Notes: a model not told the origin generated them from the letters alone. A stretch of 64,000 nt of DNA from an uncultured Nitrososphaeraceae archaeon (GCA_963765895.1 CAVXZB010000087.1:66880-130879); one strand, 5' to 3'. Counted from the first letter of the stretch, positions 1-64,000 are shown. Numbers and translations are program-made.

Positions 1-1738
1 ACTGGAGGACCATATGTACCTATTAAATCGTGCCAATACATCCATTGCTACATTTACAGCTCCTTCTAACCTATCTGCTGACACAACACTAGCATTTAGA
101 TTAATAGTTAAAGATGACAAAAATGCTACTGGAGCAGATGATGTTAAGGTTATCGACAAGTACATTCCGCCTCCCAACCAACTACCGGTAGCTAATGCTG
201 GTACTGATCAGATAGTTAACTCAGGTGATAGGGTAAAATTTGATGGCAATAAAAGCATAGATCCAGATGGTAATATAACTTCATATTCATGGAGACAAAT
301 AGCTGGGCCAGTGGCTAAATTAAGTCACAGCAATACCATGAATCCATCATTTATTGCACCAAATGTATCGGCTGATACTCAAATGAGGTTTGCATTAACA
401 GTTACAGACAATAAAGGAGCTACAAGTATTAGCCCTGCTATTGTTACTATCACAATCAAGCACATAAACCATGCACCTATAGCTAATGCTGGTACTGATC
501 AGACTGTTAGTCCTGGCGATATTGTTAATTTGAATGCAGAAAACAGTGAAGACCTAGATAAAGATCAAATAAAATATTCATGGATACAGGTTGAAGGACC
601 AGGTGTTAAATTAGACGATGCCAATACATCCATGGCTACATTTACCGCCCCCACTAATATATCAGCTGACACAATCTTAGTATTCAAATTAACGGTTAAA
701 GATAGCAAGAATGCAAGTAATACAGCTATAGTTAAGGTTATCGACAAGTACATTCCGCCTCCCAACCAACTACCGGTAGCTAATGCTGGTACTGATCAGA
801 TAGTTAACTCAGGTGATAGGGTAAAATTTGATGGCAATAAAAGCATAGATCCAGATGGTAATATAACTTCATATTCATGGAGACAAATAGCTGGGCCAGT
901 GGCTAAATTAAGTCACAGCAATACCATGAATCCATCATTTATTGCACCAAATGTATCGGCTGATACTCAAATGAGGTTTGCATTAACAGTTACAGACAAT
1001 AAAGGAGCTACAAGTATTAGCCCTGCTATTGTTACTATCACAATCAAGCACATAAACCATGCACCTATAGCTAATGCTGGTACTGATCAGACTGTTAGTC
1101 CTGGCGATATTGTTAATTTGAATGCAGAAAACAGTGAAGACCTAGATAAAGATCAAATAAAATATTCATGGATACAGGTTGAAGGACCAGGTGTTAAATT
1201 AGACGATGCCAATACATCCATGGCTACATTTACCGCCCCCACTAATATATCAGCTGACACAATCTTAGTATTCAAATTAACGGTTAAAGATAGCAAGAAT
1301 GCAAGTAATACAGCTATAGTTAAGGTTATCGACAAGTACATTCCGCCTCCCAACCAACTACCGGTAGCTAATGCTGGTACTGATCAGATAGTTAATGCTG
1401 GTGCAACAGTTACTTTAGACGGAAGTGCAAGCTCAGATTCTGATGGTATTGTAAGTTCTTATTCATGGAACCAGATTGCTGGTCCATCTGTCTCGATAAA
1501 TGGTTCTCATACGTTCTCACCATCGTTTATTGCGCCACATGTTTCATCCATTACTACTTTAGTCTTCTCTTTGACTACTGGAGATGATAAAGGTGCCTCT
1601 AGCACTCCTGATAACGTAGTTATCACTGTAAAACAGGAGGTAACACGTACTGAGGGCAATAAGGCATCAGGGCCTGTGTGTCAATATGTTCCTGGTCCTA
1701 GTATGGAGGTGTCTCCAAGCTGCATAGGTGTTCGTTAA
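1..1738 (+). CDS. PKD/Ig-like (K319L-type) repeat surface protein, 5'-partial
   Basis: About five repeats of 'PVANAGTDQ...DPDG...YSWxQxxGP...PSFxAP...FxLTVxD'. Bases 1-18 read TGGPYV in another frame and match the repeat unit, so the gene continues upstream with a 1-bp insertion near 19. Confidence 0.85.
   Translation, partial: LEDHMYLLNRANTSIATFTAPSNLSADTTLAFRLIVKDDKNATGADDVKVIDKYIPPPNQLPVANAGTDQIVNSGDRVKFDGNKSIDPDGNITSYSWRQIAGPVAKLSHSNTMNPSFIAPNVSADTQMRFALTVTDNKGATSISPAIVTITIKHINHAPIANAGTDQTVSPGDIVNLNAENSEDLDKDQIKYSWIQVEGPGVKLDDANTSMATFTAPTNISADTILVFKLTVKDSKNASNTAIVKVIDKYIPPPNQLPVANAGTDQIVNSGDRVKFDGNKSIDPDGNITSYSWRQIAGPVAKLSHSNTMNPSFIAPNVSADTQMRFALTVTDNKGATSISPAIVTITIKHINHAPIANAGTDQTVSPGDIVNLNAENSEDLDKDQIKYSWIQVEGPGVKLDDANTSMATFTAPTNISADTILVFKLTVKDSKNASNTAIVKVIDKYIPPPNQLPVANAGTDQIVNAGATVTLDGSASSDSDGIVSSYSWNQIAGPSVSINGSHTFSPSFIAPHVSSITTLVFSLTTGDDKGASSTPDNVVITVKQEVTRTEGNKASGPVCQYVPGPSMEVSPSCIGVR
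143..1395 (+). repeat. Exact 588-bp tandem duplication (about 2.1 copies) inside the PKD gene
   Basis: GTTAAGGTTATCGACAAGTAC starts at 143, 731 and 1319; the translated 196-aa units are identical. Confidence 0.95.
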
Positions 1739-2380
1739 TGTTTCTTTTTTACTTTCTTCAGACTTGATATGGTATAATAGTAGTAATTACAGCTATTACG
1801 GTTAGGTATTATTATCAAACTTTGTCATACTCAAGAGAATTCTGCAGGATATACCGCATACTTATGAAATAATAAAAATTATTCACCAGAGTAAAATGAA
1901 TCAGGAATAGGCAGACCAATTGGATGTATATATTGCTAAGTTAATATCTTAATCAGTCGACATAATCATTTCTTACCATGTACCTGTTTTTATGATATTG
2001 ACATCGGTATAATGATAGCATGTTTCTTCCTCTTTCGAGGTCATAGTAATATATATATAGAAATGATCTTTTTCTATAGGTCATCCTAAGCCTGAAGCTT
2101 CAGAACTGAACGCCCATAAGTGATGCGAATGCTATGCATCATGCATTACAGAACTTCTGAATCATGAACATCTTAACTCAGACATTAAGATCTATCACCG
2201 AGATGGCTCGCGCTATCGCAAAAGCTCTAGATTTAACTTGCTTGAACTTAGGTTATCTTGACATCCTGCACAATTTATTAGATGACTAGGTGTGATATTG
2301 GTAGTAACGTACTAGTAGCAAGAGAAATAGAAGTATCAATCCATTTATATAATTAATCGTTAATACTAATCTAGAATATA

Positions 2381-2986
2381 TTAAATCATCTTTTCAGCAC
2401 TTCTTGAATAGTAGTATCTAAGCCACAACATCACACTAAAAAATACCATTGAGACAACGTGTATTTCTAATCCAATATAGCTTTGAAAAGAGGAAAGGTT
2501 GAGGATTCCGTTATCCTGAAGTATACCAGCCATTTCTCCTAAAATCCAGATTATTATAAATATTGAAATTTGAAACTGAAAAGTTCTAACATTTTTTGAT
2601 ATGATTGCAAGCCTTATGAATATTCCCAATGCTACGAAAAGAAGTATTGGTGTAATGTTATCCATAAGGACAGACAGAGTACCTGGGTTCAATGCGGCAA
2701 TAGCCATAGTCTTTGCATTTTGCTTTTTAGGTCTTGCTATATTAGAATAGACAACTCCAAAAAATATTAACACTGCAACTGAGAGCGGCTCAAAAAATCC
2801 TTCTCCCAATTGAGTTGAGCCAAAAAATTCGAATATATGATAAAAGGAATGAGTTAATATAAAGATAGAAAGTATTGCAGATAGTTTTCGTAGGTCACCT
2901 TTTAATCTTACAGTAAGGTAGATTGAAACTATAGCCGCAAGAAGTATGACAATGGCACTTACAAAATGAAGCTGTGTTTCTAGCAT
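2381..2986 (-). CDS. Polytopic membrane protein (about 6 TM, two 3-helix halves)
   Basis: 201-aa hydrophobic ORF; His residues in TM segments (THSFYH, LEIHVV). Confidence 0.7.
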   Translation of the reverse strand: MLETQLHFVSAIVILLAAIVSIYLTVRLKGDLRKLSAILSIFILTHSFYHIFEFFGSTQLGEGFFEPLSVAVLIFFGVVYSNIARPKKQNAKTMAIAALNPGTLSVLMDNITPILLFVALGIFIRLAIISKNVRTFQFQISIFIIIWILGEMAGILQDNGILNLSSFQSYIGLEIHVVSMVFFSVMLWLRYYYSRSAEKMI

Positions 2987-3883
2987 TCCTTAATATACTC
3001 ATCAGAATTACTAGGTGCAAAGTATTGACTCGTTCGAACTTGAATTTTTGATAATAAATGCAACTTTGTAATTCGATAAGCTCAAGAATTGTCAGCACTT
3101 CTTATATACTGTGAGAAGTATTTTCAAGTCCTCGTACTATTATTAATTTGTCATTTTTAGATCGTATGCCAGCTAACGATGAAAAACAGGCAACCATTTA
3201 TGTTTTTCTATCTCCGCCGAAATGAACCTCTAACATATATAATATTCAGCTCAACTATTGAATAAATGTATTTTCTTCTATATGTAAACGGTTATAATTA
3301 TTAAATGAATTGTCAAATTCCTCTTTTCTAATCAACATTTCATTTCGTTTTGATGGTTTTCGGCCCATTCGAAAGATTCCTAGCTATATTATATGTTCTT
3401 AATGGATCTAAGTATATAGTGCTCTAAATTTTTATTACTCTACTAAGTGTGAATCTATTCTAATTATTCTACGATAAGAATAGATCTGATTGATGTAACA
3501 ATGAACATAAACAATACTATAAGCCATACAATCTCAACCACAGGTTTATTAGTCTATTACAAAATACGTTGATGATCTTTTCAAAATAGTTGTTCGTCAG
3601 GATGTAATTGATTTATCATTTGATAGGCCCCAAGTCGAGACCAAATCTAAGGAGAATGAGTTGCTATATCCAGCAGATCAAATTATTAATACTAACTAAA
3701 TGGATTAAATATTCAAGTGTTTTCCTCGGCTTCCCATCAATTTATTAAAAGAGCCCTATTTTATCCTACCTACCTAGAATGCTCAAAGCGTTCGTTAAGT
3801 AGAGTTTCTAGATATTTTAGATTTCTATCATCTTCTTGTTTTGTGGGGTTCATTAAAAATAAATTTTATTAAATGTCATACTA

Positions 3884-3913
3884 TTTTGAAGACGTCTATC
3901 GATGTCTTCAAAA
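3884..3913. repeat. 10-bp perfect inverted repeat (hairpin or operator)
   Basis: TTTTGAAGAC-N10-GTCTTCAAAA. Confidence 0.5.
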
Positions 3914-4091
3914 GATGCTAGAAAGACAATGCTAAAGATATCCCTAGAAGAATGAATGAACTATGGCGCAGATATGGGACTCACAAATAAAGTGTTAGGT
4001 CAGGTGCATACATGATGATGAGATAAAATCTTTCCAGGTTTCAATTTCACCAGTAACTCAATTTATCAATATTTAAAAGATATAAATAATG

Positions 4092-5039
4092 GGCTATGTA
4101 GAAAACATCATCAATATTACAAGATTAGTCAGTCTATGCATATTGTAGGTGATACATCTAAATGATAACTCTCTGTTCTGCATTCTAGTCAATCTAGACA
4201 TAAGATTCTCTCCAAATAGTCGTTTTATAACTGATATTATGGTTTCATCTTTGTTTCGTTGATTGTACAGCAATTTGGAGTAACCACGCTTCATCTGCTT
4301 TCTGTACTTACCATGTGTTCTCCACATCGGTACATGTTCATATCGAGCAGGAATAATACTGAATGCATGTAAGTCCTCTCTTACGAGAAGGTGATTATCT
4401 TCACTATCGTAACCCTTATCAGCTGTAACTACGGATAATGGAAGAATATTTGATGTCCTTGTTATAATTGGCCTGAAATCTACATTATCATGCCTTGTTG
4501 GAGCTCGTCTTATCTTAATTGTACATATGATTTGTTGTAATACATCTACTCCAATAGATAATTTCGCATATTTTCTTCTCAATTCTGTTCGATCAGTATA
4601 ATATTGTGATGCATGAGTTATCTTAAATCCTGTTGAATCTATTCCTGCAAAGATATGCTTGGTACCACTAATTACAATGAATGACGAAATTATCTTTTCA
4701 AGCAATGAATTATTGATTCTATCTGTAAACTTTTGCAATGTTGTAAAATGAGGAATACGTGACAACCGTAGAAATGACCTTAGGTAATAGGCTTCAATTA
4801 ACCACTCGACAAACATTCTATAACTCTTACCTTCATACTGTCGTATAGCAATTAGAACTATGTGCTGCCATATTGTAAATATGTGATTACTTTTCCTGTT
4901 AGAAAATAGAGGAATCCTTGCATGCTTCAAAACACGGAACATAGTACCTGCAAGTCTGACGTACATTGATTCTTTCAATAGACTATTGGTATTATACTCT
5001 TACAAAGCTTTGACTGTATGAGATGGTTTCTACACAGCC
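4092..5039 (-). mobile_element. Complete insertion sequence, IS5 family (ISH1 group-like), 948 bp
   Basis: Terminal IRs GGCTATGTAGAAAACATC (4092-4109) and GATGGTTTCTACACAGCC (5022-5039) match 16/18. 8-bp direct repeat AAATAATG at 4084-4091 and 5040-5047. Confidence 0.93.
4094..4978 (-). CDS. IS5-family DDE transposase
   Basis: GIDSTGF, ADKGYDSE and YNQRNKDETIISVIKR motifs; stop codon lies inside the IR. Confidence 0.93.
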   Translation of the reverse strand: MKESMYVRLAGTMFRVLKHARIPLFSNRKSNHIFTIWQHIVLIAIRQYEGKSYRMFVEWLIEAYYLRSFLRLSRIPHFTTLQKFTDRINNSLLEKIISSFIVISGTKHIFAGIDSTGFKITHASQYYTDRTELRRKYAKLSIGVDVLQQIICTIKIRRAPTRHDNVDFRPIITRTSNILPLSVVTADKGYDSEDNHLLVREDLHAFSIIPARYEHVPMWRTHGKYRKQMKRGYSKLLYNQRNKDETIISVIKRLFGENLMSRLTRMQNRELSFRCITYNMHRLTNLVILMMFST

Positions 5040-5972
5040 AAATAATGGATAGAGGCAGGATATGTTTCGGCTATTATATTTACCACTGTTCGTGCAGCGG
5101 TAACAAGAATAGACTGAGAACAAATAGCAATCCTACGACCATTCCTATGGCACAGATATTTGCTTTCATCGACTTTAATACGTTTCTCATCAGTTTTATA
5201 ATTCCTATATGTGGTATTACTAGTCTGCTTGCGAGTATAGCTTAGAATTAAGCAGTCGGACTTATTAATAATAATTGGAGTATAATAATTAGCTGTCAAT
5301 CTTCAATTAAAAATCCCATAAATGTCACGACTAGAGACAAGAAACAAAAGACGGTGATGAAAATAAGCAGTTGAACAAGTAAAAAATGTTGAAGTATATC
5401 AGTATTTTGGACGCATATATCAAATTGTACCTTGTAACTCAATTCCAATGGATTTGTCAAATAGTACCCGATACAAAGTGTTATTTGAGCATATAGACTA
5501 ATGAATTTATTGTAAAGCTTACTTTTAGTCCTGATCTGTTTCTTTTCTCAATACTTATACCTGCTACACTATATTTATGCTACAACAGCCAGTTTGAGTA
5601 CAAATGAACAGGAGAGACCGTGAAGCTTGAGAGAGGATATCAATCTAACGGCAAAACCGACAGGTACAGGTCTCGCTGACTGTGACTAGTAAGTAATCAT
5701 TGCAAGTACAGGCACATAATAACCCAAACTAACAATAACGGCTAATTATTAATAACTTCCATATATTGATCTATGCTTAGAAGATCCCGAAGAGATAGTA
5801 GTACATACAAGACAGGAACTCTAAGTGGCTAAAGGCCAAGCTTATTTTGCCTATAGTATACAACCTGAATTGTCCAAGGATAGGAGGATATCAATATTGT
5901 TGGTATCCAATATCACGGTTTTAAAAGTACAAAATATGTCAAAAAATGTCTAGATTCTTTTGAGTTGTTATC

Positions 5973-6371
5973 TCACTCATGGGCCTGGTCCCTTCGCTCG
6001 TGTGATGCTCCAGTGCCTGTTGGTGAGCCTGTATAATCGCCTGACACATCGATCACAAAGTCAAAGTCGTTTAGCTTTTTGAGTATATCGCTTGTCAATC
6101 TCATGTTTGTCGCATAATGAGTACCGCTATCATATACTGCTGGAACAGATCCACAAGTGTTCCAGATATGATCCTTACACCATTGTGAATCAGTACTCTT
6201 TTTAGTAAATACTTCAACCATGTAAAAAGGTGCACGCTCGGCCTTCTCTTGTTCGCGGACTAATAGTCCATGAATTAGTGTGGGGTCTACTTTTGGTAAA
6301 TATGTTTGATATAGTGTCTCTAGTCCTTTAAAGACGTTTCTTATTTCTTGCAAGTCTGAAGTCAGAATCAT
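5973..6371 (-). CDS. Hypothetical protein (thaumarchaeal-type)
   Basis: 132-aa ORF abutting the upstream small membrane ORF; globular composition. Confidence 0.7.
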   Translation of the reverse strand: MILTSDLQEIRNVFKGLETLYQTYLPKVDPTLIHGLLVREQEKAERAPFYMVEVFTKKSTDSQWCKDHIWNTCGSVPAVYDSGTHYATNMRLTSDILKKLNDFDFVIDVSGDYTGSPTGTGASHERRDQAHE

Positions 6372-6572
6372 TTATGACAAGACACCATCTTTCCCAAGAT
6401 AACGACGTGGACTTTTTTGAGACACAGTCAAGACTGTTTTAATTTCTTTGAACATGCAGGGCCTCATTTTTTTGTCCTTGATTCTGCAGGCACTAAAATG
6501 CCACGCCAATTCCAGCGACAGATATGTAACTACAAATCCGATAACTACATACAACAGACTTTCAATCACCAT
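6372..6572 (-). CDS. Small single-TM membrane protein
   Basis: Likely start MVIESLLYVVIGFVVTYLSLELAWH; directly adjacent to the next gene. Confidence 0.65.
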   Translation of the reverse strand: MVIESLLYVVIGFVVTYLSLELAWHFSACRIKDKKMRPCMFKEIKTVLTVSQKSPRRYLGKDGVLS

Positions 6573-7190
6573 AGCATAAGATATTCCAATGTTGTTAATT
6601 ATCTTTAGTAATATCATTCTATGATTGCTCAAGATGAATTTTTATCGTGTAACAAATAAGCTATCTATTTCAAAATCAAGAATCCTTTAATTGGCAATAC
6701 AGAAGATATATCTTGGCCGGGCAATGAGTTAGGATTGTGCATTTACCGCGTTTCAGGTTCATATCATAATATGAAATAATTTATCTCATCATATTGTCTA
6801 TTAAATATCCAGATCTCATCGTTTACAACGTGCAAGACACTATTGAATTTAGATAAATTGTCAAATGTTCAATAGGAAAGAAAATGCATATGGCTATGTA
6901 CAGCTAGGGTGGATATTAGTAGGTTTACAATTACACGTTGGTTGATATACCAATAACGAAGTCGAAAAGGGAAAACTTGACAAAGAATACACTGATGGTT
7001 CCCTTACAATGCTGTATTTCTCCTCAATTAGGATAACCCCTAGGTACGTCTTTACTGATATGCTGGTTATCTAAAATTTGGCTTTGGATTATCATCCAAA
7101 AACCAGGTAAAACATCTGCTGACTAGAAGTATCTTGTCGAATATTGGTTATCTATACTCCTTATAAATTAGATTATCGTGTTGTTAAGCA

Positions 7191-7850
7191 ATGAATAGTA
7201 AGATAGTATTTTGTCTTATCACTATTGTAGTGACTATCGCACTCGTAACAGCAGCAGGATATACTTGGAGAGCGACGAATATCGTATATGCTGCCACTCC
7301 GAATCCAGTAAAAGGAATGATAAATATCCAAGCAGGATCTGGAAACGCTACTGCTCCTTTGACTACATTTTCTCCCCAGAAAGTAGAGATTAAAAGAGGA
7401 GACACAGTGAGATGGTATAATCCGACCCAAGTAGGAGAGCCACATACAGTTACGTTTGTCTTGAACAATAAAACTATGACAGGATTTGCTATGCCTTTTG
7501 GCGTGGCAAGCTCAACTCAATTCATGTCCATACCACCTAACTCGAATAGTGAACCTGTCAGCATCCCTGGAAAAGACGGTATGAAAACCATAGTGGCTAT
7601 TAATTCTAGGGTATATAATCCAGTGGTGATCGATTCAGCAAATAATGTGAAAACATTAAAACCAAACGCAACTTATGTCCTTAATGGAAATGAAAAGTAC
7701 ATCAACTCAGGCTTTATTCTTCCAAAAGGACAAGACAAGAATTATCCTGGATCTTCAAGCACATTTACTGTTATGTTCCAAAATTCTGGAATATACAAGT
7801 ACATATGTGTCATCCATCCTTGGATGACAGGCGAGATTGTTGTACGGTAA
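7191..7850 (+). CDS. Secreted cupredoxin (type-1 blue copper) protein
   Basis: Signal/TM helix, FSPQKVEIKRGDTVRW, EPHTVT and YICVIHPWM (H...C-x2-H-x2-M ligands). Confidence 0.9.
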   Translation: MNSKIVFCLITIVVTIALVTAAGYTWRATNIVYAATPNPVKGMINIQAGSGNATAPLTTFSPQKVEIKRGDTVRWYNPTQVGEPHTVTFVLNNKTMTGFAMPFGVASSTQFMSIPPNSNSEPVSIPGKDGMKTIVAINSRVYNPVVIDSANNVKTLKPNATYVLNGNEKYINSGFILPKGQDKNYPGSSSTFTVMFQNSGIYKYICVIHPWMTGEIVVR

Positions 7851-8562
7851 TAACTGATAAATGGTCCTTTACCTTTCATTATTTTTGTACCTCTGGATGT
7901 AAATTTTATTATGGTAGCACTATCTCTAAAAAATAAATGCATAGTTACTAGATGATTAAGATAGCTGTACTAGTGCAACCTAATTGTAATTAGACACACC
8001 TGTAAATGATTATTATAATTTGGAAACTAGTCTGCTGTTCTGTTTAGAGAACAGAATCAAAATTAGAGTAATCTTATCTTAATCACTATCTCCTATGGTA
8101 CATTAGTTTGAGCATGATTATCATTAAGATACTTTTTTTGAAGCTGTGTGCTAGCAACCAACTAAAGAAGTATAGAAACAATTTAGTAGAATAAAAACAG
8201 TGTGATAAAGCAAAGAATAATAATGATATAGCGCAACTATCAAATCAATTTGGGGTTATTATCAGATAGGTTGCAGGAACTGAAAGAAGACATGTACCAG
8301 TCTAGGCGTTAAGATATCTTCAAATCTTTCAAATACGATTCATTCGTGTCAGCAGAATAGCCAATTGCTCTTTTAAAGAGTTAAAGCTGGATATATATTT
8401 TGGGCTCTGACGATCCTAACAGAAAAAAATACTAGCCTTGAAAATGCTAGCGTTTTTCATTGTGGCGATAACGTAGTACGAACAACATTACGATTCTTCT
8501 CTATCAAACAGGCAGATTTATATTTGTATATATGAGTAATCATTCAAACCTTAAGACGTAAA

Positions 8563-9666
8563 TTATTCTCTTATTGGGTTTGGTGACTGTGTTATCCGAT
8601 TGTCTTTGTATTGCCGGTACAACCTATAATCTTCATCAACCTTTATTGCTGCAGTTAGTATTTTACTCTTGAAAGCCTTAGATGATTGTAAAAACATCTT
8701 CGTATCTTTTGGCAAGCAGTGTCCTCCTATTCCTTCTCTTGGTTCCAATATCTCGACATTCCATTTTGTATTTAATGCATCTCGTAATTCTGCAAAGTTT
8801 ATGTTATTAGCTTGACAGTAAAGATAAAGATCTTCGGCAAACGCTATTTGTAGATACCTATATGCATTTTCTACTACTTTTGTTGTTTCAGCCATTTCTA
8901 CTTGTGATACTGGATGCATAGGTATACCCAAGTTTTTCGTTTCGTTATTGTTTTGCGTAGGGTTGTTGCTGTTACTATGAATACTATTATTTTGAATAGG
9001 TTTCGTCATATCAGTATTGGTATTGGTAATAACATTAGTAGCATTATCTCTTCTGCCATCATAAAATTGCATACCCACTCTGAGGCAACAATTGCATACT
9101 CCTCCTATGACACGTAACTGGTTTACACCATGCTCTTTTTCCTCTAAAGAATACCATCTGTGAGGAGCATGAACAACATGCAGTCTATGATTAAGCATTT
9201 CAAATACCTTTTTTGATGTACCTTTTGGAATAGTACTTTCTATTGAAACTAGTGCTCCATTCTTTGCTTCTTTTGATATCTTTTCAACTATAGATAATAG
9301 ACCATCTATTTGTGGAGAAAACATATCGTTAGGCCTATGAGTAGATATACACACAATATAAACATCAAATTCACTAAAGTTAATAGCTTTCTTCACTGAA
9401 GCTATCTTCTGTGCACGCTCTATAGCATGATGGCTTATATCATAACCAAAAGTATCAAATCCTTTTTCACTGATATATTTTGCTACTGGTAGGCCTAACT
9501 GTCCTAAACCGATAATCAAAACTTTACTGAACTGAGTCTGACCCATAGATTTGATGCTTAGATGATCTTCAGTTGATTTGGTAGTATTATCAGAACATGT
9601 CATTGATGGTGAAGTGTTTAAACACAATTGCTCTTGACTGCTGTCATTTGTCGAAGATATTTTCAT
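8563..9666 (-). CDS. UDP-glucose/GDP-mannose dehydrogenase family protein lacking the C-terminal domain
   Basis: IIGLGQLG Rossmann motif, IESTIPKGT, AETTKVVENAYR and GGHCLPKD catalytic Cys. Confidence 0.85.
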   Translation of the reverse strand: MKISSTNDSSQEQLCLNTSPSMTCSDNTTKSTEDHLSIKSMGQTQFSKVLIIGLGQLGLPVAKYISEKGFDTFGYDISHHAIERAQKIASVKKAINFSEFDVYIVCISTHRPNDMFSPQIDGLLSIVEKISKEAKNGALVSIESTIPKGTSKKVFEMLNHRLHVVHAPHRWYSLEEKEHGVNQLRVIGGVCNCCLRVGMQFYDGRRDNATNVITNTNTDMTKPIQNNSIHSNSNNPTQNNNETKNLGIPMHPVSQVEMAETTKVVENAYRYLQIAFAEDLYLYCQANNINFAELRDALNTKWNVEILEPREGIGGHCLPKDTKMFLQSSKAFKSKILTAAIKVDEDYRLYRQYKDNRITQSPNPIRE

Positions 9667-9694
9667 TGTTATCAAAAAAGTAATGGGTGATCGA

Positions 9695-9870
9695 GAATAT
9701 ATAAACGTATACATATTTACGGAATAACATCCATATGCTAGAATACGTATAAATATCTCCGTATATACGTGTCTAGGTCTATATCCTATGATATTTATCT
9801 GTCAATAAATACAGAAATGGAAGCATCTATCCGTCAATACATACATAAATATATGTGTGTATATAATAAA
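9695..9870. promoter_or_regulatory. Divergent promoter region with repetitive putative RHH operator
   Basis: 4-nt periodic tracts plus the direct repeat TATCTGTCAATAAATACA (9796) / TATCCGTCAATACATACA (9828). Confidence 0.4.
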
Positions 9871-10047
9871 ATGCTGAACATGGATAAGGATGAGGCGGTA
9901 GAAGAAGATGATACTAAAACTACGATGAAAATCCCTACCGTTCTGCTTGATGAATTCAAACATCTGGCTATAGATGAAAAAACTACTGTAACCGCTCTTA
10001 TCGTAGAATCTATGAAGCAGTATCTTAAATACATTAAGAAGAAATGA
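9871..10047 (+). CDS. Ribbon-helix-helix (CopG/ParG-like) DNA-binding protein
   Basis: KTTMKIPTVLLDEFKHLAIDEKTTVTALIVESMKQYL strand-helix-helix pattern. Confidence 0.75.
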   Translation: MLNMDKDEAVEEDDTKTTMKIPTVLLDEFKHLAIDEKTTVTALIVESMKQYLKYIKKK

Positions 10048-10326
10048 ACATACTGCCTAACATAATTTCGTTTAACTAAAGTGTTTAAACAGGTAGATGA
10101 TTGATTTTATGAGTTTATGTTAATAAGTAAGTGACTTTAAAGAAGGTTCCTGTGTTGTAAGTGTGGATAAACAATGAGTCTTGGATTTATCCTTTGGATA
10201 GGAGTAGCTAATGATAGTTCCGGGATTATGGAGACAGGGGTTGACGCTTACTTGGAAAGTCTATGCATTGTATGCTATCTGTGATTATTAAGCGTGAGAT
10301 TAATACTTTGATACTACACGCTACCA

Positions 10327-10728
10327 CTAAATCTTGATTTTGATACTGTCTTCTTCTACTCTGGTTTCATAAACTATCTGATCAAGCGTTTTGATATGTG
10401 ACATAAGTTGACCTACGTTTTCGAAAAACTTTTGCCAAGTTTGTGGTAATGGTTCCATATTCTGGGACGGAGTTAGTATAGGCTCAGAGAGCTTCTTTCC
10501 AGTAGTAACGTCAAACCTTGCACCGTGGAAAGGACATGTTACAGTATTTCCTTTTAAATTGCCCATTGAAAGCAGGGCATTCATATGACCACAGCGGTCA
10601 CTCATGGCATAAAATTTGCCATCTATGTTGGCAAGTAATACTTCCTTTCCCTCAACTTCTACATGTTTCATCTTTCCAGTAGAAATTTCATGTACTTTGG
10701 CGACTTCAACAAACTCATTTCTAGCCAT
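10327..10728 (-). CDS. Rieske [2Fe-2S] ferredoxin
   Basis: CGH...CPFHGARFD motifs. Confidence 0.92.
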   Translation of the reverse strand: MARNEFVEVAKVHEISTGKMKHVEVEGKEVLLANIDGKFYAMSDRCGHMNALLSMGNLKGNTVTCPFHGARFDVTTGKKLSEPILTPSQNMEPLPQTWQKFFENVGQLMSHIKTLDQIVYETRVEEDSIKIKI

Positions 10729-11860
10729 ATATAATAGCAATATGTGATTTAGGGGAATATATATTTTAAAATAAATATTCCTAGTATTGTAGTTCTTAAT
10801 TAGGCAGATAGAAATAAAGATGGTTTCTATCTTTTAACTTATCTAATTTTTTAAATGATTATGACAAAGATAGTTTAGTTTCAGTTTAACCAAAGATAAA
10901 TAATGACCGTTGAATTAAAAATAAATTGGTATAGTTATTAATGATGGGCTTGCTTATCATGTCCTATCACGTTTCTACTCATCGTTAGATGTTCATTTTA
11001 AAGCTTCAGCGATTAAAACGCCTCTGCCCTTTCTGAGGACACTAATTATCATCATCAGTCTTTAATCCATCTTAAATCCCAAAGGAAGCCATTTGATAGG
11101 CATAGGATAGTCTACGGAAGAAGGATTTAGTCATTCCAAGACTGCTTGTGCTAGATGTTGAATTATCAATTTCATTTGTAATCAAAGCGTTTAGGTTTGT
11201 TGCGGTATTGTTTACACCAGCTTTTTGCATTAAACCTATTGCACTATAGACTTAACTTACTATTGCTTTCTTTATGACGGGCAATTTTACTCTAATAACG
11301 CATTGCTACCCACTATGGTATAAGAGGTATGCGTAGTCGTTGTATCCGACAGAGAATTATGGTCGTGTTGTCATTACCTAAGTCCTTTTGGATTTAGCTG
11401 GGCAGAAACCGGAAGAACACCATTCAAATACGAGCAATCGTATCCATCCATAATCAATATAACTCCTAATGAAAACAGTCCATTTTTAACGGGTTATTGC
11501 AGTTCGTTAACCTTAGTGTTAAGATTGAGAAATTCATAGTAATAAGACTATCTAGCTAAACTTTTCTAACTAGTGACGGAGGTGGTTACTAGTCCTGATA
11601 ATTATGCTGAGGGGTAATTTTCCATTACTCGCTAGTCCGGCTTTACAATAGTTAGTTAATTGTACTAATGTGCTAGCCATTTGAGATAAAAGTCGACTTG
11701 AATTCAGGTTGGCACGAACCATTTATCATCATCATAGTTGACTTCTAAAAATATTATTTAGAATAGAATTAATTTCGACAGGCTGTAGGTTAGATAACAC
11801 TTCTACGAACTTTTCCAGACTAAACTGTGGTAACCTCTACTTAAATCGACTACAGGCCTT

Positions 11861-12746
11861 CTATCTCTGCACTATGGAGATCTTAATCAATTTCATTATA
11901 TCACCAAATGAAGCATCTTTCATAATAAAGGCATTAATTATCCTATCCCGATATTGCTGCGTTGTATCGAATGCTGAACCTCCAATCATAATTGGTAGTT
12001 TATTGTTATACGTGACATGAATTTGTTCAACCAGCCTTTCAGCGGCTTTGATATTTTCTGCAAGTGTTATAGAGATAAATACGATGTCTGGCTGTAGATT
12101 ATGGATATAGTTTACAATATAATCTGTAGGTATAGAAGTCGAAATATTGTATACCTTAAATCCATTATTTAAGAGAATCGACTCTATCATGTTACATGCT
12201 AAACCGTGTAGCTCACCATTTGGGGTACAAGTTACAGCTTTGTATTTGAATGATGTTTGAGCCACTCTAGTTCTTGTAACAATTTGTTCATTTATTATCT
12301 TAACCAGACTAATTACAGTATTAGTACCTAGCATGTTCAGTTGCGACATCTAATTGACCTTGCTGCCACAAGTTCCCAATTCGATACATTACAGGTTTTA
12401 GCAGCTTATCATAAAATTTAGTCAAGCCAAACAATTTGGAATATTTTTCGTAAAGATCCACAAGACCGTTAACGTTGCAATCGGTTAGCAGTACAAATAT
12501 TTCCTCTTGAATCGTCGAAATTAGTATTTTCCTTTCTTCTTGATCGGAGCTAAAAGCCGACAGGAAGGCCAGAACCTTTGCATCACCTCTATATTCTATT
12601 GGTATGTCCTCAATTGTTATCTGCGATGTCTTACCTAAATATTTTATAGTCTGTTGTATGGACATGTTTCTTTGTGGATCCCAAACGCTGTGTACTAGAT
12701 ATGCATAATTAATCCCTTTTACTTTCTTACTTCTGATATAAACCAT
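11861..12746 (-). CDS. Cobalamin-binding (CarH-like B12-binding_2 + B12-binding) protein, split by a 1-bp insertion near 12328
   Basis: LLKPVMYRIGNLW-QQGQLDVAT-EH (W-x9-EH), GELHGLA, IVFISIT, IMIGGSA. Removing one G joins the two ORFs (EHASTNT). Confidence 0.85.
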
Positions 12747-12862
12747 TTTAAATCAGGTATACTATAGCAGGATTTTGTTACCCTCATTATATAAATGAGA
12801 TTAGTGGTAAACCAAGACTTCTGGTGCCAAAAGTTACGATACATAATATTACAACAATCAGC

Positions 12863-13438
12863 TTATGGTTTTATTATAATATTGCTTTTAACTTTTATGA
12901 ATGTCCCTAACTCGGCCATTCTTCCAGAGACATAGCCAGTCAATATACCGTATATTAGATGGAATACAAGTGACCCGCCTATAATGACAGGATATAATCC
13001 ATTGAAATGACCAGCTATATTGTATATAAATTGATTAGGTGCTGATGATGTAAAGGTGTCAAGCCGTGGTTGTATGCCAAATGTTGCAAATGGAACAAAC
13101 AATACTATCCATAATGCCACACCAACTATCATTCCTTTAACAATACCTTCCTTTGAGCTGTATGGTGTCATCTTTGACCAGAAAACTGAAATTTGCCCAA
13201 ATACGTTTCCTGCAGCCATTCCAGTTATAACATGTAGAATAAAGCCAGTATACTGTGCTGTTACTGGATCACTAATTCCAAGTGATATCCCAATGACAGC
13301 AAAAAAAGTTCCTGGAACGGTGCCGGACATGATATCGACTATAACCAGTAGACCTGAAATGGCCCATGCACTGATAAAGCCTGCAATGGAGCAATACAGG
13401 ATAAATTTTCTTCGATCGTTTATTTCTGAAATTTCCAT
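12863..13438 (-). CDS. Membrane protein with two TM His motifs
   Basis: About 4 TM helices; GFILHVITG and FHLIYGILTG. Confidence 0.8.
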   Translation of the reverse strand: MEISEINDRRKFILYCSIAGFISAWAISGLLVIVDIMSGTVPGTFFAVIGISLGISDPVTAQYTGFILHVITGMAAGNVFGQISVFWSKMTPYSSKEGIVKGMIVGVALWIVLFVPFATFGIQPRLDTFTSSAPNQFIYNIAGHFNGLYPVIIGGSLVFHLIYGILTGYVSGRMAELGTFIKVKSNIIIKP

Positions 13439-13460
13439 GTTTCTTTGTTAGGATATCTGA

Positions 13461-13501
13461 TATATAAACAAGTGCCTAAATACTGTTATAGTGCCTAACT
13501 A
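13461..13501 (-). promoter_or_regulatory. TATA box plus tandem GTGCCTAA operator half-sites
   Basis: TTTATATA on the minus strand (13461-13468), about 23 nt before the ATG at 13438; GTGCCTAA at 13472 and 13491. Confidence 0.55.
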
Positions 13502-13505
13502 AATG

Positions 13506-14946
13506 TCAAATGCCGTTCATTCTTATTTTATGATAGACATTATGCGATGCTGCTACAACCGATAAGGCTATACCTGCACCAACAAAATTTCGCAAAGTCA
13601 TTAGTAGATTAGGAGATGTGGCGATCAAAGATTTACCAGAAACAGTATATACATTATCAACAAGCCAGAATGTGAGAGTTATCCATCCGATCACACCTGC
13701 AGTAATAGCTCCAAGTCTTGTTCCAGAAGAAACGAAAAATAGGGAAAAGGCTATAGAGAAATACCACAATCCACTTACAAGTAGCCAGCCAATCTCAAAT
13801 ACTTCTGGTCTTGCATCCAACATATAGTAAGTAGAACCTACAGCTGCCATTGCTAACAATGAGACAATGAGAACTTTGTTATTTAGAGAATGTGTAGTTC
13901 GCTGCCGTTCAGTATTCTTTTTTTTTACATGTTCTTCTTCTTCAACAGCCTTTATTGCTTCTTCAAAGGTTTTTAATCTAAGAGGAATTAATTTTTTTAT
14001 TGCATCATCTTTTACGGTTGCCTCATGTTTTAGGCTATCTATTAGTGGTCTTGCTAATGAGGCCTTTACTGGAGTAATAAGGTCAACCCAGTAAGAAGAC
14101 AATCTTGGAGTAAGAAATGGTATTATTATTATTTTTATAGATTTGTTTATCATTTTTGCATAACGTTTCATCATCTGAATGTAGGTGAGAACCTCTGTAC
14201 CGCCGATATCAAAATCCCTACCTTCAGTATCACTTACGTCGATAGCTTTAACCAAATATTCAACTACATCGTCCACTGATATTGGTTGTGATTTAGTCAA
14301 AACCCACTTTGGGCATACCATCAGAGGCAATCTTTTAACCAGATATTCTAACATTTGGAAAGAGCCGCCACCCTGACCTAAAATGACTGCAGCACGGAAG
14401 ATCGTAACTCTTGCAGAAGATGTTCTTAATATGTCACCGACTTCTTTCCTACTACGCATATGATCAGATATCTTATTACACTCTTCCCCGTTCTCTTCAG
14501 GAATGAGTCCTCCTAAATATATGATCCTATCAACTCCACACTCAGTAGCAGCCTTTGCGAAATTCTCTGCTGCCCTTTCGATCTCTTTCTGAAAATTTTT
14601 TCCATTCTCTAGAAGAGCCTTCCATTGAATGGATAAGATAAAATGCGATAGTCACCCCGGTCATTGCCTTCAGAAGCTGAGGATAATCATTTACATCTGC
14701 TGCGATTGTTTTAAAAGCATCCTTATACTGTTCATATCTCCCTCTCAAAGAATCGATATTGCGAGTCAAACATAATATTTCGTAACTATTGCTAGATAAA
14801 TGAGAAGGGAAAGTAGAAGACGACAGTAATTTGGAGACTACCCTACTACCGATAAAGCCGCTTGCACCAGTTACGAGTACTTTAATCTTAGTTTCCTTTT
14901 TCTTTTCATCAAAATTATGGTTATACGATTTTTCATATTTTTGCAT
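13506..14946 (-). CDS. YbjT-like atypical SDR/NAD-dependent epimerase with C-terminal TM domain, split by a 1-bp insertion near 14573
   Basis: VTGASGFIG, FYLIHSM, IIYLGG (bridging frame), FRAAVILGQGGGSF, LIDSLKHE. Confidence 0.88.
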
Positions 14947-14968
14947 AATTATTAATTACCTATGTCGC

Positions 14969-15317
14969 TTAGATATCTCTAGGGTTAACTTGCAAGGTCA
15001 TCTCTACAAGAAGCTCATGCGTAAGGGCTAGGATGACATTATCTTGGCTGAGATAAACCTCTGTAAGGTTTCCTTGTCCGACTTTTATTTCAGAAGTTAC
15101 TATGATTTCGTTACTATGATTGTCTATCGAGCAGCCAAATAAAACCGACGCTCTACTCGATGGTTCAATATTAAAAGAGTCTTTTGGAGGAGCTAGCAAT
15201 TGTTTTGTTGCCTGCCGAATATTAATAGAATAAGTCTTATCGTACATAATAGCTGTTCCTATAAGATTCGGCCAGGCTTAAATCCAAAAACAAATTAATT
15301 TCCTGTTTTAATTCCAT
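14969..15317 (-). CDS. Small hypothetical protein (start probably 15317, frameshift near 15260)
   Basis: ATG about 22 nt from a TATA box; deleting one G gives MELKQEINLFLDLSLAESYRTAI joined to the ORF-track MYDKTYS. Confidence 0.55.
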
Positions 15318-15338
15318 GCTATAGTATTGGATTCCAAG

Positions 15339-15376
15339 TATTTAAATAATGCCAAAACTGCTGCATAGTGCTAACT
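15339..15376 (-). promoter_or_regulatory. TATA box plus TGCC/TGCT half-sites, same layout as 13461-13501
   Basis: TATTTAAATAATGCCAAAACTGCTGCATAGTGCTAACT; half-sites 19 bp apart. Confidence 0.5.
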
Positions 15377-15750
15377 TTACCATATCATCAATATCATTAT
15401 TAAAGAGCAAATCTATTATAAGTAGTCCGGTAAATGCAGTATCACCCTACTCCAGTCACAAATGCGGATTTTAAAGTTATTAGGAAAGTTTATCAAGGCC
15501 CACAATATTTTCGCTTCATAACTTTAATCAAAATCAATGTTTGGACAGGAATTTGTAAACTTTTACCTACCTATCATGCTCACGTATCAAGCCAATGGTT
15601 TTTCTCAAAATGGAATATAAATTTCGTTTTCCATTTTTAGAAGAAGTATTACGATATACCCTTGGAATGAGTATTTCATAACTATATGAGTATAGCAAAT
15701 AATCTGTTATTATTACATCCATCCATAATAATAATACATCATTTGACCGA

Positions 15751-15774
15751 AGATAGATAGATAGATAGATAGAT
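15751..15774. repeat. (AGAT)6 microsatellite
   Basis: agatagatagatagatagatagat, intergenic. Confidence 0.9.
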
Positions 15775-16091
15775 ACAGAAGCATCGGAGTCATTAATATT
15801 AATATTATATCATTAAGCTTCTAAAGCTGGACTAACTAGGGTTTTCAGACTCATCGTCCAATAACAAATATTATCCTGTTTTTCATGTCTTGTTCATTCT
15901 ATTATTGCCACTACTATCTGCCTTTTACCAACTCTGAACTACTTGCTATGTAATATAGACTGATTATCATCAGAGGTAACGGTTCATAGATTGAATCTTT
16001 CAATTCTCTACTATTGTAAATATATTAAGATGTCAATTCGCAAGCCGCCGGCTGGCGGTAATTTTTTCACGAATCTGGCACCATAGTTCTT

Positions 16092-16592
16092 TTATAAAAT
16101 GTTAATGAACACAATTTCCACTAGGCCTAGCACCAGGCCATATACTAAATGTCCGCTCAAACTTGCTAACGCCGGGAGATGACCAAGAGGATGATTCCAG
16201 GGAGGAAATCCTGTGATGGGCTTGTGTATAGGCACAAGAGTAACGATCCATAAGAGAATCCCGTAAAATATGCCAAATAAACAATATGATAGATTAGCAA
16301 GAGAGAAAGATGATGATGATATGAATGATGTAATGTATGGGAATGCAATTCCGGCAAGAGCTCCGTTTAAAAAATGGAGGAAAAAGATTCCCTTAAAATG
16401 GCTTTCAACCCCAATATCTATTGTATTTGAGAAATGAAGAAACTGTCGCAAACGTTTTATTATGATATAGTTTTCATGCCATTCAAAGACACCGTGAATA
16501 CCCCATCTTTTCCATGATGGCATTTCAGTTATAGTCATGACAGCCGTAGATAAAATTCCCGCCACCAAACCAATGATAAAAAGACATGGCAT
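16092..16592 (-). CDS. Membrane protein (DUF6789/DUF1440-like pattern)
   Basis: GLVAGILSTAVMT, LHFLNG and GHLVYGLVLG; same His pattern as 12863-13438. Confidence 0.78.
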   Translation of the reverse strand: MPCLFIIGLVAGILSTAVMTITEMPSWKRWGIHGVFEWHENYIIIKRLRQFLHFSNTIDIGVESHFKGIFFLHFLNGALAGIAFPYITSFISSSSFSLANLSYCLFGIFYGILLWIVTLVPIHKPITGFPPWNHPLGHLPALASLSGHLVYGLVLGLVEIVFINIL

Positions 16593-16997
16593 TTTAGTAA
16601 CCCTTTTGCTTTGTAGTATACTCTATAGTTCCTAGCAGATATCTGGAACCAGTTAGATGCACTAAACTATGCACTAAAGTTAAGCTGCACATTTCCCCTT
16701 TAATAGTTATCTCCATATAAAGATAGTTAGGCACTATGATACGTTAATAATTATAGTAGTCTCTAAAACTGACATTTCTTCATATATTCCTTGTGCACAT
16801 TAGATGTAAATCATTGTTTAGCGGTTATTTTAGAATTATTGTAGTTATTAGTTTTATTTTATTATAATAGAGTAATATAATAATATGTACACAAAGAGAG
16901 GACAAGAACGATGCAAAATTCCAATTTTTACCTGTTTGGATTGTTACTGGGTTTGAATATACCATCTTCACAAGTCATTGAAGTCTGGTCAAAAACT

Positions 16998-17165
16998 TTA
17001 TTTTTTTGTACCAAATAGTTCGGCGTTCCTACAATCTGAATGAATTTTTTCCTCGGTTGTGTAATCACAAGCACTGCATTTAAAGACCAAGGGTTGCCGA
17101 CAGAGTTCACAATATGAGCTTGGTTTAAGATCTGAGCCACATTTAATACAAAGAGTTTCGCTCAT
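16998..17165 (-). CDS. Small double zinc-ribbon protein
   Basis: CIKC, CELC, CSAC and HSDC in 55 aa. Confidence 0.75.
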   Translation of the reverse strand: MSETLCIKCGSDLKPSSYCELCRQPLVFKCSACDYTTEEKIHSDCRNAELFGTKK

Positions 17166-17831
17166 ATTATGAAGGAGCATGACATGATTTATAAGAATTT
17201 ATAGAACTGCCTCAATAGAGCTTATTCTTCAAGTTATAGGTCAAGAGATTTCATAAGCTTAATGAAGATTTACGGTAGAGGCAATTAAACCTAACCCTTA
17301 AAATTTGTTAACTTTTAGATTTTCAGATATATTATTAATGATCTTATAGCACTGGATTTTAAATTTATTAATTATATAGAGTCTAAATTCAATACTATGA
17401 AAGCATATGTGCACTGATATGATCATCATAATCTGAAGTTAAGCCTAATAATCTTCAAACAACTGCAGCATTACCCCTTTAGGTTTCTGCCTTATAATGA
17501 AAAGGATGATAAGACAGTAATCGTTTCCGTTCGAATGCTATAGGATTTAATAACCTTAAGAAAGATATTTGCAATATTGAATCTCTGAATTAAATCCTTT
17601 CTCAGCCTAGAGTTTTATTAACGAATTGTATTTCTATCACGGAATTTAGAAGTTGTTTGAATGATACTATGTATACGTAATCATCGGTGGTTTTGCGCTA
17701 GTTTTTGTTTAATGGTCTTTCTATTTTTTAATTATTGTATAAACGTGTCAAAAAATCAAACAATTGACTTGAGCCCAAGAATATGTGAATCTAAAAAATT
17801 ATAAATGAGATGGATATACAGTCTGTTCACG

Positions 17832-18053
17832 ATGTTCGACAAACATACTACAGCACTATACGCAATAATTATTTCGTCCATAGTCATCGCATCGGTATTC
17901 GCCATGGGCTTTATACCACAACAAGCATCAGCACAGGGTAACCAGACTACCGGAGGCAGTGGTAATGGTAACCAAACTAGCAGCAATTCCACTAGCGGCA
18001 GCGCAGCACCAGGCGGTAGCACAACTGGTACTAGCAGCGGTAATGGTTATTAA
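17832..18053 (+). CDS. Small secreted Gly/Ser/Thr/Asn-rich peptide
   Basis: Signal peptide ending QQASA|Q, then a low-complexity tail. Confidence 0.7.
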   Translation: MFDKHTTALYAIIISSIVIASVFAMGFIPQQASAQGNQTTGGSGNGNQTSSNSTSGSAAPGGSTTGTSSGNGY

Positions 18054-18367
18054 CCAAATTCGCGGCAACGTGACTTCATAAAATTAGCGCACAGTAGGAA
18101 AAAAGATATCATCTCAAGTGACCTCACCTTTTATTTTTGTCACTATGATCTAGAGACTATATAGCAATAATATTTATAATCGATATCGAAAAGAAAAGAA
18201 AGATAACAATTCATACTTTATTTCCAACTTCCCCTCAAGTGCATTTTAATATGAGTAGTAATTTGAAAGCTGCATGGAAAAAGATAGCTGCGTATTGATG
18301 ATCCCTCTCCCCCTAATAGGTGAGTTATTCCTTAAATGATCTAAAGCATTCCTCCTATTGAGTAATT

Positions 18368-18619
18368 ATGAGCCTCTTCCCATATGAAGACATTCTTACT
18401 AAAGAGATAGACTCATGGAAGTGTTTTGCAAACATCCTGTCCTCCTCTAATGATAAAGAATTATTCATGAAAATGTTAAATGATTGTTACGAATATGCCA
18501 GTGCTGTCAACGCTAAGGGTGAGCCTTTCCCTAGCGAGCCCCTGATTATGGCATTGCTGTTATCGCAACATAAGATCATTGAATGGTTAACCGAAAAAAT
18601 ATCTAAACGTGTAGGTTAA
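18368..18619 (+). CDS. Small helical protein resembling the PolB2-associated family (arCOG07300-like)
   Basis: EIDSWKCF...DKELF...YASA...PFPSEPLIMALLLSQHK pattern. Confidence 0.65.
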   Translation: MSLFPYEDILTKEIDSWKCFANILSSSNDKELFMKMLNDCYEYASAVNAKGEPFPSEPLIMALLLSQHKIIEWLTEKISKRVG

Positions 18620-19129
18620 CCAGAGAAACAGATCCTAGGCAGATTTGATAGTATTTATCATCAAATGATAAATCTGATCCTGTGCATAGATAATGCGGAG
18701 GATAGTCGGTCCTCATAAAATACGGAATGCAATAAATACCTGCAATCGTCAATTATCGTTTTTAGATTTTCTTAATCTGGAGGGTCGGAAATCTGCAATG
18801 TTCGAATTGGGCGATCTTAAACAAAAGGTGGGGATATTCATTAAATGTATCTACTAAGAAGACAGAATCGGCGGCTTTTCTTGCTCATTCTACCCGTGGA
18901 ATCATTAGTCCTCGTGATATGATATCTACCAAGATCTCAATGATAGCGGAGGGGATAACAGAACTTATTCGTAGTTTTATAGGGTAACCAAGCAATTTCG
19001 AAACTGGTATGGTAGTGCGGACATCACGTTATATTCACTACCTTGAAAATTGTTTGCAGTCAACTCATTCCGGCCACCGTCGAGGTACTAGTATATTGTA
19101 AACTATTGTCGTAGATATGCCAGATATAG

Positions 19130-19960
19130 TTATCCAGCTGATGCAGATGCTCCACCGCCACCTGCTGATGCTGATGCAGATGCTCCACCGCCACCTGCTG
19201 ATGCTGATGCAGATGCCCCATGGTGACCACTACTGGAATGGTCGCTACTATGATGGTTATTACTGTGGTTTGATGAAGACTTATGTCCACTGTCAGAATG
19301 ACTTCCTCCATTGTGGCTGTTGTCGTTGCTGCCTATGACTTCCTCCATTGTGGCTGTTGTCGTTGCTGCCTATGACTTCCTCCATTGTGGCTGTTGTCGT
19401 TGCTGCTATGACTTCCTCCATTGTGGCTGTTGTCGTTGCTGCTATGACCTCCATCATTTGTACTTGTATGCTCATTGCCGCCAGTCAAAGATGATTCATG
19501 GTCACCAGAAAAGATATTATCAGGTACTACTGGGGGGACCTTCTGAACTTGCAGGGGCAATGGGCTGATAGTGTGTAAGTGATATAGGTTGAACTACACT
19601 AGAAGGATTAGTTGAGTTAACCATATTTGTTATCGATGTCGGGAAACTGTTTATACTTGCTTCGTTGGAACTGCCTGTATAATAATGATTGGCAGGAGTT
19701 ATAGGTTGATAATGTACCAGTGAACTTGGTTGGATCTCGCCAGAAGCCAAATTGGTCTGATTATCGAGCACCTTGGATGGTTCGAAAGCTCGGTGATCTC
19801 CTCTATAATTCGGTAGCACAGGGTCCTGCTGGGCAAAGGCAAATTTATTGAAATTGAGAGATGTGGGATTCATGTTTAAAGACAAGCTAAGAGATATCGA
19901 AGAGACTAGTGATAATGCAATTATGACGAGCTTCAATTTGGTACTATAGTTTGAGTACAT
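19130..19960 (-). CDS. Secreted His/Ser/Gly-rich repeat protein (three 1-bp insertions)
   Basis: Signal ending FAFA|Q; two HYQPI motifs; SSNDNSHNGGSH repeats; ASASAGGGG tail. Frameshifts at the G6 run near 19535 and in two repeat copies. Confidence 0.75.
19137..19216. repeat. 33-bp coding tandem repeat (about 2.4 copies)
   Basis: GCTGATGCAGATGCTCCACCGCCACCTGCTGAT units encoding ASASAGGGGAS. Confidence 0.85.
19298..19443. repeat. 36-bp coding tandem repeat x4
   Basis: ATGACTTCCTCCATTGTGGCTGTTGTCGTTGCTGC(C)T starting at 19298, 19335, 19372 and 19408, with no spacers. Confidence 0.95.
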
Positions 19961-20423
19961 ACAATATTCCTCTATAACTATCGAATGCTTACAAGTATAA
20001 AAATAATCAGTACTTAGAATCTAGAAAAAACATCCTTTTATACCACTGACGCCTGGGCGTGATTAATTCATCACGAGAGTCTAAGCATGTTACTTCATAA
20101 GGAGAAAGAAGTTATAGAACATTTAGAATATTAGAATTGAGAATGCATCTAACCCTCTCATCTTAGACACTTACACTTCGTTAATTCAGCAAATTTGGGT
20201 ACTAGATTTGATAACGCTATTGTGTATGGATATAAATAGGCTAGACCATTTACGAATATGCATAAAATTGAGTAAACCATCTATAATATAACTTGATACA
20301 TTGGTAGGAGCCAATTTCTTAATTGCTCAAGGTATATGATAAAATATCTTATTAAATCCCGCAACTTCTTGGATCAATTGGCAGCATCTTCACAATTTGC
20401 CACCTTATATAACTTCATAAAAT

Positions 20424-20700
20424 ATGGAAAAGTATATCCTATCATCATCATCATCATAATCATAATCATAATCATAATCATAATGAATTAAATATAGATC
20501 AATTTACGAGGCAAGCAATTCCATTCACAAAGCTGCCAATTATATTAAGGATACATTTGAAAACTCCTCTCAATCATCTAAGTTAACGGAAATGATGTCA
20601 TGCTCGATGTAGCTTATGGCCCTGGCCTGATCTCAATTGAGTTCGCAAAAATATCTAAATAAGTAAGTGGAGTAGATATTACTCCTTCAATAAAGTGTTA
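20424..20700 (+). pseudogene. Degraded class I SAM methyltransferase
   Basis: Manual translation gives HHHHNHNHNHNHNELNIDQFTRQAIPF...MLDVAYGPG...K*VSGVDITP, with an in-frame stop, frameshifts and truncation. Confidence 0.7.
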
Positions 20701-21352
20701 AGTGATATTATTAGACAAGAGCAGGATCGCGAAATACATCTGAAAGGCTCTCTTGGTTACAATAATTTAAAATAGCCAATCCCCCAATATGAAAGGCAGA
20801 TTATTTTTCATGCTGCTTCCTCCATTATTTGCTATCAGATCATATTGCAACTGCAAAAAAACGCCCTGATACTGCTGATGAATAAAAACAACAACAGAAT
20901 ATTATTATTACTATTGTTATGACAAGAATAGAATTAAGATGCCAGCAGAAACAACGATCCCAATAAGAAGACAATCCAATGAGTCGATGAATCTGAATAA
21001 TAGCCTGCATAGCAAACCTTCTTATTTTAACAAGTTCTACATATATATTATATATTAAAAAGAATCTGATTTAATTATAGATTTAATATAACTAAAAATA
21101 AAAATGGATTTTATAATCAAGTTCTTTCTAGAATGGTACCTGTGATAGTATCTGTAAATTTCTATAATGTCGTAAATAAGGTATGGAATTGAGGAAAGTC
21201 CCAAGATAATAATCTTCTGCCAGCCATTCTACAATTTACGGTAACTCACCCTTTTATGAGATAATAACTAGAACAAATGCTGCCAGACTATGAAAGGGGA
21301 TCGCACTTATTAGGTGGGATATTAGCATCCTGTCATTCTTCAGGATATATAA

Positions 21353-21381
21353 CAAAGTAAGTCAAAGTTTGACTTACTTTG
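21353..21381. repeat. 29-bp palindrome with perfect 14-bp arms
   Basis: CAAAGTAAGTCAAA-G-TTTGACTTACTTTG. Confidence 0.85.
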
Positions 21382-21623
21382 AATCTTTTCACCACACGAA
21401 TGGTATGGCCATATTACATAGCTTTTTATCTTATTAAAAAATATATGTTTCGACATAGATTTATAGAATAAGTTAGAGTTTACTTAACTAAAATAGTTCA
21501 CTGATCAAATAATATCATAATTATGGTAACTTATCCTAGCTCAAGAAATCTTCCAATCAATAATATCCTTTTGTCCTAATAATATCAACGCATCTATTAT
21601 GCAAAATGTAGATTCCCAGGTAT

Positions 21624-22572
21624 TTAGTGGTAGAATTTAATTCTTATATGATCAGAGTCATGCACATAAAACGATCCAGAAGAATCGAGATCTGCTGGTT
21701 CGTCTTCTGCTATCAGATTGCAGTCGTCAAAATATTTTGACATCCTTTCAAATTCTCGTTTGTTAGGAAGATGTATGGCAAAATGATCTAGTCCAATTAA
21801 ATCTGAAAAAGAAGTACGGGGAAGGATGTCTTCCCCAAGCCAGATATTAGTGGCAACATGATGATGATATTCATCAGCGGCAAAAAAGTATGCGCCTGGA
21901 TAAGTGGAGGTATGATTTAGACCAAGTGTATTAGAATAGAATCTTTTTGCATTTGCAAGGTTAGAAACGTGTAAATGGACGTGTCCGATGGAGGTCTTAG
22001 AAGGAAATTCCTTCCACCGTTCGTCATTAGTCGAATCACTTAGTAAATCTTGTATGTTTAGTGGCTCAGTTACCATACGAACCTCATGACCTTTCCATCT
22101 CCATTCTGAGCGAGGTCTATCCCGAATATATCTCAACTCCATTGTAGTCAGGATCGCGTAAGTAGATTGATTCAGACACAGCGTGATCTGCAAATCCATC
22201 AAAATATACGCGATCACGATGCTCTTGTAGATGTCTAAGGATGTTAGACAAAAACTTTCGCTGTGGTAGCAATATTGCAAGATGATAAAGTCCGGCTACG
22301 TTTTTTCGCCTTTCTTTATGTAATGAGGCAACTATAGGATCGTTTTTACTATTTTGATCTCTTTCCACCTTTGACAAAGCAATAAGATATAAGGAGTCTC
22401 CTGCTGATGCCGATAGGAATGCGCATTCTGAAGAGGAAGTTCTTCTAACCACCTTAAAGCCAAGAATTGAATGATAAAATTGAAGGGACTGTTGTATATC
22501 TGAAACTCTTAGATGGACATATCCTATCTTGGCAGCGGGATGAATAGTGAAAAGTGTGCTACCTTGGTTCAT
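21624..22572 (-). CDS. VOC/glyoxalase family (CatE-like catechol 2,3-dioxygenase), split near 22125
   Basis: GLYHLAILLP, DHAVSESIYLRDPDYNGVEIY, IGHVHLHV, YHHHVATNIW. Confidence 0.9.
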
Positions 22573-22826
22573 GCTATGATATTAGAATTTAGAATATTTA
22601 AGCAAAGTACTATATCTAGTTAGCTAGTCACAGGCAACAATGATTTGCCCTGATGAAAAATTCAGCAATAGATGTAATATATTAGTAACAATATGATGAA
22701 ACTAGATAGTGGCAGCTGTAAATAGCAGAGCTAGCGTATCTTATGATACCGCCTTGATAAGACAATATAATGATAATATTAAAGAGTATTCTCCTAATTT
22801 GACAATTTATGATTTCACGACTACTT

Positions 22827-23276
22827 TTAAGTATTTGGAGAATTCACACCAATTTGCTTTAACATTTCTACCTGGTCATAATACAACCTCTCTTCTAAAA
22901 TTTTTCTATTCTGCCAGTAGGCAACAGTACAAAACTCCAAATGAAATTTCTTGTTAGTAGGTTGAATCATTTTCCCGTCAAGGCCCTTCATTGCACCTTT
23001 AAATGTCCCTGCGAAATCTGCTACTGAGCAAGTATAGTCGCCTTCTGCAAATAATATTTTATAAGGATCGTTGGCAAGATGATTGTCTGGAAACATTTTG
23101 AAAAACTCTATGGATTCTTCGCGATGGTTTTGTACTCCTCTTGTAGGATCCGCTTGACCGGGCCAGAATACTGCAACATTATCAGCATGCCGTTCGTTGA
23201 AAGTATCCCAGTCTTGGGAATTCCAAGCATTATCTAAAGTTTTCATTAACTCTTTATTTATCTCTTGGATGCTCAT
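22827..23276 (-). CDS. SnoaL-like ester cyclase / NTF2-fold protein
   Basis: AWNSQDW, FPD, PTNKKF, ERLYYD...MLKQIG. Confidence 0.88.
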   Translation of the reverse strand: MSIQEINKELMKTLDNAWNSQDWDTFNERHADNVAVFWPGQADPTRGVQNHREESIEFFKMFPDNHLANDPYKILFAEGDYTCSVADFAGTFKGAMKGLDGKMIQPTNKKFHLEFCTVAYWQNRKILEERLYYDQVEMLKQIGVNSPNT

Positions 23277-23499
23277 GTTCTAGTAAATAAGCAACATTAA
23301 TTGATATAAAGAGTTTAATCGTTGGCCCTGTTAACTGTTAGTTCATTTGTTGATAAATCAAAGTAAAGGCAGAGTATATTCTGTTGCAGCCGCTATATCA
23401 GCAATCGTATTCATTGGTATTGCTTTCCTATCACTTCTATTATAGATGGTTTCTCAAATACGCAATCGGGAGCATAACACGACTTTTAGCAAACTGTTT

Positions 23500-24838
23500 C
23501 TAGAAGACATTCACGGCCGGCAGATAGGCTAGGGCTGCTGAAGTAAGAGCTCGCACTCCAGTCAGAAGCGTAGATTCTGGCACCGGTGCGAATGTGGGCT
23601 GATGGTTAGAAGGTAGATATGACATTTTAGCTATGAGGGTTTGACCAGGGGCGGCATTATAGAGCTCCTGGGAATGGCCGCCAAATATCCAGTAGCAGTA
23701 CGGAATTGGTTCTCCTTCGTAGTGGTGGCGACCTGGAAGGCCGAATTGTGAAAAATCCTCGCTGAACATCAAAGTGGGCAGTTCGACTATGTGCTCAGGG
23801 CCAAGCAATGCTGTATGAACAGCACTAATACGCTGGTCAATCAGCTCGTTGTTACTAGTTAAGGGAACCGAATCTGATGTGGTAATCTCAGGTGGTTTGG
23901 GAGCACGAAAGGCCTGTGCTTCTGCGTCTGCTATCCTGCGTATAGAATCGATGATCTGTTGCTGGACAACTGTACTTTGTGTACGTAAGTTTATACCTAT
24001 ATGCGCTTCTTCAGGAATAACGTTGTGTTTCACACCAGCATTGACAAATCCTACCGTTATGACTGCTGGTACGTCTCCTGCAAGCTCACGAGAACGGATT
24101 GTTTGTAATTTCATAATTAGGGAAGAAGCCATGACTACAGGATCTATGGTTACTTGTGGTGAGGAACCATGTCCGCCTCTACCGAATAGTCCTCACATCA
24201 ATATTAATTGACGCACCCATGATTATTCCAGAATTATGTCCTAACATGTCAGAGGCAAGTGGTAAAACATGTTGGCCTAGACATATGTCAGGTCGTGGGA
24301 ATTTAGTAAATAATCCATCACGCAGCATTGCCTCTGCTCCTTGCCCTGTCTCCTCGGCTGGCTGAGCGCAAATAAATGCTGTACCCCGCCATGCTTCGCG
24401 TTCCTTGGACAGAATCTCTGCTGTAGCAATTAAACATGCCATATGCATATCATGACCGCAAGCGTGCATAATTGGCACTGAGCTTCCGTCCGACAAGGTT
24501 CCGATTGCTGTACTCGCGTAATCTAATCCGGTCCGCTCTTTTATGGGAAGTGCATCCATGTCTCCTCGAAGCATCACAACTGGACCAACACCATTATCGA
24601 GCAGTCCTACCACTCCTGTATGTCCGACACCTTCGGTCACCTCATAGCCTGCGTTACGAAGCCGCCTAGCAAAGATCTCAGCGGTTCGATGCTCTTGCAT
24701 CGAAAGTTCAGGGTGCTTGTGCAAGTCAATGTATAATTCATTCAAGTCTGGTAGACGATCCTCTAGATCAGCAAGAACACGAGCAGCCCGTCTGCTAACA
24801 ACTTCAATCGATTCTTTGGCAGATGACTGAATAGTCAT
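23500..24838 (-). CDS. M20D amidohydrolase (hippurate hydrolase-like), split near 24190
   Basis: HKHPELSMQE, LRGDMDALP, MHACGHDMH, QPAEE, GRGGHGS (bridging frame), SEDFS. Confidence 0.92.
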
Positions 24839-25361
24839 ATCAAGGAATTCCTCAGTTTGAATACTGAATGGTCTAGAATTGTAGTGATTAGTTGGATCTC
24901 GTATACCAATACCAATACCTAGTTCATGCTAGAATAGTAGTTAAGCTTATGCCGCGTTATGTGACTGACTTAATATGTTAAAATTACAATCATCTTGAAT
25001 TCAGATACTGTGATTCGATATCATGTTACCCTGAGAAATCTGTAATATAAAATTTATACAATGCCCGTAACCCGCAGCAAGATGGTGAAAGGAGGAGTGC
25101 CAAAAAGCATCTCGTCAAGAGTATAATGGCTAGTGTCAGAGAGAATATCAAAAAAGGAGATAACTAGCAGGAAAGATGCTGAGAGAGTAGTATTACAAAG
25201 ATAACTTGGTAATAATATCTATGATGGATCCATCATTGCATCCATCTGTTGTTGCTAGCATGATAGATGAAAATTCTACCACTAGTAATTTCTCTAAGGA
25301 TTCTGCTATCCAGTTTTAACATGAAATTGGGATTAACTTGTCTATTTTGAGTAATTTTGGT

Positions 25362-25547
25362 CTACAGTTTACTTATAGTTTGGCATAAGAAATTGGCAGG
25401 AATTCCATTAAGGTAGATGTCCTCTGACTTTACACTATGAACTTTCATAGCATGCTCCGCACCATTTTTCAAAATCTCCTCTTCTGTCTCGCCATTGATA
25501 ATATAATCACAGTCTAGTCCTGTCTCACGACATCGTAATGTTAACAT
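25362..25547 (-). CDS. DUF1059 small metal-binding protein
   Basis: CRETGLDC...GETEEE...EHAMKVH. Confidence 0.85.
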   Translation of the reverse strand: MLTLRCRETGLDCDYIINGETEEEILKNGAEHAMKVHSVKSEDIYLNGIPANFLCQTISKL

Positions 25548-26159
25548 ATCTAATTCATCAATAGATCATACTTCGGAAGTATATAGGGGATCCTTCGAAG
25601 ATTACCTAGAGACTGAACTTAATATACTCTGAGGTTCAATAATTGGTTTAGACAATAACTATATCTTCATCTATAACTATATGTACATACATTTATGGCA
25701 GATCTACCTTATATGTATGCCATAGTCACAGGAGTCTTTGTAGTATTTACGGCAATTTTATTTGGGGCTAGGGCAAAAAGGCTCTCGGGCAGACCAATTG
25801 GGGAACGTGAAGAAAAAAGTAGGGAAGGAGCTCCAATTTAGGCTTAAATTGAATGTAATTGTTACTGCTATCAGGCGTTGGTTGGAAGTCGCTATACAAT
25901 TCTCTTTTACGCACCAACCTGTATTACACAGTGTAGTTATCAAATGAGGCCATAAAATATTGTTTGCTGAGTTTGACCTAGTCATCTTACCTTATAAATT
26001 ATAGTGTAGTGTGACTGGGTTTTTAAAGACCTAGTCAATATATCTAAAATCTGTGATATGATGTTATATGTATATCATAACGCAAGAACAGGAACGCTTT
26101 GTAAAGAATAATGGATTTGCAATCCTAAGCAAAAACGAAAAAGGAGTGGGTCTAACTAT

Positions 26160-27098
26160 CTGATACCAATAGGAGAAGATATAATTGTTAACGCGGTAGA
26201 AGCAGTCAGCAAGAGCATCGTAAACATCGCCAGTACAAGATTATTACAAGATCATCTATTCAGGGTTTTTCCTGTTGAAGGTGTTGGCTCCGGTGTAATA
26301 ATCGATAATCGATGTCATGTATTAACTAATAACCATGTCGTTGATGACGCTCAGAGACTAAAAATCACTTTACCTGATGGGAGAATATTTGGGGGAAATA
26401 TAATAGGTACAGATGAGATGACAGATTTGGCTGTGGTAAGACTTGACTCTACAGAAACCCTGCCATTTGCTGAACTAGGAGATTCCGATGATTTGAAAAT
26501 TGGACAAGTAGCTATTGCAATAGGTAACCCATTTGGTTTGACAGGGGGACCAACCGTGACAGCCGGAATAGTTAGCTCCTTAAACAGAAGTATTCAGATT
26601 GAAAATGGCGTTCTTGAATTAATCCAAACAGATGCGGCTATAAACCCCGGTAACTCGGGTGGACCTCTTGTAAACACTAAGGGTCACGTCATAGGAATTA
26701 ATACTGCTAAAATGCCTTATGCACAAGGCATTGGATTCGCAGTACCGATCAATAATGCTAAATCAATTGTAAGCGATCTCATAGAGCATGGACGAGTTAC
26801 TAACAGACCATGGATAGGAATAGTATCTATTAAAATAACAAAGCAGCTAGTCCAATACTATATGCTGCCGGTAGATGAGGGAGTTTTGATAGCACAGGTA
26901 GAGCCACGTAGTCCGGCATACTACGCCGGACTAAGAAAAGGTGATATTATTGAAGAAGTATGCGGTAAGAAGATAAATGATCCTTCGCAGATCTCATCGC
27001 TTGTTCGAAAAAAGCATATACACGAAGAATTATTGGTAATCGTTAACCGATATGGCAGAAGATTTGAAAGTTCGATTGAGCTTCAAGCCCATCCCTAA
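26160..27098 (+). CDS. htrA: HtrA/DegP-like trypsin serine protease with PDZ domain (probable CTG start)
   Basis: In-frame upstream extension contains GVGSG and TNNHVV; downstream TDLAV, QTDAAINPGNSGGPL and a PDZ domain. Confidence 0.9.
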   Translation: MIPIGEDIIVNAVEAVSKSIVNIASTRLLQDHLFRVFPVEGVGSGVIIDNRCHVLTNNHVVDDAQRLKITLPDGRIFGGNIIGTDEMTDLAVVRLDSTETLPFAELGDSDDLKIGQVAIAIGNPFGLTGGPTVTAGIVSSLNRSIQIENGVLELIQTDAAINPGNSGGPLVNTKGHVIGINTAKMPYAQGIGFAVPINNAKSIVSDLIEHGRVTNRPWIGIVSIKITKQLVQYYMLPVDEGVLIAQVEPRSPAYYAGLRKGDIIEEVCGKKINDPSQISSLVRKKHIHEELLVIVNRYGRRFESSIELQAHP

Positions 27099-27458
27099 TC
27101 TTCCTGTAATGAATTTCGTAGGAACAATAACTTACAGTATGAAGGGTTCTGAATGAATTGCATTATGTTGAAACAGGTGGCCGAGTTTTGAACATTAGAA
27201 TATCTAGGTAAATTTCTGCCCACTTAATACGGTATTTCATACTAATTAAGTTAGCAGCTACTACTGTGCTTAATTATTTACATAATAGTATTGGCTGGTC
27301 CTAAATTTATGAAATAAGGCTACGCAAAATATCTCTAGCGATAAGAAGCTTGCAATTATGCAAGCTATATGATGCACATCTAACATAATTCTGGAATGAT
27401 CTATAAGACTAGCCACAATATTGATACTCACACAACTGTTTTAGATTACTACCGTGAG

Positions 27459-27479
27459 GGAGTGACTCTGAGTCACTCC
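27459..27479. promoter_or_regulatory. 21-bp palindrome upstream of the C2H2 gene
   Basis: GGAGTGACTC-T-GAGTCACTCC. Confidence 0.6.
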
Positions 27480-27505
27480 TTAGTCGGAATCCTTTTAAGG
27501 CAATA

Positions 27506-28072
27506 ATGTCAAGTTATATACAGAAGATGGGTAGAGCACGCTATGTCTGTAGTGGCTGCAGGAAAGATTTCACCAGGATGTGGAACGCTACTCGTCATAA
27601 AATCAATCAACACCAAGGCCTGACAGAAATAGTCCCTCTGGGTGAATCTTTGCTTAGACAAAGGGAGCATCTCAATTTTCTATCTCCTAGACTGTCTCGC
27701 AGCAGGGATGAACAGCTCACAAATTCTGGAAATAATACTATAACTGAGGATGGAGATCCGGGGGAAAACTTGCTGAACAATACCCTATCCAAATTAGCAC
27801 CTAAGGTTGAAGAATTAGATCAGCTACTATCGAGAGACTATTCTGCGGATTTAATACAGAAAATTGAGGGTAGCATTATAATAAAGGCATTAGCTTCACC
27901 AGATCCTGTCAAAAACTTTAATGAAACAATAAGCGGCATTCGAAGGGGCGTGAGAAGCGGCAGGATGATAAAGCAGGCAGCTTTATATCTTGGCGTTTCA
28001 CCCATGCATGCTGAAAGAATCCTCAGATGCCTTCTGTCCATGTCGCGTGGGCCAGAATTGATGGGATCGTGA
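27506..28072 (+). CDS. C2H2-type zinc-finger protein
   Basis: CSGC...FTRMWNATRHKINQH at the N-terminus. Confidence 0.75.
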   Translation: MSSYIQKMGRARYVCSGCRKDFTRMWNATRHKINQHQGLTEIVPLGESLLRQREHLNFLSPRLSRSRDEQLTNSGNNTITEDGDPGENLLNNTLSKLAPKVEELDQLLSRDYSADLIQKIEGSIIIKALASPDPVKNFNETISGIRRGVRSGRMIKQAALYLGVSPMHAERILRCLLSMSRGPELMGS

Positions 28073-28827
28073 TGAAGATATGTTTTATCAAAAGTATTTG
28101 AGATATGGTGTGTATGCATTCCAATCTGTCATGCTGCAATGCTGATCTGAGTGACGTTTGCGGGTTAAGGAATTATTAAGGATATATCGATAATTTCTAT
28201 TAAAGAATTATCCGCAGCTGAATCTCGATATATGATGGAACAAGCAGTGTGAGTTTGTAAAATGGTAAATACATACAACGATTGGTATGTCTTTCCTCCA
28301 GAGATTGGATCTTTCGGTATGTGTTATGTATTTATTCATAATATCTCCAGAAATCTGATATATTTGTTCAATACCTAGCCTATTCGACAATAAGTAGACA
28401 ATTAGAAAACACTTGCCAGTGGCATACTCGCATATAGTTCTTAGGCATATAGCGTAATGATGCAGTCGTTTTGCAAAATAGTCTTGTCTATCGCAGTTCA
28501 GCCAGCAAATGTTGTCCGATATTCACTTTAGTAACTCAATATCGCCACTGTGCCTGTAAGCAAAAACCGATCTTCTTTTCATGGTTAAAAAGGAGTTGTA
28601 ACTCGGTTTTACTACAACATCTAGTTCAGCAGATCTTGTCAATTAGTCTGTATATGATCTAATGATCTAAAGAGGTATCATATATAGAGGAAATCTTGGT
28701 AATTAGATTGTATGTTAAGTCATTTTATATTGCTCTGTCATCATAGTTAGAAGTTTCGCTAGTATCATTTACATCTACTTTCACTAATTCATGAACCACT
28801 TATACCATTATCTAGCGCTGAGATTCA

Positions 28828-29643
28828 TTAATCTAGGAAAACAGTTTGCAGATCTTCATTTAATGAATCCAAAATGGTCATATCCTCTATTTTAAGATCA
28901 AAATCAAATACTTCAGTATTTTGTTTAATACGATCCTTATGGATAGATTTTGGAATTACAACCAATCCATGTTGTAGGCTCCAGCGTATGAGTATTTGTG
29001 CAGGTGTTTTTTCGTATTTCTTTGCTAATTTCACTATATTTGGATCTTCTAGTCTCTTTGCTCTTGTTAGCGGACTGTATGCCTCAAGTTGAATTCCCTT
29101 ATTCTCACAGAAATGTAACAGATCCTGTTGATATAGGAAAGGATGAAATTCCACCTGATTTACGGAAGGCACAACATCTGAGTCATAAAGAATCTCCTCT
29201 AGATGATCGATCATGTAATTGCTGACTCCAATTGCTTTTACTTTGCCTTCCTTTAATAATTGCTCCATTGCCTTCCATGTCTTAGTGCTCAATCCCATTA
29301 CTGGCCAGTGTATAAGATAGAGATCAATATACCCTAGGCATAGGCGTGCCAAACTTGTACTGCATGCATTGATAGTAGAATCATATCCTTGGTCACTGTT
29401 CCAGACCTTTGTAGTTATGAATATATCATCTCTATGTAATCCGCTTTCCTTTACGGCTGTACCGACATCTGCTTCATTATCATATATCTTGGCAGTATCA
29501 ATATGTCTGTAACCAATCTCTAATGCATACTGTACAGCCTGCCTCGTAGGTCTTCCAGGTGGTGATTGATATACGCCCAGACCAAGCCTAGGAATCTCTA
29601 GTCCATTATTTAATCTCGCTTTGGAATCTAAGGTTAGCATCAT
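28828..29643 (-). CDS. Aldo/keto reductase (2,5-DKG reductase-like)
   Basis: GYRHIDTA..Y, ITTKVW, DLYLIHWP, IGVSNY, IPKS. Confidence 0.95.
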   Translation of the reverse strand: MMLTLDSKARLNNGLEIPRLGLGVYQSPPGRPTRQAVQYALEIGYRHIDTAKIYDNEADVGTAVKESGLHRDDIFITTKVWNSDQGYDSTINACSTSLARLCLGYIDLYLIHWPVMGLSTKTWKAMEQLLKEGKVKAIGVSNYMIDHLEEILYDSDVVPSVNQVEFHPFLYQQDLLHFCENKGIQLEAYSPLTRAKRLEDPNIVKLAKKYEKTPAQILIRWSLQHGLVVIPKSIHKDRIKQNTEVFDFDLKIEDMTILDSLNEDLQTVFLD

Positions 29644-29987
29644 ATTGTGTATATCAGATCCAATCGGCAAACCTTACATAACTCTATCTGTCACTGTATA
29701 GTTAACGACAACGATTTGTTTGACTAATACGATATAGTATCCGTATATAGTTGTCCTTTTTGTAGTCTATTCGTCTCCTAACTGCCAAAGAACTAAGAAT
29801 TTCTACATCCAGGTTATATCTATTTTTAAAGAAGGAATTATTAATCAGATCTTCACTTGAATATTTTACGCTTATAGGTACAGCTGCGCATAATATTTGC
29901 ATTAATATCTTATAGACAATAATTACAGATCAAGAGTTTGTAATTTATGTCCATAATCTTGGTATACTCATATCTATTATACAATGT

Positions 29988-30308
29988 GTGGGTATGAATC
30001 CAATTCATATTATTTCCGGAACAGCAATAGCTACAATAGCTCTATTGCTCGTTACTACAACAATGTCAGATCAGCAGTCCGCATTCGCACATAAAAACCA
30101 CTATCATTATGGTCATCATAATCATCATCATGGTGGCAGTGCGAGCTGCAGCAGCGCAGCAGCTGGCGATGATAGCTCAGCAGCAGCCGGAGCAGCTGGG
30201 GGTGCCGGAGGCAGCAGCTGGAGCAGCTGGCAGATAGCGCAGGAGCAGCTGGAGGAGCTGGGGGTGCCGCAGGAGCAGCCGGAGGAGCCGGGAGATGAGA
30301 CTTGCTAG
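29988..30308 (+). CDS. Secreted His-rich, Gly/Ala-rich peptide (internal frameshifts likely)
   Basis: Signal ending SAFA|H, then HKNHYHYGHHNHHH and GAAG repeats across frames. Confidence 0.7.
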   Translation: MGMNPIHIISGTAIATIALLLVTTTMSDQQSAFAHKNHYHYGHHNHHHGGSASCSSAAAGDDSSAAAGAAGGAGGSSWSSWQIAQEQLEELGVPQEQPEEPGDETC

Positions 30309-30700
30309 CAAATTAAGTCGACGGCAAGAAAAGGACGCACAAAATTCATTTTTTTCGAAGATCAGATTAGTTTTATTACTTTTAATCTACCTTTAGATCC
30401 TATGCGATCTCCAAAAGATGCACTGAATTGTCGTTTGTCTAAGCGTGGATATGGTACAGGTCCAAAAGCTGTAGAGATAGCAGCGCTTAAATCTGTAAAT
30501 TTAGTGATTTTGATGTCTTTATCCTATATGTACCAACACACAAATCTGATGATATGTATTCTCGTCACATAGATGGACTATTATCTACAGCAGATAAAAT
30601 TTCAAAAGAAGCAAAAGTGTCTGATCACAAGGATATAATTTGAGAAATGGAGAATAAATTAATTTAAATGTTAAAAGATAGAAGAATAAATTTGTGGATG

Positions 30701-32860
30701 TTAACTTTGAAATGGATTAAATTTCCTTATTAACAGCGAGTTTCCAAACACAGCAGAATCACTTATTACCCATCCAAGTGCTGCTAAGGTTGGCGTAAGT
30801 ATTAGAGAATTTGTGATGCCATACAATATACCTGCAGCTATTGATATTGTTATGACATTATAAATAAATGACATAGCTAGATTCTGTTTTATTTTCTTTA
30901 ATGAATGCTCGCCTATTTTCAATGCATAAAGAACATAACGCAGATCACTTTTCATAAGTATTATGTGCCCTGATGACAGTGCAACATCGGTACCAGAACC
31001 CATAGCAATTCCTATATCAGATTGTGTCAACGCAGGTGCATCGTTTATTCCATCACCTATCATCGCAACTACCTTGCCTTGACTTTGGAGCTTTTTGATT
31101 TCTTCTGCCTTTGTTTCTGGTAAGACGTGGGCTAAAACATTACTTATACCTAATTTCTTGGCAATTGCATTAGCAGTTCTTTGATTATCACCAGTCATAA
31201 GTATTATATCTCTGTGCGTATTTTTAATTTCATCAATTAGATATTTTGTATTCTCTCTTAATGTATCTGCGACTGCTATCAAACCAACTAACTTGTTTTC
31301 AAAATAAACAGTAACTACGGTTTTACCTTCTGCCTCCAGATCAAAGATTTTTGATTGTAATCTCACGGGGAACATTTCCTTGATGCCGTTGCCGTTGTTA
31401 AGCCTAGGACTGCCAACAAAAATTCTCTTCTCCAAGTGAGTTGCTACAACGCCATGGCCAGATATTGAATTGAAATCTGAAACCTTAAGTACAGGAATAG
31501 ATTGTTCAGCTGCCTTTTTAACTATAGATTGTGCGATTGGGTGTTCAGACTTAATTTCAGCAGAGGATGCCAGCTGCAATAGCTCGTATTCGTTATAGCC
31601 ATCATTTGGAATTAGATCTGTAACTTCTGGCTTGCCAGTTGTGAGAGTGCCAGTCTTATCAAATACAATTGTATCAATTGAAGATAACTTTTCAAGGTAT
31701 TGTCCACCCTTTATCAGTATACCTTCTCTTGCTGCCTTGTCGATGCCTAAAGATATTACCATAGGTGTAGCTATTCCCAAAGCACAAGGACAGGACACGA
31801 CAAGAACTGTAGCAAAAACTGTTATGGCAAATGGAATAGATTGATGAGCAACAAACAACCAGTAAAGTGAAGAAGCAACTGCAATAGAAAGAACAATAGG
31901 TATGAAATACCTAACTGCTCTATCTGCAATCCTTTGAACTGGTGCCTTTGACATTCTTGCTCTTTTGACCATCTCTATTATGCTTGCAAGTACCGTATGG
32001 CTTCCTACTGCCGATGCTTTGAATTGAAGATAGCCATTTTTGTTGATAGTGCCACCAATAACTGTATCATTAACAGTCTTGTTGACAGGTATAGATTCTC
32101 CAGTTATCATGGATTCATCTACAGATGATTGTCCGTATACTATTTGACCATCAGGCACAATTTTTTCTCCTGGTTTTGCTACAACTATATCTCCCATAGC
32201 TATCGCATCAGCATCAATTATCTCTTCCTTACCATTTTTAATCAGAACTGCTACCCTTGGCTTTAGAGCAAGCAAACTCCTTATTGATTCAGTAGTAGTT
32301 TTAATGACTCTGCTTTCTAGATATTCCCCTATAGTAAATATAGTTAATACTGAAGCTGATGCTTCAAAGAATTGTAAATCTGCTCCTGCTAATAGAGATA
32401 TTAAACTGTAACCATATGCTACACTTGTACTTAATACAACTAGGGTATCTGTAGTAAAGCCTTTTCTTTGCCTTATTACCGCTCTATAAAATCTGATGTA
32501 AAATGGTTTACCTAGTATAAATTGAACAGGTGTTGCCAAAGCTAATATCACATAATCTGTCATAATACTATGATGAGTGATTTCAAGCAAGACTATTGGT
32601 ATAGTCAAAGCAAGTCCAATGAAAATGAGTAATTTAGGACTGTCAATTTTCCCTTTACATTTATGATCTTTATGATGATGTCCGTGCCCTTGCTCAAAAT
32701 CTTCTTTCTCTTCTCCTGCTTCTGTCATAGATGGTAGTGTTGATGATGATGATGATGGTAATTTACAACAATTACAAGTCATAGCATCTGTCCCGCCATC
32801 ATCCGTTACTCCTTCTTCCTCTCTTCTTTTGTTTAGCATTTTTTCATCAATTTTCTTCAT
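30701..32860 (-). CDS. Heavy-metal P1B-type ATPase (CopA-like, atypical)
   Basis: [37 protein letters not shown]; N-terminal CNCC and His patch. Confidence 0.95.
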
Positions 32861-32897
32861 TTCGATTACTCTTCTCTACTTTTTTCTTAGGCAGGCA

Positions 32898-33236
32898 TTA
32901 CCGGTTATAGTTTACACATGCATAAATGCCATGTGCTATATCGGATAAAATTGCATCACTTTCTTCTAAAAGCTTTGAAACCTTTTTGTCCCTCAGGCTG
33001 TAAAATATGTTCTTTCCTTGTCTCCTATTCTTGACAAGGCCACAATCCAACAAACATGATAGATGATTTGATATATTAGATTGATTTTGACTTGTTTCTG
33101 TGACTATTTGAGATGTAGTTTTTTCACCTTCACGCAGTGATTCCAGTATGGAAAGTCTTGTAGAGTCTCCAAGTCCTCTAAATAGCTTTGCCTTTAATCC
33201 AAGTTTTTGTAGTTGTATTGACACATTATTAATCAA
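32898..33236 (-). CDS. ArsR/SmtB metalloregulator (CmtR-like)
   Basis: LGDSTRLSIL...SNHLSCLLDCGLV...C-terminal Cys. Confidence 0.92.
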   Translation of the reverse strand: MINNVSIQLQKLGLKAKLFRGLGDSTRLSILESLREGEKTTSQIVTETSQNQSNISNHLSCLLDCGLVKNRRQGKNIFYSLRDKKVSKLLEESDAILSDIAHGIYACVNYNR

Positions 33237-33257
33237 TGATATGTTAATGTATCATTG
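33234..33257. promoter_or_regulatory. Putative ArsR operator overlapping the start codon
   Basis: CAATGATA-TGTTAATG-TATCATTG inverted repeat. Confidence 0.65.
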
Positions 33258-33347
33258 TAGTAATTAAAATTATCTAAACGATGTTACAAGCATGTTATAT
33301 AAGAATAGGATACATATTTCAGATAAAAGCATATCATATATAGCATT

Positions 33348-34004
33348 ATGCCCTTTTTTATGTTGTGTGATTTATGCATTTTATCATTACTTTTCGTTAT
33401 TATCATCAACATCATATTATTTCCAAATGAGATAACAAAACCGGATAATATATCATCATCATTAATCTATGGCATATCTGTTATCGTTTATGCTCAGCAG
33501 CAACAGCATCAACAACCAATGCTTTCAACTATCAATAACCAGGAGTGGATTGATAGAAAATTGAATACTAAAGTTCTGTTTACCTATTCACCAGACATAC
33601 CTCTCGTGGGTGGATTCACTGAGCTAAACTTTAATGTATGGGATTCAAAGACTGGTACACATTTAAAAGATGTTTTTGCAAGAGTTACAATAAGTGACGG
33701 ACAGCAACAACACGTTCCTCTCAAATTTTATAGCGTGAAAGCTCCCAATGCCCACTTTTCTATAAAATACCAGTTTCCTCTTGAGGAAGCATACCAAATT
33801 TTCGTTAAAGTGGACTCGAAGTATTCTGCACTCACATTAGCATCATTTAAGATCTTTGTTCCTTTTTGACCTGTTGGTGTTATTAATATAAGTCATATTT
33901 TTCCGATACTAATTCCTGCTGGATTAATAGCCATAGTTGGCCCCGTTGCTATTTTATCGTTTATTGTTTTAGTTAATAAAGGAAAAAAGGATAAGAATGC
34001 CTAG
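33348..34004 (+). CDS. Exported Ig-like protein with C-terminal TM anchor, interrupted by an in-frame TGA at 33867
   Basis: After the TGA, 44 in-frame codons encode a hydrophobic helix and a KGKK tail. Confidence 0.6.
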
Positions 34005-34219
34005 GTTACATAAGTCGCCTTGATATTTGGGTAGAAGGATCAGTCAGGGATTTTCAATTGATGGTATGTAAAAGTTTTAAGGGTTATGCATTGGTTCAAG
34101 TCAAGTATTACTTGTTTGAGAAGCTCCAGGCTTGGACCTAAATAAAGTGATATCTGGCTTAAAGGAGATAACTCCTAGTTTACCATATAGCTAAAATAAC
34201 GCTGCGATTATGTACGAAT

Positions 34220-35038
34220 GTGTTTCTTAAAGAAATGGTTAATAATATAATAAATACGAGTATTATTTTAAAGCTACTCTTATTTTCGACTACATCACTA
34301 TTATCATTATTATTATATTATTCATCCAATAATGATAACAGATCGGCTCTTGCCCTGCAACAACATAGTGCCATATCGTCATCTAACAACCAATCCAATA
34401 TGGTCCTTGGCGCTATTGCCTCAAATCTTTTTGCTGATAATCCTGACGCTATGGTAGGCGGTTATCACCCTCCGATTTATAATGCATCTGAATCAAAACC
34501 TGATGCACCAGCAAAAGAAAAAGGTTTCTTGGTGGCCGATGAAAAGCCATTCAACATTTCCTATTCGTCTAGCTGGATAAAGAACAAAGGACTTCCTATG
34601 CAATTTACTGGAGTTCATTCTACTCCAATTATTAGTTTTTTGATTCCTGATTTTGAAGCAACCACTAGCAAAAGTAATTTTGTTGGAATAGCCAAATACA
34701 TAATTGGCGGCAACCGAACTGCCGCTGCATCATTATCTGATTACGTAAAAGAAGAAATTAATGAATTGGAAAGTGATGGAAGCTTTCAACTTTACGAATC
34801 ACATTCTGAGAGACTTGGACATAACCGTAATATTGCACACAAGATAGTATTTACTACCAACATTATAGATACTTCTCCGAATAGTGGAGCTCAAGTAATA
34901 GGCCACAGGAAGACTATGGAAATAATCACAGTAAATAACGGGGTAGCATATTTCTTTGTATATAGTGCAAATGCTAATAAATATCCGGTTTATTTACCAG
35001 ATGTAATTAAGATGCTCAATTCATTTGAGCTTAAATGA
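34220..35038 (+). CDS. Secreted PsbP-like domain protein
   Basis: N-terminal hydrophobic helix; FNISYSSSW...AHKIVFT...YLPDVIKMLNSFEL. Confidence 0.75.
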   Translation: MFLKEMVNNIINTSIILKLLLFSTTSLLSLLLYYSSNNDNRSALALQQHSAISSSNNQSNMVLGAIASNLFADNPDAMVGGYHPPIYNASESKPDAPAKEKGFLVADEKPFNISYSSSWIKNKGLPMQFTGVHSTPIISFLIPDFEATTSKSNFVGIAKYIIGGNRTAAASLSDYVKEEINELESDGSFQLYESHSERLGHNRNIAHKIVFTTNIIDTSPNSGAQVIGHRKTMEIITVNNGVAYFFVYSANANKYPVYLPDVIKMLNSFELK

Positions 35039-35310
35039 GCTATTTTATTTTTGTGAATGAATATAAGTAGAGACTTGTTTCAGGATAAGTTTTTTTCATT
35101 TTTATTATAATACTAAAAATAGGCAAGATCAAAAGTAAAATATAGTAAGCCTTGAACTTTACCCTTCTTATCTTGTTACCTACCTAACTATTTTCGCAAA
35201 GTGTCATTCCAACCTGATAGAATTTGAATATTAAAAATGATCCTTGACGGTTACTTAGCATTTAGAAATGAAAAATATAGGGGAGGATCAGAAATCCTTT
35301 TAGACCATCT

Positions 35311-35861
35311 CTACCTGGTCATATTTCCTTGCATGCTAGCCGATGATGGTAACGGACTGATTTCATTTACACCTATTACAACTGTACTAGCAGGTGGTAG
35401 TGTCATCGTATTTCCTGTAGGATTTTGTATTGCAATATCCATAATTGGATTTCCAGGTTTAGAATTCACGTCCACGTGGTAAATACATAATTTACCAGGA
35501 CTTGATAATGGCTTTACTAATTCAAGTTCAGCTGGTTTTACATCCGGAGTTTGTCCTATCAATATCTTCAATGGGCTAACAGAACTAGTGTCACATAGGA
35601 ATATTTGCAGCTATATGTCCGTTTGTTATCATGTAGGGGGTAGCATCGTAAAGGTGTATGAAACCTTTAGCAGGAATGGATTTGCCTTCTAATAAGATTA
35701 TTGCAGAATCTCTTACAACGTTCTTTGATGCTGCGGTTGTTTGTTGTGCATTTGCTATCAAGGCAGTATCTCATACCACTGATGAAAAGAGTCATTGTGG
35801 CTTCTGTAAGAAAAATAGCAGTTGCTATTAATCCAACTGAAAACCTTTTTTGACTGATCAT
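35311..35861 (-). CDS. Secreted thaumarchaeal-type protein, frameshifted
   Basis: Joined reading: signal...VVRDSAIILLEGKSIPAKGFIHLYDATPY...GHIAAN...KILIGQTP...LCIYHVD. Confidence 0.65.
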
Positions 35862-35933
35862 GTTGTTAATATATGTATTAGGAAGTAATGGTTTTAAACA
35901 TTAAATCTGGAAAATAGGTTTTTTATTTGAAGT

Positions 35934-36731
35934 CTATGTGGTATTTATCCCATATTCATAGGCATATTCATATTTTTTCTGTTTTGCTCCCTCCTGCGAT
36001 TGTGATGTTGTCGGTATTACCAGGGTCTTTTCTATCTTCTCCAATCCTGTACTGTTTATTAATGTCCCAAACATTTCATGAGTACTTGCAAAATGATTTT
36101 CCGTTTTAACTGTGTCTATGATAAGCCCAAGTACATGTTGTCTTCCCATAAGATGTACCGTAATAGGAACTTGCTTGAACTTTAAAGCACCGTCAGAATA
36201 AATATTTCCGATTCCAGTAATTACCATATCGCCACCACCTATTATTACATCATTTGATACAAAATCATTAATTGAATGGATATGAGATTCACTGCCATCG
36301 GGTTTTACCATAGTAAAATTAGCTGAAAAAGCGGCTTTAGGAGATGAAACAGGAGAGGCCGTATTATTAGATATTTGATTGTTCATATTCGTATTATTAC
36401 GTACTACAAGATCCCATAAACCACCTTGTATCCAAGTGACTGAACCATTTTCTATTTGATTATTTGCAAAGTGACCTGATGCTTGTATCACAATATCTTG
36501 TTGTTTAGACTTGGCTTCTTTAATTAGTTCGATTATACTTACCTTTGAGCCCATAGTGTTAACAGGTGACGCATTAACAATTTTAATGAGATATGGTGCA
36601 GATACTAATGAAATAGCTAAGAGAGTGCAAAGTAATGGTAGAGTAAACACATTACTGTTTCCGTACCATATTCTTTCTTTTAGAATTGCAGTATTTGCTC
36701 TTAATATAGTATTCTGTGAGCCCGTACCCAT
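35934..36731 (-). CDS. Secreted beta-rich hypothetical protein
   Basis: TM/signal helix; FTMVKPDGSESHIH and NHF motifs. Confidence 0.75.
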   Translation of the reverse strand: MGTGSQNTILRANTAILKERIWYGNSNVFTLPLLCTLLAISLVSAPYLIKIVNASPVNTMGSKVSIIELIKEAKSKQQDIVIQASGHFANNQIENGSVTWIQGGLWDLVVRNNTNMNNQISNNTASPVSSPKAAFSANFTMVKPDGSESHIHSINDFVSNDVIIGGGDMVITGIGNIYSDGALKFKQVPITVHLMGRQHVLGLIIDTVKTENHFASTHEMFGTLINSTGLEKIEKTLVIPTTSQSQEGAKQKKYEYAYEYGINTT

Positions 36732-37159
36732 ATGGAAACTGTTTTTTCGTAAAACATCTATACCATCTTCATTACTAACATACTAAAATGGCAATTGCGG
36801 CTACTACCTTCCGATCTTCAGTAATAGTGTATATATTATAATAACAATTTATGACTAGAAATAATTAAACTGAATATCCCAATTACTTATGATTTTTTAA
36901 TCGCGGGCCTAAACAGAATTAAACTATTAGGTATGGCAATAGCGTTGAAAATATAGAATCAGTTAGATTCATATATGATAAACCAAGCAGGTTCATGTTC
37001 CATGCTCATATTAATGGATTCACCGACCTCGGTTGAATAAGAATATTCAACAATCTTAAGTATGGAAATACAAATTAGAGTAAAAACCTATCTTGGGTCA
37101 TAATATCGAAAAAACAAGCAGAACTACATAGACATATGTACATTAGTAAATGTACCACG

Positions 37160-37920
37160 TTATTGAAAGTACCCAGAGAAACCATTGAAGCCATCTTTGT
37201 TTTTCACGCCTACTTCTGGAACTATGAGGTACAATGCATTTGATAAATCCGGCACTCTCTTTGCAGCTATTGCATCTTGTACCACTTTTCCTACCATGTT
37301 CTCATCATAAGTTTTTGTTATAGGTGTTATAGTGTTAACGTAAGAGCCCCCATACTTTGGCGGTTTGATATTTCGATATTGCTGTAGCACTGAGAAGTAT
37401 GCAGAATATTTTGTTAGCAGCAATTTTATCCTATCTTCTATTCCTTTCTTTGTTGGTTCTGATGTTGTCATTTTATTCCAGCTCGAACTCCAAAACACAA
37501 TATACACAACTGCATTTTGCATTATCAGTCCTCCATGATCTTCTACCATGATATTATTTGTCAGTGTTCTGCTTCCCATCAAAGCAGGGGTGCAACACAT
37601 CCTGCTCTTATGTTTGACCAATAGGAATGGACATACAAGTCATCTCCAAGCAAAACATTTCTTGTTCACAAACATCGGATATTTGGTCACCATGTCCACC
37701 TATTACAGCAAAGCCTTTGGCGCCATCAAGTTGAGGAGGATCGGCCAGTGTTTCTACTATCTCATGCGATATAACGTTTGTAAATTCATGATAGTTTGTA
37801 AAACCATCTGTAATGCTGAAATATCTGACATTATCTGTATTTTGAGCGTATGCCGGCGCTGCCTGTAACCAAAGTTAGAAGAAGTACTGCTAATACCATT
37901 AGACAGAACATTTTATCCAT
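37160..37920 (-). CDS. Secreted Phi-1/EXORDIUM-like domain protein with permuted order, about 3 frameshifts
   Basis: Signal ending PAYA|Q; SHEIVETLADP; GDQISDVC; YWSNIRAGC; then DHGGLIM..VYIVFW..SAYFSVLQQY. Confidence 0.55.
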
Positions 37921-38268
37921 TTTATCATTCTACCTATTAGTACCGCGGCAAGCTAATCTTAGTCGCTGATCTGTATCCAAGCAGAACAAATCCAGTCCAG
38001 ACTCATATTCGAGAATGTTAACGTTGATGATGAAAAAATAGGATGATATATAATTTGACGTTCAATAATACTCTTAAGTATTACGTTTATTTTGTCTTGC
38101 ATTCCAAATCTGCTGTCATATTTATAATATAAACCATATATTATGAGTTTTACTCACCTCAGGGGTGTTCACTCATTACTATATTAAGTAACTCTCTCAG
38201 AGGGAGTTATTTTTTTTTGAAATTTCCATCATTAGTCTTATATCTCTTAAATTTCTACTAGTAAAAAG

Positions 38269-38517
38269 ATGTTAACAAAACCTACGTTAATAATTGGAGT
38301 TGGAGTCTTACTGATTACCCTTGCATTACTTGCAACCGCACCCATAGTAAGCAATGAGGCATTTGCGAGTGGAGACCATCACAAAGATAAGGACTATAAA
38401 GACAAGCATCACAAGGATAAACACCACAAGCACAAACACCATCATCATAAGCACCATCATCATAAGCACCATCATCATAAGCACCATCATCATAAGCACC
38501 ACCACAATCGACACTAA
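38269..38517 (+). CDS. Secreted poly-His/Lys peptide
   Basis: Signal ending EAFA|S; 27 of 49 mature residues are His. Confidence 0.8.
   Translation: MLTKPTLIIGVGVLLITLALLATAPIVSNEAFASGDHHKDKDYKDKHHKDKHHKHKHHHHKHHHHKHHHHKHHHHKHHHNRH
38437..38496 (+). repeat. 15-bp tandem repeat x4 (HHHHK)
   Basis: CACCATCATCATAAG x4. Confidence 0.95.
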
Positions 38518-39332
38518 ATAAACTACAATAGTAAAAAATCAATCATAATATCCCAAAACTCAATTTTTTATTGTTAAGTTATAAGCAGTATTGTCATATT
38601 CAAGCCTTTATTTGTTAAGCGAAAGACTACCTCATCGTAACTCAATTAGTAAAACATATAGTGTGGATCTCCACATTTTAAAAGATGAAATTCACTACAA
38701 TAACTTAATTTAGTCTACCATATATTATTGCTATTATCAGTTTTATAAAAGACGTCAGTCTTATCTACATATTTGAAAGTCTTGGGAATTTGATTTATAG
38801 TGATTAGATACAGATGATGAAATTTGTATATCTGATCATCTTGTATGCTAAAGCTTCGAATGCCTTATCATAGCTGCTGCATAATGATCCGTCTATATCA
38901 TATCATCTTTTGACTAAATGTGGTTATGCTACTTAATATATGAGACAATTCACAGCTAAAATGGATTTTATGACTTGCCGAGGCATATATATTTCATAGT
39001 AAAACTTGAGTTGGCAATGAAATGTATCATCATCAACCAACGCTAGGACTAAACACACTAAAGACCGATACCAAAGGGACTGATAGGCGGCATCTGATCA
39101 ACTGCCGCCTGTGCAGAAGTCTGGACCATCACCACCAAGTAAAAATCCAGACCTCTCACATACCCCCTGGTTTATTCGAGTGAATTAGAATGGTCTTAGT
39201 AGGCTTAGCTTTTATCTATTCCTCACTTTTAGGGTGTAATTTAAGTACTTATTACAAAGCTCTCTTTAAGAGAGTAACATTTTACTACCTATACTTAAAT
39301 AATATATACGCATATTTTTCATATTTAACTCT

Positions 39333-40164
39333 ATGACTCTTCATGACCCAAACATGTTAAATCCGTATGTGTTATTAGATCCACATTTTTCTGCAACAGC
39401 CTGTCTTATCATTTCTATTATTTCAGCGTTTCTTGCGTTTGTAATATCATGGTCGTTCTATAGATCTTATAGATTTTCTGGCTTCGGACATCTTTTGGGT
39501 TTGCCAACAGGATTCATACTATTAGGCACATCTTTTCTATTTCATTATTTAAGTCTAAATTATAGATTCAATGATTTCTTGTACCCCGAATTATTTTGGA
39601 TTCAGTTAATACTTCAATCTAATGGATTAGCATTAATTGCTATCTCTTATAGATTTAAAGTTCGCAATTATAATAATTCTTCCTCATTCGAGCCAAATTT
39701 AGAGATTAATGATAGTAGATATGGCTTACCTCCATATCCTGCCCGTTTCAGTATTACAGCAAGAGATGCGTTAACAAACTGCTTATTTATATTATTAATT
39801 TTAATACCTTTTGTAGTCCCAGCGTTTGATCTGATGCTTAAACCTTATTTTGATTATGCAGGGCTTGCAGATTTGGCATTTATTATGACTATCTTTAATA
39901 TGATATTTTTGGCGTACATACTGTATAATGTCGTTATCTCATCGATCAACAAGTTTAATGCTAAATTCATCTACTCTCTAGGAGCATTTGCACTGCTTGG
40001 GCTTGAACAGTATTCCTTATTGTTAGCATATTGGGATAATGGCTCAATTTCATTTATCATCTCAATACTGAGCTCGCATAGGAGGACTATCCTTATTTAT
40101 GTATTTAATATATTATGCTAGGTCTTCATCACAAAGGATAACTACCGAAATTGAGACAAGATAA
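39333..40164 (+). CDS. 7-TM membrane protein (sensor-like), frameshift near 40070
   Basis: Multiple TM helices; the corrected end ARIGGLSLFMYLIYY...ETR* overlaps the start of the next gene. Confidence 0.7.
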
Positions 40165-40426
40165 AAGACACAAGCTTCAATTATTTTTTGAAATACTTTC
40201 TGCTATCGAAAATGATAGGATTAGCAATGGAATAGCAAAACCTACTCATGTACAGCAGTTTTCTAGGTTATCATATGATAAAATGATGAATCACTTGATT
40301 GAATTAGAAACTAAAGGAATGATCCATCGTGATGATAATGGCCTTATTTCAATAACTAGTAAAGGTCATAGATATGTAAAACAATATACTGAATTGATGA
40401 CCCTTATTGAAAGTCTATACCTGTAA
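40151..40426 (+). CDS. Winged-helix DNA-binding protein (HTH_45/DUF4364-like)
   Basis: PTHVQQFSRLSY...LETKGMI...ITSKG. Confidence 0.85.
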   Translation: MRQDKRHKLQLFFEILSAIENDRISNGIAKPTHVQQFSRLSYDKMMNHLIELETKGMIHRDDNGLISITSKGHRYVKQYTELMTLIESLYL

Positions 40427-40671
40427 GGATAATGATGGTATATAATTAATATCAACTAGTAATAGTCTTATTCAGATACAATATTCAAAACATATTATAC
40501 AAAATTATCAATAGAGAATCAATTAATGATGCTATCACTAAATACAAGGAAAGTTTCTTATTCTTTATGGAAGAGAATAACTATGTCGATAATTTTAGCG
40601 AATTGATGAGTGAAATATAAAGATCTACCTTGTTAAATTAAGGTGAATCAAACTAAACAAATTAAATCAAA

Positions 40672-41118
40672 TCAAATTATACCCTTTCGATAAAGAAGAT
40701 ATGTCACTGTGGCAGTGGCTGGAATACCAAATACAATAACATACGTAATATAAACAAGTGTCGTTACACTTATCTGGAACGAACTAGACTCACGCAAAGC
40801 TTTTGCGTATTGTGACGCGAGTTGGCTAGCCGAAGCTGAAGAAATACTAGGATTATTATATACTGTAGTATTAAATGCGGCAGAGGATCCTTTTATACCT
40901 CCAACATTCTCAATTCTAATACTCGTAGAACCAGAATTTGCAAATACGTAATGCTGAACATTCATTCCAATTTGTGCGCTGGTAGGGATACGTACTAGTT
41001 GTTTTCCATTTTGTATTAGCACAAAATCAAATGATAAAAGATTTGGCTTATTGTTCGCACGATTAAAGAAGCTTACAATGAAGGTTGTTTCATTACCTGT
41101 TAGTAACACCTTGGGGTC
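40672..41118 (-). pseudogene. 5'-truncated paralog of the 53030-54111 cupredoxin gene
   Basis: PKVLLTG...RANNKPNLL...IGMNVQ...YRKGII is shared; the signal and Cu domain are absent. Confidence 0.75.
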
Positions 41119-42050
41119 CTATTATTCATCCAGTTTGATAGAGAACAAAGACCTTAGCAAACGATTGACTAGAATCCATTCTACTTTGTATAGAAGAAAT
41201 TTGATACACGCCACAAAGTCATTAGTTTCTTTATTAGAATCTACGATATCTAACTAAACTATTAGAAAAGTAATTTTAACCCTATAGAGCTTCAAAATAT
41301 GTTCAATATACTGTGTATAACGTAAAATTACGATTTATCATATACTTAATTGTAGGCTCTCAACTGCCAATTTTAGAATATTTACAATCATTGTTATCTC
41401 CATTCCAACTTCTTCATTAGCCTCTAATGACATGTTATCTACGTCAGTTTCAAAACTCCTACCGAATAGTTCAGAAATGCAAATCTAGTGCCTGATGACG
41501 GCTTGTAAATGCCAGACCTCTTCAAGCTGTTTTCTGTCCACTCTGTCTTACAAGTCCATATTCAGTAACTATGGCAGTCTCGGTACTGTCTTTCATTATT
41601 CCATTTCTTTCATCATAGTGATACTTAATGACGGTGCTTCCTCAGAATTCCCTAGCCTTGGCTTATTCCAGTAAGTAATTAATTTAGAAACATCTAATTC
41701 TTTCAATTTGCCTTTGCCAAATTACTGTTATTTCTCGACTCTATCTACATCCAATATCCTATTGACAATGGTCTTTTCTTTGTGCTCGAACAACAGATCG
41801 AATATCATGGCTAATATGGGGACTGTCAGGCACTTAAATTCTAATATCTCTTCCGTTCTTGGTGAACTTCCTAACTCGTATCAATATTCTTGACTCGATC
41901 AAATATTGCGATTGTCTCTATCTTTACTGCGATAAGACTGACGAATACCCATACCACCCCAAAGAGTTAACATTCTTGTGTATTATTGATTAGTTTTGTT
42001 ATGCTTTGTTCCACTAAACATAAAATAGAATCCCCACTATACTTTAGAGT

Positions 42051-42332
42051 ATGAAACAGGAAGAAGATAACCAATCATGTGTTCATTTGGATCAAGCAAA
42101 TCAAAAAATTGCTCCAAATACACCCGAAGGCTGTGAAGAATGCTTGCAAACAGGATCGTCATGGGTACATCTGCGTCTATGCTTGGCCTGTGGTCACGTT
42201 GGATGTTGTGATAATTCTATGAATAAGCACGGTACAAAGCATTTTCATTCTACAGGGCACCCAGTTATTAAGTCATATGAGCCTGGGGAGAACTGGAAAT
42301 GGTGCTTTGTAGATGAAACATTTAGGGAATGA
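42051..42332 (+). CDS. Stand-alone UBP-type zinc finger protein
   Basis: CEEC...WVHLRLCLACGHVGCCD...HGTKHF...WCFVD. Confidence 0.92.
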   Translation: MKQEEDNQSCVHLDQANQKIAPNTPEGCEECLQTGSSWVHLRLCLACGHVGCCDNSMNKHGTKHFHSTGHPVIKSYEPGENWKWCFVDETFRE

Positions 42333-42535
42333 ACGTAACCATCACTACTATTATTTCTACTACTGAAATAGCATTAAAAGACAAGGATGAAAATGATCGT
42401 GAAATATGGCTAAAATTGAACCCTATTTTTGGTTGTTAATAATGCTAAAAGTATAATATTAGGTGCAAATCCAAAATCGTCATAGCAACTTGTTAGAGTC
42501 TTAACTTATAGACTATATCAATAGGCAATACTAGT

Positions 42536-43996
42536 TTAGGCATTTTTAGGCATTATTTTGTAGATTTTTCCATCGAAATATGTCAGAACATACAAGTTGC
42601 CTCCGGGGTCTGTTTTGATATCGGTTATTCTGCCCTGGAAATTACTCGCGAATAAAGTCTTTAAGATTTCGTTCTTATTATCAGCTACACGATCCGCTAG
42701 TTCGGAATGTGGACTACTATTTAGGTTTAGATGGGTTCTATTTGAGTTACTCACTTTAAAATAATATATGTTACCGAGGTTTATGTCACCAATGAAAATG
42801 TTATTTTTATATTTTATTCCAAAGCTTGAAGAATTAAAGAATTCTATGGCAGTAACACCAATCGGTATGCGCCAACTAAATTCAGGATCAGAATAATATG
42901 AACCTGGTAGAGCGAAGAGTCTACTCTTTGTCGGCGTATCATTATTGCGAGAGATCGGTCCCATAACTTTATCCCAGCCACTATTAAATCCTGGTTTCAC
43001 CAAATTAATTTCATCATAACCGTTTTCTCCGTTCTCAGTATCCCATAAAAGGCCCGTTACAGGATCAAATGCCATTCCAAAACTATTTCGAATACCATAT
43101 GCGTAACTATAATCTAGACCAGCAACATCCGTGGTGCTGTCAGATATATTATCATTGAGAAATGGATTACCTGCAGATGGCAAACCACTTATAGGATTTA
43201 TCCTCAATATGACAGATGAGTAGCTACTTTTTTTACCATATTTGTAGTTCTGCATCATAGTATTGGGTGAGTTCAAATCCCCAACTGCCACGTAGAGCTG
43301 ATGATCCCTGGGGCCAATTATCATCTTCCCACCGTTGTGGTATATGCCTGCCGAAGATGGCAATTCCAAGATTAATTTAGGGTTTATTAGAGAATTCCCA
43401 TTCCAGTCATATCTGTAAACTACGTTCTTTATTTCACTATTTTTTTTCAATTCAGTAAAGTAGATGTATACATATGCTTTTGGAATGGTAGGAAACAGAT
43501 GTGTTGGCGATAATGAGGAGGATGACTGTAACTTGCTTTTCATGTCTTTTCCTGATTCACCCGTTGTTGAAGTGTTATCTAAAATGGCCAAACCTAATAA
43601 CCCTCGTTCTCCCTGATTTTCTACTTTCAATCTTAGTAAGGGTTCTGTTTTTAGCACACCGTCTGATATATGACGGACATTGCCAGTATTCTTTTCCGAT
43701 ACCAGAATATTACTATGATCTAAAAATGCCATATTGGTTGGAAAAGATAGGTTACTGGTAACCAATTCTATCCTAAGATCGTCATTCTTTGTCAATACTG
43801 GATAATGCGGATCTTGGTTATGAATCACATAATCTTGAAACAAGAAACCTGCTATAATGACAAGCGCAACTACAGCCATAATGGTGAGGACAAATGGGAC
43901 AAAAAGGGTTCTTGTCGCTAGCTTTCTACGTTTTGTTGTTGTCAAATTGATAGTTTTATCCTGAGAAGTAGATAGCAGGATCGCTACCATTGGCAC
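42536..43996 (-). CDS. PQQ-dependent glucose/sorbosone dehydrogenase family protein, membrane-anchored
   Basis: GERGLLGLA, HNGG, YGIRNSFGMAFDP, ENG..DEIN. Confidence 0.92.
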   Translation of the reverse strand: MPMVAILLSTSQDKTINLTTTKRRKLATRTLFVPFVLTIMAVVALVIIAGFLFQDYVIHNQDPHYPVLTKNDDLRIELVTSNLSFPTNMAFLDHSNILVSEKNTGNVRHISDGVLKTEPLLRLKVENQGERGLLGLAILDNTSTTGESGKDMKSKLQSSSSLSPTHLFPTIPKAYVYIYFTELKKNSEIKNVVYRYDWNGNSLINPKLILELPSSAGIYHNGGKMIIGPRDHQLYVAVGDLNSPNTMMQNYKYGKKSSYSSVILRINPISGLPSAGNPFLNDNISDSTTDVAGLDYSYAYGIRNSFGMAFDPVTGLLWDTENGENGYDEINLVKPGFNSGWDKVMGPISRNNDTPTKSRLFALPGSYYSDPEFSWRIPIGVTAIEFFNSSSFGIKYKNNIFIGDINLGNIYYFKVSNSNRTHLNLNSSPHSELADRVADNKNEILKTLFASNFQGRITDIKTDPGGNLYVLTYFDGKIYKIMPKNA

Positions 43997-44052
43997 GACA
44001 TTTATAGATTATCGTATGCTACATCCCCGCCAATTCTACTCTATCGGATTGA

Positions 44053-44086
44053 TTATAAAAATCATATGATACATTCTACGAATGTA
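44053..44086 (-). promoter_or_regulatory. Palindromic operator plus TATA box
   Basis: TTATAAAAA-N8-TACATTCTACGAATGTA on the plus strand. Confidence 0.6.
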
Positions 44087-44532
44087 TTATGTTAGGGATC
44101 GTTGTACTAACAAGATGGTGATTATTTGAAGGGATTAAATTTGTACGTGAGGAGGATCAGGATCTAATTGACAGAGACTGAGGTCGAATCGGAGCATGAT
44201 GACAATATTTAAAAGGCCATGAAGAGACCTTACTTGGAATATAGCAATTTTGTAATTTAGGCTAATGTAGATAACAGATAATATAGTAGTTGAATTAGCA
44301 CCGACTGAGAAGCAAAGTATAGGTAATTTGTCCCAGAGTATTTAGACTGGACTATTAGAACAATTTTGGCGATCTCAAAAGTCTTATATTTTATGTCTTG
44401 ATGATAAGATCAAGAGCTATAATATTGATGGGACTATTGGTAAACGAATAAACCTGCTCGAGGTAGTTAGTAGTAATCCGAATCGAGGATTAAGGTTGAA
44501 ATTCGGTACGATCTTAATTAACAGAATCTATT

Positions 44533-44905
44533 ATGAAACCGATCCTGCTAATGGTCGATGACGATCCTAAGGTACTACGAGCTATCGAGTTTGATTTGCA
44601 CCAGAAATATGGCAACCACTTCAGGGTATTAAAGGCAAACTCAGGAACAAGTTCACTTGATCTACTCAAGTTATTGAAACCTCGAAATGAGCAGACTGCA
44701 CTATTTCTAGTAGATTAGAGTAATGCCGCAAATGACAGGTGTAGAATTCCTTGAACTAGCCATGAAAAATTATCCAGATAGTAAACGAGTATTGCTTACA
44801 GTCTATGCCGACACGGATGCGGCTATCAAATATATCAATAAAGCAAAAAATTGATTTCTATATCATGAAACCATGGGATCCACTCGAAGAAAATATGTAT
44901 TCGCT
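44533..44905 (+). pseudogene. Receiver-domain remnant of the RR-thioredoxin reductase fusion type
   Basis: VDDDPKVLRAI...LFLVD*..MPQMTGVEFL...KRVLLTVYADTDAAI...KPWDP, with an in-frame stop and truncation. Confidence 0.75.
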
Positions 44906-44947
44906 ACGTCGCTAATGCTTATTATCAATATTCTACGATCCTACTTA

Positions 44948-45418
44948 ATGGTTGAAGGTATTATAATAGGATTTTCTGACATGCTGAGTATAGCACAAAC
45001 AGTTGAAATAGTAGGAACTATGGTATTGACACTTTTTTCTCAAAGAAGCAAATACAGAGTCTGTCAATTGATACACAAACTAGAGGTCTCAATGACTTAA
45101 GTGAAAAGTATCTCAAGATGGTAGAGCGTGCCATGGAAGACCAGTCGATACAAAGGGTGATAGATAACGAAGTAAAGCTATCACGAGTGGAAGCATACTC
45201 ATTTTATGTACTGTGGATATGTTTCTCATGCATATGCAATGCGTAAAAGAAAAGTACTTGATGATAATGAATTGGCAGGTTGGTCACAATGGATGAGACA
45301 TATATTTCGAAGGGGAACTATCAAAGAAATATGGAAACAAATAGAGTCAGACAAATGGTTTAATCCAGATTTTCAGAACTTCGTAAATAAAGAAATAGTA
45401 GGAACAAAACTTACATGA
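44948..45418 (+). CDS. Hypothetical single-TM protein, frameshifted
   Basis: Joined reading ...SIAQTVEIVGT...LNDLSEKY...SHAYAMRKRKVLDDNELAGW. Confidence 0.6.
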
Positions 45419-45951
45419 TAATTCAATTAAGAAATAACGTATTTGATAAATAGCTAAAGGTTAGTTACCATCGTACTACAAGTAATTGACACTCAAAGAT
45501 CTCAGGAAAAGAGTTACCTTCACTGTACAACGATAATCCAGTCTATTTGAAATATTGTAAAACGTCATTTTGGATTTGGGACATCAAACAAGATAAACAA
45601 GAAGATTTGATAACGAAGGTAGATTGCTGCTTCAATTATTTCATTAGTTACCACATTAAGTGACAATTGAAAAACGAATATTTGGTTATCAAAAGGCGTT
45701 GTATGATAAGCCACTTGTTCCAAATACAAATAATTCATTACAGCATGATAAGCGCAAGCACCTATGGGTTAGAAAGGCTACTAGTTTAGATATTATTGAA
45801 TTCATACGAGATCGATATATTTATTGTTGGATTTATTCAGTCTAGCAAGTCGATATCAATAGATTAAGAAATAAATATTTATTACCAATAAAGAACTGTA
45901 CCACAAAGTGAATAAAGAACACAATTATCAGTCTAAGGTAATAATATTCAA

Positions 45952-46584
45952 TTGTCAATAGTTTTTGATATAATAAGACCGTTAATAGAATTCATTATTT
46001 CATTTATTTCTAGAGTCGGCTATCTTGGGATATTTTTTTTAATGGTCCTTGAAAGTGCAATGATTCCAATTCCTAGTGAAATCATAATGCCTTTCTCAGG
46101 CTTCCTGGTCTCAGCTGGGAAATTCGGGCCTATACTTGTAGTACTAGCTGGTTCATTAGGAAATCTAGTTGGCTCGATTTTAACATATTATTTTGGTTTG
46201 AGGGTGGGCAGAGCGTTTATCATCAAATATGGGAAATATGTATTCTTTAAGAGAGAACATTTGGAATTCACAGAAAGACTCTTTAAAAACTATGGAGACA
46301 AGATTTCATTTGTAGGCAGATTATTGCCTGTAATAAGAACATATGTTTCACTCCCAGCAGGGATAGGAAGGACAAATTTTATTAAATTTGTGTTTTATAC
46401 GCTAATTGGTTCTCTTATCTGGAATTCCATACTTACGTTTGCTGGAATGCAACTTGGAAATAATTGGAAAAATATTGACAGGTATTCTATCTATTTAGAT
46501 ATAGTCACAATTTGTATAATTGTAGGTTTTAGTGCCTGGCTTGTACTCAAATTTAAGAAGGGAAGGGAGAAACAGGTATCATAG
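45952..46584 (+). CDS. dedA: DedA family membrane protein
   Basis: LESAMIPIPSEIIMPFSG and GRLLPVIRTYVSLPAG. Confidence 0.95.
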   Translation: MSIVFDIIRPLIEFIISFISRVGYLGIFFLMVLESAMIPIPSEIIMPFSGFLVSAGKFGPILVVLAGSLGNLVGSILTYYFGLRVGRAFIIKYGKYVFFKREHLEFTERLFKNYGDKISFVGRLLPVIRTYVSLPAGIGRTNFIKFVFYTLIGSLIWNSILTFAGMQLGNNWKNIDRYSIYLDIVTICIIVGFSAWLVLKFKKGREKQVS

Positions 46585-46704
46585 AAAACTTTATGTATGG
46601 TGTCTGGAAGCAAAACATGAATCTGCAAAGATGAGTTCGAGATATGAATAAAATACTTATTGGTTTACCAGTTTCGTAAATAGTATTTAATATACCTGTT
46701 TAAT

Positions 46705-47725
46705 TTACTGAACAGGGTGATCGACTGCTGTTTGATTTACATATAGATAATTTGTGTTTGGGTCAAATCTAATTTTATCCATAGTTATTACTCTAAACGC
46801 ATTATCGTGTAGATATTTCATTTCTGCATCAAACAAGCCTATATCAGGTACTGAATGGTTTTCGGCTATTGTCTATGGTGTGGTATGCCATTATAGGTAT
46901 TGCGTTAATTGTACCATTCATATTATACTGTGTCAGACTATTTACATCGTCAACAAATTTTGAAAATATAATCCTATCATTGTTAATGTATTTCTGATCC
47001 CAAGAATTATGGCTTTGTTCTCTAATCGAATATCTATTTACGGGATTTAGCTCCCCATGCTCATTATAAGTTTTGCAATTGGTTTGGTTGGGAGATTTTT
47101 CATACCTGGTACAATGCAAAAACATTAAATGAGCAAATCCGTTATCGGCAAGATCATAATATTTAGAAATTTCATTAATTATAGTTGAGTTATTCCATGC
47201 ATCCCCGTAGGGCACTGCAAAAATTGTAGCCGTGATCCCGTGATCTGCTAGACATTTCTTTGACTGACTAATTTCAAATTCCAAATCTTTGTAAGACAAA
47301 CCATTCAGATCTCTGTGTGTCACAGCTTTAGATTCCATATCTTGACCTTGACTGTGCAATGCCTGTATCATTTGCCAGCTCATTCGTGGACTTTTGTCAT
47401 CATCTACTGTACCTACCCAGTCGCATGTTACAAAGAAACTGCCTTTAAAGCCATACTTGTCAAGTATTGGTTTTGCATTAGTATATTGAGTTTGCGATAT
47501 ATCCCCAAAAGTTAAAATTATCAATTTGTTTAAATTATTAATACTAGTTTTAGTACGATTTTGATCAACTGATCCGATCTTGTTATGATCTTCACTTCCG
47601 AACACCACGATGTTATCCAGGGGGACATTTGAATCAAGGACTACCAGTATTGTTAAAACTAACAATGCCATTACCAACTGTTTCTGGATGCTTGCAAACA
47701 GGCGAATGGAGGATGAAAGTATCAT
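46705..47725 (-). CDS. Polysaccharide deacetylase (NodB/CE4)-like protein, degenerate; frameshift near 46848
   Basis: LTFGD, GFKGSFF, FAVPYG, IPIMAYH...FDAEMKYLHDNAFRVITM. Confidence 0.8.
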
Positions 47726-48097
47726 CGTAATATAGTATTAGGTATAATTATCTAAACTTATATAAGATTGTACATAGCTCCAAATAGAATTATATTCTAT
47801 GTTCTATATAATTAGATAACTGTACTTCTCTTAGATATGGGCAATTATATGATGTTTTGGATCAGTTTAATAACATCAATAAGGAATACCGTCTAGCATA
47901 ATGGTTGGATCTTTTCTAGGAAAAAATTTATTTATTTTCTAATAAATTCATCATTTTAGTACAGATGAAATTATTGGTTTGTGTGTAATTAATTCGCTAG
48001 CACGAATCGGACATGTCACTGATTATGTAAAAGGCTTGGCTAGTTATAAAACAAAACAAAAAATAAAATTGTGCTACTGTAATATTCTGTTCTAACC

Positions 48098-48297
48098 TTA
48101 AGTCTGCTTAATTAATTTTCAATATTTTTCTTCATTTCTCTTGACATCTTCTTTAAATTCTTGAGCGGTCATTTCATATGTTTCCATAGCATGCTTTTTG
48201 GTATTTTCAAATAATTCCTTGTTCTGTTATCTGCAATCATGTGAGAACAGTTCGGATTGCCCGCCTCTATATAATTTATTTATAACATTGGGTTCAT
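48098..48297 (-). pseudogene. Degraded DUF1059-like gene
   Basis: Fragments EAGNPNCSHMI and ELFENTKKHAMETY with stops. Confidence 0.5.
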
Positions 48298-48613
48298 GTT
48301 CAAAACCATCCACCGTATATAAAGATAGATTACTATTAATGGCAATCTGAATATATTTGTCAATCTCTGTCTGCTCGTATAAATTTTATTCGTTGACATG
48401 AGTTGAGATATTGTGGGGAAATAATTGGATTGCTACATTACTGCCTGATACTTTAGTAAATTACCCATCTTGATAATCGTTGCTTATAGGAGTATCTGTC
48501 ATTCCATAAACGTATCGATTAAGCTATAGTGTTACCAATACTAGAGTAACATAGTTAATCTATTCTTATATCTCAAGTCTACATTATTAACTTGTGAGGT
48601 GAAATTGTTAAAA

Positions 48614-48724
48614 ATGCAGATTAATATTATTAATAAGCTAAAACACGACAAAGTAACCTTTGGATTGATAGCTGTATTGGTGATCGTAGTTGGAGTATTG
48701 GGATATATAGTCTTAAGCATATAG
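48614..48724 (+). CDS. 36-aa single-TM peptide
   Basis: MQINIINKLKHDKVTFGLIAVLVIVVGVLGYIVLSI. Confidence 0.35.
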   Translation: MQINIINKLKHDKVTFGLIAVLVIVVGVLGYIVLSI

Positions 48725-48982
48725 TGGACCAGTAATTCATCTGGAGCCATAATACTTTCTTTTTTTGAGCGTATAAAATCAACTAATACTATTTTATCTT
48801 TTCAATCATTTAATCATTTATGATAAAAGTAACAATTACGCGACGATACATATTACGAGATATGTTTTTGACAAGTAGAGATGGACTATTATTAATAGTT
48901 TTGATGTTGACAATTCCAATATCTGTGTCATATCTACTGTCTTGTTATATGAACAATGGGTAATTTTCTTTTAGATATTTTC

Positions 48983-50365
48983 CTATCGTCTAAGCGCCTC
49001 TAGAGGAGACAGCCTTGAAGCTCTCCAAGCTGGAAACAAACCAGCAGCTAGACTCAGTATTACAGAAAGAATCCACACATCGAAGAGGCTAACCGCAACG
49101 AAATCTGGAGTTATATGGGATGCTCCTGCCCCAGGCCCAGCTCCTCCGGGACCTGGCGTCGTTGGACTAGAGCCAGACGTCAGAACATAAGCACCACCAA
49201 TGCCGGTCACTATTCCTAATGTAGCCCCCAAAAGACCAATAAATAATGCCTCTACTAAAAATAGTACCAGGATGAACCTGCTTTTTGCACCAATAGCTTT
49301 CATAGTTCCAATTTCTTTCGTTCTTTCGTTAACTGAAGTATAAAGTGTAGTTATAATTCCTACAGCACCTACTAATAATGCAATAAACGCTATAGCCAAT
49401 GTAAATGCACTATTTCCACTTTGAAATTGTTGTCTTGTTTGCAGTATCGCTTTAGGAGTAATTACTCCAATATTATTACCATATAATCCAGTAATTTCTT
49501 GTTGAACTGTATTAACATAGTCACCAGATAATGCAGCCACTACCATCTGATTGTATTTTCCTCCTTTATGGAACAAGGAATTGCCAGTAGCTTCGTTAAT
49601 AATTACGGCCCTATCGATCTGATTATTGCCAGATGGTTGAATTATACCACTTATTACAAAGCTCTTTGATTCATCTTTTGATTTCCCGGTAGTAGCATCC
49701 ACGTATGTAAATGTCACTCTAACCGTTTGACCAACTGTTACAAATGGGGTAGACTTGCCTGGAGGATTAGCTATACTGTCTCCTACGAGCATAGACGAAG
49801 GATTATTTGATTGAATTACTGAGCCAGGAACAAGTTGGAGTGAAGGATTAATCAAGTATATCTTCTGTGGATCCATAGACAGCACCTGCGAGTTCAAAAT
49901 GTTTCCTTGCGCATTAATCTGCAGTTGACCCTGATAAGATGGAACTACTTGCTCAACAAACGGCAATGATTTTATTCTATTAACTACCTGGGAATTTAGG
50001 ATGATCGTTGGTGTGCTAAATCCTCCGCCACGAAATCCATGCTGACCAGAGCTTACAAACAAAACATTTGGAGCTAGAGTATTTAATTGCTTATTTAGAA
50101 ACTTGCTTTGTCCAGCACTCATTCCGTTGAGTGCGACCATTAGGCCACTACCTACTACAACCATTAATATTGTTAGGGCAGATCTTGCCTTCCTATCCTT
50201 AAGTGCATCAAACGACAGTACGAAAATTTGTTTGATGTTTTTATGGGAATTTCCGGCCTTGCGTATTACTAGTGTGGACTTTGAACTATGAATTGCTCTG
50301 CCTGTTGCAGACTCTTTAGAACTCGAATCATCGCGTATACCATTGTTAATCTCTTTGACACCCAT
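48983..50365 (-). CDS. MacB/FtsX-family ABC transporter permease
   Basis: RSALTIL, periplasmic core, SVNERTKEIGTMKAIGA, PAWRASRLSPLEALR. Confidence 0.93.
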   Translation of the reverse strand: MGVKEINNGIRDDSSSKESATGRAIHSSKSTLVIRKAGNSHKNIKQIFVLSFDALKDRKARSALTILMVVVGSGLMVALNGMSAGQSKFLNKQLNTLAPNVLFVSSGQHGFRGGGFSTPTIILNSQVVNRIKSLPFVEQVVPSYQGQLQINAQGNILNSQVLSMDPQKIYLINPSLQLVPGSVIQSNNPSSMLVGDSIANPPGKSTPFVTVGQTVRVTFTYVDATTGKSKDESKSFVISGIIQPSGNNQIDRAVIINEATGNSLFHKGGKYNQMVVAALSGDYVNTVQQEITGLYGNNIGVITPKAILQTRQQFQSGNSAFTLAIAFIALLVGAVGIITTLYTSVNERTKEIGTMKAIGAKSRFILVLFLVEALFIGLLGATLGIVTGIGGAYVLTSGSSPTTPGPGGAGPGAGASHITPDFVAVSLFDVWILSVILSLAAGLFPAWRASRLSPLEALRR

Positions 50366-50591
50366 TTCAAGCTTCCATTTTTGTATTCTGATTTTCCAAT
50401 AGAGCAATTTACCTTGATGACCCAATTCTAGTCGAAAAACTCTTCAGTAGCTTTGATATTCATCCATTCATTTTCTAGATTGCTAGTTTCCTTGCACATA
50501 CTTTTATAGTTAATATCTACAAGTCGTATACAATTAAGAAGAAGATATAATTCATTAAGCATCAATATACACATAATAATCGGAGCTATTG

Positions 50592-50625
50592 TTATAAAAA
50601 TAGTGTTATACATTCGACGAATGTA
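50592..50625 (-). promoter_or_regulatory. Palindromic operator plus TATA box (twin of 44053-44086)
   Basis: TTATAAAAA-N8-TACATTCGACGAATGTA. Confidence 0.6.
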
Positions 50626-51016
50626 CTATAACGAAATGTAAATCTTCATTTTTATTTATCCCTTTGTCATAATTTCAAGAGCTTTGAGAAAGGAGCATAC
50701 ATACAATACTTATTACAATAGCTCAAGCGAATTCATAATATCAGTAAAATGTTTGCATACATTAGATATCGTGAATATCTATAGTACTTGAAATTTTGCG
50801 TATCTCATCTCCTGCTATGGTCCATGTTACAACTGTTTTGTAGTAGCCTTGTACAGCATTGGCAGTAGCCATTATCAATTAGAAATCAAGATATACTTTC
50901 AAAATGCCTAGTAAGTAGTGATTAGTAATGAAAGTAAAGCCTATATTGTATTTTATAGGGTTAAAATTAGTCGCAAATTAGATGGAAGCAGACTAGTTCA
51001 AAGTTAATAAAAGGAA

Positions 51017-51940
51017 ATGAGTGGTGAAATATATATGCAAATAAATGCCATATTATCTGACTACGATGGAACATTGTGTCCAACAACTTCTATAAATAAC
51101 GAAGACAATGCTGTCGCAAAAGAGATAGAAAATATTTTATGGCATATTTCTGAAATGATACCGGTCTGCATTGTATCTAGCAAAGATTTTGAATTTCTTC
51201 ATAGAAGGACTAGATATGCTAACGTGACTTCTTGTATTATGGGAATTGAGACTCTGGTTTTACAAAGACATAAAGTGATGGCAGATTTATCGACATATTC
51301 AGAAATTGGGAAAGCGGAAAGACATTTGGAATGTCGAAATCTTGGCTGTATAAAAGAGAGTTATTTAAGGAACCAAGATGAGATACTCCAGTACAACTCT
51401 CATCTATTATATCAATTAGCAGAACTCGTCAGAATCAATTTTGATGAAATACGGATTGAAGAGAAGTTTACTGTGACCGGTAAAAAAGTATTGGCAGGCA
51501 TAACATTAGATTGGAGAAACGTAAAGGATTGGAAACTATTTAAAACACATTCCGAGCCACAATTGAAAAAAATGATTATTCAAAAAAAGCAGAATGGACT
51601 TGATTCGAAACGACCTAATATATATATTCAAAATTATAGCACTCATCCATTTCTTGATCTATATTCTACCACATGTGACAAGGGCAGGGCATATGACCAA
51701 ATTATTTCAATGATGCCAATTGTCGAGAAAAGACAATGTAATGTAATCTATCTAGGCGATTCAGAGAATGATAATCCTGGGTTTCGAAAGGCCACAGTTT
51801 CAATTGGCATATACTCTGATACTAGATTGAAACCAAAATTAGATTGTAGATATTATCTTCACATTAGTAAGCTATCGATATTCTTAAAAAATCTCCTCGC
51901 AAACAGTTTACAATTTTCACCCAGTCTAATTACCAGGTAA
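51017..51940 (+). CDS. HAD-superfamily (IIB-like) hydrolase
   Basis: SDYDGTL, IVSSK, DKG, YLGDSEND. Confidence 0.85.
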   Translation: MSGEIYMQINAILSDYDGTLCPTTSINNEDNAVAKEIENILWHISEMIPVCIVSSKDFEFLHRRTRYANVTSCIMGIETLVLQRHKVMADLSTYSEIGKAERHLECRNLGCIKESYLRNQDEILQYNSHLLYQLAELVRINFDEIRIEEKFTVTGKKVLAGITLDWRNVKDWKLFKTHSEPQLKKMIIQKKQNGLDSKRPNIYIQNYSTHPFLDLYSTTCDKGRAYDQIISMMPIVEKRQCNVIYLGDSENDNPGFRKATVSIGIYSDTRLKPKLDCRYYLHISKLSIFLKNLLANSLQFSPSLITR

Positions 51941-52109
51941 GCCAAGAAATAATGCAGTACAAAGACTATGAATAATCAATATAAGATGACTAGTGGAATT
52001 GATACTATGAGGAAGGCTATTATTTGATAAACCTTGCGATATAAAGTGGTATTTAGTAGACAAATAATAACAACATGTATTAATTAATTGACATGCTATA
52101 TAGATATTC

Positions 52110-52862
52110 ATGGTAGAACGGTGGCTTGGGTTTACTAACCTGCCATTACTGGAACAGGCTCGCGCCAGGGTAACTAGAACATTAATTGATGGTATACAAC
52201 TTAACATGTCAACTGAAGAGGCGAAAAAATTGCTGAAAAGACATGTAAATACCAAAATCAATCTGGTAACTATGATCGTAGATATTAATGACTCAACACA
52301 ATTGAGTCTCTCATTGCCTGAGGACAAATTCGCTTTAGTATTACAAACTTTTGTTCAAGAAGTAAGTATTGCTGTATTAGGTTATGGTGGCTATGTGTTC
52401 AAGTATGAAGGTGATGCCATAATCATATTATTTTCAGCGGGTTTTGACGAGGTCAAAGCATGCGAGAATGCGTTACGATTTTCAACAGCAATATTGGGAA
52501 TCATGAGAGAGGTTATTAACCCCATATTTAGAACAAATGACTTACCAGAAATTTCGGTAAGAATCGGACTGGCTTATGGCTATATCTTAGTAGTACTTTA
52601 TGGTAAGAGTGTGGAGAGTGCACACATAGACATAATTGGTTCTAGTATAAGCTTGGCTGCAAAGATTACATCTATCGCAAAGGCTAATCAGATATTATTA
52701 GGAGAACGTATTTACAATATTCTCTTATCGTCCATTAACTATGAAGAAGTAGATAATAATAGCAAATTTATGGAGGTAAATCTTGATACTGCAAAATGGA
52801 AATATCTATCTCATTCTGATTCCCAAAGTTTGTATCGCGTATATGAATATTTAGGAGAGTGA
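52110..52862 (+). CDS. Class III adenylate/guanylate cyclase domain protein
   Basis: VDINDST, KYEGDAI, VRIGLAYG, DIIG..ISLAAKI. Confidence 0.88.
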   Translation: MVERWLGFTNLPLLEQARARVTRTLIDGIQLNMSTEEAKKLLKRHVNTKINLVTMIVDINDSTQLSLSLPEDKFALVLQTFVQEVSIAVLGYGGYVFKYEGDAIIILFSAGFDEVKACENALRFSTAILGIMREVINPIFRTNDLPEISVRIGLAYGYILVVLYGKSVESAHIDIIGSSISLAAKITSIAKANQILLGERIYNILLSSINYEEVDNNSKFMEVNLDTAKWKYLSHSDSQSLYRVYEYLGE

Positions 52863-53029
52863 TAAGTTATATCCAGTGGATATAAATGACTAAAAATAGT
52901 TAACATATATTTTGAATCCTTCCAACAAGACTATTAAAAATAGAAAATAGATAAATTATTTAGCAATTTCATCAAATCAATAGACCGTCAAATATACTCC
53001 ATAGAGGATTCGATCCTAAATATGTAGAA

Positions 53030-54111
53030 TCAAATTATTCCCTTTCGGTAGAGAATATATGTTGCTGCAACAGGCAGCTGGGATACCTATTATAATAGCA
53101 TATACAACATAGACAAGTGTTACAAGACTTATCTGAAATGAACTAGACTGGCGATTAGATTTCTCGTATTGTGATGCAAGTTGGCTAGCAGAAGATGAAG
53201 AAATACTGGGATTATTATACACTGTAGTATTAAAAGGCAGCAAAGGCAGTTTTTATACCACCGACGTTCTCTATTCGAATATTTATAGGACCAGAATTTG
53301 CAAATACGTAGTTTTGTACATTCATTCCAATCTGTGCACTAGTTGGAACTCGTTTCAGTTGCTTTCCATTTTGTAGTAGCACAAAATCAAAGGCTAAAAG
53401 ATTAGGCTTATTGTTTGCGCGATCAAAGAAGCTTACAAAAAATGTTGTTTCCTTACCTGTTAGCAATACTTTAGGCTCCCAACTCAATCCTACTTCCATC
53501 TTCCCATCAGGAGTAAATGCATATACAGGAAGTTTATCTATTCGTTTGCCAGTGTTAGTCACCGGGTAACTAGGTATAATAATATTCTGTGCCTGAGCTT
53601 TTACATTAATTACTCCTTCCATCCATGGATGAATAGTACAGAAATAATTGTATACCCCAGGACTAGTAAAAGTATGTGTCCAAGATTGTCCTGGCTTAAA
53701 TAGACCACTATTAAAATCGCCTGTTGGAGTACCCTTCTTGTTAACGTTAACTAAGCTTTCCATACCAGCTCCAGCACCGCTTGTAACAGTATGGGCTTCA
53801 GTATCCTGGTTTATCCAGGTTACGGTGTCGTTTGCACCTATCAGTAATTCTCTTGGCAAATACCATTGTTTAGGACCTAGCTTTGTTATATCAACTTCAG
53901 GATTCGCTGATCCCTTAGGGATGGTTATAGTATAATGCTTGCCAGTTATAGCATAGGCTAAATTGTTATAATGTATATTATGTAAAAGAGAAAAGGAATG
54001 AACAAGAGAAAATAATAGGAAGCAAATTGCAATACTTATGATGAACGGTAACGCTGTAATGGATAATCTTGTAGCAGGCAAAGTCGTTTTATCTTCGCAA
54101 TTGATGCTCAC
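53030..54111 (-). CDS. Membrane-anchored cupredoxin (two 1-bp insertions)
   Basis: EAHTVTSG and YFCTIHPWMEG; C-terminal TM ending YRKGII after correction. Confidence 0.88.
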
Positions 54112-54120
54112 AGCTGGCGA

Positions 54121-54522
54121 TTAGAGAACTAGCTCAATTTGTGAATTTGTATTTACCTTAATTTTATTTCTATTTTTAATGTTAGAATGTTCTTTATTCC
54201 AATGATCTGCGAATTTAATTTTCGTCTTTTCAATCCTTGAGTCCGATTGTATTAGAAAATAAAACATAAACCTCCAGCCCAACTTATTACATTCTTTGCA
54301 TTTGGATACATAATTTGAAGAAAAGCCATATGCCTCGCCTACCACGCATGTTGACGAATTCTTAAGTTCTCGGTACCATTGTAACCGAATTGTTGAAAAT
54401 GGAGGGACATTATATCTTACTTGATTCAGACGTTCTGACCATATCGGGGATATTTCAGAAAATAGTAATTCGTTTGGCGATCTACAACTGGCTATATTAT
54501 CATAAGGGGCTTTTGCATACAT
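54121..54522 (-). CDS. Cys-containing hypothetical protein
   Basis: CVVGEAYGF, CKEC and HWNKEH; possible metal site. Confidence 0.7.
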   Translation of the reverse strand: MYAKAPYDNIASCRSPNELLFSEISPIWSERLNQVRYNVPPFSTIRLQWYRELKNSSTCVVGEAYGFSSNYVSKCKECNKLGWRFMFYFLIQSDSRIEKTKIKFADHWNKEHSNIKNRNKIKVNTNSQIELVL

Positions 54523-54811
54523 TATATTAGTATAGAAATAATAATATTAAACTGTATATGATTGCAACTGATTGCAATACAACTACAATTTTCCTCGTGG
54601 ATTTAATCTAGCTATTAAGGATTAAAATATGCGAGTAACTAAACAAGAAAGAGTAGGAGACAGAAAAGTACACAATAAATGATAGCGAATTGGTTGATTT
54701 CTTTAGGAGTGTACTAGCATCTTTTTGTACTTTCGGAGATTATAACAGTGAATGGTTTGCGTCAAGTACATGTGTATTCGGTGCACAATCATTACGTGGT
54801 GGGTAATTATT

Positions 54812-55798
54812 CTAACCTTTTTTGGCCTTGGCTCCTTGTTTATCGATCTTTTTGAATGATGGATTAATCATCATCATTGCAACCCCTGCTGATATTATCC
54901 CTGTAGCAATTACAGTTTGAGTGGTTATCGGTTCATTCAGTATAACCCATCCTAAGAATACCGCTATCACAGGTACAATATACGCAAATGTATTCGCTAA
55001 CGATGGTGTAGTAGATTCAAGAAGCCAATAGAATATCGAATACCCAATTGCAGTACATACTATGGTAAGAAATAGAAAAGATATCAAAATGTTATTTGTT
55101 GGCGAAAAAAGTGCTTTTAGACCATAAATTTCATCAGTATCTGTAAATATTGATATAGCCAGTAAAATTATACCGCCTATTAGCATAAACATTCCGGTAG
55201 GCAAAAGAATAGCCCGTCCAGTACTTAAATCACGTACTGGATTTGAATAAATTGAGCCCATTGCCCACGAGATGGAGCTGATTGTCAAAAAAATAATACC
55301 AATCCAACTAGATCCTCCTCCTTCTATAGTAGGAAGTACAAGAATGATGAGTCCTACGAAGCCAGTAACAATTCCTGCCGAGCCCAACCTAGTCGGTATT
55401 TTCCTGAAGAACATTAATACAAATATTGCCACCCAAATTGGTATAGTGGAGTTAACAAGGGCTGCAGCTCCAGAGGACAAATATTGAGCTCCCAATGCTA
55501 ATAATCCCTGTCCTCCCACAATGAAGAACAAAGCTGACAATATCCAGCTTCTCCACATCTGTTTATTTTTTATCGTAATGTGATGATAATCTATTGTATT
55601 GGATCGCTTAAGGTTGATATAATGCAGGATATAATGGGTTGCTATTAGCAATATTCCAGCCATGAAAAAGCGCATCCCAAATGCAACAAGCGGTGTGACT
55701 CCCTCTACTACAATCTTAATCGCGATGAAGCTCGACCCCCACAAAATTGATAGCATCACTATAGACGCTAACACCATTGGCTTTGAATGGTGCATGAG
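54812..55798 (-). CDS. EamA/DMT family transporter
   Basis: LWGSSFIAIK, about 10 TM helices, FAYIVPVIAVFLGWVILNE. Confidence 0.92.
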   Translation of the reverse strand, partial: LMHHSKPMVLASIVMLSILWGSSFIAIKIVVEGVTPLVAFGMRFFMAGILLIATHYILHYINLKRSNTIDYHHITIKNKQMWRSWILSALFFIVGGQGLLALGAQYLSSGAAALVNSTIPIWVAIFVLMFFRKIPTRLGSAGIVTGFVGLIILVLPTIEGGGSSWIGIIFLTISSISWAMGSIYSNPVRDLSTGRAILLPTGMFMLIGGIILLAISIFTDTDEIYGLKALFSPTNNILISFLFLTIVCTAIGYSIFYWLLESTTPSLANTFAYIVPVIAVFLGWVILNEPITTQTVIATGIISAGVAMMMINPSFKKIDKQGAKAKKG

Positions 55799-56414
55799 TC
55801 CTAACAGGTCTTTCTTTATATTTATTTTGTTAGTCCATAGATAATTCGTAAAAACTATCACAATAATTAAAGATTCGTTAGCCTGTGCAGATTATAGGCT
55901 AGGCATATGAATGGTAATTCCCTGTTCTGTATTCTAGTTAATCCCGACATCAGATGCCCTCCAAATAGTGTTTATGACTACGCGCTTAGATATATGATTA
56001 GAATACGTATTTGAAAAGTGTTTATACATAGCCATGAAGGAAAATTGATTGTACACAGTAAATATTAGTTAAAAGCAAGTCCTAGACATTTTTGTTGTTA
56101 CTAAAGTTTTTTGTTACTAAAATGTATGTATACATAATCATTAATCATTATAAATGAATAGATATGTGCTTTCATCAAATGGTCAGATGATGATATAGCT
56201 GAATTCGTTGTGAGATTGGTTGGAAAACATCATACTAATTACCAGCTCTTTTCATGTGAAAATGAAGAGATGCATTAGCAGGTCAAAACTTACGGATTTG
56301 GATCACTTGCAGGAGATCTGAAGTTTTCTGATAGTTAGGCGTACAATTAGTTAGCCTCTTCTAAGTATCAAAAATTAGTGAAAACCTTTTATGCAATATT
56401 GTGGCTACAGTCTT

Positions 56415-56591
56415 ATGGAAAAAGTATGTGATGAATGCAGTCAGCAATTAAAGGATGATTCGGATCTCGCAGCACATTTAAACCAGTACCATAGAAGATC
56501 ATTTTGTGCTGCATGCAAAAAAGAATTTGACAACCCTGAAGCTCTGCAGATCCATGTAAAAAATGTTCATGGACTGCATCATAATATCTGA
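56415..56591 (+). CDS. Small double C2H2 zinc-finger protein
   Basis: CDEC...HLNQYH and CAAC...HVKNVH. Confidence 0.85.
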   Translation: MEKVCDECSQQLKDDSDLAAHLNQYHRRSFCAACKKEFDNPEALQIHVKNVHGLHHNI

Positions 56592-56647
56592 ATTCCCTTA
56601 ATATCTAAAGTTATAACTAACATCTGTTTGATTTATTAGAACTCGAC

Positions 56648-58009
56648 ATGAAATTAGATCAATTATTTGAAAGTGCGAAAAATGTTTTACAAGGTAATTG
56701 GAATGGAAATTTTACGATTCCTTCACCAACACTTTATCCACATCAATGGAGTTGGGATTCTGCATTTATAGCCATAGGCAATTCGTATTCCAATACCGAG
56801 AGGGCCATCAAAGAAATAGAATTCCTGTTTGATGCACAGTGGAATAATGGAATGGTACCCCATATTGTCTTTAATGATAAAGAAAAAACATATTTTCCTG
56901 CTGCTGACTTTTATGAGATAACCAGGTCGCCATATGCTCCCAAACATATAGGAACCTCTGGTATGACACAGCCTCCAATGCATGCTATAGCTTGTTACTA
57001 TATTTATCATAACGATACTGATAGTCAGAAAACAAAATCAAAACAATTCTTAAGAAATATATATTCCAAGTTAAAACTTTTCCATAAATATCTAATGACA
57101 GATAGAGATCCAGAGAAGTCTGGCCTAGTCACTATATTACACCCTTGGGAATCAGGTCTTGATGATGCCCCAGTATGGGATCATGCACTATCCAAAATAA
57201 AGATAGAACACGTTCTGAAATTTCAAAGATTAGATGTCGTTGCTGTAGATGGTGCAAAGAACACAATTCCAAGTGATGATATGTACAACAAATTTATTTA
57301 TATGATAGAACTAATGAAACAGTTTAACTATGACGAAAAAAGAATGTATGAAAATTTTCCTTTCAAAATAAAGGCCGTAATTTTTAGTAGTATACTGTAT
57401 ATTGCAAATAAATACCTAATAAAAATTGCTGAAATAATAGAAGAAAAAGATACAGAGGAGATAAGAGAATGGATATCTAGATGTGAAAAGAATTTTTATA
57501 AATATTTTTTCCCCACAGGACAAAAGTTAGAACAAAAGGAAGATGGATTATTTTACAACTACGATATTATAAGTAAAGACTGGATTCAAAAGAAAACGAT
57601 ATCATCACTGGTTCCGATCTATACCGGACTAATACCTGATGAACAAATTCCCTCATTCCTAAAGTGGATATTACGTTGGAGCGGTACAGATAGTAAAAGT
57701 CATACTGCTGCGCTGTCTAGCGTGGATGTACAAGAACCGTATTTTAAGGAATTTACATATTGGAGGGGTCCTGTCTGGGTGAACACTAATTGGATGATAT
57801 ATTTGGGTCTTTTAAAATATGGCCAATTAGATGCGGCAGAGCGGATAAAACAGGGAATTCTTGAATTGGTGAGTAATCATGGATTTAGGGAATATTACGA
57901 CGCATATACAGGTGAGGGATTAGGTGGAAAATCATTCTCCTGGACAGCCTCCCTAGTAATGGATATGATAAAAAATACGGGAATTGGAATTCCATCTACT
58001 GGTGGATAG
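56648..58009 (+). CDS. GH63 glycoside hydrolase (mannosyl/glucosylglycerate hydrolase-like)
   Basis: LYPHQWSWDSAF, GMTQPP, HPWESGLDD, YWRGPVW, FREYY, FSWTA. Confidence 0.9.
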   Translation: MKLDQLFESAKNVLQGNWNGNFTIPSPTLYPHQWSWDSAFIAIGNSYSNTERAIKEIEFLFDAQWNNGMVPHIVFNDKEKTYFPAADFYEITRSPYAPKHIGTSGMTQPPMHAIACYYIYHNDTDSQKTKSKQFLRNIYSKLKLFHKYLMTDRDPEKSGLVTILHPWESGLDDAPVWDHALSKIKIEHVLKFQRLDVVAVDGAKNTIPSDDMYNKFIYMIELMKQFNYDEKRMYENFPFKIKAVIFSSILYIANKYLIKIAEIIEEKDTEEIREWISRCEKNFYKYFFPTGQKLEQKEDGLFYNYDIISKDWIQKKTISSLVPIYTGLIPDEQIPSFLKWILRWSGTDSKSHTAALSSVDVQEPYFKEFTYWRGPVWVNTNWMIYLGLLKYGQLDAAERIKQGILELVSNHGFREYYDAYTGEGLGGKSFSWTASLVMDMIKNTGIGIPSTGG

Positions 58010-58088
58010 ATACAAGTGAGGATATCGAATACCATGAATCTAACATGCATTTTTATAGATGACGCTTACGCATCGTAGTAGAATTATT

Positions 58089-58925
58089 ATGGCTGATCAA
58101 AATAATAAAAAAAAGGTTGCAATTATAACTGGTTCCAGTGAAGGAATTGGAAGAGCTATAGCAATTGAATTTGCAAAATCAAAAGAATATTCGGGCATAG
58201 TTACAAATTCTAGAAAAATAGAACGAGCACAGCGTATATCTGATGAGATAAATCTTTTGGATTGTAATTCAATTGCGATTCAGGCAGATGTTTCAAAAGA
58301 AAGCGATTGTATAAAGCTTATCGAAGAAACTATTAAAAAATATGATCGAATAGATGTTTTAGTAAACAATGCAGGAATTCAGCAGGACGTACCTTTTGAA
58401 GAAACAAGCATTGAGGAATGGTACAAGATAATCGGAGTTGATCTCACTGGGCCATTTGTATGTAGTAGAGAAGCGGTCAAACATATGAAAAAGCAGCAAC
58501 ACCCAAGAGGTGGATGTATTATAAATATATCATCAGTACATCAAACTATACCAAAGCCACATTATGTGCCTTATGCTACGTCTAAGGCTGGAATTGAGAT
58601 GATGACTAAGACTATGGCTCTAGAATTAGCTAAAGATAACATCAGAGTAAATTTGGTAGCTCCTGGGGCTATAGATACAGATATGAATACTATCCTAAGA
58701 AACAATAAAACAGAATTAGATAGTGTCCTTAAACTAATACCAATGGGGAAAATTGGCTCTGCAAATGACGTAGCAAACGTAGTTGAATTCTTGGCCTCAA
58801 ATAAGGCAAGCTATATCACCGGAGCATCATTTTTTGTTGATGGGGGCATGACATTATACCCTGGTTTTGGTGTAAGTGCTGAACATAATACAGAGAATCA
58901 TAGTAATACAGCAATTAGAAAGTAG
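58089..58925 (+). CDS. SDR oxidoreductase, glucose 1-dehydrogenase-like
   Basis: TGSSEGIG, NNAGIQ, SSVHQ.IP, YATSK, VDGGMTLYP. Confidence 0.88.
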   Translation: MADQNNKKKVAIITGSSEGIGRAIAIEFAKSKEYSGIVTNSRKIERAQRISDEINLLDCNSIAIQADVSKESDCIKLIEETIKKYDRIDVLVNNAGIQQDVPFEETSIEEWYKIIGVDLTGPFVCSREAVKHMKKQQHPRGGCIINISSVHQTIPKPHYVPYATSKAGIEMMTKTMALELAKDNIRVNLVAPGAIDTDMNTILRNNKTELDSVLKLIPMGKIGSANDVANVVEFLASNKASYITGASFFVDGGMTLYPGFGVSAEHNTENHSNTAIRK

Positions 58926-59389
58926 TCTTTTTCTGACATCAGTATCTCTTTTTTGCCTCATGTTTGATATATTATAGATTTCTACTTACATAAGTGCAGC
59001 CATATGTATACAGGAGTACAAGTTGTCGAAATGGATATATATCTATCTGTGCACATTTTCTATACTCTGAAATAGATCAGAAATTAATAGTGAATTTAGG
59101 CCGCGTAACCACAATGTGGAACGATGCCTGATAATGTCTCATAACGCGATACACTCTTCAGTAATTAGACATATCTTTTTATCACGCAAATTGAATACAT
59201 TACCTTTAATCAATTGATCGTTGCTCTCCTAACCTCTTTTTGAACAGAGAATCTAGGACGGAGACTTCAAGGTGGTGTACACAATACTACATTGCACTAC
59301 TATGATCAACATTCTATCATCACTGTCCAGAAAATAGACATGATCTTAAATACATCATAATCATTAATTTACCACAGCATACATGCCCT

Positions 59390-60091
59390 TTGGATTTGGT
59401 AGGCAGCAAGAAAAAGAATGCCAGCCTATTTACTACAAAGATAAAGGATAGAGATGAGTTAGCTGAGATAACCAAGATTGCTGAAATGTTAAATCCTGAT
59501 GAGCAGGTCTTACTTGTTGCAAAGCAATCCAGAATAAAACCAGGAGGATCCTACATGACACCAAATATAGTATATGCTACAGACAGAAGGATAATCATAA
59601 GAGATCCATACATGCTAGGGCTTAAGGAAAATATTGTCGATATCCCATACGATATTATTACAAGTGTCAAGCTTGAGAAGAATATCTTGTCATCTACAAT
59701 TAAGTTCAAAGCTCCGGGGTTAGTCAGTTCTACTAGATTAGGTATGATGGAAGAGATCATTGATGGACAGGAGGATGAAGAAGGTGGGAAAATTGAATCA
59801 ATATCAAAGAAAAAAGCAGAGGATTTAGTTGAAATAATAAGATCCGGAATGCAAGGTAGTAAAAAAGCACCTTACACTCTATCAAACAAACAAGATGGAG
59901 CATCAGTTCAAGTACAATCAGAACCTCTAGAAAATGAAGGAACGAGGATAAATACTCGAATTCAATCAGATAACCATCCAGTAACATCGATAGCTGATGA
60001 ATTAGCTAAACTTGCAAGGCTAAAGGACCAAGGGGTAATTACGGAGGCAGAATTTGTACTGATGAAAGGTAATCTGATAAAGAAAACGTAG
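59390..60091 (+). CDS. Bacterial-type PH domain plus SHOCT domain protein
   Basis: ATDRRII...IPYDIITSV and DELAKLARLKDQGVITEAEF. Confidence 0.85.
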   Translation: MDLVGSKKKNASLFTTKIKDRDELAEITKIAEMLNPDEQVLLVAKQSRIKPGGSYMTPNIVYATDRRIIIRDPYMLGLKENIVDIPYDIITSVKLEKNILSSTIKFKAPGLVSSTRLGMMEEIIDGQEDEEGGKIESISKKKAEDLVEIIRSGMQGSKKAPYTLSNKQDGASVQVQSEPLENEGTRINTRIQSDNHPVTSIADELAKLARLKDQGVITEAEFVLMKGNLIKKT

Positions 60092-60612
60092 TGCGAGGTA
60101 GGCCCAAGCCATCATTATGTCTTAATATCATCAAAAATCAGAGTCAATATTATTATATTCAATAATCGTCCTTAGACTCTTCTATAGAGTAATAGAATTC
60201 TTAGGTGAAGTCGCGCGGATCCAGTTCTATATATAGAACGTGTAATTGTATCTAATGTTTAGAAAGTCAACCCTGACGGATAAATATCGCTGATGGTGAA
60301 CACGATATTACATGAAAATTATGTACAGATTTGATCCGTCAGAATATCAAAAGCATCCAATAATATCCTCGTTGTGCAGTTTTTCATACAGACTCTGATA
60401 GACGAGTGTCCATAGGTTAGGCAGCAGAGCCTTGATTATAATTAGTTCATTTAATCCTACAATTATGAAGATATTACAATTAGTAAGTTTTATAAAAAGA
60501 TAACAGACATTCATGAAATAGTAAAAATAATTTTCATTATTGGGTTTAATAGAAACGCTCACAAATAATTATTGATATGGGATGACTGTATACTATTATA
60601 ATGGTGGGCAAG

Positions 60613-61082
60613 ATGACGGGATCTTACGATAGCAGGCAACAATACTACTAGTTCTAATAATATCACTGTAGAAACAAGTAAGGAAAAGGAAAAAGACCAC
60701 TTTCTCAAAAAGATCCTTATCATAGATGATGACCCTGATATTACTTTAACCTTCACAGTGTGGTTAGATGGGTACCATTATAAGAAAAGAAGGTTTGATG
60801 TATATACTTACAATAATCCGATAACAGCATTATCAGAATTCAAACCAAACTTTTACGATGTAATGCTAACTGATATTAACATGCCATATATGAATGGATT
60901 TGAAATATGTAAGAAGATACTGGAATTAGATGTCAACGTTAGAGTATGTTTTATATCTTCAGCAGATGTGGATATCGAGCTCTAAGGGAAGTATATCCAA
61001 AAGTAAGAAGTACTGGATGTTTTATCAAAAACCAGTTACGATAAATTATCTAGCTAAAAGACTAAATGCGGATTTAGATTAG
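60613..61082 (+). CDS. Stand-alone response-regulator receiver, frameshifted
   Basis: ILIIDDDPDI, DINMPYMNGFE, VCFISS. Confidence 0.75.
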
Positions 61083-61388
61083 TAGTAATAGCATCATCGT
61101 CATCAACAGTTCTTATAAATCAAGAATCTGTTTTACTTGGACCATCGTCTGGTGCCTCCAACTTCCATCGCTGGCGGTTCAAACTGGAAAGAGAGATAGA
61201 TTGAGTGGAAGGATTATCAACACTTATTGTTGACTTTCTCAGAAAAAATCTATCGACAATATAAATGACATATGAGTCCACGGCAAACCTTAAACTAATA
61301 TAATATGATAAGGGTTACAGATTTTTTGCGCTCTTACCGAAATGCCTACTCTAAATGAATATTCATAGCTAATTTATCTTATAGTTAG

Positions 61389-62336
61389 CTATCGATCTCG
61401 GATGTACTGTATATGAATAAGATGCATCACCGTCCTGAACGAACCTTTATTATCTATAGTCATTTTTAATTGCGAAAGGATCTTGTTAAGCTGCGATTGT
61501 ATATCTGGAGCTGCATTTTTATTATTAGAGGCTGGCGACTTAAGATACTTTGAAACAATTTCTTGAGCTTGCTTGACATATGCCTTTGCATTCTGATATT
61601 GTGATTCATTAGCTATATTCATTTTATTAGCCATGGCGGGTATCTTGTTGTTGCTATTGACATTCAATTTCATAGTTGCGACCATGTTAGCCAACTTTGG
61701 ATATGGAAATCCAAGTGCCTGACCGTAGCTATAAAATATTTCATTTCCAATATTAGCCAGCACAAGCGCCTGATTTGTAGAATTATTTACAGCGTCTTTG
61801 TTTACTCTTGCAGATATAGCCTCATCTAGTAGTCCACCAAGTGTATCTATTTTGTCCTTAATGACAGAGCTGTTATTGGATAGCGAAGGTTTATTATTAA
61901 TGGCCGTTGTAGGTGTATCTTGGCTTAAGGAAATCTTCAAATCATTTAATTCCCTAGTAAGATCCTTTGCAACTCGTTGATTTTTTTCTGCAATTTCTTG
62001 ACTCCATGTAAAATTGTTTATGGGATCTTTTTCGTTTAATAGTGCTATTGCCTGCATCACATGGGCTTGAACTGATTTGGCATCACTATAATATTATTAT
62101 TATTATTATTATTATTAGTATTAGTATGTATTAGTAGTAGTAGTGCCATTTAAAACCAGATTCTCAATTAGATTTAACTGAGAATGCACTTGGGCTACTG
62201 AGTAAGAAACAATGAATTTTCATTCTGGGAAAAAGTGTGTCCGTATATAAGGAGATGCCGCTATCATCATCAAAGTCGTAAGTATAGACATTGTGCTGAT
62301 AACCAAGATTTCAAATAAATGATGGTTGGCCCTCAC
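61389..62336 (-). CDS. Secreted helical hypothetical protein, frameshifted, with poly-Asn tract
   Basis: 223-aa ORF plus upstream signal-like and HSQLNLIENL segments; (AAT)n microsatellite near 62090-62118. Confidence 0.6.
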
Positions 62337-62350
62337 GCTAATATCCTACT

Positions 62351-63943
62351 TTAAAAGTTTTCTTTAACGAACCTATTTAGTTTCATCCCATCTATCTTGT
62401 TAAGTATTATTTCATCATTGAATATATTTTTCTTTCCCTTGTACGCTCTAACCCTTGCAACAAAGGCTTCTTGGTCTTCTGAGTCATTTAATTTAGCTGA
62501 AGTCTTCATGTATAACTCTGGACCTTTTGCAAGCATCCCTTTTTCACCTTCAGCTGTAAGTATATAATTCTCTTGGCTACTAGCACTTGCGTTACCCTTT
62601 GTAATTTCTTTATGTGGTCGAACAAATCTTAGATCGTATCTATTGATCTTATCCTCAATGGTGAGTTTCATTTTATCCTCTTTGTAATCTTTTTCAATTC
62701 TCATGACATACTTTTGTAATGCTTCTAGTTCCAGCATATTATTAGATTCTTCTGAACTATTAGATGATGACTGTTCAGTTTGGCTCTTCCAGATTTGATT
62801 TTTCTTGTCCAGTTGTATTTGGTATTGACATTGACATTCGGATATTATCCTTGTCAGTCCAGAGCATTCCCTCTCTTGCTACAGTAATTTTGAATTTACC
62901 ATCATTTCCCGTAATCTTAAGGTATGAATCTATTGTCTTTTGCAATTCGTCTGACGTCATAGGTTTGGCAGGCCCTCTAAACCATTGATTTTTTGCATTT
63001 TCAAAATCTGATAAACCTCTATAATGAACTAGGTAACATTGTTTAGCATTCCACTCTCTAACTATATTAAACGATTCTGTAACAGATATTAAGCCAGTTT
63101 CAGGATGCTGATTAAAGCTCTGTGTCCCTAAAATCAATAAATCAGGATTCCACAATAAACTCTCATCTGCAGATTTTAAGGATAGAAAGTCCCAACCAAT
63201 GACTATCTTCTTGTTGTCAGGCAGTCTGACGACATAAATTACTGAACCTGCCGAGTTTTCGCCATGATAAGCTTCTATCGGTATAATTGACAGTGAACCT
63301 ACCTCAAAGGCCTTGTTTGGTTCTATAACCTTAAAAGATATTTTAGAATTTACATTGCTAGCATCAACCATTTCAGTAATGACCGGGAATTGGGCAAGAA
63401 TCTGATCCCGACATTGTGCTGTACAAAATATTTCAAAGGTAGCATCGTTGGACAATCGCCTTATATTTTCCAATAGTAATGGTAAATCCTGTATATGATC
63501 ATCATGTGCATGGGTTATGAGAAGAGCATTTGGTAGATAGAATGCATCCTGAGATGTATCTGACGCGTCTTTTGTAATTCCCATCATTCCTGAGGTTCTA
63601 GAATTAGCAACTGGTGTCCTAATGTAAGCATTGGCAGAAGTGAAATCCGATATATTCCTGATAGACTGCAAACTGTCCAAAACTCCATTACCAATATCAA
63701 CAAGTAGATGAAAAGTCAACTGATTTTCAGATTCTGCTTGACTTCCATAATTTTCCATAAATCCAATTGGCAAAGGACTTTTTGATGCTTTCTTTTTCAT
63801 TAAGAACAATGAACACGAAGTGTTTGCACTAATACCATTCTTCTTTACTTCTGCTCCGCGTTCTGATTCCTGCTCGTCTCCTATTGTACTTATGCTGGCA
63901 AGACCCTGATAACTATATAATCAAGATCTGATTGCTCCATCAT
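62351..63943 (-). CDS. Metallo-beta-lactamase-fold hydrolase with extra C-terminal domain, frameshifted
   Basis: LLVDIG, THAHDDH, YHG, LVHY. Deleting one A near 62780 fuses 62775-63809 to 62351-62737. Confidence 0.8.
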
Positions 63944-64000
63944 ACGAATCAATAATATTAATGATAACATATTAGATAAATGTAACGGTTCGATGTATCG

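Follow-up and report, generated by a model that had tools for sequence, protein, structure and literature searches.

Gene cluster in the window

The window analysed here is a stretch of 64,000 nucleotides from an uncultured Nitrososphaeraceae archaeon, an ammonia oxidiser of soil, and all features described below lie on its minus strand unless otherwise stated. A single surplus base at 12327 breaks a putative regulator gene (11861..12746) into two overlapping ORFs in different frames, 12321-12746 (141 aa) and 11861-12349 (162 aa). The former carries PF02607 B12-binding_2 (31.6 bits) and the latter PF02310 B12-binding (54.7 bits), both above the cut-offs. Dropping one base between the two ORFs gave the rejoined protein, which combines these domains with the W-x9-EH and E-x-H motifs that the original prediction had noted. 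One base fewer is present at 12327 in contigs of two other sequencing runs, the gene is intact in contigs 98% identical to the window, and the copies of relatives outside G000 have open frames in 20 of 20 cases (250-307 aa). Contigs of run X1, which are identical to the window, give no cover at 12327. Furthermore, amoA of the same genome is spread over three frames, which points to an indel-prone assembly. Given this and the single intact ORF of 278-301 aa in relatives, the frame break at 12327 is probably an assembly artefact. RNA-library contigs (X15) also span the regulator gene, which is not proof of transcription.

The four co-oriented neighbours are as originally described, namely two His-motif membrane proteins, a short-chain dehydrogenase (SDR) and a small protein. 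Membrane protein A (12863..13438, 191 aa) has a weak likeness to DUF6789 and fell only into archaeal hypothetical clusters in the atlas (DUF6789 at 0.89), and membrane protein B (16092..16592, 166 aa) is its distant paralogue, with 29% identity over 115 aa. The SDR, of the NmrA/NAD_binding_10 type with a C-terminal membrane domain (13506..14946), is likewise broken into two ORFs, here by a surplus base at 14576 within a CCCTTT run; this base is missing from all four runs (4/4), including a contig otherwise identical over 668 nt. The small protein (14969..15317) has no assigned family, and the atlas look-up gave no lead for it. Relative to two orthologues, its gene has a 5-nt deletion between 15259 and 15260, common to contigs of runs X1 and X3, which leaves an extant ORF of 92 aa (14969-15247).

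This neighbourhood is conserved. Among 20 loci of relatives (19 from the host's family and 1 from a second family), the SDR adjoins the regulator in 13 and membrane protein A does so in 12, while membrane protein B lies downstream of the regulator in relatives. The SDR is also found within 1.5 kb of the regulator in 14 of 30 second-family loci. Other genes beside the regulator in relatives encode photolyase, pyrimidine-dimer glycosylase, UvdE, DUF1722 and an FAD oxidoreductase. For example, photolyase adjoins the regulator in loci L030/L094, L112, L031 and L027, pyrimidine-dimer glycosylase lies directly 3' of it in L098, L102 and L108, and UvdE and Fpg lie 4 kb from it in L017. In the second family, DUF1722 occurs in 7 of 30 loci, and 10 of 30 have a UV-repair-linked gene of some kind no farther than 1.5 kb away. 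This gene order lends support to the link with light that had been proposed. On the other hand, photolyase adjacency is limited to 2 of 30 second-family loci, neither photolyase nor UvdE was found in the host genome (88% complete), and besides the regulator the apparent regulon members in this genome are all proteins of unknown function, all of which counts against a light reading.

Cobalamin domain and N-terminal beta module

The regulator consists of a beta module, a four-helix bundle with W-x9-EH (W-QQGQLDVAT-EH, 12333-12368) and a Rossmann cobalamin domain with E-x-H (G-E-L-H, 12206-12214). All 26 aligned family members share W127, E137, H138, E178 and H180 without exception, so chance does not account for the motifs. 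In CarH, W-x9-EH houses the adenosyl group. The top PDB sequence matches of the cobalamin domain were photocobilin 8j2x/8j2w (1.4e-13) and CtMerR 8jbs (1.1e-12), and its top Foldseek matches were CtMerR, photocobilin and TtCarH domains (E 7e-12 to 3e-10), with the TtCarH domains at E about 1e-10 and TM by target of 0.76-0.82. The light signature of such domains (SignatureFinder), as given in PMC11796333, comprises GxxW, EH, GxxH and GxxxP. Three of these four elements are found in the regulator (GDLW, EH and GELH); the fourth reads S-T-S-I-P across the regulator family, with Ser replacing Gly. The domain is therefore nearest, in both sequence and fold, to proven light-responsive domains, which is consistent with the light-type assignment first made for it.

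Residues 1-45 (12612-12746) were predicted to form a beta meander of three long strands (residues 2-9, 12-23 and 28-39) with a pLDDT of about 95. Neither MerR nor any other Pfam/NCBIfam family was found in residues 1-80 at E up to 10, in line with the non-MerR, beta-rich N-terminus noted before. This head is basic, with R5, K7 and K10 invariant among the aligned family members, and it also stands at the start of unrelated proteins of 107-316 aa, for which a Pfam and NCBIfam search likewise returned nothing. With the head alone, a Foldseek pdb search gave no match at E 0.001, and the best Z in VIA wide was 4.6 (ribosomal proteins, chromodomain and a Sac7d-derived binder).

A 45-column head profile matched the N-termini of five of six archaeal IS1634-family transposases (13.6-31.3 bits, residues about 19-53), against a best score of 9.1 bits among 43,049 control ORFs, and hhalign gave 97.2%. 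On these profile comparisons, the head is homologous to the N-termini of IS1634-family transposases, a likeness that the original prediction had drawn by eye and that proved real, with a confidently modelled beta module besides. The DDE catalytic domain (PF01609) is absent from the regulator and present in the five transposases compared. No IS1634 transposase was found in the host's own genome (88% complete), and our literature search found no published work on an IS1634 N-terminal DNA-binding domain. Homology to this uncharacterised transposase region, together with the operator described below, suggests that the head may bind DNA.

Operator-like repeat in the window and across genomes

The candidate operator is a bipartite direct repeat (GTTAG(G)CACTA, 19-20 bp, TTGGCA-type) that abuts a TATA box at three promoters, namely those of membrane protein A, the small-protein/SDR operon and the regulator itself. 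At the membrane protein A promoter (13461..13499), the half-site C positions are 13493 and 13474, and the TATA box (13468-13461) lies 26 nt 5' of the ATG. This site is the top PWM pair match genome-wide (31.0 bits) and is kept in 12 of 13 orthologous promoters. The second-ranking match (29.6 bits) is at the small-protein/SDR operon promoter (15339..15375; C positions 15370 and 15351; TATA 15346-15339) and the third (25.0 bits; leave-one-out 23.6) at the regulator's own promoter (12788..12832; C positions 12826 and 12806; TATA 12795-12788), where one base fewer at 12817 in two runs yields the 19-bp spacing seen in relatives. The next-best pair scores in 4.9 Mb were 22.3 and 20.2, at the level of control spacings. 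The single 9-mer TTAGCACTA is not enriched (68 seen versus about 61 expected); specificity lies only in the paired site. A lone inverted first half-site (16730..16742, plus strand, 18.2 bits) stands upstream of membrane protein B next to a TATA-like box, with no second half-site present there. That the genome's three best matches fall on three promoters of this cluster is consistent with the control of the cluster proposed originally. The half-site (AGTTAG...) and transposon terminal repeats have an AGTTA core in common, and a descent of the former from the latter might be conceivable.

A loose pattern search across genomes was rejected as noisy (0-6 control matches per genome), and a strict pattern was used instead. 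In 101 genomes of the host's family, 17 of which had been drawn on for the design of the pattern, it gave 123 matches versus 7 for the reversed control; gene and motif occurred together in 53 genomes, the gene only in 11, the motif only in 5 and neither in 32. In the second family, only one of whose 81 genomes was taken into the design, the corresponding numbers were 24, 9, 1 and 47, and in the one genome with the motif only, a regulator remnant of 101 aa lies next to the site. The operator-like motif and the regulator gene thus co-occur in two families of ammonia-oxidizing archaea (AOA), although the genomes counted are related and hence phylogenetically non-independent. The gene-bearing genomes that have no strict-pattern match (11 of 64 in the first family and 9 of 33 in the second) count against the repressor reading given below. 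Of 30 second-family loci, 19 have a site no more than 120 nt upstream of the regulator, and 9 others have one about 1-1.25 kb upstream, where it fronts a preceding gene. The operator of relatives fronts a regulator-photolyase operon and an FAD amine-oxidase-like oxidoreductase; it also fronts a gene for a secreted protein of about 295 aa, and another, with SRPBCC and glyoxalase-type genes after it, for a two-helix membrane protein of 66 aa. By tblastn, the host's own genome contained neither a close SRPBCC/VOC orthologue nor the 66-aa gene.

Proposed mechanism, alternatives and known systems

We lean towards the reading that the regulator is an autoregulated, AdoCbl-dependent and light-released transcription repressor, CarH/LitR-like in action and built differently. 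Here we infer the cobalamin form, the oligomeric state and the response to light, and also that the head binds DNA and that the protein represses rather than activates. In the dark, the C-terminal cobalamin domain would hold adenosylcobalamin and bring about oligomerisation, and the N-terminal three-stranded beta modules, of IS1634-family transposase descent, would then occupy both half-sites of the direct repeat, spaced by 19-20 bp. The downstream one adjoins or overlaps the BRE/TATA region, and its occupation would keep TBP/TFB off. Light would break the Co-C bond, the oligomer would dissociate and the promoters would open. The targets in the host genome would be the regulator's own gene, membrane protein A and the small-protein/SDR operon. 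To the broader proposition we give an even chance: that AOA of two families have a dedicated photoreceptor-transcription factor, composed of a B12 light sensor and a domesticated IS1634 DNA-binding module, which represses a photoprotection/UV-repair regulon via a direct-repeat operator over TATA/BRE. Its members would include photolyase, pyrimidine-dimer glycosylase, the SDR-membrane fusion, the FAD oxidoreductase and small membrane proteins.

The same protein and operator could instead report cofactor status, the signal being cobalamin supply or redox state and DNA being bound only in the B12-loaded form. Such a sensor would fit with the cobalamin domain, which is certain, with the ammonia monooxygenase made by the host and with the synthesis of B12 by ammonia oxidisers of its group. 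The SxxxP in place of the light-signature GxxxP (PMC11796333) would suit it as well. We nevertheless consider it unlikely, given that the operator-bearing and adjacent genes seen at about 70 loci included none for cobalamin synthesis, salvage or transport, that the recurring partners are UV-damage repair genes, and that W-x9-EH is invariant. There is a similarly small chance that the system is decaying in the host, in which case neither the regulator frameshift nor the 5-nt deletion in the small gene would be an artefact, and the cluster would be either dead or constitutively expressed. The presence of that deletion in contigs of two runs, the photolyase and UvdE not found in the host genome and the position of 12327 outside the cover of the identical run X1 speak for decay, and they are countered by the otherwise identical contig that is free of the SDR frameshift, by the intact regulator in the 98% identical contigs and by amoA in three frames, a sign that indel errors are common in this assembly.

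The remaining two explanations concern the biochemical role of the protein. It seems distinctly improbable that the regulator binds no DNA and acts as an AerR-like light- or B12-sensing partner of another repeat-recognising factor, with the head as a protein-interaction module. While no known DNA-binding fold matched the head in structure, and winged-helix (HTH_45) or TFB genes adjoin the regulator in L025, L105, L106 and L110, no second regulator gene is conserved over the loci and the regulator is the only gene that always accompanies the operator. Its head is, moreover, basic at the invariant R5, K7 and K10, and its homology is to the N-terminal part of DDE transposases, which would be expected to recognise the ends. 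A role as corrinoid carrier in a methyltransferase system (MtbC1) is very improbable: close homologues are annotated in their sources as 'methanogenic corrinoid protein MtbC1' and TIGR02370 reaches 55 bits, but all scores are below the cut-offs (TIGR02370 55 versus 215, MtbC 37.6 versus 350 and MtaC 26.7 versus 420), no methyltransferase neighbours were seen in the loci, and the head and operator would have no role there.

Light inhibition of AOA is a long-standing explanation for where nitrification occurs in soils and the ocean. The light-released repressor reading offers a candidate light sensor, a 40-bp operator and a target gene list. If true, it would add a new output module for B12 photoreceptors, with relevance to green-light optogenetics, and would clearly exemplify how an archaeal regulator can recruit the DNA-binding module of a transposase. 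Regulon membership would also provide a physiological context for several proteins of unknown function, namely the small protein, the 66-aa membrane protein, the DUF6789-like proteins and the SDR-membrane fusion. Our literature searches found neither a published description of such a regulator in these archaea nor a light sensor or light-controlled gene set in AOA. The supplementary text of PMC11796333 contains no archaeal terms, and its figures or network might contain this architecture.

Among known systems, CarH/class I LitR (e.g., Thermus thermophilus CarH, 5c8d/5c8e) likewise combines a helix bundle and a Rossmann domain with W-x9-EH and the lower-ligand His. A direct-repeat operator over the promoter and autoregulation are further features in common, predicted from sequence in our case, and photolyase is among the linked genes of both. 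However, CarH/class I LitR has a MerR helix-turn-helix where the regulator has a three-stranded beta module, and in the archaeal host the target would be a TATA/BRE promoter. Likeness to the CarH sequence is weak (E 8.5e-4), the NCBIfam equivalog TransRegCarH (NF052513) gave 42.6 bits versus a cut-off of 400, and, unlike in CarH, no carotenoid genes were seen linked to the regulator. CtMerR (8jbs/8jbt) and photocobilins (8j2w/8j2x) are the best sequence and fold matches, at only 20-22% identity. The CtMerR cobalamin domain and photocobilins were shown to be light-responsive (PMC11796333), and their outputs, a MerR HTH in CtMerR and biliverdin-binding or GGDEF domains in photocobilins, are both unlike the regulator's head. 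IS1634-family DDE transposases (NF033559) have some 35 N-terminal residues homologous to this head (five of six tested), but they carry DDE_Tnp_1, which the regulator does not, and the regulator gene is fixed, occurs in single copy and keeps a conserved neighbourhood, unlike a mobile element. According to PMC9758184, the light cluster of Pseudomonas LitR includes photolyase, a short-chain dehydrogenase, an FAD-dependent oxidoreductase and hypothetical proteins, so the gene content of this class II LitR regulon resembles that of the genes linked to the regulator. The class II protein is bacterial, has no Rossmann B12 domain and depends on a LOV partner, whereas the archaeal regulator has a Rossmann domain of its own.

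The regulator gene and its neighbourhood

The cobalamin-domain regulator gene (11861-12746, minus strand) is represented by two overlapping ORFs in different frames, 12321-12746 (minus strand, 141 aa, PF02607 B12-binding_2) and 11861-12349 (minus strand, 162 aa, PF02310 B12-binding). All 20 matches in relatives outside the source genome, G000, were single open frames of 250-307 aa, for example orthologues of 294 aa (87% identity) and 291 aa (81%), and relative to them the window carries one extra base just past the EH codons. In contigs of public soil runs matched to the window, this base (12327) was missing in the DNA run X3 and the RNA-library run X15; it lay outside the coverage of X1, the run with contigs letter-identical to the window. 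The SDR gene (13506-14946, minus strand) is likewise split by an extra base at 14576 within a CCCTTT run, missing in all four runs, including an X1 contig otherwise identical across 668 nt. Furthermore, the ammonia monooxygenase gene amoA, which lies outside the window (G000:C24:168102-168652), falls into three successive frames against its family model (positions 1-86, 84-108 and 109-183), so an essential gene would contain two frameshifts, a sign of an indel-prone assembly. Given these run contigs and the broken amoA, the one-base frameshifts in the regulator and SDR genes are probably assembly errors. Compared with two orthologues, the small upstream gene lacks 5 nt; the X1 and X3 contigs share this deletion, which looks real.

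The cluster on the minus strand also comprises membrane protein A (12863-13438), a small protein (14969-15317) and membrane protein B (16092-16592). The neighbourhood is conserved: of 20 loci around regulator relatives (19 from the family of G000, here the first family, and one from a second family of ammonia-oxidizing archaea), the SDR adjoins the regulator in 13 and membrane protein A in 12. The recurring order is small protein, SDR with a membrane tail, membrane protein A, regulator and, in some cases, membrane protein B; in locus L026 all four are arranged head to tail, with a single promoter in front. Among the remaining loci, three are cut by contig ends and in four the regulator stands apart. 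A paralogue group (45-50% identity) also has the SDR directly upstream.

Several further features were observed around these genes. Between membrane protein B and the small-protein promoter lies a gene-poor stretch of 700 bp with an (ATCT)n microsatellite (15751-15775; roughly six units), and 19060-19568 is repetitive DNA, in which overlapping ORFs on both strands encode repeated His/Gln-rich and Gly/Ser/Asn-rich units. Two loci of the second family have a TFIIB/TFB paralogue immediately downstream of the regulator (L105:2639-3547 and L106:2569-3501). Locus L110 has a MEDS-domain protein and a winged-helix protein on either side of the regulator, and L114 has neighbours of similar size, as judged by eye.

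A cobalamin domain resembling light-responsive ones, with a transposase-like head

The W-x9-EH and E-x-H motifs on which the original prediction was built are real, as W127, E137, H138, E178 and H180 are invariant in all 26 aligned family members. Among solved sequences, the regulator best matched the Saccharothrix photocobilin (8j2x/8j2w, 1.4e-13) and a Chloracidobacterium MerR-family domain (8jbs, 1.1e-12); CarH reached only 8.5e-4. For the 87%-identical orthologue as modelled with AlphaFold (mean pLDDT 85.9), the top Foldseek matches were photocobilin, the Chloracidobacterium domain and TtCarH (E 7e-12 to 3e-10), with methionine synthase level with or below these light-responsive domains. 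Of the light signature for cobalamin domains described in passages of PMC11796333 (GxxW, EH, GxxH and GxxxP), three elements are present, and the fourth reads SxxxP rather than GxxxP.

No Pfam or NCBIfam model matched residues 1-80. The predicted fold of the head alone, from 31 aligned sequences, consists of three long antiparallel strands (residues 2-9, 12-23 and 28-39; pLDDT about 95) followed by a helix; structure searches returned no significant relative. The suspected likeness to IS1634-transposase N-termini could be substantiated. NF033559-matching transposases were taken from archaea of the same class, five of them with DDE_Tnp_1. A 45-column head profile matched the N-termini (residues ~19-53) of five of the six full-length ones at 31.3, 24.7, 17.9, 14.6 and 13.6 bits, against a best non-self score of 9.1 bits among 43,049 six-frame ORFs of G000, and aligning profile to profile yielded 97.2% probability across 35 columns. 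By these sequence comparisons, the head is a relative of the IS1634-transposase N-terminal module that was recruited into the regulator.

The first 75 residues, searched against all 1.84 billion representatives, retrieved 119 proteins, mostly of the regulator family. Some hits of 107-316 aa carry the ~40-residue head on unrelated tails (P0217, P0221, P0223-P0225, P0228, P0232, P0237 and P0183); they include a family of ~172 aa and two proteins with Cys-rich ends, and no Pfam family was found in any of them. They may be further regulators using the head module.

An operator-like repeat and its distribution

Alignment of upstream regions revealed one common element before the regulator (12788-12832), membrane protein A (13461-13499) and the small-protein/SDR operon (15339-15375). 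Its first half, GTTAG(G)CAC(T/C)A, is followed 19-20 bp on (C to C) by a TTGGCA/TAGGCAC/TTACCAC-type copy, and TTTA(A/T)ATA lies 2-9 nt past the second half. In a scan of the whole 4.9-Mb genome with a two-part weight matrix, the cluster promoters ranked 1, 2 and 3 (31.0, 29.6 and 25.0 bits); the next sites (22.3 and 20.2 bits) were at chance level, other spacings giving 0-4 matches of at least 20 bits. Strong sites in G000 are confined to the cluster, and sites outside the training set were found at further promoters in relatives' loci. At 12817, inside the regulator's operator, one base is missing in two runs; without it the half-site spacing would fall from 20 to 19 bp, as in close relatives, and the extra base may be one more indel of the assembly. 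In related archaea, IS1634-family elements (L066, L067, L068, L072 and L073) have 31-43 nt terminal inverted repeats flanking the transposase genes, with a common AGTTA core on one strand (e.g., CCTAACT, CTGTAACT). The operator half-site begins AGTTAG, a likeness that could reflect site ancestry or chance in AT-rich DNA.

Across the 101 first-family genomes, which partly served as the source of the strict pattern, this pattern gave 123 matches compared with 7 for its reversed control. The regulator was present in 64; gene and motif occurred together in 53 genomes (52 without the unpublished G092), gene only in 11, motif only in 5 and neither in 32. Among the five motif-only genomes, three matches are noise-like and the other two genomes are 72% and 78% complete. 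Since the pattern derives partly from the first family, the 81 second-family genomes offer a cleaner test. From 53 matches at E 1e-15 we dropped methionine-synthase-like frames (820-855 aa, matching only profile positions ~85-262) and two short remnants, which left a full-length regulator in 33 genomes. The strict pattern occurred in 25 (32 matches, 7 control matches), the joint counts being 24, 9, 1 and 47 in the same order, with the unpublished G253 among the 47; as in the first family, these counts run across related genomes, and the events are not independent. The sole motif-only genome, G147, lacks a full-length regulator and retains a 101-aa remnant (G147:C1:1500078-1500450, profile positions 21-104) with an intact operator just upstream. 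Of 30 second-family loci, 19 have a site no more than 120 nt upstream of the regulator; in 9 more the site is 1-1.25 kb upstream, in front of a gene that precedes the regulator and encodes a secreted ~295-aa protein.

Linked genes, proposed mechanism and known systems

In relatives, a photolyase lies directly downstream of the regulator in the same orientation in L030/L094 and L112, and a photolyase operon is divergent from the SDR-regulator genes in L031 and L027. A pyrimidine-dimer DNA glycosylase (PF03013) follows the regulator in L098, L102 and L108, and UvdE and Fpg lie 4 kb upstream in L017. DUF1722, the family of the gene preceding photolyase in E. coli, occurs in 7 of 30 second-family loci. 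Altogether, 10 of the 30 have a UV-repair-linked gene within 1.5 kb of the regulator; in five an FAD amine-oxidase-like oxidoreductase adjoins the regulator, and in L101, L104 and L111 this oxidoreductase gene has an operator to itself. In many genomes a recurrent operator type (TTACCACTAGTTTATA) fronts a glycine-rich two-helix membrane protein of ~66 aa (65-70), directly so in L077, L083, L086, L087, L089, L090 and L093; naive ORF picking often takes the antisense strand of this gene. SRPBCC and glyoxalase-type genes follow it in L093 and L021. In G000 itself (88% complete), neither photolyase nor UvdE was found.

The downstream half-site adjoins the TATA box, at the position of the BRE, which argues for repression by promoter occlusion, and direct repeats two helical turns apart fit an oligomer whose heads all point to the same face of the DNA. 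In analogy to CarH, as summarized in the abstract of PMC4557120, we lean towards a regulator that would bind the operator as a B12-bound oligomer in the dark and be released by light. A B12 or redox sensor in which light plays no part seems unlikely; cobalamin synthesis or uptake genes were absent among the regulator's partner genes in the examined loci. About as doubtful is true decay of the system in the G000 strain, a reading compatible with the others; the real-looking 5-nt deletion speaks for it and the probable assembly errors against it.

We give slightly less weight to a non-DNA-binding partner of another factor; the head's lack of structural relatives would favour this reading, and its transposase-like profile speaks against it. 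A corrinoid carrier is very improbable, because the regulator scores far under the cut-offs of the corrinoid-carrier models, as it does for the CarH equivalog model.

Full-text literature searches turned up no account of a regulator of this kind in ammonia-oxidizing archaea. One study of marine strains treats their photolyases, and its main text contains neither 'cobalamin' nor 'B12' (PMC4839502). The partners named in passages of the SignatureFinder paper are HTH, DGC, biliverdin, GAF and MEDS, the regulator's head being absent there, and the paper's text supplement, as distinct from its figures and network, contains no archaeal term (PMC11796333). The sensing principle is already known; the head, host group, operator and regulon are new. 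As described in passages of PMC9758184, the Pseudomonas LitR light cluster combines a photolyase, a short-chain dehydrogenase, an FAD oxidoreductase and hypothetical proteins, a gene mix similar to that linked to the regulator in these archaea.
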